Source: Octopus sinensis (lineage: Eukaryota). From it: a stretch of 64,000 bases of DNA. The DNA lies in NCBI RefSeq assembly GCF_006345805.1, contig NC_043002.1, forward strand, positions 47,306,001-47,370,000, given 5' to 3'. A model generated the notes under the pieces. That model worked only from the letters and a program-made list of their open reading frames with translations, ran no database searches and was not told where the DNA came from. Made by a program: the position numbers and the translations under genes. Each line of letters begins with the position of its first letter. Position 1 is the first letter of the stretch. This document shows positions 1 to 64,000 of the stretch, in pieces.

Positions 1-382
1 ATATACATATTGGTTTCGCTTATCCAGTATACCCAAATCTATTTTGTGTTTTTCCCCGTATTGATTTGCTTTCATTATCAATCCACAGTTACATGCACAT
101 AAAGTCCATCTCCATTGAACAACAACGATAAAGAATAGTGAACGTAAGAGAAGAAAGCCTTAAACAGTATTCATTAAACAATACCGCTGTACTTTTCTAA
201 ATTTTGCTTTAAAAAAGATGTTACTTACCGCAATCATTGTCGTCGTATTTTTTTTGCCATTCAGTTGGCATTTTACATATGTAGTTAGTATAACTTCGTC
301 TCCTCAAAACGCATGAATATTCATCATCCAGATTCCTGATGGAGAGTAAAAGTATGACTAAATGTTATATATATCTACATAC

Positions 383-465
<83 letters not shown>

Positions 466-2514
466 ATAGACACGTATATATTTATCCAAGAGCATATTTA
501 TTGTTTATTTGGAATAACCTTTTACAAAAGAAAAATTCTACCTGAAGTTTTATTGAACGACTACCGAGATTCATAAAATGTTTTGAAACATAAATCAGTT
601 TGTTTTGATATGGATGGATTTTTCGTTGGTGTAATAATTGTAACCGTCTTAACTGTTGTATTCTGATCACTCAAATAACAATACTAAATGTCAATAGGTA
701 TACGAAGTAATGACAGTAAATAATCTTTTGATTCCTTTAAAAATGTTTGGCACATATTTGAATCTGCAACCTCTTTTTACTCCAGTTTGTTGTAGAAAAT
801 AATTCTCGTTTAAGTTATATTGAATAATACAGTGATAAATATGCACTATGTTCTAAAAAAAAACGTACACAATCTTTAAATAATATTCACAGATTTCTGA
901 TAAAGAAGGCAAAGCTTCTCAGTTAGTTCAGTGTTATCTCCTTGGTTTCTAATGCTGAAGATAACTAAAGCGTTCGAAACACATCCCATAGAGGACGTTC
1001 TGTGCAGACAACGGTGTTCTTACGCCTTTTTTTTTCATCTTATGCAAAAACTTTTCTCTTGAAAGCTGCAGTGAAAATCTCTAACAGGTTCGTATATGTT
1101 TCAAACATATTTGAACTTATCTACAGTTTGTGCACACACACAGACACACACACACACATACACACACACACACACGCACATACACACACATATACACACA
1201 AACAGAAACACACACACACAACGCACGCGCGCGCGCACATACACACTTATGTAAATATACACACACATACACGAGTTGCGAGACGAACTCATCTTATAAA
1301 AAGAAACCTATATACGTGTCTATGTATGTATGTATGTATGTATGTATGTATGTATGTATGTAGTTTAAATATATATATATAGTTCACATTTACAGAAAAA
1401 GATGAAGACAAGTGTCGGAACAACTAGTAATGGAGAGACTATGGAATAAAACGGAGAGAAAAGCTATAGAGTTCAGCGATCCAACATGGCGTGATGACTG
1501 GGAAAAAGAGGTCGAAAGAAATGGAGATAATAATGGTGATCCCAACGAACTAAGGCGCGCAAGCATGTGTGTGTGTGTATGTGAGAATGGTGTGTGTGAG
1601 TATGTATGTTTGTACAAGTGTAAGGGAGCGAGTAAGTCTGACGCGTGTGTGTGTTTTTCAAGTAGTGTGTGCACATGTGCATGTATGAGTGACCAAATAT
1701 TGTGCATGTGTATAGTGTATGTTTTATCGGTGAAAGTTATCTTTGTCTGTGCGTGTTGCGTGTGTTTATGTTTGCTGCATGTTGTGGGTATATGTTGTCT
1801 GTGTTCAGGTATTATGTGTTTGTGTAAGTGTGGGTGTGTGCTTGATGGTGTGTGCTTGATGGTGTGTGGTGTGTCTACTGAGTTAAAAAGGACGTTTGGC
1901 TGCTCGTATAGTGGTATGTGTGGTGACGCTATTGAAGATTGTGTATAGGTGTGTGGTGTGGGTACTGAGAAGTGGTCGGTGCTAGTGTGTGGAGTGGGAA
2001 GGTGTGTGTGCGAAGCGAGTGATGAGATGAACAGTGTTTATGGGTGTGTGTGTATTGTGTATATGTAGGTATGCATGCATGCATGTATGTATGTGCACAC
2101 ACAGAAAGAGTAATAGTGTGTGCGCTTGCGTGCGTGTGTATAGGCTTGTACGTTGTATATACATATATGCGTATTCTTTATCCATCTGCATGTATTTACT
2201 TCCATTTCATAAACACGCAATTAATTGAATGTGCCTCACCCCATCCCTATATAATGCACTCACTATTCATCTTCCCAAAGAAAACGTTGAAATTTAATCT
2301 GAGTTTATTCTGAAGAGACTCACGGTTTAATATCAACTATATTGATATCGTGTTTCGTGGGGTCTACAAGCGTTATGCGTTTTATCATCACCCCTCAACT
2401 AAATAATAAAAAGCGTTGGAATTAAAATCCAAAAGTAATCGTGTGCAAATGTTATCTTCCATAACTAAACTTTACTACTACTATATTATACTGCACTGCA
2501 ACAAATTACTACTA

Positions 2515-2553
<39 letters not shown>

Positions 2554-4196
2554 TTACATAATTAATGAAACAAATAAGAATATATATGAGATCAAGAGTG
2601 AAGACACGTGATAGAGAGGAGAGAAGAAGCGAGAAGAGAGATGGTGGATTTTTAGTAACATGCATTTCTTTGTATTGTTTTAAAATCTCTTTCTAGTTTA
2701 ATGTAATCCTCATTCAATGCTATTCTTCGGTTGTATTGGTTTTTTCCTCACCATAGAAATCAGAACCACAAGAGTGTAACAACTTAGAGCTTGTGTGCTC
2801 CAAGCTTTTCGACATTTTACCAAAGAAATTGAAAACTTTGTTTCGAGTGGATATAAATATATATCAAAGAAGGATCTAGGTACTCTACCATATGCAATTC
2901 CACTCAAGTCGGCGTCACTGTAAGGAATGCAGCTCGAAACAGTAATGTCACACTCTCTAAATTCAGCAAAACCTAACTAAAGAAAGGAAAATGGCACTAG
3001 AAACAGTATCAATAATTGATACTATTATTATTTATATTTCTAACTACATGTTATTTAAATAATTGCATTTTAATGAATAAATTGAATATTAGGGTCTGTG
3101 GTTGTTGCTGTTTGAACTAATTATATCTCTGGCTATTGAAAATATATTCTTGTGAATTGTGTAATATATAAGGTTTTATATAAATATCATAAATAATAAT
3201 TGATTTTAATTGTTATATATAATTATAAGTGTTTGAGTATACATATCTAAATTATATAAGGTGGTGCTCGAATATTGTTACCAAAAGAATAAAGAAGAGT
3301 AATATAGGCTAACACCATCTCTCACACTCACATGCACGTATGCACATAACGTCGCCATTGTTATGAGGAATCAAGTGTCCCAAATTAAAATTCTCTCATC
3401 TAGATTCGGTATAAAGAAATAGTCTGATGTCTTTTCAGTTGACTATATCTCAGCGTTATAAATTTATGCTTTTGTATCAATGCAAACTTCTTGTTTTCCC
3501 TTTTATCTACATGTATACAACATATATTCATTTAGTTAGATGCTTAAATGTATTAATTCACTTACCGACATTCAGCGTTTTTTTCCGTATTTGTTGGTGA
3601 TTTATCACATGCAGTTACATCACTCGAGTTACAATTAGTTTCTAAAAAAAATTAAGACCATAAAGAAAAGTTTAAAATAAGGCACACTTTAGTGGTATAC
3701 TGAAATAATATAAGAGGAAATTTTAGAATTAGTAATTGTTATGTGTAGTTTGGGTTCTAATGGGAAAGACAACCTTATGAAAACCATTGTTATTGTTTAC
3801 GTGTTTATTTTCATTACTTGATACACGGATGACTACATTACAGCGTAGTAATACATTATATACTCTACACACAGTTTGTACTGTTCACTAACAAATAGTG
3901 CCAAGAGTGGGGATGTGGTTTGGCATACGCAAACACATACATATGAATGTGTAACAGTAATAATTAGAAATCTGCATATCGTAGCAAATACACAAATGCT
4001 TAATTAACAAGTGTTAAAACGAAAGAAATTTCGAAGTGATAATAGTCAAATCATTCAAAATCAAGTTATTTCTAAAACTATTATATTGATCTCCGTATAG
4101 TAGTCAAAAACAAAATGAAAATATGCCAAGTGTTTTCTTTTTGATTTTGGAATAATAATTTATGATTTTATTTGAATGGTATACCACCCCTTTTTT

Positions 4197-4340
4197 GAAG
4201 GTGCGTGGCCTAATGGTTAGGGCATTGTAATCACGATAGTTAGATCGTGGTTTCAATTCATAGACTAGCCGTGCGTTGTATTCTTGAGCAAATCAGTTCA
4301 TTTCCTGTCGACTTAGCTATAAATAGCAACCTTGTGACAG
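4197..4340 (+). mobile_element. Degraded tRNA-derived SINE head
   Basis: A-box-like tggcctaatggtta and B-box-like ggtttcaattc, similar to the SINE heads at 5908 and 44109. Confidence 0.5.
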
Positions 4341-5840
4341 ATTGGAGTACACGGGTGAGATGGTGACTCAGGAGAATCATCCGAACAGACGTATTGCGAG
4401 CTTACAACGTTGGAGATTTTTTGATTGATTGATTGATAAGAATAACTTTGAAAGTGTTAGATAAGAGAACTTACTAAGACAACCATCGGTGTAGTACTTG
4501 TCCAACAGTTCAAAATGCTTGGTACAGTCTTGTTGATACAAACATTCTTTCATGCTATGAAGGTCACTAAAAAAGTAAAGATATTTAAATTACCATTCAA
4601 AATTTTACATCAACAAAACACAAAAGTAACATGTTTTATGCATCTCTAATCACACGTTATCGAATTGCTAAGGTCTACATTTGTATGCTATAAATCAAAG
4701 GTTCTCAACGGATGGAGTAGGCATATGCCCCTACCCACCACGGGAGCTATTTGGAACTCGAGGGGCCTTTTGGGGCAAAGGGGCACTGGGGGGCGTTAAG
4801 AGACTTGGGGGTGCGAGGTGGCACTGGAAGTCCCTCAACTTTAGTAAGATTAATTTGAAATTAATGAGTAGTAGCCATTTTTCACGTCTCCAGGACACTC
4901 AATTTAAAAAAGAACTTTTCCTTTTTGTTTCAAATTTCCAAAAACTTAAAAAATACTTTTTCCTCTTTGACGACACCAAGCAGATTCTGTGTAACGTGTG
5001 TCGCTAAAGCGAAACCCCAAAACAAAAACAAAAACGAAAAACAGATGACTGGTGACAGACGACTAAAAGAAAAAAATAATGAATAAAAGCGAAAAGCTGA
5101 ATGTGTATGTATTTGTGTGCAAATATATAAAGAATGGTGGTCAGAATTTTGGATAAAACTGGCTTTTGGTAGTGGCTGATAGGTATGTATTTGTGTATGT
5201 GAGTGTATGTATGGGTATGTTTGTATGTATATGATTGCGTGTGTTACCATTTTGAATTCCTTTCTGCGATTGAACTTAAGTTGGCTCCGGGCTATGAAAG
5301 ACCCAACCAACCAACCACAAACACACACACACACACACACACACACCACACACACACACACACACACCACACACACACCACACACACACACCACACACAC
5401 ACACACATACACACACATGTTTTGTACCCATTTTGAACTGCAGCCATACACCAGATAACGTGGTAAGTCTTATGTTCTGAACGGCTAAAAACACATCTTT
5501 TAGCTTTGGAAAACAGAACCTTTTCTTTCTTTTTATATACTTTATATACTTTTTGTTAAGTTAGAATTTCTCTGTTTTTGTCAGGATTTTCCTGTATCAA
5601 GCATTGGACGGAAGCATTTAAAAAAAAAAAAATTCATAGAGCCGAACAAATCAAAAATATTAATTTCAATCGTAATGATGGAGAGGATTAAACATTTTCC
5701 CTTTCTTTAATACTAACAAGAGCATACTGTGAGGGAGATTTGGTTGTTATTTCTAGCAAATTGAACAACCACACATACAGTACTTCATTCGCTTATTTGT
5801 TGATGTGTATAAGTAAACAACGAAAGGAGAAGCAGACTCT

Positions 5841-5896
<56 letters not shown>

Positions 5897-5907
5897 ACAT
5901 ATATTGT

Positions 5908-6263
5908 GGAGGCGCAATAGCCCAGTGTTTGAGGTAGTGAACTCGCGGTCATAAAATCGCGGTTTTGATTCCTAGACTGAGCGTTGTGAGCGAAAATATC
6001 TAAAGCTCTACGAGACTCCGGCAGGTGATGGTGACTAACCCTGCTATACTCTTTCTCTCACTCTTTCTTCTTGTGTCTGTTGTACCTGTATTTCAAAAGG
6101 TCAGCCTTGTTACACTCTGTGTCACGCTGTATCTCCCCGAGAAATACGTTAATAGTACACGTGTCTGTGAAGTGCTCAGCCACTTATGCGTTAATTTGAC
6201 GAGCAGGCTCTTCCCTTGATTGGATCTACTGGAACCCTCGTCGTTGTAACTGACGGAGTGCCG
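5908..6263 (+). mobile_element. tRNA-derived SINE (family A)
   Basis: Pol III A/B-box head. Aligns along its length with 44109-44489. Confidence 0.8.
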
Positions 6264-6414
6264 CTAAAAGAAAAAGAAAAACTATGTATATGAATGGGAG
6301 GAATTATGATGTAAGCACATGCTAAAACCTCTTATAACTTCTTTATTTTTATGAATTTTTACAATTTTTTTTCGATTCTGTCTTCTGCATAATGGAATTG
6401 GTATGATTATGCAA

Positions 6415-6823
6415 CACCCCACCAATTTTTTTAATTCGTGGTTTTAAAATACGGCCAGTCCGAATCTACCATCCATTTCTCTTTATAATTTCCAGATAGT
6501 TTTTTAATACTTTTATGGAAGAAAGTCAACTGACCGCCTTCACGCTTTTTCACATAATCCTGGACTTTATATGTGAAATGCCAGTGACATGCTGCATATC
6601 CATCAACAATATTAGCAGACAGACAGCCGTACAGTGGTACGACATATAGTCTAAGTAGACGAAAGCCTTCTTCTTAAGAGGAAAAATTATGTTGGTGAAG
6701 AAGTTTCGGATACTTGTGATTGTCGTAACCGACGGTGTGCCAGTTTTTTATGTGTATGTGCATGTATAAAGATATAATTAAAACAATAAGTATATACCTA
6801 CGTATACACACACACACACACAC

Positions 6824-6921
<98 letters not shown>

Positions 6922-7400
6922 ACAAAGCCTAATGGTGAGAATTTTCTAAAACTTTAGGGGGCAAATGGTTTTCACAATGAATTCCAATTTAATCGGAATC
7001 TACACGATCTGAAGTATATTTGAAGAAAAGAAATATCTAATTTTCTCGAGGTTATGAAGAAGCAAATCTTTGGGTCACAATTGTGTAGATATGCCGAAAT
7101 ATTTATATATACACAAAGATGTATATAAAACTAACTCTGTATGTATGTGCATGTGTATATATTTATATGTCTATGTGTAAGTTTCAGATGTTAGAATAAT
7201 GGAATAAAAGAAAGTCATAATAAAAGATCTCTCAAAAATGTATTTCCTTAATTTTTAACTACTGTTTCTGGCACACACATTTACGCAATTTTGATTTTGA
7301 AGTATTTAAAAAATTATTTGGAAACTATAAAGAGAAACGAATGGTAGATTCGGACTGTCCGTATATTAAAATCACGAATTAAAAAAAAATTGTGAGTGTG
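6415..7400. mobile_element. MITE-like element with ~100-bp imperfect terminal inverted repeats
   Basis: 6415-6512 (caattttttttaattcgtggttttaaaatacggccagtccgaatctaccat) is the imperfect reverse complement of 7300-7400 (atggtagattcggactgtccgtatattaaaatcacgaattaaaaaaaaattg). Confidence 0.65.
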
Positions 7401-8167
7401 TCAAAATTTTTCTCCAGAAGTTCATGGTTTCACAGGAATAAGTGTGGGAAACTGCATCAATATAACCAATTTTCAGATTTTTAAAAATTCTTTTTAAAAA
7501 ATGCAAATTTTGTGAATGAAACAAACTAGATCCTGAATAAGAAATGAATGTTTAATATAAATTTTCAGAATTTTTTACGTCATTTTCAAAGGGGGCTGAT
7601 TTTGTGACTCAAACTAACTAGATCCAAGTACAGTGAATACCATCCTCCACAATTCACTACTCATATAAAGTACATATGTATTTCAACAATTTCTATTAAA
7701 TGCACTCTCTTTCTTGAGCATAAAATTCCTCTTCCCGGGTGACAATAACTTATATGTCAGATTGTTGCACAAGTTCTAGCCGTTTTGATAAGGGAAATTG
7801 GAAAGGTTTGAAATGATTTCATTGGCATTTACTTGTACTAAAGACAACTCTTTCGATAGACAACTCGTTGATTTCATAAGTGTCGCGTAGTGTAAAAAAA
7901 CGCAATTACCAAACTTTCAATTTATTATTTGTTTTTTTTTTTTATTGCTTCTCAGTTTCTACATCTGCACTCCCGATTGCGTACAAGCGCATATGTAAAA
8001 CGATGTCCTTTATTTTTTAACCATTATATGCTGATATCAAAATAAGTAGTATATTTCAAAATAAAATATTTTCTAGGGGGTGGGGGCATTTATGACTCTA
8101 AGGGTCAAAATGGGTTGAGAATCTTTGCTTTAAATAAATTCTAAATTATACATTCCTATATAATTAT

Positions 8168-8381
8168 ATTCTTTTCTACTCTAGGCACAAGGCACGAAAT
8201 TTTGAGGGAGGGGCCCAGTCTGTTAGATCGACCTCAGTACGTAACTGGTACTTAATTTATCGACTCCGAAATGATGAAAGGAAAAATCGATCTCGGCAGA
8301 ACTTGAACTCCGAATGTAAAAACAGACGAAACACCGTTAATCATTTCGCCCGGCATGCTAACGTTTCTGCCAATTCGCCGC
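8168..8381 (-). mobile_element. SINE (family B)
   Basis: Minus-strand head ggcgaattggcagaaacgttagc. Homologous to the copies at 51121, 61598, 61828 and 63200. Confidence 0.75.
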
Positions 8382-8739
8382 TTTCCTATATAATTATATT
8401 AACACAGATACCCACCACACGTACATATATACATACATACATCAATAAGACTGTAATTGTATTACTACTGACGTATTTGAAGTGGAGCTGTTGTTACACA
8501 CACCTTAGATAACTTCTAAAAGGACTAGTCAATTAGGCGAGGGAAGCTCTATGATGTTGCTTCATCTATCAGAAATAACAGCCAGTTTCTCTCAATTCAC
8601 ATCCTGCTGTCTTAAGAAAAAGGCGGACGTATTGGCATTGTATACAAAGGCATTGTATACACAAACACGCATGCGCGCACACATACACGCATCCCGCCCC
8701 GCAAACACAGACACATACACACACATATTCATATCTGCA

Positions 8740-9160
8740 AGGATGACTCAAAAGAATATTAAAGAATATTGGTGGACCTTGAGAATTAAAACGATCACCA
8801 AGTTAAAACGCAACCGGCCAGATACTGTTATGTGCGATCACAAAGAAAATATATCCTCTGTCATGGAAACCAGCCGTGCTTTGGGCACTAAAGTGGTTAA
8901 CAAAACACAGGAGTAAGAAGACTTCTACAAACTATTGAAAAGGAGTTTGCAAATGTAGCACACAAGATACACTTTGGACTTCATATCTATTATTCATACC
9001 TGTCATTATTGGAGCCAGAGGATAGACGCCACACCGCCTAGAGCAAAGTATTGCTGAACTTTGAATCTTAGGGCGAAAACACAACTCCTTAATTATTGCA
9101 CTACAAATGATCTACATATCCGAGACTTTAAAAATCTGCAAGACTTTCTTAAGAATTGAA
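8740..9160 (+). pseudogene. Fragment of RLE-type non-LTR retrotransposon (R4/Dong-like endonuclease end)
   Basis: EYWWTLRIKTITKLKRNRPDTV resembles the WD..I.T....NRPD restriction-like endonuclease motif. Frame-disrupted. Confidence 0.6.
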
Positions 9161-9758
9161 GGATGATGAACACAGCAAGATGCTTTCCTTTGCAACCTTG
9201 CTACCAAGAAAGTTGCTATGAAAATTTACTCGAAACTCAAGAGAAAAAGAAAACATACATATATATATACATACTCACGTGTGTATGTGTGTGTGAATGT
9301 GTGTGTATGTGGATGTGTGTGTGTATGTGCATGTCTATGAAAAGAAATGGGGAGATCATAGCTAAGTCTGCTCGATCCGAACTGGTTGCGGACAAACGAC
9401 AGCAACAATCATAAAGGGTTTATTCAGAAAGCCTATAATCACTAGCTGACAAACATTTTTCTCTACTTTGTTTCTTCTATCTCTCCCTCAGCTTCTGTTC
9501 TTTTAAACTGCTTACATATCCTCCTTCATCCAAGTGCATTCGACACATCCCATTATATTCCATTTGTTTTGTGCAATGCGCCATGTCCCTTCACATACTG
9601 CTCTAAACTCTTCGTACAATCCTTCCTTGAACTAATAACTTCAAGAATTATCCCCTTATAAAAATCACAGCTATTTCAAATGTCACCCCAAGCGCAATAA
9701 TTCAGTTATATAATGTGGATGCATCTCAAAGTTGATGGAGAGAATTCTCTGCAGTATG

Positions 9759-9793
<35 letters not shown>

Positions 9794-10492
9794 CTCTTAT
9801 GGAGAAAGTATTCATACCTTGGTAATTGCTTTATCGTTCATTTTCATTTTCTATTGGACTGATTTATTTTATTCAATTATGGAATTTCAACATATACAAA
9901 AAAGTTATATATATATATATGCCAACCACAACTTTTAGGTATAAATTACTGTTCATACTTACGTGTGCGTGTATATAAGTGTATATATATATATGTGTGT
10001 GTGTGTGTGTTTGTATGTGTATGTGTGTACATATATATATTACACAAGAGAGAAAATGAGATGTTAGAGCATAAAATATATGCACATACACTCATTCACA
10101 AATTACTGCTTAATCTTTAAAACCTAGTACGGTAATATAATTAACTCTGTATAAAATGAAATAACTCCAGTAACTGCATGCTTGCCAAAAACACTGAAGA
10201 GCTTCGTGAAAAAATAAGAGTTGCTCCCCTTGACATATTGCTTCATCTCTGTTTAGTTTTTTTCAAAGATGGCGTCCTACTGACAGCCAAAAAAGTTTTC
10301 TCTATATAAGTTGACAATCGTTTATCGTGAAACCGGTACTTATTTAATTTGTAATGATGTAATGATGTAATATGATCCTAATGTCAGCATAAATTTTATT
10401 ACTCAAACTTTCTGTGACTCTTACATTTCTTTTCTTTCTTATATACCTATCCCACGTGTATACAGAACTTTCCACTCTTCCTCATATATATA

Positions 10493-10551
<59 letters not shown>

Positions 10552-10690
10552 TGTTCTCTCCCTGTTTATTTCTGTATTCCTTTCTGTCTTAACCTAAAAG
10601 ACTTTTTCACTTCCCGAACGTTAAACTAATACATCTGTTTATTGTTTATACAGTCATCTTCGTCTTTTGTTTTTTTTTTTGTAAATTCTC

Positions 10691-10744
<54 letters not shown>

Positions 10745-11700
10745 TATGGCAGGGATATCTGGCATATCCGAGAAAAACCCCCAGAGGTAGGAACAGGGAA
10801 GAAATGGAAAGCGGAAGAAGCAGTAAATAGTGCGATCGGAAAGCTAAGGCACGCCGATATAGTCGAAGCGACGCAATAGGCAAGAGCCGGTCAAGGGTTG
10901 CAAAATTTCAAATAATTGTGCATGAGCAGTGTAAAAGAGAGGAAGGAATATGTGGTCAGTCATAGAATCCCTTGGAAAGAACTTTGGACTTGGGAACAAG
11001 CAAGAACATCCTTTCTGATCAAGTCTACCTTCGACGTTTTGCCATCACAGTCTAGTTTAGTCCGGTGGAACCTACAAACGACTGATGACTGTAGATGCGG
11101 AGAGAAAGCGACGGTGAGACATGTTCTGTCAAACTGCAGGCTAGATATACATGGCATCACAACCAAGTCCTCGGTGTCGTAAGTGCACCAATCAAGGGGA
11201 AGATCGAGAGATAGAATTGGGATGAGCACCCAAAAGTGAAAAAACACTGAAGAATATACTTCAAGAAGAAGGGAAAAGGATATAAATCTAGGCCTTCAAA
11301 AAAAGTATACGAGACAGGTGAAATATGGAAAGGATACTGGGAGCTGGAAAGATTATTAATATGTCCACTCATAAAAACAACAAAAAGACCAGACTTAATC
11401 TTATGGAATACAGACCGGAAAGTTGGAATTTTGCTATAACTGACAGTGCCGCGGGAAGAGAACATGCGGAGCAACGGAAAGAGAGGCGGTATGAAAAATT
11501 AATCGAAGAGTGCGAGAAATAGGGGTGGACTATCGAGTATTACCACCTAGTAGTGACGTTCTTTAAAAGAAGATTTGCATTTTCAAGGTACAGAACTGAG
11601 AAAAGTAACAAGGAAGATACAAGAGGCAGTCAACAAGGCTAGCTTCTATATATGGCTGAAACGAAGCGACACGAAATGGCTCGAAAGCCATAATATGCCG
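10745..11700 (+). pseudogene. 3' part of an RLE non-LTR retrotransposon (HERO/NeSL-like), frameshifted
   Basis: WKELWTW..SFLIKSTFDVLPS..LVRW..CRCG..TVRHVLSNC (CCHC knuckle), then YTWHHNQVL, an RPD-like motif, RKERRYEKL and a terminal WLKR. Confidence 0.75.
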
Positions 11701-12799
11701 ACTGAGAGATAGCGTTGCCAGGTGAGACTGGTTGGCATGTACTCAGCGTTGCAGCTTGACGGCTGGGCCGAGGGAACCATCTCGTTCATTGCACGCCTTC
11801 CTCCCCGATAGTTCGAAGGATTGTACCACGAGACAACTAGTCGGCTCGAGCCGTTGGAGCTGAAACTCACACGACTCTGTTGGAAGGCTTAGAGAGGGTG
11901 CAGGCCAAAACCACGCGCCCTTCCCCTCCATTGGTCAGTAGACTATGTCACGTGACAGTCAGTCGATGCGGGCTGTTGAAGCTCAGATTGTGACAGTTAG
12001 CTGGCGCTGGCTACCGGAGCCTACCGGCGAGTATATAAAGGGAAAATTGGCAAGGTGGTCATTCGCCCGCTGACATTCGTTGACGCTGCATGGAAGACGA
12101 TGCAATCAAAGAAAAAATGCAGTCGACATGAAAAACTTACGGCCTACGGAGCTTTCTAAATGGCACGCCTAAACAAATATTACTTCGATACTTTTTGTCA
12201 TGTTGAAGGATGTCTCACGCAGCCCATTTATCGAGAGGGGTTCCCATGCTTGATATGGATCCACAATATCCTATATACGCGGCTTGTATTAGACGTATCA
12301 TTGGCAAATTCCAGAGTGAGAGAGAGAGAAAGACGGGAGGGAGAGAAAGAGAGAGAAGCAACTAGTGCTTCCTTTTAAATAAGGCAGAGACATGGAGGAG
12401 AAAAGCAACTGAGAACAAAGAGAAACACCTTAGAAAATAGTAAAAATAAATTCATGTTACATAATTACAATATTAGGCGGTTTCGTGAGATGTTCGCATG
12501 GATAACAATAAAAGCATGATTATACCCAAATGAATCCAAACGTTTCTTGATAACATCAATGTTACTTGGCATTTTAGAGGCAGCGGTATTGTTGGAAGGT
12601 ACCAAAAACCATATGATTTCCAAGCTGCAGTGTCTTGTAGCGTAAGCTAAGGTAAAACATGTATTATGTTTATATAGGAGTAAGTACTGTTATTGTTTAC
12701 TTTCAGATCATCTCATAGTGCTTTCTCATAAATAATGCGGTTTTTTCAATTGCATGAACTAAAAGTCGGACGGGGGGGGGGGATTAAATTACTTGCATC

Positions 12800-13580
12800 A
12801 ACTGGCTATGAAAATAGGTAGTAATTTGACCTTGTGCTTATTCTTAGTGCAAGTTTTGAAGAGTGTAGTTCGATTTTAACAGTTATTATTTCAAAGCTAT
12901 AATGGAAGTGACAAAGGAGCATATTCGGCATATTTTGCTTTATGAGTTCAATAAAGGCAACAACGCAACGGAAAGCACAAGGAATATTAATGCAGTATAT
13001 GGGGATCGGACAATAAGCGTAAGCCAGTGTCAACGGTGGTTCCAGAAATTCCGAGCTGGAAACTACAGCCTAGAAGATGAGCCTCACCCTAGAAGAGCTG
13101 TAGAGCTCGACGAGGATGTCCTGCAAACTCTGGTGGAACAAAATCCCATCGTAACTGTTGAGGAACTAGCAGAGAAGGTTGGATTTGCTCATTCAGTCAT
13201 TTATCGACACCTGCAAATTGAGTCAATGGGTTCCTCACAAACTTTCCGTCTCTAATCGTGCGCAGAGAGTGAATGTGTGCTCTTCTTTGCGGTTACGTCT
13301 CACGAATGAAACTTTTTTAGACCGAATAGTGTCTGGTGACAAGAAATGGGTTCTCTATAAAAATGTCAAGCACCGAAGACAGTGGTTAGGGAAAGGAAAA
13401 ACACTGGCACTCCAGGCTAATGGTCTTTACCTACGGAAGGTGTTGTTATCTGCTTGGCGAGATATAATAGTCTACTGTGAACTTTTAAACTCAAACGATA
13501 ACAAAAGAGATCTGTTGCGAGTCAGCGCTAGAAGAAAAACGGCTATCTTTAGTTTCAAGATGAAAGGTGTTTTTCCACAT
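12800..13580 (+). mobile_element. Mariner transposase pseudogene, 3'-truncated
   Basis: ORF 12902 has the mariner HTH (HIRHILLYEF..CQRWFQKF..LEDEP). The next frame carries WVPHKL and SGDKKW (degenerate TGDEKW). Confidence 0.9.
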
Positions 13581-13834
13581 ACAGCGATATAAGTTCAATA
13601 TCATCCTAACTTACATGAAATACATGACATGAAATACATGAAATACATGACAATTCGGATATTGAATTTAATCTTACCTGCATGAATTTGGGCTAGTATC
13701 CTTACAAATCTGAATGCTAGTTGTTTTACAACCTTGGACGTCTTCCGCTATAAAGATAACAAAAATAAAAGCAATGACATAATTTGAAAGTATAGCAGAT
13801 AAGTTCGTATTTATATAGATACGCACGTTTCGAT

Positions 13835-14212
13835 TCGAAAACTGACGAAAGGAATCTTATTTCATCAGAACTATGTTCCAGCACACAAGTCTTTACTCTC
13901 AATGGCTGCTATGCATGACTGTGACTTTGAACTGATTGATCACCTTCCCTATTCTCTTGATTTGTCCTCATCTAACTATCATCTATTACCCAGTATGAAC
14001 AAATACTTGACTGGAAACCAGTGTCGCAGAGCTGATAACGTCATATCTGCTGATCAACAGGATGAAACTTCACTAATGGGTTCCAAATACTGCAACACCA
14101 ATGAAAGAAGTGCGTGAACCAAAAGAGGGACTATGTAGAAAAATAAGCCTCATTTGGTCACATTCCATGAGAGTATCTTGGTCAGCCTATAGACATTTCA
14201 ACTACCCTCGTA
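13835..14212 (+). mobile_element. Mariner 3' fragment with right TIR
   Basis: HLPYSLDLSSSNYHL (YSPDLAPSD motif). Ends ...actaccctcg-TA. Confidence 0.75.
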
Positions 14213-14249
14213 TATATATAATGTGTGTGTGTGTGTGTATGTATATATA

Positions 14250-14295
<46 letters not shown>

Positions 14296-14330
14296 GTATA
14301 TATATATATATATATATGTGTGTGTTTATG

Positions 14331-14390
<60 letters not shown>

Positions 14391-14628
14391 TATATATAAA
14401 CCTTTACATAAATAAATAACGTGAAATACACGAAGGGACGAACATAAGAGACAGACGGGTCATTCAAAGCCTTCGTTCTTCAGTCAGAAACCGATTCCTC
14501 ATCGCAGATTTCGGCTGTTTAATTCTGAGATCCGCTCTGAATCGGCCAGCCACAGAAGGAAAGAATGCAACGCAACAGAGACGAACATGAAACGAAAAAA
14601 AACTTTTTTGAAGACAGTAACGGTTAAA

Positions 14629-14680
<52 letters not shown>

Positions 14681-14681
<1 letters not shown>

Positions 14682-14835
14682 CCTTTTACTTGTGTCAGTC
14701 ATTAGATTGCGACCGTGCTGAGACACAGCCCTGAAGAAATTTAGTAGAAAGAATTTACTTCAATACTCACTTTCCTAAGTTTAGTACTTATTCTAGCAGT
14801 CTCTTTTGCTGAACTGCTAAGTTACGGGGACATAT
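14681..14835 (-). mobile_element. SINE fragment (family C, 3' part)
   Basis: Reverse complement resembles the 3' half of 25418-25825. Confidence 0.55.
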
Positions 14836-15271
14836 TCATATGTCCTGACATATTCATTTCATCTTCTTTTTGACCCTCTTCTCTCCCCCTTTATTTGTTC
14901 CCGCCACTGTTTCAAGTTACTCCCTGCTCACTCTCCACCCATATCCCCATCATTTATTCGCTCTCTCTCTCTCTCCCTCTCCCTCTCTCTCTCCCACTCT
15001 GCAGCTACGAACAAATCATACATGCAGTGACACAACCACCACAAGGAAGAATATATAAAGTGCTGCAAAGACATCGAGAAACTGGACGACACCAATATCG
15101 GTTGTCAAGTGGTGGTGGTGGTGGTGGTGGTAAGGGACAAACACCCACATACATGTATATATAAATAAATATGTATATACAACGGGATTCTTCCAGTTTC
15201 CGTATAGAAAATCCACTCAAAAGGCTTTGGTCGGCGACGAAAGCTTTTTACCAGACAGCAATACCTATATA

Positions 15272-15487
15272 CGAGAGGATCTTGAAAAGTTCCTGGCTTT
15301 AAGAGTATTACGAAAGGCCTGTTTGGAAGCCCAACTTTCTAAGTTCTTCTACAGGACTTGAAAAACTGAAGGACCGCTGCAATTAGTGTGTTTATCTGAG
15401 AGAGAACTACATTGAATAAAATCATAATTAACTGATCCTCTTGTATTTTCTTTCACCCAAAGCCAGGAACTTTTCAGCACATCCTCG
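15272..15487. mobile_element. Mariner-derived MITE
   Basis: TA-cgagaggatcttgaaaagttcctggcttt ... aaagccaggaacttttcagcacatcctcg-TA. A related partial copy lies at ~37870-38035. Confidence 0.8.
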
Positions 15488-16149
15488 TAGATATAATTTT
15501 CAAAAATTCTCCAGGATCACGGCTGAAGGAAATATCTCCGACGAAAATTCTTTTTAATAATTATATATTTAAAACACAAATCTTTTCTCGTCCCCTCTCT
15601 CTATCACTTCGCGCTCCTTGTCTCTATACGCATATAGGTATATATGTGTCCTTCCATCTTTACTCAACTAGGTTTGCTCTATATTTCGAGTAACGCTCTC
15701 TTCATATCTCTCTCTCAGTTTATTTACTTACTTTTCTTTATGCACTCTCCTCCCAACCTAAGTCGCACTTTACCCCTTTATAACCCTTCATATACTTACT
15801 GAGTCTCCACTCTCCCCCATTTAATCTCCTCTCTCTTTCTCCCTCCCTGCTTGTTGCTCTCCTCTCAATGTTTTCATCCTCTCTTCTCTTGGTCCCTTCT
15901 CTCCATTTCACTTGATCTTCTCTCTGTCTCAGTCTGCTCTGTCTTTTGCCCACTTACAACAACAGTGCAACCATGAACGACGAGCATATTCATATTTAGA
16001 GAGATGTAAAAACTGAGAAAGAAAAGGAAACAAAAGCTCACAAGAGAATCAGCCCCAGCACCACCTCCCAAAGCAGCGAAGGAAAATAAAGAGTGATAAA
16101 ACCGAATTTAAACTTAAAACAAAAAGAAAAGGTAAAAGGAAAAATAAAA

Positions 16150-17143
16150 TAAACAAGAAAGCGGTACAAATTCTACATAAAAGGTGTCTGCTGGCATAGT
16201 GAAGAACTAGCGCTTTGAGCAGCCAAACGTATCTTATGGCAAAATCACTCTCTACTCTAGATAGAATGAAACCACCCACAGGGGAATCTGCATCCTAATG
16301 CACACGTACAGTACAGAAAAACCACCAAAAAAGTTGTTTGTAGATGGAGTGTAAGCAGCAAAACGTCTAAGTGTGGCATACAATAGAGTATAGCAGGTGG
16401 CCTGGTTACAAACAAAACAAAGCCACGCATACCCACACACAAGATTGCCACAAATAATAGATCCCGGATGTTCACTGTTGTCGTGAAGTCGACCGTCACA
16501 CTAACTCTACTGATAAGTATCAGAGACTTCTTGCAAAACAACAGCAAACGCATAACTGCGTACCTGAGGGATTTTTTGCATACTGTCAAGTCATATGCAT
16601 TGCACTTACAGATGCACGTCTGTCTACAAACATAAATGATGCAGTGATACAGAAATCAATGTATGTTGCATTCCTTACTGATGGAAGAGAAATGAGTCAC
16701 ACTGGTGTTACGTGTACATACATGAAAATGTCACACTATTAACCATGTAGCCACATTCAAACTCGTTTAAAGATGTTTAAAGATGTCCATCCAATACCTC
16801 AAATCATAATGTTAAATTTGAGGAACACCTTACAATGATAAAAGAAATATCAACGAAAGTAGATCAATGCATAAATATAATTCGGACGGATGACTTCAAC
16901 TTGCCCCAAAGCAGATGGCCAAAAGGCGACATATTCTCAAGGATGACAGTCACATTCCTGGAAGAAAATAACTTGTTCAAAAGTATACAACATGGCTTCT
17001 GTCAATGGAAGAACTGGTTCACACAACTACTGCAGTATTGTGATTCATCATGACTGAGTACTGAAACAGCTCAACCACTCAAATGTGGGTGTGATATATC
17101 TCGATCTTGCCAAAGCCTTCGGCAAAGTTGATCATAGAATGAT

Positions 17144-17145
<2 letters not shown>
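16150..17145 (+). pseudogene. Highly decayed CR1-like LINE remnant
   Basis: DDFNLP (APE motif), FLEENNLFKSIQHGF, TQLL and IYLDLAKAFGKVDH (RT motif). An upstream Cys/His-rich stretch may be an ORF1 remnant. Confidence 0.65.
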
Positions 17146-17189
<44 letters not shown>

Positions 17190-17193
<4 letters not shown>

Positions 17194-17602
17194 GATTCAC
17201 TTGAATTACTTAAACTGAGGCACCAAGTCAGTCCAGTATGGTCCATACAGCTCGAAGTTAGGTGAATAAAAAGCAAATACGTAACAAGGATGTCAAGTTA
17301 TCAGTGCATTACGGCCGTTTCAAGTGGGTCCATTTAATTGATCAATGAAAACATTACATCAATTTGAAATAAATTGTTTGCCTCGGAAGCATACGATCAT
17401 ACAGATTTCCAACATACAGGATACACCATTATAATTTGCCAAAAAATTAAAATGATGTATCCTGTATGTTGGAAATCTATATGGTCGTATGCTTCCGAGG
17501 TGAACGGTTTATTTCAAAATTGATGTAATGTTTTCATTGATCGATTAAATGGAGCCACTTGAAACAGCCGTAATGCACTTGCACCTGGAATCCTTGTTAC
17601 TT
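17190..17602. mobile_element. PLE-type fold-back insert in (TA)n with degenerate hammerheads in both arms
   Basis: Imperfect inverted arms ~17279-17437 / 17444-17600. Both arms read outward as TGCTT-CCGAGG..long hairpin..CACTT-GAAAC(G/A)GCC-GTA-ATGCA. Confidence 0.65.
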
Positions 17603-17609
17603 ATATATA

Positions 17610-17654
<45 letters not shown>

Positions 17655-17663
17655 ATATATTAT

Positions 17664-17720
<57 letters not shown>

Positions 17721-17877
17721 TTGTGTGTGTGTGAGTGTGTAAAATACAGTATAATAAATGTGAAAATTAATTTCTGTGTCACACTTTGACCCTCTCTCTC
17801 ATTCATCAATGACACTTCTACTATTCCTCATGGTGGGATGAAAGTAATATTAGGCATAGAGACGGTGAGGATGGTGG

Positions 17878-17917
<40 letters not shown>

Positions 17918-18383
17918 AAAGAGTAGGGTAGAGACAAAGAGAAAAACAGAGGAAGAGAAAGACAAAGAAATTTAGGGAGAGCTGATGATGTTTTATTAAA
18001 AGTAGTAGTGTTGATGGTGTCAGTGGGAGGGATAATAAGAGAAAGAGTGGTTCTGTGAGAAAAAGAATGAGATGATGTACAACTTTGTTTAACCATGTCT
18101 CTTTGATAGAAATTCCTGTGGCTAACATACTGAATACAGAACCAACATACTGAACACTGAATTCTTTTACAAACGCATTTAGCCTTTTGTTTGATTATTT
18201 TTGTTTTATTTTTCCTAGGAAAGACTTCTTTTTCTGTCGAGGGCTTCTATGGCCCATTATTAGACTATTTTCCTTAGACATTGCATGGTAATCGCCATAA
18301 GCTTTAAGCTTATATAAAAAATACCATTTTTATTATTTACAGGATAGTAAAATACGGCACCGTGTAACAAAACCATTCGCACC

Positions 18384-18456
<73 letters not shown>

Positions 18457-18513
18457 TGATAGATCGTTAGCCACTACACACATCTTTTTTCTCTCCTTGT
18501 TTTTTCTGTGTCC

Positions 18514-18549
18514 CTTTCTGTGGAAGAGCGTAGGCTCGAAACGTAAGAG
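18514..18549 (+). ncRNA. Minimal hammerhead-like motif with variant core (CUGUGGA)
   Basis: CTTT-CTGTGGA-A-GAGC[GTAG]GCTC-GAAAC-GTA-AGAG. Stem III is the loopless palindrome ACGT. It lies in a ~180-bp element between microsatellites, and a related copy lacking the core is at ~10553-10695. Confidence 0.5.
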
Positions 18550-18630
18550 AGTTTTTCTATTACTGAGCGTTATACTAATACATCTGTTGTTTTGTACACC
18601 ACCTGTCTTCGTCTTTTGTTTTTTCGTAAA

Positions 18631-18698
<68 letters not shown>

Positions 18699-18745
18699 GT
18701 ATGTATGTATATATATGTATGTATGTATGTATGTATATATATATG

Positions 18746-18779
<34 letters not shown>

Positions 18780-19124
18780 TAAACCAGCTTAGAGAAGAAG
18801 GAGAAACTAAACGAAACGAAACGAATCGAATCGAATCGACGCGAAGGCACTCAGTCATACAATAGTGTAATAAATAAAATATATGCATGCATACAAACAT
18901 ATATGTACGTACCTACATCTACATGTATATATACATGCATATATAAATATATATACGTGTGTACAGGACACCACAAATAGACATAGAACTCAACGAGAAA
19001 CGAAAACGTAAAATTAGCATGGAACGGACCATTTTTTAACAACGAAAAAACAGAGTACAAGACAACTACACAAGGAAAAATCCCCTTCATCAGCTGTCCC
19101 TAGTTCAACACCAGCGTGTTTCGA

Positions 19125-19195
<71 letters not shown>

Positions 19196-19949
19196 TATAT
19201 ATAATATACACAACACATTAGCTGAAATAAAGTTTCCCCCAAATTAAACATATCTCATATAGTAAATGTGATTGTCAGCGTGTCACACTTTTTCAACATT
19301 AATAAATCCTTTCTTCTGGAAGCACAAGGCCTTAAATTTTATTTATACCATGCTATTCTATTTCAAAATGCGAACTAATTATTGTTTTACGAACATACCT
19401 CCAAGTAAGTTTAAATATTCATTGCTTTATATATTAATTGATAGTTGATCTCAGCATGATCAAGTCTCAGTTTTAGAGTCAGTACTTTGCCGCTAATTCG
19501 AATTTGTAAGTTATGCAGTAGATTCTAATTTAGAGCAAGATATGATATCCCATCTCATTTCATAGATGAGAATCAAATACTAGATATTTGAATTATATGA
19601 ATTATATACTCACTGCATTTCAGGCGATTAATTTCTTGATTTCCACGACTTTTTATCTGTCCATTGAGCATTTGAGTACAGAGGTGAATATTCTGAACAC
19701 GTCTGTAAAAGATTATTAATAACAATTAATGAAATACTTAAATCAGATACCTTCAATATTATTTCATTATAACAGGAACACAGAAATAGCAACCGAACAT
19801 CCCACAAATCACACCCCACAGTCTTAAAAATAATGAGAGTTTGAATAATTTATATTATGTCTAGAATACAAACATTTGGAACACTTTTTATCATAGATCT
19901 GCTTAACCAATGTTGACATATAACTAAAGAACTACGAATTCCACCTTTC

Positions 19950-21720
19950 AATTTGGTCTCGTGTCAGTGGTTCATGTATTGTGTATTGTCTGGATGAAAT
20001 CAATGGAGACTAATTTTTCGTCATTGAAAGAATCTCATAGACTCGGTTCTCAAACTCCACAGTCCTCTTCTAAGATTCTTCAGTATCCATATTCCTTCGT
20101 TGAAATTCATCTAGGAAATGTAGAGAGTGAATGTTTACCTACGAGTTTGGTTATTCTAACAGTCTGCTCATCACATGGTCCTGATGATCTTTATATTGCA
20201 GTATCCCATTTACGGATAAAAACCATAATCAATAAATACCGTTGTCAAAACCTGAGATGTATTCACTTAGTCATATAGTTACTGAATATTTTAAAAAGCT
20301 AGCTAATGCTGTGATGGTTCGCTGCAAACTTATTCTGAAGGAACAAACTATTTCTATTTGTTCCTCAATTTTGTGAGGCTTTAGAGTTCGTTCATAGCAC
20401 TAGTGGTAACAATCGACTCTGACATCTAAATTTACAGTAGGACAAGCTTATAAATAGCAACCGTTTTCTTTATTGACAAATGAAGATGGCTGTATAATTT
20501 CTTTTCTTCTTACTTGTTTCTCAGGGCAAGTGTATAGACACTGATAAAAAAGCAAGGGAAATTTTTAAAATGCAAGGGAATTTAAAATCCATTCGCTTAC
20601 TCTTAAAAGCTAGATTAATTGCATGGATCTGGTTTTCTGTCTCGATCTTCCCTGAAAAACATGTAGCCATCGTCTAGTTCATAAGGTTTAATCATCTATA
20701 CTAATCTTGCCCTGCCAGTTTTATTGCTACGAGGTCTGGTTTCTAGAAAAGACTTGTTCTGTTGCCTCTGTCAAATAAAGTATGCATGCTCTATGCATAA
20801 AGAATGAGTGCTTCCTTTATTTTTCCTTCCGTTTAATCTTGACCACAAAAAGTAGGCTAACTACTTGCCTTGATCAGCTGGCTATTTGTTATTGTTGTGG
20901 TTTCTGCTGCTGTAGTTCACTGTTTGGCCTCAGGCTGAGCCTCATCAATAATTTTTAGATAATAATACGAATTGTTTGCAGTTAAGTGACTAAGTAATGA
21001 CTTCTCCATTGGCTCGTTAATTTGAAGAACAGCTAACGTTTCGAACGCTTTTGATAGTCCTTTGTGCTACTAATGAGCATTGACAATTCTAAAGAAGCTT
21101 TCACATTAGTCTCCAGAATACACCTAACTTCCTTTCTGCCATGGGGTACAGAGAAGAGAGACCACACAACCACACGCAGTGGTATGCAGGTCCAAAACTA
21201 TGACTTTCAGTTTTAATATCACCCGTCGTCATGCTCTTTCTCTATCATAATGGATCTTTATCGGGGTGAGGGAGAGGAGTACTCAAAATTTTATCCGTTA
21301 AGGATTGCACTCAATAACTCCTACTCTCGTGGTCATAAAGGCTAGACTCAATAATATTTTTGAACTCGTTATTTCTTTTGCCTCAATAGAAGTTGATGTT
21401 CAGGACTCTGCTGAATCATTTGAATCACTTCGTTACTTTCATCAAACCAGCATGACGAAATAGTTTTGGCATTCAGATATGAGCAGTTCCCTATTTTCAA
21501 TTGTTTTACATCTATTAGATTGCCTCTTTTGGACAGCCTGTTGAAATGGGTTAGCAGATTGTGTTAATTGATGTATGCTATATTTTCTCAGTAGCATAGA
21601 TGAGAGATGGTGGAGACCAAATGTGTATGACTTACTGTGAAATACGTATTCTCAACCCATCAGAGATTCTATACCCTCTAGAGCCCACATGATTATGAGT
21701 AAATAGCATCTATATCTTCA
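19950..21720 (-). pseudogene. Possible extremely decayed LTR-retrotransposon (Gypsy-like) pol remnant
   Basis: Only scattered weak motifs (e.g. MSESIVTT resembling integrase PETIVSDN). No ORF. Confidence 0.25.
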
Positions 21721-22301
21721 GTGTAAGTTATAAAATATCAAAATATAAGGGAAAACATTCGGAGTGTGTTGCTTAAAACAGCCTGATAGATCATTTGTTT
21801 TTCTGCTGGTTGTTACCTCCAACTAATAGTATTAAATGCTGCATCCTGACACTACTTCGGCCTACCTAAAGTTTGTTGAAATGGGATCTCAGTATCAAGT
21901 AGGCCACGATTTCTATACATCGCGCTTGGATTCATTCATTGCTTAATCGCAAAAGAAGTATACACCAATCTATGTGTGTGTATTTTGTGCTTCTTCATGT
22001 TTTTTGTGCTTCTGCATGTTTTTTGTACTTTAATTTTTAGTTTCCTGCGTATTTTTGTATGATTCTGTATTTTCTGTGTTTTCATTAGATTTTGTTTTTA
22101 TTTTTTATTGCTTATGTTTATATTTGCATATACTTACTGACAATCTGTCGTGGCATACTCGTCTAGAAAATCGCGGCACTCTCTGAAGTTATTTTGGGTT
22201 TCAATTATTTTACCAGCGCCTACAACTGACAACAATATGTAACCAATGAATGTACTGAATATAAAAAAATTGTGATATTTATGCATGTATCCATATACAT
22301 A

Positions 22302-22348
<47 letters not shown>

Positions 22349-22564
22349 TATATATATATACATATATACAAAATAAGAAAATGGAGAAATACATCTAAAT
22401 CAATTATCAACTACCAGATAATACCCAATCACATACTTTATTAAACCACTACATATGAACATTAAGGTCAAACATAATAATATAGAACAAAACAGTGTAC
22501 ATGAAGGAGTAATATGATACAATAAGTACAATATGTATAAGAGAATATAAATATAAATATAAAC

Positions 22565-22695
22565 TAATCTTACAGCTGTTTCGGCCATGTAGATATGGGT
22601 GTCTCATTTTACTTATATTAGCCATGTGTGATAGGTCAATATGTAGTTATAAATGAGACATTTACAAAAATATCCCAAGGCCTCTTCGGAGATTA
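22565..22695 (-). ncRNA. Type I hammerhead ribozyme, CCGAAGA core, ~100-nt stem II
   Basis: Minus strand: TAATCT-CCGAAGA-GGCC..GATAT..TGTCTCATTT..AAATGAGACA..ATATC..GGCC-GAAA-CAGCTG-TA^AGATTA. 6-bp stem I, palindromic stem III ACAGCTGT. Confidence 0.8.
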
Positions 22696-22803
22696 TGAAA
22701 TACAGACCAAATTAAATATACACCCATATAAGTGGGGTACATACCCATAATATATCATATATACATACATATGAGTGCATATACTCCTATATATATATCT
22801 ATA

Positions 22804-22874
<71 letters not shown>

Positions 22875-23773
22875 CATAATAATATAAATAATATAAATCA
22901 ATAAACATACATATGTTCCATATTCAATGTTACAGTTTTCAACTTAATATTATGATATTACAATGTAGAAAACATACACATATTAATACTCAAATGCAGA
23001 TATACATAGTCAAGAGTACATTATATTAATTTATATTAATTTAGAAAATGTCATTAATGTTAACATCATTACTATTATCATTACCACTAATGCTACCAAT
23101 ATCATTATTCTTATTATTAGTAACACTAATACTAGCAAAACAATATAAAGATCACATTATTAGCAACATAATAGCAAAACCAAGAACAACAATAGTACTA
23201 CAGTACCATGCAAAGCATTAAATATCTACATATACATACAAAATGAGAAATAAAAGCATTTTGTTTACATGATATTAAGTTCCACAGGTGTATAGATGTA
23301 TATACGAGTGCAATTTATAATTTCAACTGTGACACAAAAACAGAATTACGTTCAGAAATAGTTAAGAATCGAACGCTAAAATATGATTGGCTTGTACATT
23401 TAAATTTAAATTACAATTGTCTTCTTTACGGTTGGTTTGTTAAGCAACATCCACACACGCACACTTGCAAACGTGCACCCACACGCACATACATAGACAA
23501 ATCACAACATAAGAGATACCAGCCCCCCACACACACATGCTTACATACAAATCTACTCACATACAACCATAAAAATGCATACATGCAAGCACACAGACAT
23601 CTATACCCAGTCGATGTACGTTATTATCATAAAATACATAATTAAAATAACACCCTATATTTCGTAAACAAATTATCGTGCCACTGAAACTTCTATATCA
23701 TTACAATTTCGACTGTTTCTATTCAAATTTTCACTAATAAACCAGCACAGGCATGGGAAAACTATACCAACAT

Positions 23774-23821
<48 letters not shown>

Positions 23822-24109
23822 ACACACACAGAGGCGGGGATAAATAAACATTTGTACATAAAAGTATTTAATGAATATTTTGCATAATTTAATCATTATA
23901 TTTTTAAAAGAATTTCAACATTATCGATTCTTCAGTGCCTTAATCTTAAATGTTAATATTACAAAAACCTCACAGTTCACTGAGGGTTAAATAAGAATGT
24001 AAGTACATTCTTTTTATGATATTGATATACATCTATGAAACTTTGAAATGATTAAATTTATTTCAGTTCTTCTGATTTATGCTTTGTTGTATATAAAGTA
24101 GATAATATA

Positions 24110-25339
24110 CGAGGAGTGTTCATCAAAGATTTCCCCTGACCCACTTCCCAAGGACTTGGATAGATGAAACTTGGTATAATTATTAGTCCTGCACTACATA
24201 GCCACCACCAATGGTGACACACTTCTCCCATCACTTTATGCAGCTGTGAAAACCTCACCTGTAAAAGTCGGTAGGTTGTATCTGGAACTAAGACTTTACC
24301 TCGGATATAAGTTCATCATCATCCGAAAAGTGTCTCCTGTTCAATGGTTGGAAAGCGGCGGAAGTCAGATGGTGCGCGATCGAGAGAGTAAGGGGGATGA
24401 GGAAGGATTTCATAGCGGCAGAAGTGTCCTTTCATCTGGGCAGCATGTGCATTGTGAACTGGGGTGTTGTCTTGGAGGAGGCGGACTCCTTTGCTCAGCA
24501 TGCCGTGCCTTTCTGCTTTCATGGCGTCCTACAATTTCTGCAGCAGAGAAGCATAATATTGAGGTGCCCTTTGTCAGAAAATTTATCATCACTACTTCAC
24601 GCTGGTCCCAAAAGACGGAGCATCAAATGGCCTGCTGAGAGTTGGGCACGAGCCTTCTTTAGAGGTGATGAATTATCATGCTTCCATTACTTCGCCTGGA
24701 CTTTAGTTTCAGGATCATGTTTCACCCTGTGTGTTAAGTCTGCCGAAAAAGTCCTCGTTTTCTTGGCACATTGCCAAAAGAGCCTGGGAGCAATTGACTC
24801 GTTCCTGGTTCTGGAAAAGTGTGAGCATCCGGGGAATCCATGGTGCAGTCAATTTCCGCATGTACAAATGGTGATGAATGATTTTTTCCACGGACCGTAC
24901 AGTTATCTTTACTTCTTGTGCTAGCTGCTGAATAGTTATGTAGCAGTCCTCCAAAATGGCAGCTTCCACTTTATGGATGGTGTCATCATCAACGGCGGAA
25001 CGTGGTCGTCCAGGAATAGGAACAGTTTCCACCAATGTCCGACCACATTTGAACTGGTGATGCTAGTGCTTGACTACGTCGTATGATGGTGCATCGTCAC
25101 CATAAACTTCTTTCATCTCATCGAAAGTCTCTTTTGGTGTACGACCTTTCAAGTATAAGAACATAATCACTGATCTGCATACAACTGCCCCCATTATAAC
25201 ACCTTAGTCCACTTCAGTAGCCATAACAAACAAACAAACAATGTGACATGTAGAGACACGTATAATTATATCTGTACAAGTTCCATTTCTCGCAATAACT
25301 GGAAGTGGATCAGGGTAAATTTTTAATGAACACCCCTCG
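24110..25339 (-). mobile_element. Full-length decayed mariner element (1230 bp)
   Basis: TA TSDs and ~40-bp TIRs (cgaggagtgttcatcaaagatttcccctgacccacttcca / tggaagtggatcagggtaaatttttaatgaacacccctcg). Motifs GRPRS, WIPRML, QDNTPVH and HPPYSLDRAPSDF. Confidence 0.92.
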
Positions 25340-25417
25340 TAATTACATGTCTTAGCATTAATCACTGTTTGATTTTGACATCCTAGATTTTGTCAGCTTC
25401 ACTGTTAATTCTGACCT

Positions 25418-25825
25418 CGAGTGGCTGTGTGGTAAGTAGCTTGCTAACCAACCACATGGTTCCGGGTTCAGTCCCACTGCGTGGCATCTTGGGCAAGTGT
25501 CTTCTGCTATAGCCCCGGGTCGACCAATGCCTTGTGAGTGGATTTGGTAGACGGAAACTGAAAGAAGCCCGTCGTATATATGTATATATATATAAGTGTG
25601 TGCATGTGTTTGTGTGTCTGTGTTTGTCTCCCTAGCATTGCTTGACAACCGATGCTGGTGTGTTTACGTCCCCGTCACTTAGTGGTTCGGCAAAAGAGAC
25701 CGATAGAATAAGTACTGGGCTTACAAAGAATAAGTCCCGGGGTCGATTTGCTCGACTAAAGGCGGTGCTCCAGCATGGCCGCAGTCAAATGACTGAAACA
25801 AGTAAAAGAGTAAAGAGAGTAAAGA
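25418..25825 (+). mobile_element. tRNA-derived SINE (family C)
   Basis: A box tggctgtgtggta, B box ggttcagtccc, tail with agtaaa repeats. An inverted homologue lies at 41390-41817. Confidence 0.85.
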
Positions 25826-27050
25826 GTATAACCAAGAATGCTATATTCAACTTCCCATTTATAGAGAATGAACTTTTGCATTTCCTACTGTAAATTTAAA
25901 CTCACATTGATGAACTAAATCAAGAAGCCTCATCTTAACTGTTTGACCTACTAGAAATGGTAGCCATATCTCTCTGAAATGAACTTATTATATAGGATCA
26001 CCTGAGGTACACTACGAATGTAAAAGTAGAGGTAGCCATACAAAGAACACCGGTATAAAAGGTATGTTCTATCATGGTGTTTTATTTGTCCGTCCATCAA
26101 AAGCAAATACATGAATATATACGTATATGTATATCCGTGCTTTTGTGATTGCGTGCGTTTTTCCTTTGTTTTACTTCTGTCGATTCATATTATACTTTAA
26201 TCAAAATATATGAGATATATTATTTTCTTTATAAAATATGTAAATTTTGAAGCTACATCAAATCAATACATAGACGTTAACGAACAGTTTGTACCTACTC
26301 TGCAAGCACTTATATGCATGTGTAGTTTAGTCATAGCTAGTGGTTCAAATTTCAGCTTGCTAAGTGAATGGGTTCCTAGTAACTTATATGCGTGCCTAGC
26401 CTGCTCGTTGCTCATTGATCAAAATTCAAGAAACTGTTTGCTATTCAGTTTGTTCATATGAAGAACTGCTCGTATATGGTCACCCCAATTCATTCCCATT
26501 CTTTCTGCAGTCAGTAATAACACATTCTAATTTTACAAAAGATTTTCAAAATACTGTAGAAGTCGTTTCTTATACTCACTGACCATGCAATCAAATGGTT
26601 ATTGTTATCAATATATAAGGGTCCACATACAGCATGGATAATGAATTGAAAGTTATCCGCTTATCGAAATTAAAGCTCCACTTGCTATCAAAATTTTTTA
26701 GTAGATCCCTAAAAATTCACAACTTTTTAATATCATACTTATGGTGATATATCAAAATCAAATGAACCAAGTGCAGTGAAAGGTAAGTGCTGTGGTGGTG
26801 GTAATGGTGGCGGTGATGACCATCGTGGGGATGATAGCGGTAATCGAGACGATGCTAGTAGAATCATATATTGGTGCTGGCAGATAAGATACTGGTGTGT
26901 TAAGTTGGTTGATGTAATTGGCAATATTGGAATATATACACATTTTTGAATTTACATGTAAATCAAAGCTTTTTATTATAGTCACTGATAATGTTATCAA
27001 ACGAATATTGTTACCAAAAATAAATGTGACCTACATTCTTTAGTTCAAAC

Positions 27051-27581
27051 AGGAGGTGTCCTCCTGGGGCTACAAACTACATTAGCATCCACCCTTAGGG
27101 GTTAGCCATATTTAAATGGCAAATATACGTCACGATGTGTTGCAGCTACTGTTTATAACTCGCTCTAAGATTTATTATTGCTTGTTTACACTTTTTCGAT
27201 ATCAGTGTCTTTACGATACTGGAAAAAGTATATGTATTTGTGAAGGGAACCTACTTTTCATGGACAACTGTGATTGTCACACGCCGATGACGGGTCAATA
27301 CTCAGAAACTCGAGTCTGTGTGTATCATAAGTTGGAGACGGGAAGGATGGCTTCCCTTTGCAAATACTGATAGGGCACAGAAAGTGTGTCTATAGCCAGC
27401 TGGAGGAGGTGTCCTCCTGGGGCTACAAACTACAGTAGCATCCACCCTTAGTGGTTAGCCATATTTAAATGGCAAATATACGTTACGATGTGTTGCAGCT
27501 ACTGTTTATAACTCGCTCTAAGATTTATTATTGAGTAAAAAGCTATCCACTTATAAGTATCAAAGGTCCAGAACTCTTACA
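27051..27581 (+). repeat. 130-bp direct repeat (27051-27180, 27404-27533); second copy looks like a short LTR (TG 27410 ... CA 27581) behind a purine tract
   Basis: Near-identical copies with period 353. ggaggagg lies directly before TG, and agtaaa is at 27534. Confidence 0.55.
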
Positions 27582-27992
27582 TCCCCCGCTTAGTGTTATT
27601 AACATATTACTTTTATCAACATGTTATCATCCAAAAGTGATTACAATAAATAGCTTCCATAGTGTTAGCAGTAATAATTTCTATTCTCGGCCTAAGAAAT
27701 ACGTTGTGTCCTTAAACAACGCACTTCATTTTATATAGCTCCAGTTCATTCAGCTAAAATGAGTAACTGCGTTACCTTGAAGGTTAAATCAGTAATGGAC
27801 TGGTGTCCCATTCAGCGAGGGAGTTTTCTATTTTTAATCGCTTCAGCCTCACGAAAATCAGGATAAAATCCAATTTAAAGGGCCTATAGGTTCAAGGTAC
27901 ACTTTATCATCCTTTAAATTGATACATGCATACATACATGTATGTGTACATAAGTCCTTATTTACATTTATGTATGGCTATATGCAATTATG

Positions 27993-29124
<1,132 letters not shown>

Positions 29125-29154
29125 CATATATATGTATATATATATATATATGTA

Positions 29155-29256
<102 letters not shown>

Positions 29257-30270
29257 TATATGTATACATATATATGCATACATATGTATATGTATATATG
29301 TGTGTGTGTGTATGTATATGTATATATATGCTCACCTTATAGTAGGCATGTATCTAAATTTTGTACGACTCTTACTCTATTTTTTAGTCCCACTCATACT
29401 TTCTTCCTCTTTTCTTTTTCTTGCTCCCCCTCTCTCTCACACATTTCTTGGCACTCTCTTTCTTTAACTCCCACTATTTCCCACTCGTTTATCTCCCCTG
29501 TACCTTTCCCTTTTTCTCTGATTTTTTTCTAATCCTTCAATCCTGCTACCCCAACCTCTCTCTCCTCCTTCCACGTGACCGGTGTCCGACCAGCTATGAT
29601 CTTTCTTCTTTGGTCTGACTGCCGACCGTCAGCACCTCTTATGTCCATCTCCTATGTTCCTGCCTTTAGGCTTTCACTTCATACACGCAAGCTCAATTTG
29701 ATTCGTTCTCAGTCGAAAGACACCTGCTGTTTCTTTTTGTAATTGTGTACCGTGATCTCCGTTTTTGTCTTAGTTGCCGTACACGTTCGATAGATTTCTT
29801 ACAAAAAATTTAATGCTCTTATCTTAGTCTTTTTGGGGAGCAACCAGATCGGACTGTCTCAAGTGTAACTGCTTGAAACAGTAAGGACTTCTGGTAAACT
29901 TGACTGAAGAAAGAAGGCCACGAATAACCCGTCTTTTTTCCTGTCCTTCTGATTGTTGTTTCTCCAGTCTGCCTTTGCATCGTCTATCTGTCCGAATGTT
30001 TTATTGTCCTCTATTGCATTTTTGTTCTATATATATATATATATATATATACATACGAGAGAAGGTTTGAAAATGCAATTTAAAAGATGTTTATTATATA
30101 TATATATATGTTTATTATATATATATATATATATGTTTATTATATATATATATATATATATATAGACCGGAGTAAACACATAAATGTGAAACAAGGTGGA
30201 AAAAAGAGTACTCAAATACCAGTGGTAGAGTAATATGCTTTATTTTAAGCAGCAGAAAATTCAACAAAAT

Positions 30271-30308
30271 CTGTTACTCTGAGTTTCTCGTTGCCGTTCA
30301 TCAGACAG
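30271..30308 (-). ncRNA. Minimal hammerhead ribozyme in PLE pLTR
   Basis: CTGT-CTGATGA-A-CG[GCAA]CG-A-GAAA-CTC-A-GAG-TA^ACAG. Confidence 0.75.
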
Positions 30309-31530
30309 TTCTTGCTAGAATGGAACATATATATTAATTCAATCTATACTCTTACAAACGCTACACCTTTAAAAAGAAATGGACTTGTTTGATTGGCCTT
30401 TAGAAAAAACGGTCAATCTTCGAGCGATAAACAAAAAGGTCAAAAATATATGTATATATATATAAAAACTTATAAAAATTATAAAATCCGAGGAAAATAC
30501 CGAGGAAAAAACCTGTTGCCGTTAATGAAGACAGTACAATTAATGCATAGAAATTAAACCTGTTATAAATACTGCCAATACATATTTATATTAAAATCCA
30601 CATATATATATCAACATACACAAAAGGATGCGCGTAAACGCCATACATACATATACAGACGTATGAATATGAATCTAAATTATACACATAAAAGCATGTG
30701 TACATATATTCACGCAAAACGTCTCGCACGCAAGCTAAAATTCATCTATGTAGCAATTCTCATATACTGAGCAAGGAGGGGGAACGAAAGAAAGGGAAAG
30801 AGAGAAAAAGGAACGAAGGAGGGGTGGGGAAAAAATTGGTGTGAAAATGCATTTGTAGCGATGTTATTTGGCATCTATAGAGGCCAGTATACATACACAA
30901 GTTTGAATCGATACATATACATACCGTCGTGTGTATGCGTGCTTAAGCACAAGCATACTTTCACTTACACATACACAGATACGTATGCTTACAAATACAT
31001 ATGCTTTGCTATACACAAACTTATATAAACATTCTAAATTTGACAACATTGCTTTTTTTATATAAAAAAACATTGCTTTTAAAATTCGGTGCATTAATAA
31101 AAATATATACGAAAGACCTATAAAATAAAATATAACATCCTATTTTGGGTCATTTATAAATAATCAAGGTATATAAATAATCAAGGTAATCTTATGCAAT
31201 ACAATAACATGAAAACAAAGTTTGTAGGTTTTTCCTAATATATATGTAGAAACAATAAGACTTTGCTATAGGTCCGTTGCAGCGCTCAGAGTCAAAATCA
31301 AAATCAAAAAATCAAAATACAAAATATATACTCTATCCATATGGTATATTTATATTCGACATTTTAAATTAGCCTTGTGCCTACATAAGTTCATTAATTC
31401 ACTTCTTTGATTCAAAGAATTATTGTCTTTGAATAATATATGCATTTTTTCTAATAAGCAAAGCTGCACTTGAAATTATATTTGTAAGCTCCATGCCTGT
31501 ATGGTGCCGCCCTGTCCAGAATGCTCCATG

Positions 31531-32135
31531 TCACGTTGAAAGGTGGGGCTTCCTTTCTTTTAGTTCCCAGACATATTTTGCTAGGCTGGTTTTCTTTCTA
31601 TTCTCTGGGTATTTAAAAGAATTCTTATGAGAATAAAATCTTGTTTTAAATGAATTTTCTGAAGCCCCTGTGTATGTCTTGTATTCTGATGAGCCTTCCA
31701 CTTGCACCTTGGCTCTATAAACTACTCCTTTCACTAGACATTTCCCTTCTAACGGACAGGAGCTTTCGTTTTTGCAATTACATTTCTTAATGGGCTCGGC
31801 ACCATGTCTAATCTCAATTAGCTTCCTATTATGTTGGCTAATGTAAGAGGCGAAATTTCTGCAACAAGAATAGCTAACCTTCAGGGTTCTTCTATTAAAT
31901 ATTCTGTAGAATTTATGACCCTGCCTAAAATGCTTAGAGACTAATCTCAAAAATTCCTTACCTATATTAGTCTTTACGGCCAAATTGAAAGCCGGGTTGA
32001 ACCACAAAACTTTCCTAGTCCTAGTTCTTCGTGCAGCATTATTATTAGCATTAAGCTGGTTGAACTGGATCTTCTCCGAGAATCCACTATTCTTTAATGC
32101 GCTATCGTAATAAGGTGCAGCATTATGGAATGCTG
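31531..32135 (-). pseudogene. PLE RT-thumb/linker plus GIY-YIG endonuclease fragment (arm 1)
   Basis: WFNPAF, CNCKNESSC linker, and GVVY..YTG..FKTRF..H (GIY-YIG). Confidence 0.85.
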
Positions 32136-32136
32136 G

Positions 32137-32939
32137 CAGCATTCCATAATGCTGCACCTTATTACGATAGCGCATTAAAGAATAGTGGATTCTCGGAGAA
32201 GATCCAGTTCAACCAGCTTAATGCTAATAATAATGCTGCACGAAGAACTAGGACTAGGAAAGTTTTGTGGTTCAACCCGGCTTTCAATTTGGCCGTAAAG
32301 ACTAATATAGGTAAGGAATTTTTGAGATTAGTCTCTAAGCATTTTAGGCAGGTCATAAATTCTACAGAATATTTAATAGAAGAACCCTGAAGGTTAGCTA
32401 TTCTTGTTGCAGAAATTTCGCCTCTTACATTAGCCACATAATAGGAAGCTAATTGAGATTAGACATGGTGCCGAGCCCATTAAGAAATGTAATTGCAAAA
32501 ACGAAAGCTCCTGTCCGTTAGAAGGGAAATGTCTAGTGAAAGGAGTAGTTTATAGAGCCAAGGTGCAAGTGGAAGGCTCATCAGAATACAAGACATACAC
32601 AGGGGCTTCAGAAAATTCATTTAAAACAAGATTTTATTCTCATAAGAATTCTTTTAAATACCCAGAGAATAGAAAGAAAACCAGCCTAGCAAAATATGTC
32701 TGGGAACTAAAAGAAAAGGAAGCCCCACCTTTCAACGTGACATGGAGCATTCTGGACAGGGCGGCACCATACAGGCATGGAGCTTACAAATATAATTTCA
32801 AGTGCAAGCTTTGCTTATTAGAAAAATGCATATATTATTCAAAGACAATAATTCTTTGAATCAAAGAAGTGAATTAATGAACTTATGTAGGCACAAGGCT
32901 AAATTTAAAATGTCGAATATAAATATACCATATGGATAG
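32137..32939 (+). pseudogene. PLE GIY-YIG endonuclease fragment (arm 2, single-base indels)
   Basis: Same protein as arm 1, split across ORFs 32097 and 32536. C-terminal CKLC..LNQRSEL..CRHK. Confidence 0.85.
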
Positions 32940-33949
32940 AGTATATATTTTGTATTTTGATTTTTGATTTTGATTTTGACTCTTGAGCGCTGCAACGGAC
33001 CTATAGCAAAGTCTTATTGTTTCTACATATATATTAGGAAAAACCTACAAACTTTGTTTTCATGTTATTGTATTGCATAAGATTACCTTGATTATTTATA
33101 TTACCTTGATTATTTATAAATGACCCAAAATAGGATGTTATATTTTATTTTATAGGTCTTTCGTATATATTTTTATTAATGCACCGAATTTTTAAAAGCA
33201 AGTTTTTTTATATAAAAAAAGCAATGTTGTCAAATTTAGAATGTTTATATAAGTTTGTGTATAGCAAAGCATATGTATTTGTAAGCATACGTATCTGTGT
33301 ATGTGTAAGTGAAAGTATGCTTGTGCTTAAGCACGCATACACACGACGGTATGTATATGTATCGATTCAAACTTGTGTATGTATACTGGCCTCTATAGAT
33401 GCCAAATAACATCGCTACAAATTTTTTTCCCCACCCCTCCTTCGTTCCTTTTTCTCTCTTTCCCTTTCTTTCGTTCCCCCTCCTTGCTCAGTATATGAGA
33501 ATTGCTACATAGATGAATTTTAGCTTGCGTGCGAGACGTTTTGCGTGAATATATGTACACATGCTTTTATGTGTATAATTTAGATTCATATTCATACGTC
33601 TGTATATGTATGTATGGCGTTTACGCGCATCCTTTTGTGTATGTTGATATATATATGTGGATTTTAATATAAATATGTATTGCAGTATTTATAACAGGTT
33701 TAATTTCTATGCATTAATTTGTACTGTCTTCATTAACGGCAACAGGTTTTTTCCTCGGTATTTTCCTCGGATTTTATAATTTTTATAAGTTTTTATTATA
33801 TATATATATATATATGTTTATTATATATATATATATATATATATAGACGGAGTAAACACATAATGTGAAACAAGGTGGAAAAAAGAGTACTCAAATACCA
33901 GTGGTAGAGTAATATGCTTTATTTTAAGCAGCAGAAAATTCAACAAAAT

Positions 33950-33987
33950 CTGTTACTCTGAGTTTCTCGTTGCCGTTCATCAGACAG
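33950..33987 (-). ncRNA. Minimal hammerhead ribozyme in PLE pLTR (copy 2)
   Basis: Identical motif to 30271-30308. Confidence 0.75.
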
Positions 33988-35197
33988 TTCTTGCTAGAAT
34001 GGAACATATATATTAATTCAATCTATACTCTTACAAACGCTACACCTTTAAAAAGAAATGGACTTGTTTGATTGGCCCTTTAGAAAAAACGGTCAATCTT
34101 CGAGCGATAAACAAAAAGGTCAAAAATATATGTATATATATATAAAAACTTATAAAAATTATAAAATCCGAGGAAAATACCGAGGAAAAAACCTGTTGCC
34201 GTTAATGAAGACAGTACAATTAATGCATAGAAATTAAACCTGTTATAAATACTGCAATACATATTTATATTAAAATCCACATATATATATCAACATACAC
34301 AAAAGGATGCGCGTAAACGCCATACATACATATACAGACGTATGAATATGAATCTAAATTATACACATAAAAGCATGTGTACATATATTCACGCAAAACG
34401 TCTCGCACGCAAGCTAAAATTCATCTATGTAGCAATTCTCATATACTGAGCAAGGAGGGGGAACGAAAGAAAGGGAAAGAGAGAAAAAGGAACGAAGGAG
34501 GGGTGGGGAAAAAAATTTGTAGCGATGTTATTTGGCATCTATAGAGGCCAGTATACATACACAAGTTTGAATCGATACATATACATACCGTCGTGTGTAT
34601 GCGTGCTTAAGCACAAGCATACTTTCACTTACACATACACAGATACGTATGCTTACAAATACATATGCTTTGCTATACACAAACTTATATAAACATTCTA
34701 AATTTGACAACATTGCTTTTTTTATATAAAAAAACATTGCTTTTAAAATTCGGTGCATTAATAAAAATATATACGAAAGACCTATAAAATAAAATATAAC
34801 ATCCTATTTTGGGTCATTTATAAATAATCAAGGTAATATAAATAATCAAGGTAATCTTATGCAATACAATAACATGAAAACAAAGTTTGTAGGTTTTTCC
34901 TAATATATATGTAGAAACAATAAGACTTTGCTATAGGTCCGTTGCAGCGCTCAAGAGTCAAAATCAAAATCAAAAAATCAAAATACAAAATATATACTCT
35001 ATCCATATGGTATATTTATATTCGACATTTTAAATTTAGCCTTGTGCCTACATAAGTTCATTAATTCACTTCTTTGATTCAAAGAATATTGTCTTTGAAT
35101 AATATATGCATTTTTTCTAATAAGCAAAGCTTGCACTTGAAATTATATTTGTAAGCTCCATGCCTGTATGGTGCCGCCCTGTCCAGAATGCTCCATG

Positions 35198-35802
35198 TCA
35201 CGTTGAAAGGTGGGGCTTCCTTTCTTTTAGTTCCCAGACATATTTTGCTAGGCTGGTTTTCTTTCTATTCTCTGGGTATTTAAAAGAATTCTTATGAGAA
35301 TAAAATCTTGTTTTAAATGAATTTTCTGAAGCCCCTGTGTATGTCTTGTATTCTGATGAGCCTTCCACTTGCACCTTGGCTCTATAAACTACTCCTTTCA
35401 CTAGACATTTCCCTTCTAACGGACAGGAGCTTTCGTTTTTGCAATTACATTTCTTAATGGGCTCGGCACCATGTCTAATCTCAATTAGCTTCCTATTATG
35501 TTGGCTAATGTAAGAGGCGAAATTTCTGCAACAAGAATAGCTAACCTTCAGGGTTCTTCTATTAAATATTCTGTAGAATTTATGACCCTGCCTAAAATGC
35601 TTAGAGACTAATCTCAAAAATTCCTTACCTATATTAGTCTTTACGGCCAAATTGAAAGCCGGGTTGAACCACAAAACTTTCCTAGTCCTAGTTCTTCGTG
35701 CAGCATTATTATTAGCATTAAGCTGGTTGAACTGGATCTTCTCCGAGAATCCACTATTCTTTAATGCGCTATCGTAATAAGGTGCAGCATTATGGAATGC
35801 TG
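35198..35802 (-). pseudogene. PLE GIY-YIG fragment (arm 3)
   Basis: ORF translation identical to arm 1. Confidence 0.85.
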
Positions 35803-35803
35803 G

Positions 35804-36609
35804 CAGCATTCCATAATGCTGCACCTTATTACGATAGCGCAATTAAAGAATAGTGGATTCTCGGAGAAGATCCAGTTCAACCAGCTTAATGCTAATAATA
35901 ATGCTGCACGAAGAACTAGGACTAGGAAAGTTTTGTGGTTCAACCCGGCTTTCAATTTGGCCGTAAAGACTAATATAGGTAAGGAATTTTTGAGATTAGT
36001 CTCTAAGCATTTTAGGCAGGGTCATAAATTCTACAGAATATTTAATAGAAGAACCCTGAAGGTTAGCTATTCTTGTTGCAGAAATTTCGCCTCTTACATT
36101 AGCCAACATAATAGGAAGCTAATTGAGATTAGACATGGTGCCGAGCCCATTAAGAAATGTAATTGCAAAAACGAAAGCTCCTGTCCGTTAGAAGGGAAAT
36201 GTCTAGTGAAAGGAGTAGTTTATAGAGCCAAGGTGCAAGTGGAAGGCTCATCAGAATACAAGACATACACAGGGGCTTCAGAAAATTCATTTAAAACAAG
36301 ATTTTATTCTCATAAGAATTCTTTTAAATACCCAGAGAATAGAAAGAAAACCAGCCTAGCAAAATATGTCTGGGAACTAAAAGAAAAGGAAGCCCCACCT
36401 TTCAACGTGACATGGAGCATTCTGGACAGGGCGGCACCATACAGGCATGGAGCTTACAAATATAATTTCAAGTGCAAGCTTTGCTTATTAGAAAAATGCA
36501 TATATTATTCAAAGACAATAATTCTTTGAATCAAAGAAGTGAATTAATGAACTTATGTAGGCACAAGGCTAAATTTAAAATGTCGAATATAAATATACCA
36601 TATGGATAG
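35804..36609 (+). pseudogene. PLE GIY-YIG fragment (arm 4)
   Basis: ORF 35792-36529 with WFNPAF, CNC-X5-C, GVVY..YTG and CKLC. The C-terminus continues in another frame. Confidence 0.85.
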
Positions 36610-37621
36610 AGTATATATTTTGTATTTTGATTTTTGATTTTGATTTTGACTCTTGAGCGCTGCAACGGACCTATAGCAAAGTCTTATTGTTTCTACATAT
36701 ATATTAGGAAAAACCTACAAACTTTGTTTTCATGTTATTGTATTGCATAAGATTACCTTGATTATTTATATTACCTTGATTATTTATAAATGACCCAAAA
36801 TAGGATGTTATATTTTATTTTATAGGTCTTTCGTATATATTTTTATTAATGCACCGAATTTTTAAAAGCAATGTTTTTTTATATAAAAAAAGCAATGTTG
36901 TCAAATTTAGAATGTTTATATAAGTTTGTGTATAGCAAAGCATATGTATTTGTAAGCATACGTATCTGTGTATGTGTAAGTGAAAGTATGCTTGTGCTTA
37001 AGCACGCATACACACGACGGTATGTATATGTATCGATTCAAACTTGTGTATGTATACTGGCCTCTATAGATGCCAAATAACATCGCTACAAATTTTTTTC
37101 CCCACCCCTCCTTCGTTCCTTTTTCTCTCTTTCCCTTTCTTTCGTTCCCCCTCCTTGCTCAGTATATGAGAATTGCTACATAGATGAATTTTAGCTTGCG
37201 TGCGAGACGTTTTGCGTGAATATATGTACACATGCTTTTATGTGTATAATTTAGATTCATATTCATACGTCTGTATATGTATGTATGGCGTTTACGCGCA
37301 TCCTTTTGTGTATGTTGATATATATATGTGGATTTTAATATAAATATGTATTGCAGTATTTATAACAGGTTTAATTTCTATGCATTAATTTGTACTGTCT
37401 TCATTAACGGCAACAGGTTTTTTCCTCGGTATTTTCCTCGGATTTTATAATTTTTATAAGTTTTTATATATATATACATATATTTTTGACCTTTTTGTTT
37501 ATCGCTCGAAGATTGACCGTTTTTTCTAAAGGGCCAATCAAACAAGTCCATTTCTTTTTAAAGGTGTAGCGTTTGTAAGAGTATAGATTGAATTAATATA
37601 TATGTTCCATTCTAGCAAGAA

Positions 37622-37659
37622 CTGTCTGATGAACGGCAACGAGAAACTCAGAGTAACAG
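37622..37659 (+). ncRNA. Minimal hammerhead ribozyme in PLE pLTR (copy 3)
   Basis: ctgt ctgatga acggcaacga gaaa ctcagag ta acag. Confidence 0.75.
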
Positions 37660-37691
37660 ATTTTGTTGAATTTTCTGCTGCTTAAAATAAA

Positions 37692-37762
<71 letters not shown>

Positions 37763-38675
37763 AAGTAAAGTCTAATTTCCAACGTAAAGTGGCAGTCCTG
37801 ATTTGGACAGTGTTACTACCTTTTTTAGCCTCGGGAGGGGACAGAAAGGTTCCTAGTTTTAAAAGATTGCGAAAAGCCTGACTGGAGGCTCATCCTTCCG
37901 AGTTCTTTTACAGGGTTGAGAAAAGCTGAAAGACCACTTCAATAAATGCGTGAATCTGGGAGGAGAATATGTTGAATAATCACCTCCACTTGATTTTCTT
38001 TTACCCAAAACCAGGAACTTTTCTGCATCCACGCGGATATTTACTTTTGTATACATGTAAATGCTCTTGAATTTGTATGTGTACAACATAGGTTTATGTA
38101 AATGAAGTTTATGTAAATTGATGACCAAACATTTTTGCGCGCTAATAAACTTTATTGCACGAAAAGATAGCTTAAACTATGCTCTAAATGGAGGTGTAGT
38201 CAAATCCTATGTTATTGACTCAACCATGTTTTAAAATAAGTCGAAAAGTAAGCTACTATAAATCGGCACGAAATTTCCGGACAACCCAATATTGTAAAAA
38301 GGATTTTAAATGAATTGAAATATACAATCGAAAAATTACAAAGCAAAATTTGAACGATTAAAAAATTATTACTTAAAAACCAACGAAAATAAAATAAAAT
38401 AAATAATTAAAAAATTAATAATGAAAAATTGAATCTAAAAGCAATGAAAAATAAATTTAAATTAAATCGAAATTTCCCGTAACACATTAAAAGAAACCAC
38501 GCACTCATGAATAATGCACACACGCATACGCCCACACACATTGCATACACATATATGTATACACACATGCATATATATTTGCACTTATACATACATTTAT
38601 ACGCTTACACATAATTATGTTTACGCTCACCTTCCCATATATATATATATATCATAAACTCCTATATATATATAT

Positions 38676-38731
<56 letters not shown>

Positions 38732-39242
38732 ATATTATATATATTATATATATATATATGTGGGTGGGGTCTACTCCTAAGTAAAGATTAAAATGAAAAT
38801 GAAAAATAAAAAATGAAAAATATATAAGAGCATGTAAAAATATATATAAAGGATCACAATATACGAGGAGGCGGGCAGGTAGCAAAGACTTCATTTTTAG
38901 CATTTAAACATGTAGTGGAGTCCAATGAGTTCCGTCGTTGGGGTGGCACATTTCTGTACTGCAGATCTCGCAATTTCTGCTCCGTTGGCATAAGTTTTGT
39001 CCTTTGCCAAGATTTTCCAGTAGATGGTGTGATGTGATGTTTTTCTCTTTCAAGTTCTGTATGTAGTACAGAGGCTTGTTCTCCGTTTGCTTCACAGTCA
39101 ATATTTCTCTCTCTCTATCTATCTCTTTCTCATACACACAAACACACACACATACGTACATATTGCATACGTATGTGTATGTTGAATATATATGTATATT
39201 ATATATAATATAGTATATATATATATATACTATATATATATA

Positions 39243-40724
<1,482 letters not shown>

Positions 40725-40810
40725 TATTAGAGACAAAACCACTATTTGCAAAACAAACAAGGAAAGACTTAATCAATACATAAAATTTTAATAAATAGTC
40801 AAAAAAACCG

Positions 40811-40853
40811 CCACTACAATCGTTTCTTGTCTTGATCGACAATCTTCAGGTGG
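40811..40853 (-). ncRNA. Minimal type I hammerhead ribozyme (left arm)
   Basis: Mirror copy of 40899-40941. Confidence 0.85.
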
Positions 40854-40898
40854 ACTTCCAATAATTCAGTGTCAAATTGACACTGAATTATTGGAAGT

Positions 40899-40941
40899 CC
40901 ACCTGAAGATTGTCGATCAAGACAAGAAACGATTGTAGTGG
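40899..40941 (+). ncRNA. Minimal type I hammerhead ribozyme (right arm)
   Basis: CCAC-CTGAAGA-TTGTC[GATCAA]GACAA-GAAA-CGATTG-TA^GTGG. Canonical core, quasi-palindromic stem III. Confidence 0.85.
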
Positions 40942-41130
40942 CGGTTTTTTTTGACTATTTATTAAAATTTTATGTATTGATTAAGTCTTTCCTTGTTTGT
41001 TTTGTAAAATAGTGGTTTTGTCTCTAATAATATTTTATAATATTTTACTATAAAATCGATTTAATCCTAAATCTGATTTTTTTATCCCTGTAAATTTGGA
41101 TTTATTCCCTAATATTTATTATATATATAT

Positions 41131-41212
<82 letters not shown>

Positions 41213-41217
41213 GTGTA

Positions 41218-41325
<108 letters not shown>

Positions 41326-41389
41326 AATGCATGCTTGTGTATATGCATATGTATGTAATGTATAAATATATACATAATTTTTTTATCTT

Positions 41390-41817
41390 TTACCTGTTTG
41401 TCATTAGACTGCGACCAAGCTGGGGAATGCACCACCTTGAAAATATTTTAGTTTGATGAATCGTTCCCAGTACTTATATTTTGTTAAGCCTGACAATTAT
41501 GCTATCTTTTGCCGAACCGCTCAGTTATTTGTCAAGGTTAACCGCTCGTTAACTGTCAAGCCCTAGTAAAAGATAAAGAATCATGAAGACACGCACATAC
41601 ACGCGCACACACGCGCACACACACACGCACACACACACGCACACACACACACACGACTGCTTTCTTTTAGTTTCCGTCTACACGATCGCCTCACAAGGGT
41701 TTGGTAGGCCTAGCCCAAGCCTATAGTCGAAGACACTTGTCCAAGGTGCCACGCATTGGCACTGAACCTTGAACCATGTAGCTGTGAAGCAAGCTCCTAA
41801 CCACACAGCCACGCCTG
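41390..41817 (-). mobile_element. tRNA-derived SINE (family C)
   Basis: Reverse-complement homologue of 25418-25825. Confidence 0.75.
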
Positions 41818-41832
41818 TGATATATCTATATC

Positions 41833-41874
<42 letters not shown>

Positions 41875-42057
41875 TAATATATTATTATTAATATTAGGAA
41901 ATCAATATCAAAACTCCTCAGAAAGATATACACGTCTGAAAAATAGTTGTTGTATTAAAAATATATAAATAAATATAAATATGTATAAAAATATATGTAT
42001 AAGTATAAATATATAATGTATATAACAGTTTAAAAGTTTTGAATTAATTATTTAAAG

Positions 42058-42150
42058 CATATTACGATCGTTTCACAGAAGAGTTGTCCCTATAACGAAA
42101 TCCTATATTGATAAGCATTTATAGACAACACCTCTACTCTTCAGAGATAT
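42058..42150 (-). ncRNA. Type I hammerhead ribozyme with 63-nt stem II
   Basis: Minus strand: TATCT-CTGAAGA-GTAGAGG.GTTGTC.TATAA..TTATA.GACAAC.CTTCTGT-GAAA-CGATCG-TA^ATATG. Stem III ACGATCGT, one mismatch in stem I. Confidence 0.75.
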
Positions 42151-43287
42151 AAAATTTGAATTCTGTATAACATATCGAATGACAGTTTTTTTTAAAATTT
42201 GAGGTAAAACTATAAAATAGTGTTTATTTGAAAGGTAAATTAAAAATTATAAATTACTACTTTTGATGAGAGTCTTTAAATCCATATATACATATTCGGT
42301 TTGTCAAAAGTTACCAGACAGTAAATCAAAATTCCTTGAGTACTATCTGTAATTCGGTATTGACTCGAATAGAGAAAATGTGTCAATCAAGGACTTCAGC
42401 TTGAGCAATTTTTATGACGTTTCATATTTAGATGCTTTTATTAAATTCATTCAATTCTTAAACATAAATATATCTTAAAATTAAATGGTTTTGATGTACT
42501 GACAGGTGAGTTTTGGCCAACCCTGTATATGTGTGTGTGTGTTGCGTGTATATACATATATCTTTAAATCAAGTCATGTTTCTTAAGTCTTGTGATACAT
42601 GAGGCTCAATCCAGCAATTAATCTGAAAACTAGCTAAATACTTAACATTAGCTTAGCTCGTTTAGGTCTAAGTTCAAAACCTTTACTTTTAAGGCATTTA
42701 TTATGATCACTTCAATTTCTATCATTCTCTGATGAAAATATAATTAAACCTAAAAAATGTCTGACAACACTCGGAAAACATAAATTTCAAATTTATATAT
42801 TCTGTTATATCCGATTCTACGGACAATGAAATATATAATAGAATAGTTACTAAACTGGGAAGACTGCTGACTAAAGTGTTTCTCTACCCAAGAATTACTA
42901 TGAACAGAAAAGTAAATTATATAATTTGCATTCACTTTTGCATATTAACTAAATACAATACTGCAAGATTATATTAGCGATGTCCTTTCCATCAAAACTG
43001 CAGGACAAATTCTCCAATAAGGATAAATATGTAAAAACAAAAACACGGATATAAGAAGCCTTTTGTGGAAAGGTTTCTTGCATACTATTTTTGACTAACA
43101 CCACTTCTTACCAATTATATTCTATTCAAAATACAACAGCTAGATATCTTAGCGTTTACTACAAAATAGCATCAGGCGTCAGCTAAAACGTCATGCGGAT
43201 AATTATTCAAGAAGTAAAGTGGTGAATGCAGATTTGTTAGCCTGGGTGTGTGCGTATGAGTGTGTATGTCTGTGAGTGACTCTCTCA

Positions 43288-43366
<79 letters not shown>

Positions 43367-43457
43367 TGACATGCACATATTTGAACATATACATATATAT
43401 GTATATATAGGTATACATTTATATACATATATACATGTATATATGTATGTGTGTATG

Positions 43458-43501
<44 letters not shown>

Positions 43502-44022
43502 AATATAAATATACACACACACACTAACACATACATACGAACATATGTCTGTGCTTATTTGTGTGTGTGTGTGTGTGTGAGTTGAGACTTGGAAATTAAA
43601 TAAAATTCAACGTACCTGCAAAAAGCAGAAACGGCGCAAGGAAAACAAAATTCATTCTTGAAATCATCGTTCAACCACGAAACAGCAAGTCTTCCCCCAG
43701 GTACCTTATTTATGTACCTGTATATAATGACGTATCAGTGTATACACTACACCTAAAGCGTATATAGTATTTAAAGCAATTCTTCTCCAAATGCAGCCAA
43801 TGGTGATTACTTGTGAAATGAACGCTCCTCTATGAATATCCTTCTCATAAAATAAATTCAAGCTTTGTTTAATTCAGCACTGCTATGACACAATTGATTT
43901 CCTTGCTTTTTTTTCCGCTTCACTTCATACAGTGTTTGTTTCGTGACTGCATGTTTATTCATGCAAACTACCCTAACTTTACATCCTTTTACACCAGCTG
44001 AATTGTGTGCGCGCGCGCGTGT

Positions 44023-44064
<42 letters not shown>

Positions 44065-44108
44065 ACGCGCAAGTATTTCTTTTTTCTAACCGGTTATATT
44101 TGCAGATC

Positions 44109-44489
44109 GGAACGCGCAATGGCCCAGTGGTTAGGGCAGCGGACTCGCGGTCGTAGGATCGCGGTTTCGATTCCCAGACCGGGCGTTGTGAGTGTTTATT
44201 GAGCGAAAACACCTAAAGCTCCACGAGGCTCCGGCAGGGATGGTGGTGATCCCTGCTGTACTCTTTCACCACATCTTTCTCTCACTCTTACTTCCTGTTT
44301 CTGTTGTACCTGTATTTCAAAGGGCCGGCCTTGTCACTCTCTGTGTCACGCTGAATATCCCCGAGAACTACGTTAAGGGTACACGTGTCTGTGGAGTGCT
44401 CAGCCACTTACACGTTAATTTCACGAGCAGGCTGTTCCGTTGATCGGATCAACCGGAACCCTTATCGTCGTAACCGACAGAGTGCTTCC
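44109..44489 (+). mobile_element. tRNA-derived SINE (family A)
   Basis: A box tggcccagtggtta, B box ggtttcgattccc. Homologous to 5908-6263. Confidence 0.85.
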
Positions 44490-45164
44490 ATATTTGCAGA
44501 TCACTGAAAACGATCGGGAAAACTTTTGTCCCATTGTAAATACATTTATATATACCAGTAACAGAGAAGATTGAAGCAATATTAATACCAAAATATTCGT
44601 TACATTTAACCATGAACCTGATGTATGCGTTTAGGACAAAAAACACACACAACCAGACAATGAATATGTACTGATATAGAAGCTAGCTTTTACACGGATA
44701 TGAGTATAACTTTCAAAATCGATGAGAAAGAAAATATGTACGAATATCTTAGAGTCTTCACTACTTTGAAGATAATTCGCAATGCACCTGTAATTAAAGT
44801 AGCACAAGGTTATTTTACTGAATGCCTTATGAAAAGTACACACTTTCTACAAATTTAGTATGTAAGTAGTACAACAAAAATATGCAAACTTTTCTTCAAC
44901 TTCAGCATTTACTGATGTTATTATCTAGTAATACATGCGCGCGTGCACACATACACACACACACAGGCACCCGCATACATATACACATACACACACACAC
45001 ACATCATACATATACACAAACATTCATCCATATGCACACATACATACATGTGGAAATCGATAGATACCCATAAATATTAATAATAACAGAAATAGTTAGA
45101 AGATGGATTGAACATGGTTTTTTGTATTTCACTACAATTGTTTCAACACATCTTGTTTGTTGTT

Positions 45165-45210
45165 AATACAACGTTTCGGCTGATATACCCTCCAGTCTTT
45201 ATCAGGTGAC
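45165..45210 (-). ncRNA. Degenerate minimal hammerhead
   Basis: Minus strand: GTCAC-CTGATAA-AGACTG..CAGCC-GAAAC-GTT-GTATT. G8->A in the core and mismatches in stems I and II. Confidence 0.45.
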
Positions 45211-45238
45211 TTGGGGAAATTTCGAACCTGGGTTCTCA

Positions 45239-45288
<50 letters not shown>

Positions 45289-45306
45289 TATTATTATTAT
45301 TATATT

Positions 45307-45851
45307 GAGTGAGAGAGCAGTGCATGCGATCAAAGTGACACTGGGGTAAAATATACGAAGCCCAGTATACCCATCATGACTACCCGTCTGATAAGGCACA
45401 TGCTTCACAACCATATGTGCGCGACATAGTGATCTCAGATCAAGATAAACAGCACATGACCTTGCAGGTGGGGCCCAGTTAGAATTTTCTTCTGGTCGAG
45501 TAACCCATCCCACTCAAAAGGTCCCAGAATAGGGGTTGTTTAAGGATGTTGAACGAAACACCCATGTTGCCAAAGGTGAATTATTCAAACCCCAAAGAAT
45601 TCCTCTCAACACATGGCTATGATGCTTCCCCACTACTTCTGCTCGTGATCAGAGATGCACATATCGTCAGCCACTAAGGGACATGCTCAACAGGTTAAGG
45701 TGAAACAACTGACAAGCAAATCTGTGGTATTGATCAGAATATTTGCTGTAGCTCAACTTTTATACCAAGACAAAACAATGTACATGATAACACTTCCAAT
45801 CAGTTAAGATCAGAAGCCATGAGAGCCACTGCCTGGTACTGCATCAGGGCA
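45307..45851. mobile_element. Unclassified ~545-bp interspersed repeat bounded by (ATT)n
   Basis: Complex sequence flanked on both sides by ATT/ATC tracts. No ORF. Confidence 0.45.
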
Positions 45852-45875
45852 ATTATTATCATTATTATTATTATT

Positions 45876-45983
<108 letters not shown>

Positions 45984-46057
45984 GTTATTATTATTGTTGT
46001 TGTTGTTGTTGTTGTTGTTATTATTATTATTATTATTATTATAATAATAATAATATT

Positions 46058-46660
46058 TTATGTCGAACAGCTACTGTCGCGTATAGGATGGATCCGGCTA
46101 TCAGCTGAATCCATAGTGAAGATTGCCCCGCCGACCTCCTTTAACCGGGAGTGCAAGGCAGTTTTCCTTTGCCTAGTGGCTGTAGCGAAAGAGGTGGTAT
46201 GGTGGACCCGTTTGAAAGGGCTAAGGTCAGACATTTTCCTCTTTGGCCCAGGCCTCATCAACTTTTTTAAGTTCCACTTGAAAAGGAAGGTAAGAGTAGA
46301 GAGGAAAGTGCTGTCCGATAGCAAGTTTGCTGAAAGGTGGATAAATGTCGCAAGAATGGCTAGTATGAAAGGAGCCATTCTGAGGTTACACCTGTGATTT
46401 AAAAAGGTAATATAAAAGGAGAAAGGGGCTCTCTACCCCACTTTTGTCCAGGTTCCCGTTGGCTTTTATGGTTTTTTTCCACCAGGAACCTTTCGTAACG
46501 CCTCCCCTATTGGGAGTTTTTCTTTGTTATATTTTCGTTGTTAAACTGCTTTTTACTCGTTTTTTTCACAAACGGACAAAACCCTTTGTAACATTTCGTC
46601 CTGTTTTGTCCCTTTTATGTTATACTTAATTTTTGTCAGCCCTTGTGGCCAATAAAAGAA
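46058..46660 (+). mobile_element. 3' fragment of a Tx1/L1-like LINE
   Basis: C-terminal AKEVVWWTR...FAERW pattern, U-rich 3' UTR, aataaa then (ATT)n. Confidence 0.55.
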
Positions 46661-46663
46661 TTA

Positions 46664-46702
<39 letters not shown>

Positions 46703-46703
<1 letters not shown>

Positions 46704-49700
46704 CGTAGTTTTATTTTTATAGCGTGCTTTCACTTCACTACCGAGCGCAGCTCTGTGTGCCTTGGGTATGTGCTGTGATTTGTTGTGATGCTCTGATGGT
46801 TATTGTATGGAAATTGTTCTGCGTATGTTGTGTGCTGTGCCCAGTAGTGCAATTTTCTGTATGTTATGTGTTTGTAAGTCCTGGTGTTTTTGTTATGTAT
46901 TTGTCTGAATATTTTTTTATCATGCCTAATGCACCTACTATGATAGGAATTGTTTCTGTTTTTAGATTCCACATTCTGGTTACCTCTATTTCCAGGTCTT
47001 TGTATTTTGAGAGTTTCTACATTTCTTTTTAGAGACATATTGTCATCTGCCGGTATCTCTTCATGATCTCTGGCAACTATATCTGGTCTGTTGGCCTTAA
47101 TTTATCTATCTGTGTGTATTGGCATATCCCAGAGTATGGTTGCTTTCTCGTTTTCTGTGACCTTTTCTGGTGTGTGCCTATATCATCTTTTTTCTGTTGT
47201 TATTCCATAATGTTGGCATAGATTCCAGTGTATATAGGTCCCAACTCTGTCGTGTCTGTGAATATATTCCTTCTTAGCCAGGACTGGGCAGCCAGAGATA
47301 ATATGATTTATTGTTTCTTGTCCATCTCCACATATTCTGCAGTTACTTGTTATATTTCTTTTCATTACATGTTTTTGGTAATTTCTGGTGGGGAGGCTTT
47401 GGTCTTGTGCTGCAATTAAAAATTCCTCTGTCTCTGCTTTGAGTCCTGAGCTTCTCAACCATTGCTGGGATTTTTCTTTGTCTATTTCTTTTGCGTTTAG
47501 TTTAGTGCAGTATTTACCATGAAGGGGCTTTTCTTGCCATCATTTTATCATGGTTCTTTGCTGTTCTAGTTTTAGTTTGGATTTCATTTGTTTTATAGCT
47601 TTTCTTCTTCTTCTTCTTCTTCTTCTTCTTCTTCTTCTTCTTCTTCTTCTTCTTCTTCTTCTTCTTCTTCTTCTTCTTCTTCTTCTTCTTCTTCTTCTTC
47701 TTCTTCTTCTTCTTCTTCTTCATATTTGTTAGGTGGTATGATTCCTTGTTTGTATTTGTCAGCTTCCTTAAATACTGAGAACAGTTTTTTGTTTTGCTCG
47801 TGTTTGGCCGCTATTTGTATCAGTTTTCCTTCCTTCTGAAGTAGGTATTTTTGCAGTCCTATGGTGGTTATTTTATAGTAGTTTTCCAGCTGTATAAGGC
47901 CTCTACCACCTTCTATACGTTGTATATATAGTCTTTCTATGTCAGATTTTGGGTGATGCATCCTAGATCCTGTCATTATTTTTCTTGTTTTCCTATCTAT
48001 TTTGGTCAGTTCATTTAGTGTCCAGTTAAGGATATTGTAGCTGTAACTTATAACTGGGACAGCTAAAGTGTTAATACCTATTATCTTGTTTTTAGCATTG
48101 AGCTCTGTTTTTAGTATTGATCTAACTCGTCTATAATATTCTTTTTTTATTTTCTCTTTCATTTGTGTGTGTTGTGTCTTATCTAGTTCATGGATTCCTA
48201 AGTATTTGTAAGTTTGGCTTTGGTCTAATTCTTTTATTTCATTGGTTTTATCTAGTGTGATGTTGCTACTCTTAACTAGTTTTCCTCTTTTCAGGGTTAC
48301 TTTGGCGCATTTTTCTAATCCAAATTTCATATCTATTTCTTTGGTAAATCCATGAACTGTTTTTAATAGTGTTTCTAGCTGTTTGTCATTTGCAGCGTAT
48401 AGTTTTAGGTCATCCATATATAAAAGGTGGCTGATCGTTTTGTCGTAACATTTATATCCGCATCCAGTTCTATTTAGCATATCAGATAGAGGTGACAGTG
48501 CCAAGCAGAAAAGGAGTGGAGAGAGCGTGTCACCCTGGAATATTCCTCTTCTAATGGGGATGGCTTTGGTTTTCATGAGTCCCTCTTTTGTTTGGAGCTG
48601 TAGCACTGTTTGCCATTTATTCATAGAGTACCCTATGAATTTTATAATTGTTGGTGCTACTTTTTTAATTGGCTAGTGTTTCGAGGATCCATGTGTGGGG
48701 GATGCTATCAAACGCCTTTTTGTAGTCGATCCAGGCCATACTGAGGCCTTTCTTCTTTCTGTGGCTGTCTTCAGTAATGGCTTTATTAATCATTAGTTGA
48801 TCTTTACAGCCATATGAGTCTTTGCGGCATCCTTTCTGCTCTACTGGGAACAGGTTGTTTTCGTCCTAGTGCTTGTTCAACCTTTGCGATATCACTGCAG
48901 TAAATGCCTTGTACATTGTAGGGAGACAGGTTATTGGTCTGTAGTTTTCTTGTTTTCCTGTCTCATTTGATTTGGGAATTAAGATGGTTTTCCCCTTTGT
49001 GAGCCATTCAGGCATTGTCTCTGGCTCTGCTAGTATGTTGTTGTTTTCAGCTAGCTTTTTGTGCATTCCTGTTAGATATTTCAACCAGAAGTTGGGGATC
49101 TTGTCATGCCTAGGTGCCTTCCAGTTGCTTAGTTTTTGCAGTGCCTGGGTGACCTCTTCAGTTGTTATGGGGTCCAAAGGTGCTCAAATGCTGAGTTTGT
49201 TGTTTTACTACTGCTTATTTTTGGTTGTCCGTTCGCCGACCATATTTCTCTCCAGAATTTTTCCACTTCTTCTGCCTTTGGTGCTGTAGTGATTTCTATT
49301 TTATTTTTGCCAAGTTCTTGGTAGAAGTTTTTGGGGTTGGAGTTGAACTTTTTGTTTTATTCAAAGAAGCGCTGGCGTTTCTCGTACCGGCGGATCCTTT
49401 GTGCTTTGGCAAGGATATCTTGCTTCAGCTTTTCTTTTATCTCAGGTAAATCTTTTTCTGTGATGGTATATTTGCGGAGTATTTTTGTTTTCTTTTTGTT
49501 GCTCAGTAGCGTTGATTGTCTACTGATTTCATTAAGAATCGACAGATCTTTTCTCATTTTTTGTATTTTGTTTTGGATGTTATTTATCCACAGGGTTTGT
49601 TTGGGTGGTGGTACTCCTGTTTGGATGGGTTTGAGTGAGTATCCAGCTTCTTTTGTGGCTGCAGTGGCTGCTGCGTATACTAAGTCATTTAGCTCAGTGA

Positions 49701-50640
49701 TATCGCTTTTTGTTTCAGTGGCTATTAATTCCGTGACGGCTAGGTTTATGCTGTTTATAATTGGTGTTGTTGTTTCGTCTATTTTGATTTTTGGGAGGTA
49801 TGGTCGGTGGTCCATTTTGAGCTCTGTGGTTTTCAGTTCTTTGATTATTTTACTTTTTATATTATCATAATCATTAGGCTCCCCTTCGTTGTTTCCAGGT
49901 TTTAGCTTTGTGTCGCTTTCTTTCTTATTTATATGTTTATTTGCCGTGTTTTTGCTTGCTGTTTGTCGTGTATTATTATGCATCCTTACGGTCTGGGTTT
50001 GTTGTTTTTTGTTTACATCGTGTTTGTTGGGAATGTTACGTTTGTCTTCGTGTTTTACTGTTTCAGTGTTTATATTATTGGGCATTGTTGTGTGGCTTCT
50101 ATCTACATTTTCCTGGTGTATTTTTTCTTTTAGATGTTCTATTTCTAGTTCTGATATTTTTTTTGCGTTGAGAATGTATCTTCGTACGTTAGGTAACTTA
50201 TTAGGGTTCATTGCTGTATCCACGTCTATATTTATGTTATTTTCCTTCCATATTTTATATATATGTGTTGTTGTGTTTTCATTTTTTTGGTAGAGCACTG
50301 CTGTGAAGTATGCGTGTAGGATAGAAATGTATTCCTCACGTGTCCATTTATGTCTTTTGCGTTTTATTTGCGGGACATGAGGAACAACGTCCGGCCCATT
50401 ATTTTGACGGTCGTCATTTTCGTAGGGTACCGGTCCGTTCATTTCTGTTGTCACATTGTTTTGCACGTGTAGTTTTTCGTACATTTTGTGTTGTAAGTTT
50501 AAAGTACGTACCTTCCGATTGTTATTCTTGGGTTGAATAATATCGGTGGTATTTAATTTCTTCGTAGTTCCTTTGTACATGGTGTTTGGGGTCGGGGATG
50601 ATCTGGTGTTGATGGATCGTAATTTTTTTCATTACCCCAT
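46703..50640 (-). mobile_element. R4/Dong-clade non-LTR retrotransposon (RT + CCHC + RLE), near full-length, disrupted
   Basis: NWKAPRHDKI, ENYRPITCL, RGIFQGDTLSPLLF, HLLYMDDLKL, YKYLG, CRICG..ETINHIISGC..RHD, NRPDIV. The 3' end runs into (TAA)n. Confidence 0.92.
47602..47721 (-). repeat. (GAA)~40 microsatellite inside the LINE ORF
   Basis: Pure TTC run on the + strand, translating as poly-E. Confidence 0.95.
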
Positions 50641-51120
50641 AATGCAAGAATACTTTCATTGTAGAAATAAGGGAACATATATATTTAAACTCTCTTTAAA
50701 AGCAATTCGATAATGGCATGGACATATGCGCCGTCAGTTTTGCCAGCACGGCTAAACAAGGGCATTTGATGACATAAAAGACGTATTGACATATTTGACC
50801 CCTTCCACTAGTGCACATTTTGGTAGAGGAAGATTTTAGTGCATTGAAACAATTAATATTTAAAGCAGTCTTGCAGTATATTACAAAAGTACATTTGCTA
50901 TAGGAGGGTATATTATAAAAGTACCTTAGCTATAGGAGAGAACATTACCGGTGTATAAAAAGTAAGTTAGCAGTACAGCTGAACATATCGCAAGGAATCA
51001 CAATAGTCAAAGTAGCCAACATTTTACAGTAATATAACATGCAAGTAAAAACAACGTAGAGTACATTTCATAAAAACCTGATCAATTGTTATGATAAGTC
51101 CTTTCGTAGCAGAAGTAGAA

Positions 51121-51312
51121 ATTCTTTCTATTATAGGCACAAGGTTTGAAATAGGGGTGGGATACTAGTCGGTTACAGCTCAACTGCTTCTTATTTCATT
51201 GACCCCGTAATGATAAAGGCAACGTCAACCTCAGCGGAATTTGAACTCAAAACGTAAAGACAGACGAAATCTTTGGAGAGTATTTTGTCTGGCATATTAA
51301 CGATTCTGCCAA
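51121..51312 (-). mobile_element. SINE (family B), degraded
   Basis: Similar to 8168-8381. Confidence 0.6.
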
Positions 51313-52599
51313 ATCAAAGTAAATGTTATCGCTATGGAATCAAGCTAGACAGAAGAGACCATTTGGGTTAAAATTAATGAGTGTGAGGGACAAAATTAGC
51401 ATATAAGACGCCCAACTTCGCATATAGGACTCGGGGTGATCTTTTAGGCATCTTATGGAGTTTTATAAGCCATCAAATAAATAGTTAGGCATGAAACTAA
51501 AATAAAATGTTAAAATGTTGAAGATAGAAAATAAATGTCTTCATCGTAACTTTTATTTTATATTTCTTTATTTTGGAAAATTTCCTTGCATTTGTTCGTA
51601 TAAGCTAAACAGATAATTAGAGATAATTACAAGTGTAAAGAAAAAAATTAACAGAATTCGCTTTAAATATATTGAAATGCGCAAAAATGTTGCCTTTTCG
51701 CTTTAAATAAATTGAAATCGCTTTAAATACATTGACATCTACAAAAATATTGCCTACAACGTTATCTCACATCAAAAAGCCGCGGTTAGTCCTTCAAGGG
51801 TTCCCAACCTCTATTCAAAAATATAGCATAAAACAAACAAGTAAAAAACAAAAAAAAAACAGCAAGACTATGTGACACACACGCAAGATATAGATTTCTA
51901 AAAGGAGCCTTCAGAAACACTAATATATCCGCTATCTTCATGCAAATCTATATATTGGATTTAATGCAATGTCTTTTAATTCTTCTGCTAGTTTTGTTAT
52001 TTGACACTGGTTCATATCGGGGCTGCACCTGAATGTGTGTGTGTGTGTGTGTGTGTGCATATACATACATACGTACATATAGATATATATATGGATATGT
52101 ATATGTGTGTATGTGTATGTATAGTCGATTTTATTGTACTCGCTACTTATTTTATTGACCTAAGATGGAAGGATGAAAGTGAACCATATACATACATACA
52201 TACATACATACATACATACATACATACACATGTGTGCGCGCTTTGTGTGTATGTCTGTCTGTTATAACGATAGAATATGAATTTGTTTCCGTTTCACATA
52301 CGCTCCTTTCAGCCTGCCACATTGGTAATGCTTGAAAAGTATAAACAAAGTTTGTTTGCATTCTTTGAAATCAATACAATTGATAACCCTTTTTGAATTG
52401 TATCTTACATAAGCAAAATTGCAGTAATTGAAATAATTGGTGCATGAATATTTGTAGACATGATTGTGCATGTCTATATGAATATATGCAGGCATGATTG
52501 TGTATGCTTATGTAAGCACGATTACACAATCCTTAATGTGGATGTGTATGTATACGTATCTATCTAACTTCTCTTTCTCTCTCTCACACACACATATAC

Positions 52600-52632
<33 letters not shown>

Positions 52633-52663
52633 TGTATGTATGTATGCATGTATGTATCTATGC

Positions 52664-52740
<77 letters not shown>

Positions 52741-52745
<5 letters not shown>

Positions 52746-53217
52746 AATAAGAAAATGGAGAGGATCAATAGGTGGTTCATCAACTTTTAGATATTATATT
52801 ATATCAATTTATTTATTTATTTACTAAAATGACAAATTCAAGAATATACATCCATATATAACATATTATGCTTTACATATGAAATATATTAATATATTTT
52901 ATATGTAAAGCATAATATGTTATAATATGTTATATATGTATGTATATTCTTGTATTTGCCGCTTTGGTACATAAATAAGTAAATTGACATAATATAATGT
53001 CTAAAAGTTGATGAACCACCTATTGATCCCCTCCATTTTCTTATTGCTCTATAAATTAATGGTAAAATATCTCTTTACCCTCACCCATTTAGTACACTCG
53101 GTAACGTAATTGCAATTAATACACTTGTGTATTAATAATTGGTTATTCTAGCAGCAGTATATTGGATAGATATTACCCCTTAGTTGGTTGGATTCACAAG
53201 CTTTAACTTTCTTGGAA

Positions 53218-53218
<1 letters not shown>
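52741..53218. mobile_element. Fold-back insert between microsatellites (arms 52741-52890 / 52891-53050, 0-nt spacer, ~170-bp tail)
   Basis: agagcaataagaaaatggag... / ...ctccattttcttattgctct. Centre aaatatatt|aatatattt. Confidence 0.7.
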
Positions 53219-53251
<33 letters not shown>

Positions 53252-53261
53252 ATATATATAT

Positions 53262-53990
53262 ATCTGTTCTATATTAAAAGGGCGGAGGTCTCACGTGCAG
53301 TTGTGCAGGAAAAAGTGTTAGTTAATGTGGTTGGATTGAGCTGAAAATTTGCACGCCTGTGGGGAACGTGCTAGCGTGTATGCATGGCAAATTTCCATTG
53401 AAAGGTGTTGCCGCTAGGGCAAAATCCATCGTTTTCAAAAGGAATTTGACAAGTGTTTGTCGTTTCTCTCTTTCGGCTACCATCCTTTCTCTCTCGATTC
53501 TCTTTTGCCTCCACTTTCTGTCTGTAACGACGTTTGACAGCTTCCACTATCTCTCCTGCTTTTTCTACGCCGTCTCTCTGTCGTTCTTTCTTCCACCGTC
53601 CCTCTCTCTCTCTCTCTCTCTCTCTGTAGCTCTGTCTGTATCTATAGGGAGAAAGCGTTGACAGACGCAAGTGTGCATGATTCTCAGTCTCTTTGGCATC
53701 AAATGCATGCAAAAAGTTTTAGAAATTTTAGCAAAAAACTTTTAATGGTCACTTTTTTGTTGTTGCAGCTGCTTAAAACTTATTGGGCGTTTGCTTCTGC
53801 CATTTTGCATTTTTTCCAAATAAAAATGGCATCTGCATATAGAGTGTGATGAGATACATTTTTCACATTTTGAATGGTTCAAAAATTCCGGCGATAGACC
53901 CGAGTAGACTCGAATGAAATCGGGTTACAATACTGAAACAAGTAAAACAATAATAAACTATTTTAATCCCGAGCAAGGCCGGATATCTTT
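53262..53990 (+). mobile_element. Non-autonomous Helitron-like copy (3' CTAG lost)
   Basis: 5' TC after (TA)n. Shares its 5' part and the 3' hairpin cccgagcaaggccgg with the adjacent copies. Confidence 0.6.
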
Positions 53991-54111
53991 TTCATTTCAT
54001 CTAGTTTAAGCTCACGGGCTGTGGCCTTGCTGGGGCACCGCCATTTGGTGTTGCTACATAATTTTACTTCACGAATGCTTTGTAGCAATTGACACTTGGT
54101 GCAATATATAT

Positions 54112-55196
54112 TCTAAAATATATTTGTGAAAAGGGCGGATGTTGTCTCATATGCAGTTGTGCAGGCAAAAGTATTAGTAAATGTGGCCGGATTGAGCTGA
54201 AAATTTGCACACCTATTGAATTCCTCACCGGCCCCCTACCTCCCGGACTTCTAACTCATGACCTTAGACTGAAGGTACGCTTCTGATCATCAAAAAAATT
54301 GGGATCTTAATCCTGACGACAACCATTCTGAATGGACCATCTGCTGGCGTGACAAAGTTATTAATTGCCATGAGTCTTAGTCCCTCTGACGTGCCATTTA
54401 ACTGTACGCGACGGCAGTTTCCTGTAAAGGTATGCTTTGCAATGAGCATCAACAAGGCACAGGGACAGTCGTTACAAGTAGTTGGCTTAAATCTGACACA
54501 GCAGATATTTACCCACGGTAACTATACGCCGGATGCTCCCGTGTCGGTAGTTCACACAATCTCATTTGTGGTAATCCGGGCAACACCAGGAACGTTGTCT
54601 ACAAAGAGGCCCTGCGATAACACTTTTGAACCTACCGTTATTACTCTCCCGTCGCTGGAGTCATTGTAAGTTTCTCAATTTTTAGCCCAACAGTATTATC
54701 CACCTTCTTCCTGTCGCTGGAGTCATTGTCAGTTTATCAGTTTTCTTAGCCCAACTATATCCAACTTCTTCACATCGCTGGGCACCTCTGCCAGTCACAC
54801 TCCCAACCCATGGGTTCACGTCGCGACACTGATTCCCACAAAATTAGGTCGGGTGTTTCTACGTATTGTATCCAAAACATTGTAAGTGCAGTCGTATTAT
54901 ACTATTTCAGTTTTGTGCAGAGACCTGATTGGTGTTTTGTGTTTTTTTCCAGCATTTTCCCCGTCATGCTTTGCCCTTCACATCTGCATCCGCGAGGTTT
55001 CTCCAATTGATTTTCAAAGGCTGTTTAAACATTTCACATGCTTTTTTTCATTACCAATTTTTAACAAAATTTTTGTTTTTTAAAAATTTTAAAATGTGGC
55101 CCGAGTAGACCCGAATGAAATCGGGTTACAATAACGAAACAAGTAAAACGATAATAAACTATTTTAATTCCGAGCAAGGCCGTGTTTCTCTGCTAG
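54112..55196 (+). mobile_element. Internally deleted Helitron with Pif1-helicase C-terminal fragment
   Basis: PPGLLTHDLRLKV, RRQFPVKVCFAMSINKAQGQSLQVVGL, FTHG. Ends with hairpin-like ccgagcaaggccg followed by CTAG (55193-55196). Confidence 0.85.
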
Positions 55197-55198
55197 TG

Positions 55199-55414
55199 CT
55201 ATATATTTGTGAAAAGGGTGGACGTTGTCTCACAAGCAGTTGTGAAGGCAAAAGTGCTAGTAAATTTGGTCGGTTTGAGGTAAAAATTTGCACACCTATG
55301 TTAAAAGTGCTGGGGAGTTTGCATAGCAACTTTGAATTTGCTCAATTGAAAGGCATTCCTCATCTTTAGAATATGGCTCCAGTAGACCCGAATGAAATCG
55401 GGTTATAATACTAG
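55199..55414 (+). mobile_element. Short non-autonomous Helitron
   Basis: Same 5' block as the upstream copies. Hairpin acccga-atgaaa-tcgggt then CTAG at 55411-55414. Confidence 0.7.
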
Positions 55415-55434
55415 TATATATATATATATATCTA

Positions 55435-56976
55435 TCTATATATATAAAACTGTAGTTGTGTGAGTGTCTGTCCCCTTCGATTTAGATTCCTAACTCCTCC
55501 CACATTTTGCGGTGCAGTTTAACCAAATTCGGGTATCTTATAGTCGTGATTAATATCGAGCCCGTCTGGCTATTAGCGCGCGTCTACGATGAGTCTACGA
55601 TTTTAAAAATAATTTAACATCATTTTTTATTCCATTTTAATGCATAATTTTTCGTGTGTCGATGGCGGCGGAGTTGGCGTCCATGGTCACACCTGCACCT
55701 GTTTGCTTCTCCCCCTTCTTCCCTCCCTCGTGAAGCTGTGGGGAAGGGAGTGTAAGGAAATCAACGTCGTAAAGCGTTGTCAAGGAGACCAGCGTTCTTT
55801 TAGAACAACGACTTCATGGCTTGAAGACACCAAAACAGAAATGGCTAAGAAAGCCCGAATTGGCATCTATAAGGGAAGTAACTCTCTAAAAATGCTTATA
55901 TAGTTATTTCCCTTACAAACCCGAGCAACGCCGGGCGATATTGCTAGTATCTATATATATAAAACTGTAGTTGTGTGAGTGTCTGTCCCCTTAGATTTAG
56001 ATTCCTAACTACTCCCACATTTTGCGGTGCAGTTTAACCAAATTCGGGTATCTTATAGTCGTGATTCATATCGAGCCCGTCTGGCTATTAGCGCGCGTCT
56101 ACGATGAGTCTACGATTTTAAAAATAATTTAACATCATTTTTTATTCCATTTTAATGCATAATTTTTCGTGTGTCGATGGCGGCGGAGTTGGCGTCCATG
56201 GTCACACCTGCACCTGTTTGCTTCTCCCCCTTCTTCCCTCCCTCGTGAAGCTGTGGGGAAGGGAGTGTAAGGAAATCAACGTCGTAAAGCGTTGTCAAGG
56301 AGACCAGCGTTCTTTTAGAACAACGACTTCATGGCTTGAAGACACCAAAACAGAAATGGCTAAGAAAGCCCGAATTGGCATCTATAAGGGAAGTAACTCT
56401 CTAAAAATGCTTATATAGTTATTTCCCTTACAAACCCGAGCAACGCCGGGCGATATTGCTAGTATCTATATATATAAAACTGTAGTTGTGTGAGTGTCTG
56501 TCCCCTTAGATTTAGATTCCTAACTACTCCCACATTTTGCGGTGCAGTTTAACCAAATTCGGGTATCTTATAGTCGTGATTCATATCGAGCCCGTCTGGC
56601 TATTAGCGCGCGTCTACGATGAGTCTACGATTTTAAAAATAATTTAACATCATTTTTTATTCCAATTTAATGCATAATTTTTCGTGTGTCGATGGCGGCG
56701 GAGTTGGCGTCCATGGTCACACCTGCACCTGTTTGCTTCTCCCCCTTCTTCCCTCCCTCGTGAAGCTGTGGGGAAGGGAGTGTAAGGAAATCAACGTCGT
56801 AAAGCGTTGTCAAGGAGACCAGCGTTCTTTTAGAACAACGACTTCATGGCTTGAAGACACCAAAACAGAAATGGCTAAGAAAGCCCGAATTGGCATCTAT
56901 AAGGGAAGTAACTCTCTAAAAATGCTTATATAGTTATTTCCCTTACAAACCCGAGCAACGCCGGGCGATACTGCTA

Positions 56977-56977
<1 letters not shown>
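55435..56977 (+). mobile_element. Three head-to-tail copies of a 513-bp non-autonomous Helitron (period 515)
   Basis: Units 55435-55947, 55950-56462 and 56465-56977. Each runs TC...cccg-agcaacgc-cggg..CTAG and they are nearly identical. Confidence 0.9.
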
Positions 56978-57032
<55 letters not shown>

Positions 57033-57428
57033 CGAAGAACCACTACAAAGGGTTACTCGGATTTTTCTTGCTTTTATACGTGATAATTGAGTGTGAACTT
57101 TCAAATTATCTACCTATCTATAAAGAACTGCTTTGAACTGCTTTTTCTCCTGATTTTTCTGTTTAATTTAATTAATTAGCACATCTGTACAATGATAAAT
57201 GCTTTGATGCCATTTTCAACCACCAGCTCATTCTTTATTATACTATACTTAATTTACGCATACCATTTTAAAATGCTATTTCGTCTTCCCGTAGTTTTAT
57301 TTCGGTTTCTTCCTTTCTTTTCATTTAACTTGTATCTATCCTACAATGGTAGGATAGATCGTCCGCTAAATAGCAACTTCGTTTATTTTATTTTTTTACA
57401 TTTTGTTAAATATTTTCGAAACGGGGTA

Positions 57429-58780
<1,352 letters not shown>

Positions 58781-58967
58781 CCAAGAAATTTATACTCGGA
58801 CATTAAGACAACACATCAGCACAAATCAAACCAAAGAAAGAAGTACGCCGGAAATGAAAGTCATACAATGTATCTTAATCCAGAATTCTGAAAGCAACAT
58901 AGCCAATAACATTTTATTTCATAACACACCAAAAATAACGGTTTTCTGTTCTTGATTCTTGATAGAA

Positions 58968-59155
58968 AAATTATTTTGCATTTTCTTCCAGAATAGACTG
59001 TTTCCGTCTAGCAAGAATCTTAAACGTGGAATAAATTCTTAAGTAGTTTTCTTATCACTTGATCCACATTTGCTTTGCAACTTGATATTATGAGAAAGCT
59101 TGGATTTTTTAAACTCTTCAAACCATCTCTCGAGGCTTGAAAATCTAGGATTAAA
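58968..59155 (-). repeat. Inverted duplicate of 57772-57956
   Basis: Reverse-complement match with scattered mismatches. Confidence 0.8.
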
Positions 59156-59384
59156 GGATAAAAATGTTAATATTGTTGTCAAGGTTTGGCATAACGCACC
59201 TTTTTTCATGATAAAGTTCTCAAAGCAATTTCTTCTGTTGTTTTTAATGTTTATCTATTTATTTATATAGTAAGTCCTCTGGACATTGCTGTCTAGATCC
59301 ATAGGACTCATAGCGTTGGCTACCTAGTTTCCATGGGTTATAAGTAACCGAGATTACAAAAATTTCATCTAAATTGGACGCAAT

Positions 59385-59527
59385 TTGTTATTCATTTATA
59401 GCTGAATGAACTGGAGCAACAAGAAACGAAGCTTTTTGTTCAAGAACAAAACACACTGTCCGGCCGGTCTGGATAATGAAAACCACGATATTGCGATTGT
59501 AAATGCAACACCCTAACCATTTGGTCA
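59385..59527 (-). mobile_element. Degraded SINE head
   Basis: Minus strand tggttagggtgttgc..gtggtttc, a tRNA-like head. Confidence 0.45.
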
Positions 59528-60027
59528 GATTTACCCCATGTTTATTTGCTTCCATTACTGGTTACATACTTTTGTGAACTACATCTGCCAATATCACGAA
59601 GTAACTCTGAACCCTTAGAAAGAGGTGTCGAATTTGTAACACCATATCTTCTCCCCATTAATTTTCTGTGTCTTTGTACTCTGTTTAAGTTTACTCTGTT
59701 AATATATAAATATCTATATATTTATACTTAAATATTCATCATCTGCAAGTTTTACGTTTTTGCTCTCATTCTCTCTATTTACATGTGTGTGCGTACGTGC
59801 GTGTGTAATCCAAGCAGTTTTATTCGTTTGTTTGCATCACTATCTCCATGACTGCTCACCTGGATTCCTCCTGCAGGTACTCTTTATTCTGAAGGCTTGG
59901 TCCTCGGTAACGATTTCGGAGTGCAAGTTCAAATCATTTGAGCACTACGAAGTGCTTTCTATAAACATCACTGCATCTCATCTGTTAACTATACATACAT
60001 ACATACATACATACATACATACATACA

Positions 60028-60059
<32 letters not shown>

Positions 60060-60061
60060 CA

Positions 60062-60159
<98 letters not shown>

Positions 60160-60165
60160 CGTACA

Positions 60166-60563
60166 TAATTATGAAAATATAATTATGATTAAGGGCGCTG
60201 GAATGCCAACGCCTATACGCTAGATGTCAAATGTCTACAATCCACTCTAAATTTGTTCTCTGTTTACAACCCAAGGCCGAATGCAAGGTAATGAGCAAGA
60301 AGATTTACAGATTTCGGATAATCCTATATCTTAAGATTTCGTGCTCTGTAATAAAGATTACTTTACACTCCTCAGTACAGATATACCGACAATATATAAC
60401 AGAACAATACATATACATATCTTCTTGCTCATAACCTCGCATTCAGCCTTGGGTTGTAAATAGAGAACAAATTTCGAGTGGATTGTAAACATTTGACATC
60501 TACTTTCAACGTATCGGTGTTGGCATTCCAGTGCCCTTAATTATAATCATATTTTTATAATCA
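60166..60563. repeat. Inverted repeat (arms ~60166-60304 / 60419-60563, ~114-bp spacer) next to (TA)n
   Basis: aagggcgctggaatgccaac...gagcaagaagat / atcttcttgctc...gttggcattccagtgccctt. Confidence 0.8.
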
Positions 60564-60657
60564 TATACTTAAAAATAAATTTTACCGATATAGTATTTTG
60601 TTATATAGTAGCCACTGATATAAACATAGTTCAAAGTAGTTATGATAAAAGACAGAA

Positions 60658-60736
60658 TGTTTTACATCTGTTTTTAGAATAACCAGGCATGTGGATCATA
60701 GTATTGAATAAAGATTGTATTCCGTCATCGGAGACA
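60658..60736 (-). ncRNA. Degenerate long-stem-II hammerhead with CCGATGA core
   Basis: Minus strand: TGTCT-CCGATGA-cGGAATA...TATTCT-aaaaa-CAGATG-TA-AAACA. GAAA and stems I/III are mutated. Confidence 0.4.
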
Positions 60737-61597
60737 GAGAAGTTAGAGAATACAGAAATAGAGAATATCCCCAATCGGGGATATTAACACTTTCCAGTTC
60801 GTCGAAAAATGAAGGACCAGAATAACAAGTATATGTTTCTGGAAGTTCCATAATTAAATAATAAAGTTATAAGTGTATATATGTCCAACTCCATCAATCT
60901 TCAATTTTTTATTATAAAACACTAATAAAATTGGATCACTTTTCCTCACTTATCTTTTAAGCTGTTCCTAAGAATGGCCTACACTCATAAACCACTCTCT
61001 TTGTTCCTCGCACCCCATTCTCTCTCACTCAGTACCACATACGCACACAGACACATTCTCTCTCACAGATACACAACAGATTCTCTCTCTTACATGCACA
61101 TATATTTTCCCTCACACACAAACATCTCACTTTCTTTGTTTCTGTGTCTGTGTCTCTCTCACTTTTTCACGCACACAAACACATGCACACAGATATTGTA
61201 CAGAAGCGATTTATAAAGATGTTTCAGTTTTGTCTCTTTAATAAAGTTTGTCATTTTATCCCCGTTATCTCCAGTTGAGCACACTTAAGGTTAAGGGCAC
61301 TCAACCAATAGCCATCTTAATTTTTTCTGACATGTTTTCCTGTACTACATTATACAATCAGCTTCACTTATTAACATAGAAAAATATGATCTCAGGGAGA
61401 TTTAGCAACCATATAAAGGCTAATTTTTAATAGAGTTTTGTCAAATTTTCATCTCTTTAGTCAGCTCAACTATAATTATTTAACATGTTATTACATGTCT
61501 AAATATTTTACTAGCTTTAATGGATCATTTTGTATATAAAACTGACAAAAAATCCATAATGAAAGAGAAGTTTGAACATGTCGATAAGGAATATATT

Positions 61598-62046
61598 GCT
61601 TTCAAATTTGGAACAAGGACAGCAAGTTTGGGGGAAGGGGTATGACGCTTACATCGACCCCAGTACTCGATTGTTACTTGTATTATCGACCTCGAAAAAA
61701 TGAAAGGAAAAGTCGACCTTAGTCTTATTTTGAACTTAAAATGTAAAGATGTACAAAATGTCGCGAAGCATTTTACCGGACGTGCAAACTATTTTGCCAG
61801 CTAGCCTCCGTGGGCGTTAAGACTATATTTCTTTCTATTATAGATACAAGTCCTCAAAACTTTTTAGGCACGGGCGGGTTAGTCAGTCACATCGAGCCCG
61901 GTGTTCCTCTGTACTTATTTTATCGGCCGCGAGAAAATGAAAGGCAAAGTCGACATCGGCAGAGTTTGAAATCAGAACGTAAAGACGGATGAAATGCTGC
62001 TAAGCATTTTGTCCGGCGTGCTAACGATTCTACCAGTTCGCCGCCT
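61598..62046 (-). mobile_element. Two adjacent SINE family B copies (61598-61808, 61828-62046)
   Basis: Both match 8168-8381. Head ggcggcgaactggtagaatcgttagc. Confidence 0.75.
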
Positions 62047-62289
62047 TCGGTAATGAATATGTTAAGATAAATCTGAACATTTAAGTAAATTGTTATTCTT
62101 TCAGTTTCATTAGAAATAAAATTCTTACTTGTTTCATTTGTTAAATCGAGGCCATGTTGGGGCACACCATTGAAAAGTTTAGATGTGCAATCTGACTACG
62201 GTACTTAATTTGTTCTTTTTCAAATCCAGGCATTTTGTCTATCAAACCTATATTACTGAACTACAAAATAACGGAGATATAAACAAACA

Positions 62290-63089
62290 GCAGTTGTCAA
62301 GCTGTTTCCAGGACCTCAATGTAGGCGGTAGAGTTAACTATAAGGCTTTGCGGAAAGAAGTAAGGAGGTATCACATGCCCTTCATTGCTGACAACCCCTA
62401 AAACCATGACAGTTGTAGGAAATTTTGTATGCATAACATTTGGAACTTCAGAAGGGTCTGAACATAACCATTTGTCATTTCTTCTGTTAACTTTTTGACA
62501 TTGGTCGAAGCTTTTCTCGTTCGAAAAAAACCTAATCAAATCTTATTCTGCCGGATTTTTCAGTTTGTTTAAGAACATTTTAGATCTGATATAGTGATTT
62601 TCTTTTGCTTTTTTTTTTTTTTTGACAAATGGATCTTTCTCCTCATCATATAAGACTTATATCTGATGTCTTCGCGGACAACATTTCTGACTGTTCCTTC
62701 TGCAATTTCTGACTGTTCCTTTTGCAATTGACCTTATGGACTTTCTGGAATTGTAATCAATGGTCTGTTGAACTTGCTGGGTAAATTCAAGTGTTTTGGT
62801 GATTTCAGAGCGTATATAATGCTTTTTATGCTTTGATACTGGTGATACGTTTTCATCTTCAGTCTCTAACTCCTTACAAACTTTGCAGACGAAAGATCTG
62901 GTAACTTTTAAAAATCGAGATATTTCTGAATCGTTATGATCAGCCTTTTTTAACCACAATAACAACATGCCTTTTCATTTCTTGAGTAAGCTGAGGGTCT
63001 GCCATTATTATTTTCTGAAACCAAGATCATACAGTTAGCGAAAACAGTTATGACCCCAAAAATGTATGCCCTCAAATACCTTACGCATC

Positions 63090-63093
<4 letters not shown>
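62290..63093 (-). mobile_element. Tc1/mariner-superfamily (maT/DD37D-like) transposase remnant, 5' part
   Basis: N-terminal HTH (SEISRFLKVTRSFV), FFSNEK, and TKFPTTVMVLGVVSNEGHVIPPYFF..N..AY. Confidence 0.7.
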
Positions 63094-63167
<74 letters not shown>

Positions 63168-63199
63168 TATGTGTTTATGTATAGGTATATGAATCAGTA

Positions 63200-63392
63200 G
63201 CACGCCAGGCGAAATGCTAAGCGGTCTCGTCTGCAGCTACGTTCTGAGTTAAAATTTTTCCGAGGTTGACTTTGCCTTTCGTCTTTTTGAGTTCGATGAA
63301 ATAAGTACCAGTTAAGCACTTGGGTCGATGTAATCGACTAGCTCCCTTCCTCCCAAAATTTTCAAGGCCTTGTACCTAGATTAGAAACAATT
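63200..63392 (+). mobile_element. SINE (family B)
   Basis: Plus-strand homologue of 8168-8381. Confidence 0.7.
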
Positions 63393-63400
63393 ATAGGGTA

Positions 63401-64000
63401 CTAGCAGTATAGAACGGCTTTGCTCGAGATTAAGTTAGGATTATTTAGCTAATCAAGCTCTATATTTCAAAGCAAACTAAGTAACATCGACGTCAAATTT
63501 GAGTGAAATCCGTTGAAATTGGTAAATTTTTGGCTGAAAATTTGCAGACTATTTGATTGGAAAATCCCATGAGGAATCGGTTTATCGATTTTTCCCCTCA
63601 TCGATTGTTTTTTGTTTTTTCGTTTTTGGAGAACTTAAAGTATTCATAGATCCATTGAGTTTTAAGTAATGCTGGCATCAAGTTTGAACAAAATACATCA
63701 AAATTGCTAGACGTTATGGTTGAAAATGGGGTGTAGCCAATTTTAGTGGGAAGTCCTATAAGGAATCGGTTTATCGATTTTTTAAATTCTGATTAAATGG
63801 AAAACCCCATAAGGAATCAGTTTATTGATTTTTCACCCCAAATAGGACTTAACCGAACATTGCTGATTCAAAAACATCTATATTTATACTTTAAAGTTGG
63901 TTTTCATACCCAACCCAATTCTGCAGAATCAGTGTCGTGACGGGAGCGCATGGGTTGGGAGTTTGATCAGCAGAGGTGATCAGGTTGCATATGTCAACCC
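63401..64000 (-). mobile_element. Helitron-like 3' end on minus strand, extends past window
   Basis: Minus strand ...ctcgagcaaagccg..tactgCTAG, like the ends at 55947 and 56977. Contains three internal copies of ~30-bp aaatcccat.aggaatcggtttatcgattttt. Confidence 0.6.

What the first reader, a model, noticed from the sequence alone, without database searches (positions are those of the whole stretch)
22565..22695. Hammerhead with non-canonical CCGANGA core (U4->C) and ~100-nt stem II
Seen: perfect 6-bp stem I (TAATCT/AGATTA), GGCC/GGCC base of stem II extended into a long interrupted hairpin, stem III ACAGCTGT and a GUA site, but the core is CCGAAGA. The same C4 recurs in unrelated inserts at 28395 (CCGACGA), 60658 (CCGATGA) and 17490 (CCGAGG), always with a long stem II. 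Established: U4 is a highly conserved core position. Inference: recurrence in independent families with intact stems suggests a genuine variant class rather than decay. Standard CUGANGA searches with short-stem limits would miss it, and it may be undescribed.
Basis: partly seen in the sequence, partly recalled or inferred. Interest (0 to 1): 0.9.

Follow-up and report, generated by a model that had tools for sequence, protein, structure and literature searches.

The report
Transposon hammerhead with recurrent C4 core
This is a hammerhead-shaped RNA motif at the end of a Penelope-like jumping gene, in which a supposedly fixed core letter (U4) was swapped to C in hundreds of copies and in several unrelated repeat families, so it is likely a tolerated, slower self-cutting variant that standard searches would miss.

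Summary
The motif is real (minus strand): type I hammerhead with CCGAAGA core, 100-nt stem II, palindromic stem III and GUA site. It lies in the 3' UTR of a 5'-truncated Penelope-like element with Hydra-clade hallmarks. In this lineage 489 exact copies carry C4 and 966 carry U4. The endonuclease tree reads U4, then C4 across seven subfamilies, then U4 again in the youngest, intact elements. During the C4 phase the endonuclease stayed under purifying selection (dN/dS 0.17) and no other core base changed between subfamilies. C4 also marks subfamilies of three other repeat families, two with short stem II. The perfect 6-bp stem I is private to this copy; C4 at 28395 is private (2 of 40 places); 17490 is not an intact hammerhead; C4 is not tied to a long stem II. 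U4C is already known from one viroid variant with lowered activity. Its repeated fixation in transposon lineages was not found in the papers searched, but the most relevant survey was not available. Cleavage is untested. Verdict: new variant of a known kind.

The parts
22690..22695 (-). Stem I, 5' strand (TAATCT)
   Evidence: Sequence; the family pairs 4 bp, and a further 2 bp beyond an unpaired base are possible
22683..22689 (-). Hammerhead core C3-C4-G5-A6-A7-G8-A9; C4 at 22688
   Evidence: C4 in 31 of 32 aligned nearest copies
22583..22682 (-). Stem II: 100-nt interrupted hairpin with GGCC/GGCC base
   Evidence: z -3.47; 10 of 25 pairs with changes on both sides across 23 lineage and sister sequences
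22579..22582 (-). G12-A13-A14-A15.1
   Evidence: Sequence; unchanged between subfamilies
22572..22579 (-). Palindromic stem III ACAGCTGT (predicted dimer interface)
   Evidence: No fold alone (0.0), 8-bp duplex of two copies -11.1 kcal/mol
22570..22573 (-). GUA triplet; predicted cleavage between 22571 and 22570
   Evidence: Inferred from the hammerhead consensus; not observed
22565..22570 (-). Stem I, 3' strand (AGATTA; private 1-nt deletion)
22366..23822 (-). 5'-truncated 3' UTR fragment of a Penelope-like element with Hydra-clade hallmarks (lineage A, subfamily S1)
   Evidence: 89.8% over 1552 nt to L137, which carries the endonuclease about 1 kb further upstream; shared 3' end and ragged 5' ends
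22304..22365 (.). (TA)n-rich tract at the element's 3' end
   Evidence: Sequence; (TA)n targeting is reported for Hydra elements
27278..27322 (+).
   Evidence: 11 of 14 listed copies of its subfamily are C4 (hand count); tree
28394..28477 (-). Hammerhead of a young 534-bp tandem repeat (retrozyme-like); C4 private, family U4; 51-nt stem II
60658..60736 (-). Decayed hammerhead of family B (C4, G12 lost)
17340..17540 (.). Long inverted repeat; CCGAGG without A9; not an intact hammerhead

Best explanation
The motif is a type I hammerhead in the terminal repeat (3' UTR) of a Penelope-like retrotransposon, and its C4 core is likely a tolerated, slower but still self-cleaving variant that the element's master copies carried for a long stretch of their history. 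Shown: anatomy, host element, U4 -> C4 -> U4 order on the rooted tree, purifying selection on the endonuclease and an unchanged remaining core during the C4 phase, and C4 subfamilies in three other families. Inferred: in a tandem element (hammerheads 5602 nt apart in L213) two motifs on one transcript pair through the palindromic stem III, form the double hammerhead and cut after GUA/GUC, probably helped by the element's own protein, to give unit-length RNA. Inferred: U4C lowers the rate, but these already slow ribozymes tolerate a pyrimidine at position 4; the return to U4 suggests C4 is mildly deleterious. The long stem II is a separate lineage trait under structural selection, likely a protein-binding or folding handle. 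The window copy is a lone truncated relic and probably does not cut in vivo.
For: Host element: intact 960-aa ORF in L213 with RT-like motifs (read by eye) and Hydra hallmarks; direct terminal repeat with hammerheads at 871 and 6473. Counts: 489 C4 and 966 U4 exact matches, 0 in reversed controls. The U4 copies are not CpG decay: 59 U4 among 100 listed of 133 matches, against 2 CCAA matches genome-wide. Rooted endonuclease tree of 35 rows: old U4, then C4 (99/94), then U4; a single C4 clade is rejected, p-AU 1.2e-5; the 157-copy 3'-end tree agrees. dN/dS 0.17 for S1-S6 (dS 0.38) and S1-S3 (dS 0.21). 0 of 24 core, stem III and stem II-base columns differ among 7 C4 subfamilies against 53 of 174 flank columns, p 3e-4; core alone 0 of 10, p 0.03. 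Core-blind sample of 70 copies: 64 from C4-stage subfamilies, 57 with the core present, 51 CG, and no other core change fixed in a subfamily. Position 17 changed only A -> C, an allowed cleavage triplet. Of 181 motifs in the loci held, 92 U4, 88 C4, 1 A4, 0 G4 (the loci were largely chosen on these families). Family D, found as a bystander and core-blind: 10 CCG, 5 CTG, 1 CCA, 1 ACG of 17. Literature passages: U4C lowers activity in vitro yet permits viroid infectivity (PMC3088659); PLE hammerheads cleave weakly and as dimers (PMC4209133); a Poseidon hammerhead is protein-assisted (PMC11167929).
Against: No cleavage was measured or seen. In a pairwise mutational scan all CUGA single and double mutants except the C3G/G8C swap had low activity (PMC9901934). 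Hammerhead catalytic mutants did not affect insertion in vitro for a Poseidon element, and no reads ended at its cleavage site (PMC11167929), so conservation may not reflect cutting. Within the C4 phase none of 33 stem II pairs shows a both-side compensatory change (23 same, 4 one-side kept, 6 broken in some); the compensations come from the wider lineage. The copies were mostly chosen by patterns that contain the core. The longest open frame among the C4 copies checked is 501 aa, partly microsatellite, so no intact C4 element was seen. In families B and C, C and T copies are mixed and polarity is unresolved. In the window copy with flanks, the predicted fold traps the core in a local hairpin. 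Pfam and PDB sequence searches did not name the ORF.
Confidence: 0.62

Rival explanations
1. C4 motifs do not cut at a useful rate; the fold is kept for a non-catalytic job such as binding the element's protein or positioning reverse transcription, and cleavage is dispensable.
For: Cleavage was not needed for insertion in vitro in a Poseidon element (PMC11167929). CUGA mutants have low activity (PMC9901934). The long stem II is conserved whatever position 4 is. The abundant S3 side branch amplified with C4.
Against: C3, G5, G8, G12, A13, A14 and an allowed NUH site stayed fixed over a synonymous distance of about 0.6, where about 6 changes at 10 neutral sites are expected. The trunk returned to exactly U4. 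No A4 or G4 family was seen.
Confidence: 0.22
2. C4 masters were poor ribozymes rescued in trans: U4 transcripts with the same palindrome pair with C4 transcripts and cut their site.
For: U4 and C4 subfamilies share stem III ACAGCTGT and stem I, and old U4 copies were already in the genome. Intermolecular pairing is favourable.
Against: It does not explain why the C4 copies kept their own catalytic G8 and G12. Two hammerheads on one tandem transcript should outcompete partners in trans (inference).
Confidence: 0.08
3. C4 is neutral decay or hitch-hiking in dead or passively copied repeats.
For: True for the 28395 copy (2 of 40 places) and for 17490. U-to-C is a common transition.
Against: Fixed in 7 subfamilies with the endonuclease under purifying selection; 51 of 57 core-blind copies are CG; flanks diverged while the core did not.
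Confidence: 0.05

Closest known systems
Type I hammerheads of Penelope-like elements (Cervera and de la Pena 2014, PMC4209133)
   Same: Type I topology, short stem I, palindromic stem III, place in the terminal repeat, inverted and tandem copies, predicted dimer action.
   Different: Their consensus is CUGANGAH and the core variant they describe is U3-A8; helix II there is 7-8 bp. Here position 4 is C in a third of lineage copies and stem II is 84-106 nt.
Hydra-clade PLE hammerheads (Craig et al. 2021, PMC8557442, File S2)
   Same: Host element has DKT, CxCX5C, CxxC/CxH and (TA)n targets; hammerhead near the 3' end.
   Different: All 26 Hydra rows of File S2 begin ctga with loop 2 of 3-10 nt. 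Their elements are mostly under 3 kb; this unit is 5.6 kb with a 960-aa ORF, a 3' UTR of over 2 kb, and RWR for RWK.
Natural U4C viroid hammerhead variant (Ambros and Flores 1998, seen only as cited in PMC3088659)
   Same: Same substitution; reported to lower activity in vitro yet allow infectivity.
   Different: One variant of a viroid, against hundreds of genomic copies, long-term fixation, a reversion and recurrence in several families here.
Non-LTR retrozymes (PMC7229834; bioRxiv 10.64898/2026.07.22.740005)
   Same: The 534-bp tandem family at 28.1-29.2 kb and the 353-bp tandem family of lineage C fit this class by size, tandem layout and type I hammerhead.
   Different: The 22689 motif belongs to a protein-coding element, not to a short tandem repeat.

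Membership tests
Hammerhead ribozyme, type I | Three helices around the core, open at stem I | tested here: met
   91.8% of cells paired, 0 of 500 shuffles as high; slid controls 24-43%
Hammerhead ribozyme, type I | Core C3, G5, A6, G8, A9, G12, A13, A14, A15.1-U16.1 and H17 | tested here: met
   All present in this copy and unchanged between subfamilies except A17 -> C17
Hammerhead ribozyme, type I | U at position 4 | tested here: not met
   C4 at 22688; 489 C4 vs 966 U4 lineage copies. A natural U4C exception is in print
Hammerhead ribozyme, type I | Site-specific self-cleavage | not testable with these tools
   Only assembled contigs were offered
Hammerhead ribozyme, type I | Loop 1-loop 2 tertiary contact of canonical fast hammerheads | not tested
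   No short loop 2 next to the core; not modelled
Hammerhead ribozyme, type I | Match to an Rfam hammerhead model | tested here: not met
   None among the 150 listed of 187 matches at E <= 10; 37 weaker ones not shown
Dimer-type PLE hammerhead | Short palindromic stem III and place in the PLE terminal repeat | tested here: met
Penelope-like element | Single ORF with RT and C-terminal GIY-YIG endonuclease | tested here: inconclusive
   960-aa ORF with YRDD and VVY..VYIG motifs read by eye against recalled motifs; Pfam gave only one weak unrelated hit and PDB none
Penelope-like element | Pseudo-LTR tandem, 5' truncation, inverted 5' copies | tested here: met
Hydra clade of PLEs | DKT, CxCX5C linker, CxxC and CxH around E and N, (TA)n targets | tested here: met
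   SDKT, CNCRNKNKC, CSLC..E..N..CIH in L213 against section 11 of PMC8557442
Hydra clade of PLEs | RWK motif; length generally under 3 kb | tested here: inconclusive
   RWR; unit 5602 nt
Hydra clade of PLEs | Placement in an RT tree with reference Hydra elements | not tested
   Reference proteins were not loaded
Non-LTR retrozyme | Short non-coding tandem unit | tested here: not met
   Lineage A carries an ORF upstream; the test is met only by the 28.1-29.2 kb family

The most novel reading that the evidence does not exclude
Position 4 of dimer-type transposon hammerheads is a pyrimidine toggle: C4 ribozymes are active, were fixed independently in at least four repeat families of this genome, and tune cleavage rate. 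The working consensus would be CYGANGA with stem II of 12-100 nt, and a large hidden share of animal transposon ribozymes would be missed by CUGANGA descriptors.
Probability: 0.35. Interest if true: 0.78.

Novelty: new variant of a known kind. Interest (0 to 1): 0.58.

Why it matters
The role of hammerheads in Penelope-like elements is an open question (PMC8557442, PMC11167929). This lineage gives a natural experiment: one master line went U4 -> C4 -> U4 while still encoding a selected protein, and left real copies of every stage. Comparing them tests directly how much cleavage transposition needs and what U4 contributes in a dimeric, possibly protein-assisted ribozyme. In practice, a third of this lineage's motifs (489 of 1455 exact matches) fail a CUGANGA filter and all exceed short stem II limits, so genome censuses of these ribozymes are likely undercounts.

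Tried and rejected
Intron idea: a GTAAGT donor-like word in stem II of this and the 28395 motif is not conserved along the lineage (GTAAAT, GTTAAT); rejected. CpG decay as the source of lineage A U4 copies: rejected. C4 coupled to long stem II: rejected. Neptune clade was my first guess; the linker is CxCX5C, which fits Hydra. Rfam: no hammerhead listed. Pfam and PDB: nothing useful. Expression: no RNA holder listed on record; the four runs laid were contigs and cannot show ends, so there is no evidence on cleavage either way. In those contigs both states occur at 22688 (U4 share by depth 4321/10303 in X16, 1317/5256 in X18, 170/555 in X2, 58/65 in X13). The first 65-row tree included non-homologous flanks and was redone on the endonuclease alone with 35 rows; most rows without a hammerhead in range, some near-duplicates and long-branch rows were left out. 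The 17 endonuclease loci without a hammerhead call were checked: 14 gave no match to the hammerhead region in the fetched range, L205 has one that the script missed, L196 an inverted one, and L228 matches only the 3' flank. The structure string was off by one column and was replaced. Earlier scan findings: none. Literature searches: 'hammerhead'+'CCGANGA' 0 papers; 'hammerhead'+'U4C' 4 papers, one relevant by title; 'hammerhead'+'octopus'+'Penelope' 4 listed of 5; further searches. Lunse et al. 2017, Ambros and Flores 1998 and Scott et al. 2013 were not held, so C4 among the roughly 150,000 PLE variants of Lunse et al. (number recalled) could not be excluded.

Full report
1. The observation. 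The motif lies on the minus strand: stem I 22695-22690, core CCGAAGA 22689-22683, a 100-nt stem II 22682-22583, GAAA, palindromic stem III ACAGCTGT, GUA, and stem I 22570-22565. Stem II alone folds at -26.1 kcal/mol, z -3.47. A type I descriptor finds 3 C4 and 2 U4 motifs in the window against means of 0.03 and 0 in 30 shuffles. No hammerhead family is among the 150 Rfam matches listed of 187. The perfect stem I is private: the 31 other aligned copies have one more base.

2. The host element. The window lies in a 2.72-Gb animal genome (G000, contig C6), cephalopod-like from recall, not tested. The DNA query had 1634 candidates, 40 scored. Copies share a 3' end near 22366 followed by (TA)n and have ragged, often inverted 5' ends. 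Longer copies carry, about 2-2.5 kb upstream of the motif, the end of an ORF with a C-terminal endonuclease. The young relative L213 has a 960-aa ORF and a direct terminal repeat with hammerheads 5602 nt apart. Its DKT, CxCX5C and CxxC/CxH motifs and (TA)n targets match the Hydra clade as defined in section 11 of PMC8557442. Pfam and PDB did not name it, and no tree with reference elements was built.

3. History of position 4. Exact patterns give 489 C4 and 966 U4 copies, 0 in controls. A tighter pattern gave 133 matches; of 100 listed, 41 were C, 59 T, none A or G (hand count), and the opposite-strand CpG product gave 2. The endonuclease tree of 35 rows, rooted on three distant copies (one with a U4 motif, two without a motif in range), is a ladder: U4/GUA, then C4, then U4/GUC in the youngest copies. 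One C4 clade is rejected (p-AU 1.2e-5). With the U4 outgroups, one gain and one reversion on the trunk is the simplest reading. A 157-copy tree of the 3' region with position 4 masked shows the same order and seven C4 subfamilies, plus one sporadic C4 among old U4 copies and a few U4 copies nested among C4 ones.

4. Selection during the C4 phase. Endonuclease dN/dS is 0.17 between S1 and S6 (dS 0.38) and between S1 and S3 (dS 0.21); S6 is represented by two copies, one of them U4. Among the seven C4 subfamilies (71 copies), 0 of 10 core, 0 of 6 stem III and 0 of 8 stem II-base columns differ, against 53 of 174 flank columns (p 3e-4; core alone p 0.03); 19 of 70 stem II extension columns differ. 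Those copies were mostly chosen by core-containing patterns, so I drew a core-blind sample: the first 70 of 690 matches to an inner stem II pattern. Six were U4-stage; of 64 C4-stage copies 7 lacked the 5' part; of 57 scored, 51 were CG, 3 TG, 2 CA and 1 a truncation junction. No other core change was seen in more than 3 copies.

5. The long stem II. It is a lineage trait, 84-106 nt in all ten subfamilies, U4 and C4 alike. It also occurs in sister families among 1723 exact matches. Across 23 sequences 91.8% of cells pair and 10 of 25 pairs have both-side changes; relatedness can inflate this, but slid controls pair only 24-43%. Within the C4 phase alone there is no both-side change in 33 pairs. 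All 26 Hydra rows in File S2 of PMC8557442 have ctga cores and loops of 3-10 nt.

6. Recurrence. The 17490 motif lacks A9, and 5 related copies read CTGAAGA. The 60658 copy is decayed, but its family B (586 exact matches) shows 24 CCG, 4 CCA, 2 CTA and 70 CTG among 100 listed, with C4 mostly in the 31-nt stem II form (hand count); endonuclease remains about 30% identical to L213 lie beside 6 of 30 family B loci. Family C, at 27284 in this window, has a 14-nt stem II; 15 of 100 listed of 1730 matches are C4, including 11 of 14 in the window's subfamily (hand count). Family D, a minimal hammerhead met only as a bystander, has 10 CCG, 5 CTG, 1 CCA and 1 ACG of 17. The regions of A, B and C do not align with each other; D was not compared this way. 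In B, C and D the direction of change is not resolved.

7. Mechanism. Stem III has no stable fold alone but forms an 8-bp duplex between two copies (-11.1 kcal/mol). PLE hammerheads cleave weakly and as dimers (PMC4209133), and one is protein-assisted (PMC11167929). I infer that tandem motifs on one transcript form a double hammerhead and cut out unit-length RNA. U4C is reported to lower activity yet allow viroid infectivity (PMC3088659). The unchanged catalytic bases, the allowed NUH site, the lack of A4/G4 families (1 A4 of 181 motifs) and the reversion fit a tolerated, mildly deleterious variant (0.62). The main rival is a non-catalytic role (0.22): CUGA mutants were poorly active in a mutational scan (PMC9901934), and cleavage was dispensable for insertion in vitro. 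No data here show cleavage.

8. Novelty. The fold, the host class and U4C itself are known. Lineage-wide fixation, reversion and recurrence of C4, and 85-100-nt stems II in PLE hammerheads, were not found in my searches. Lunse et al. 2017, the most relevant survey, was not held. What I saw: PMC4209133, parts 1-3 of 4 of the text, a supplement search and part 1 of 3 of its PDF (one supplementary file not searched); PMC8557442, passages, section 11, supplement parts 1-2 of 59 and a supplement search; bioRxiv 10.64898/2026.07.22.740005, part 1 of 5; passages only of PMC3088659, PMC9901934, PMC11167929, PMC6765202, PMC6155905, PMC3907566, PMC13738344 and PMC7229834. Figures and unread supplements may show C4 variants. 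Hammerhead numbering and RT/endonuclease motif names are partly recalled.

9. Verdict. New variant of a known kind, interest 0.58.

Noticed in passing
window 27278-27322 (+): C4 hammerhead with a short stem II (family C); young relatives form 353-bp tandem repeats with U4 (L424).
   Followed up: yes
L091, L127, L180, L347, L383 and 12 more loci: Family D minimal hammerhead (core CCGACGA, 4-bp stem II, palindrome ACGT), 17 bystander copies in 1.47 Mb held, mostly C4; probably very abundant. Host element not identified.
   Followed up: partly
window 28109-29165: Young (99% identical) 534-bp tandem repeat with a 51-nt stem II hammerhead and an inverted 5' copy; retrozyme-like; 783 candidates.
   Followed up: partly
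window 40800-40960: Inverted pair of canonical U4 hammerheads (cores at 40849 minus and 40903 plus), 16-nt stem II.
   Followed up: no
window 31550-36500: Four endonuclease fragments about 38% identical to the L213 protein, in inverted and tandem layout: another Hydra-like element.
   Followed up: no
L213:1449-4331: Intact 960-aa ORF with a long Asn-rich linker and a 5.6-kb unit, much larger than the Hydra elements listed in PMC8557442; a second 960-aa frame in L212.
   Followed up: partly
lineage A subfamilies S5-S8: Cleavage triplet changed GUA -> GUC during the C4 phase, and stem II shortened from 100 to 85-88 nt and became more stable in the youngest U4 copies (to -40.7 kcal/mol).
   Followed up: partly
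families B and C: A C.A opposition at the base of stem II in many copies (extra C after A9, extra A before G12), like the PLE-X1_cBra row of File S2 in PMC8557442.
   Followed up: no
L375, L377, L393, L395, L271, L273: Further hammerhead families with 35-65-nt AT-rich stems II and U4 cores; long stems II look common in this genome.
   Followed up: no
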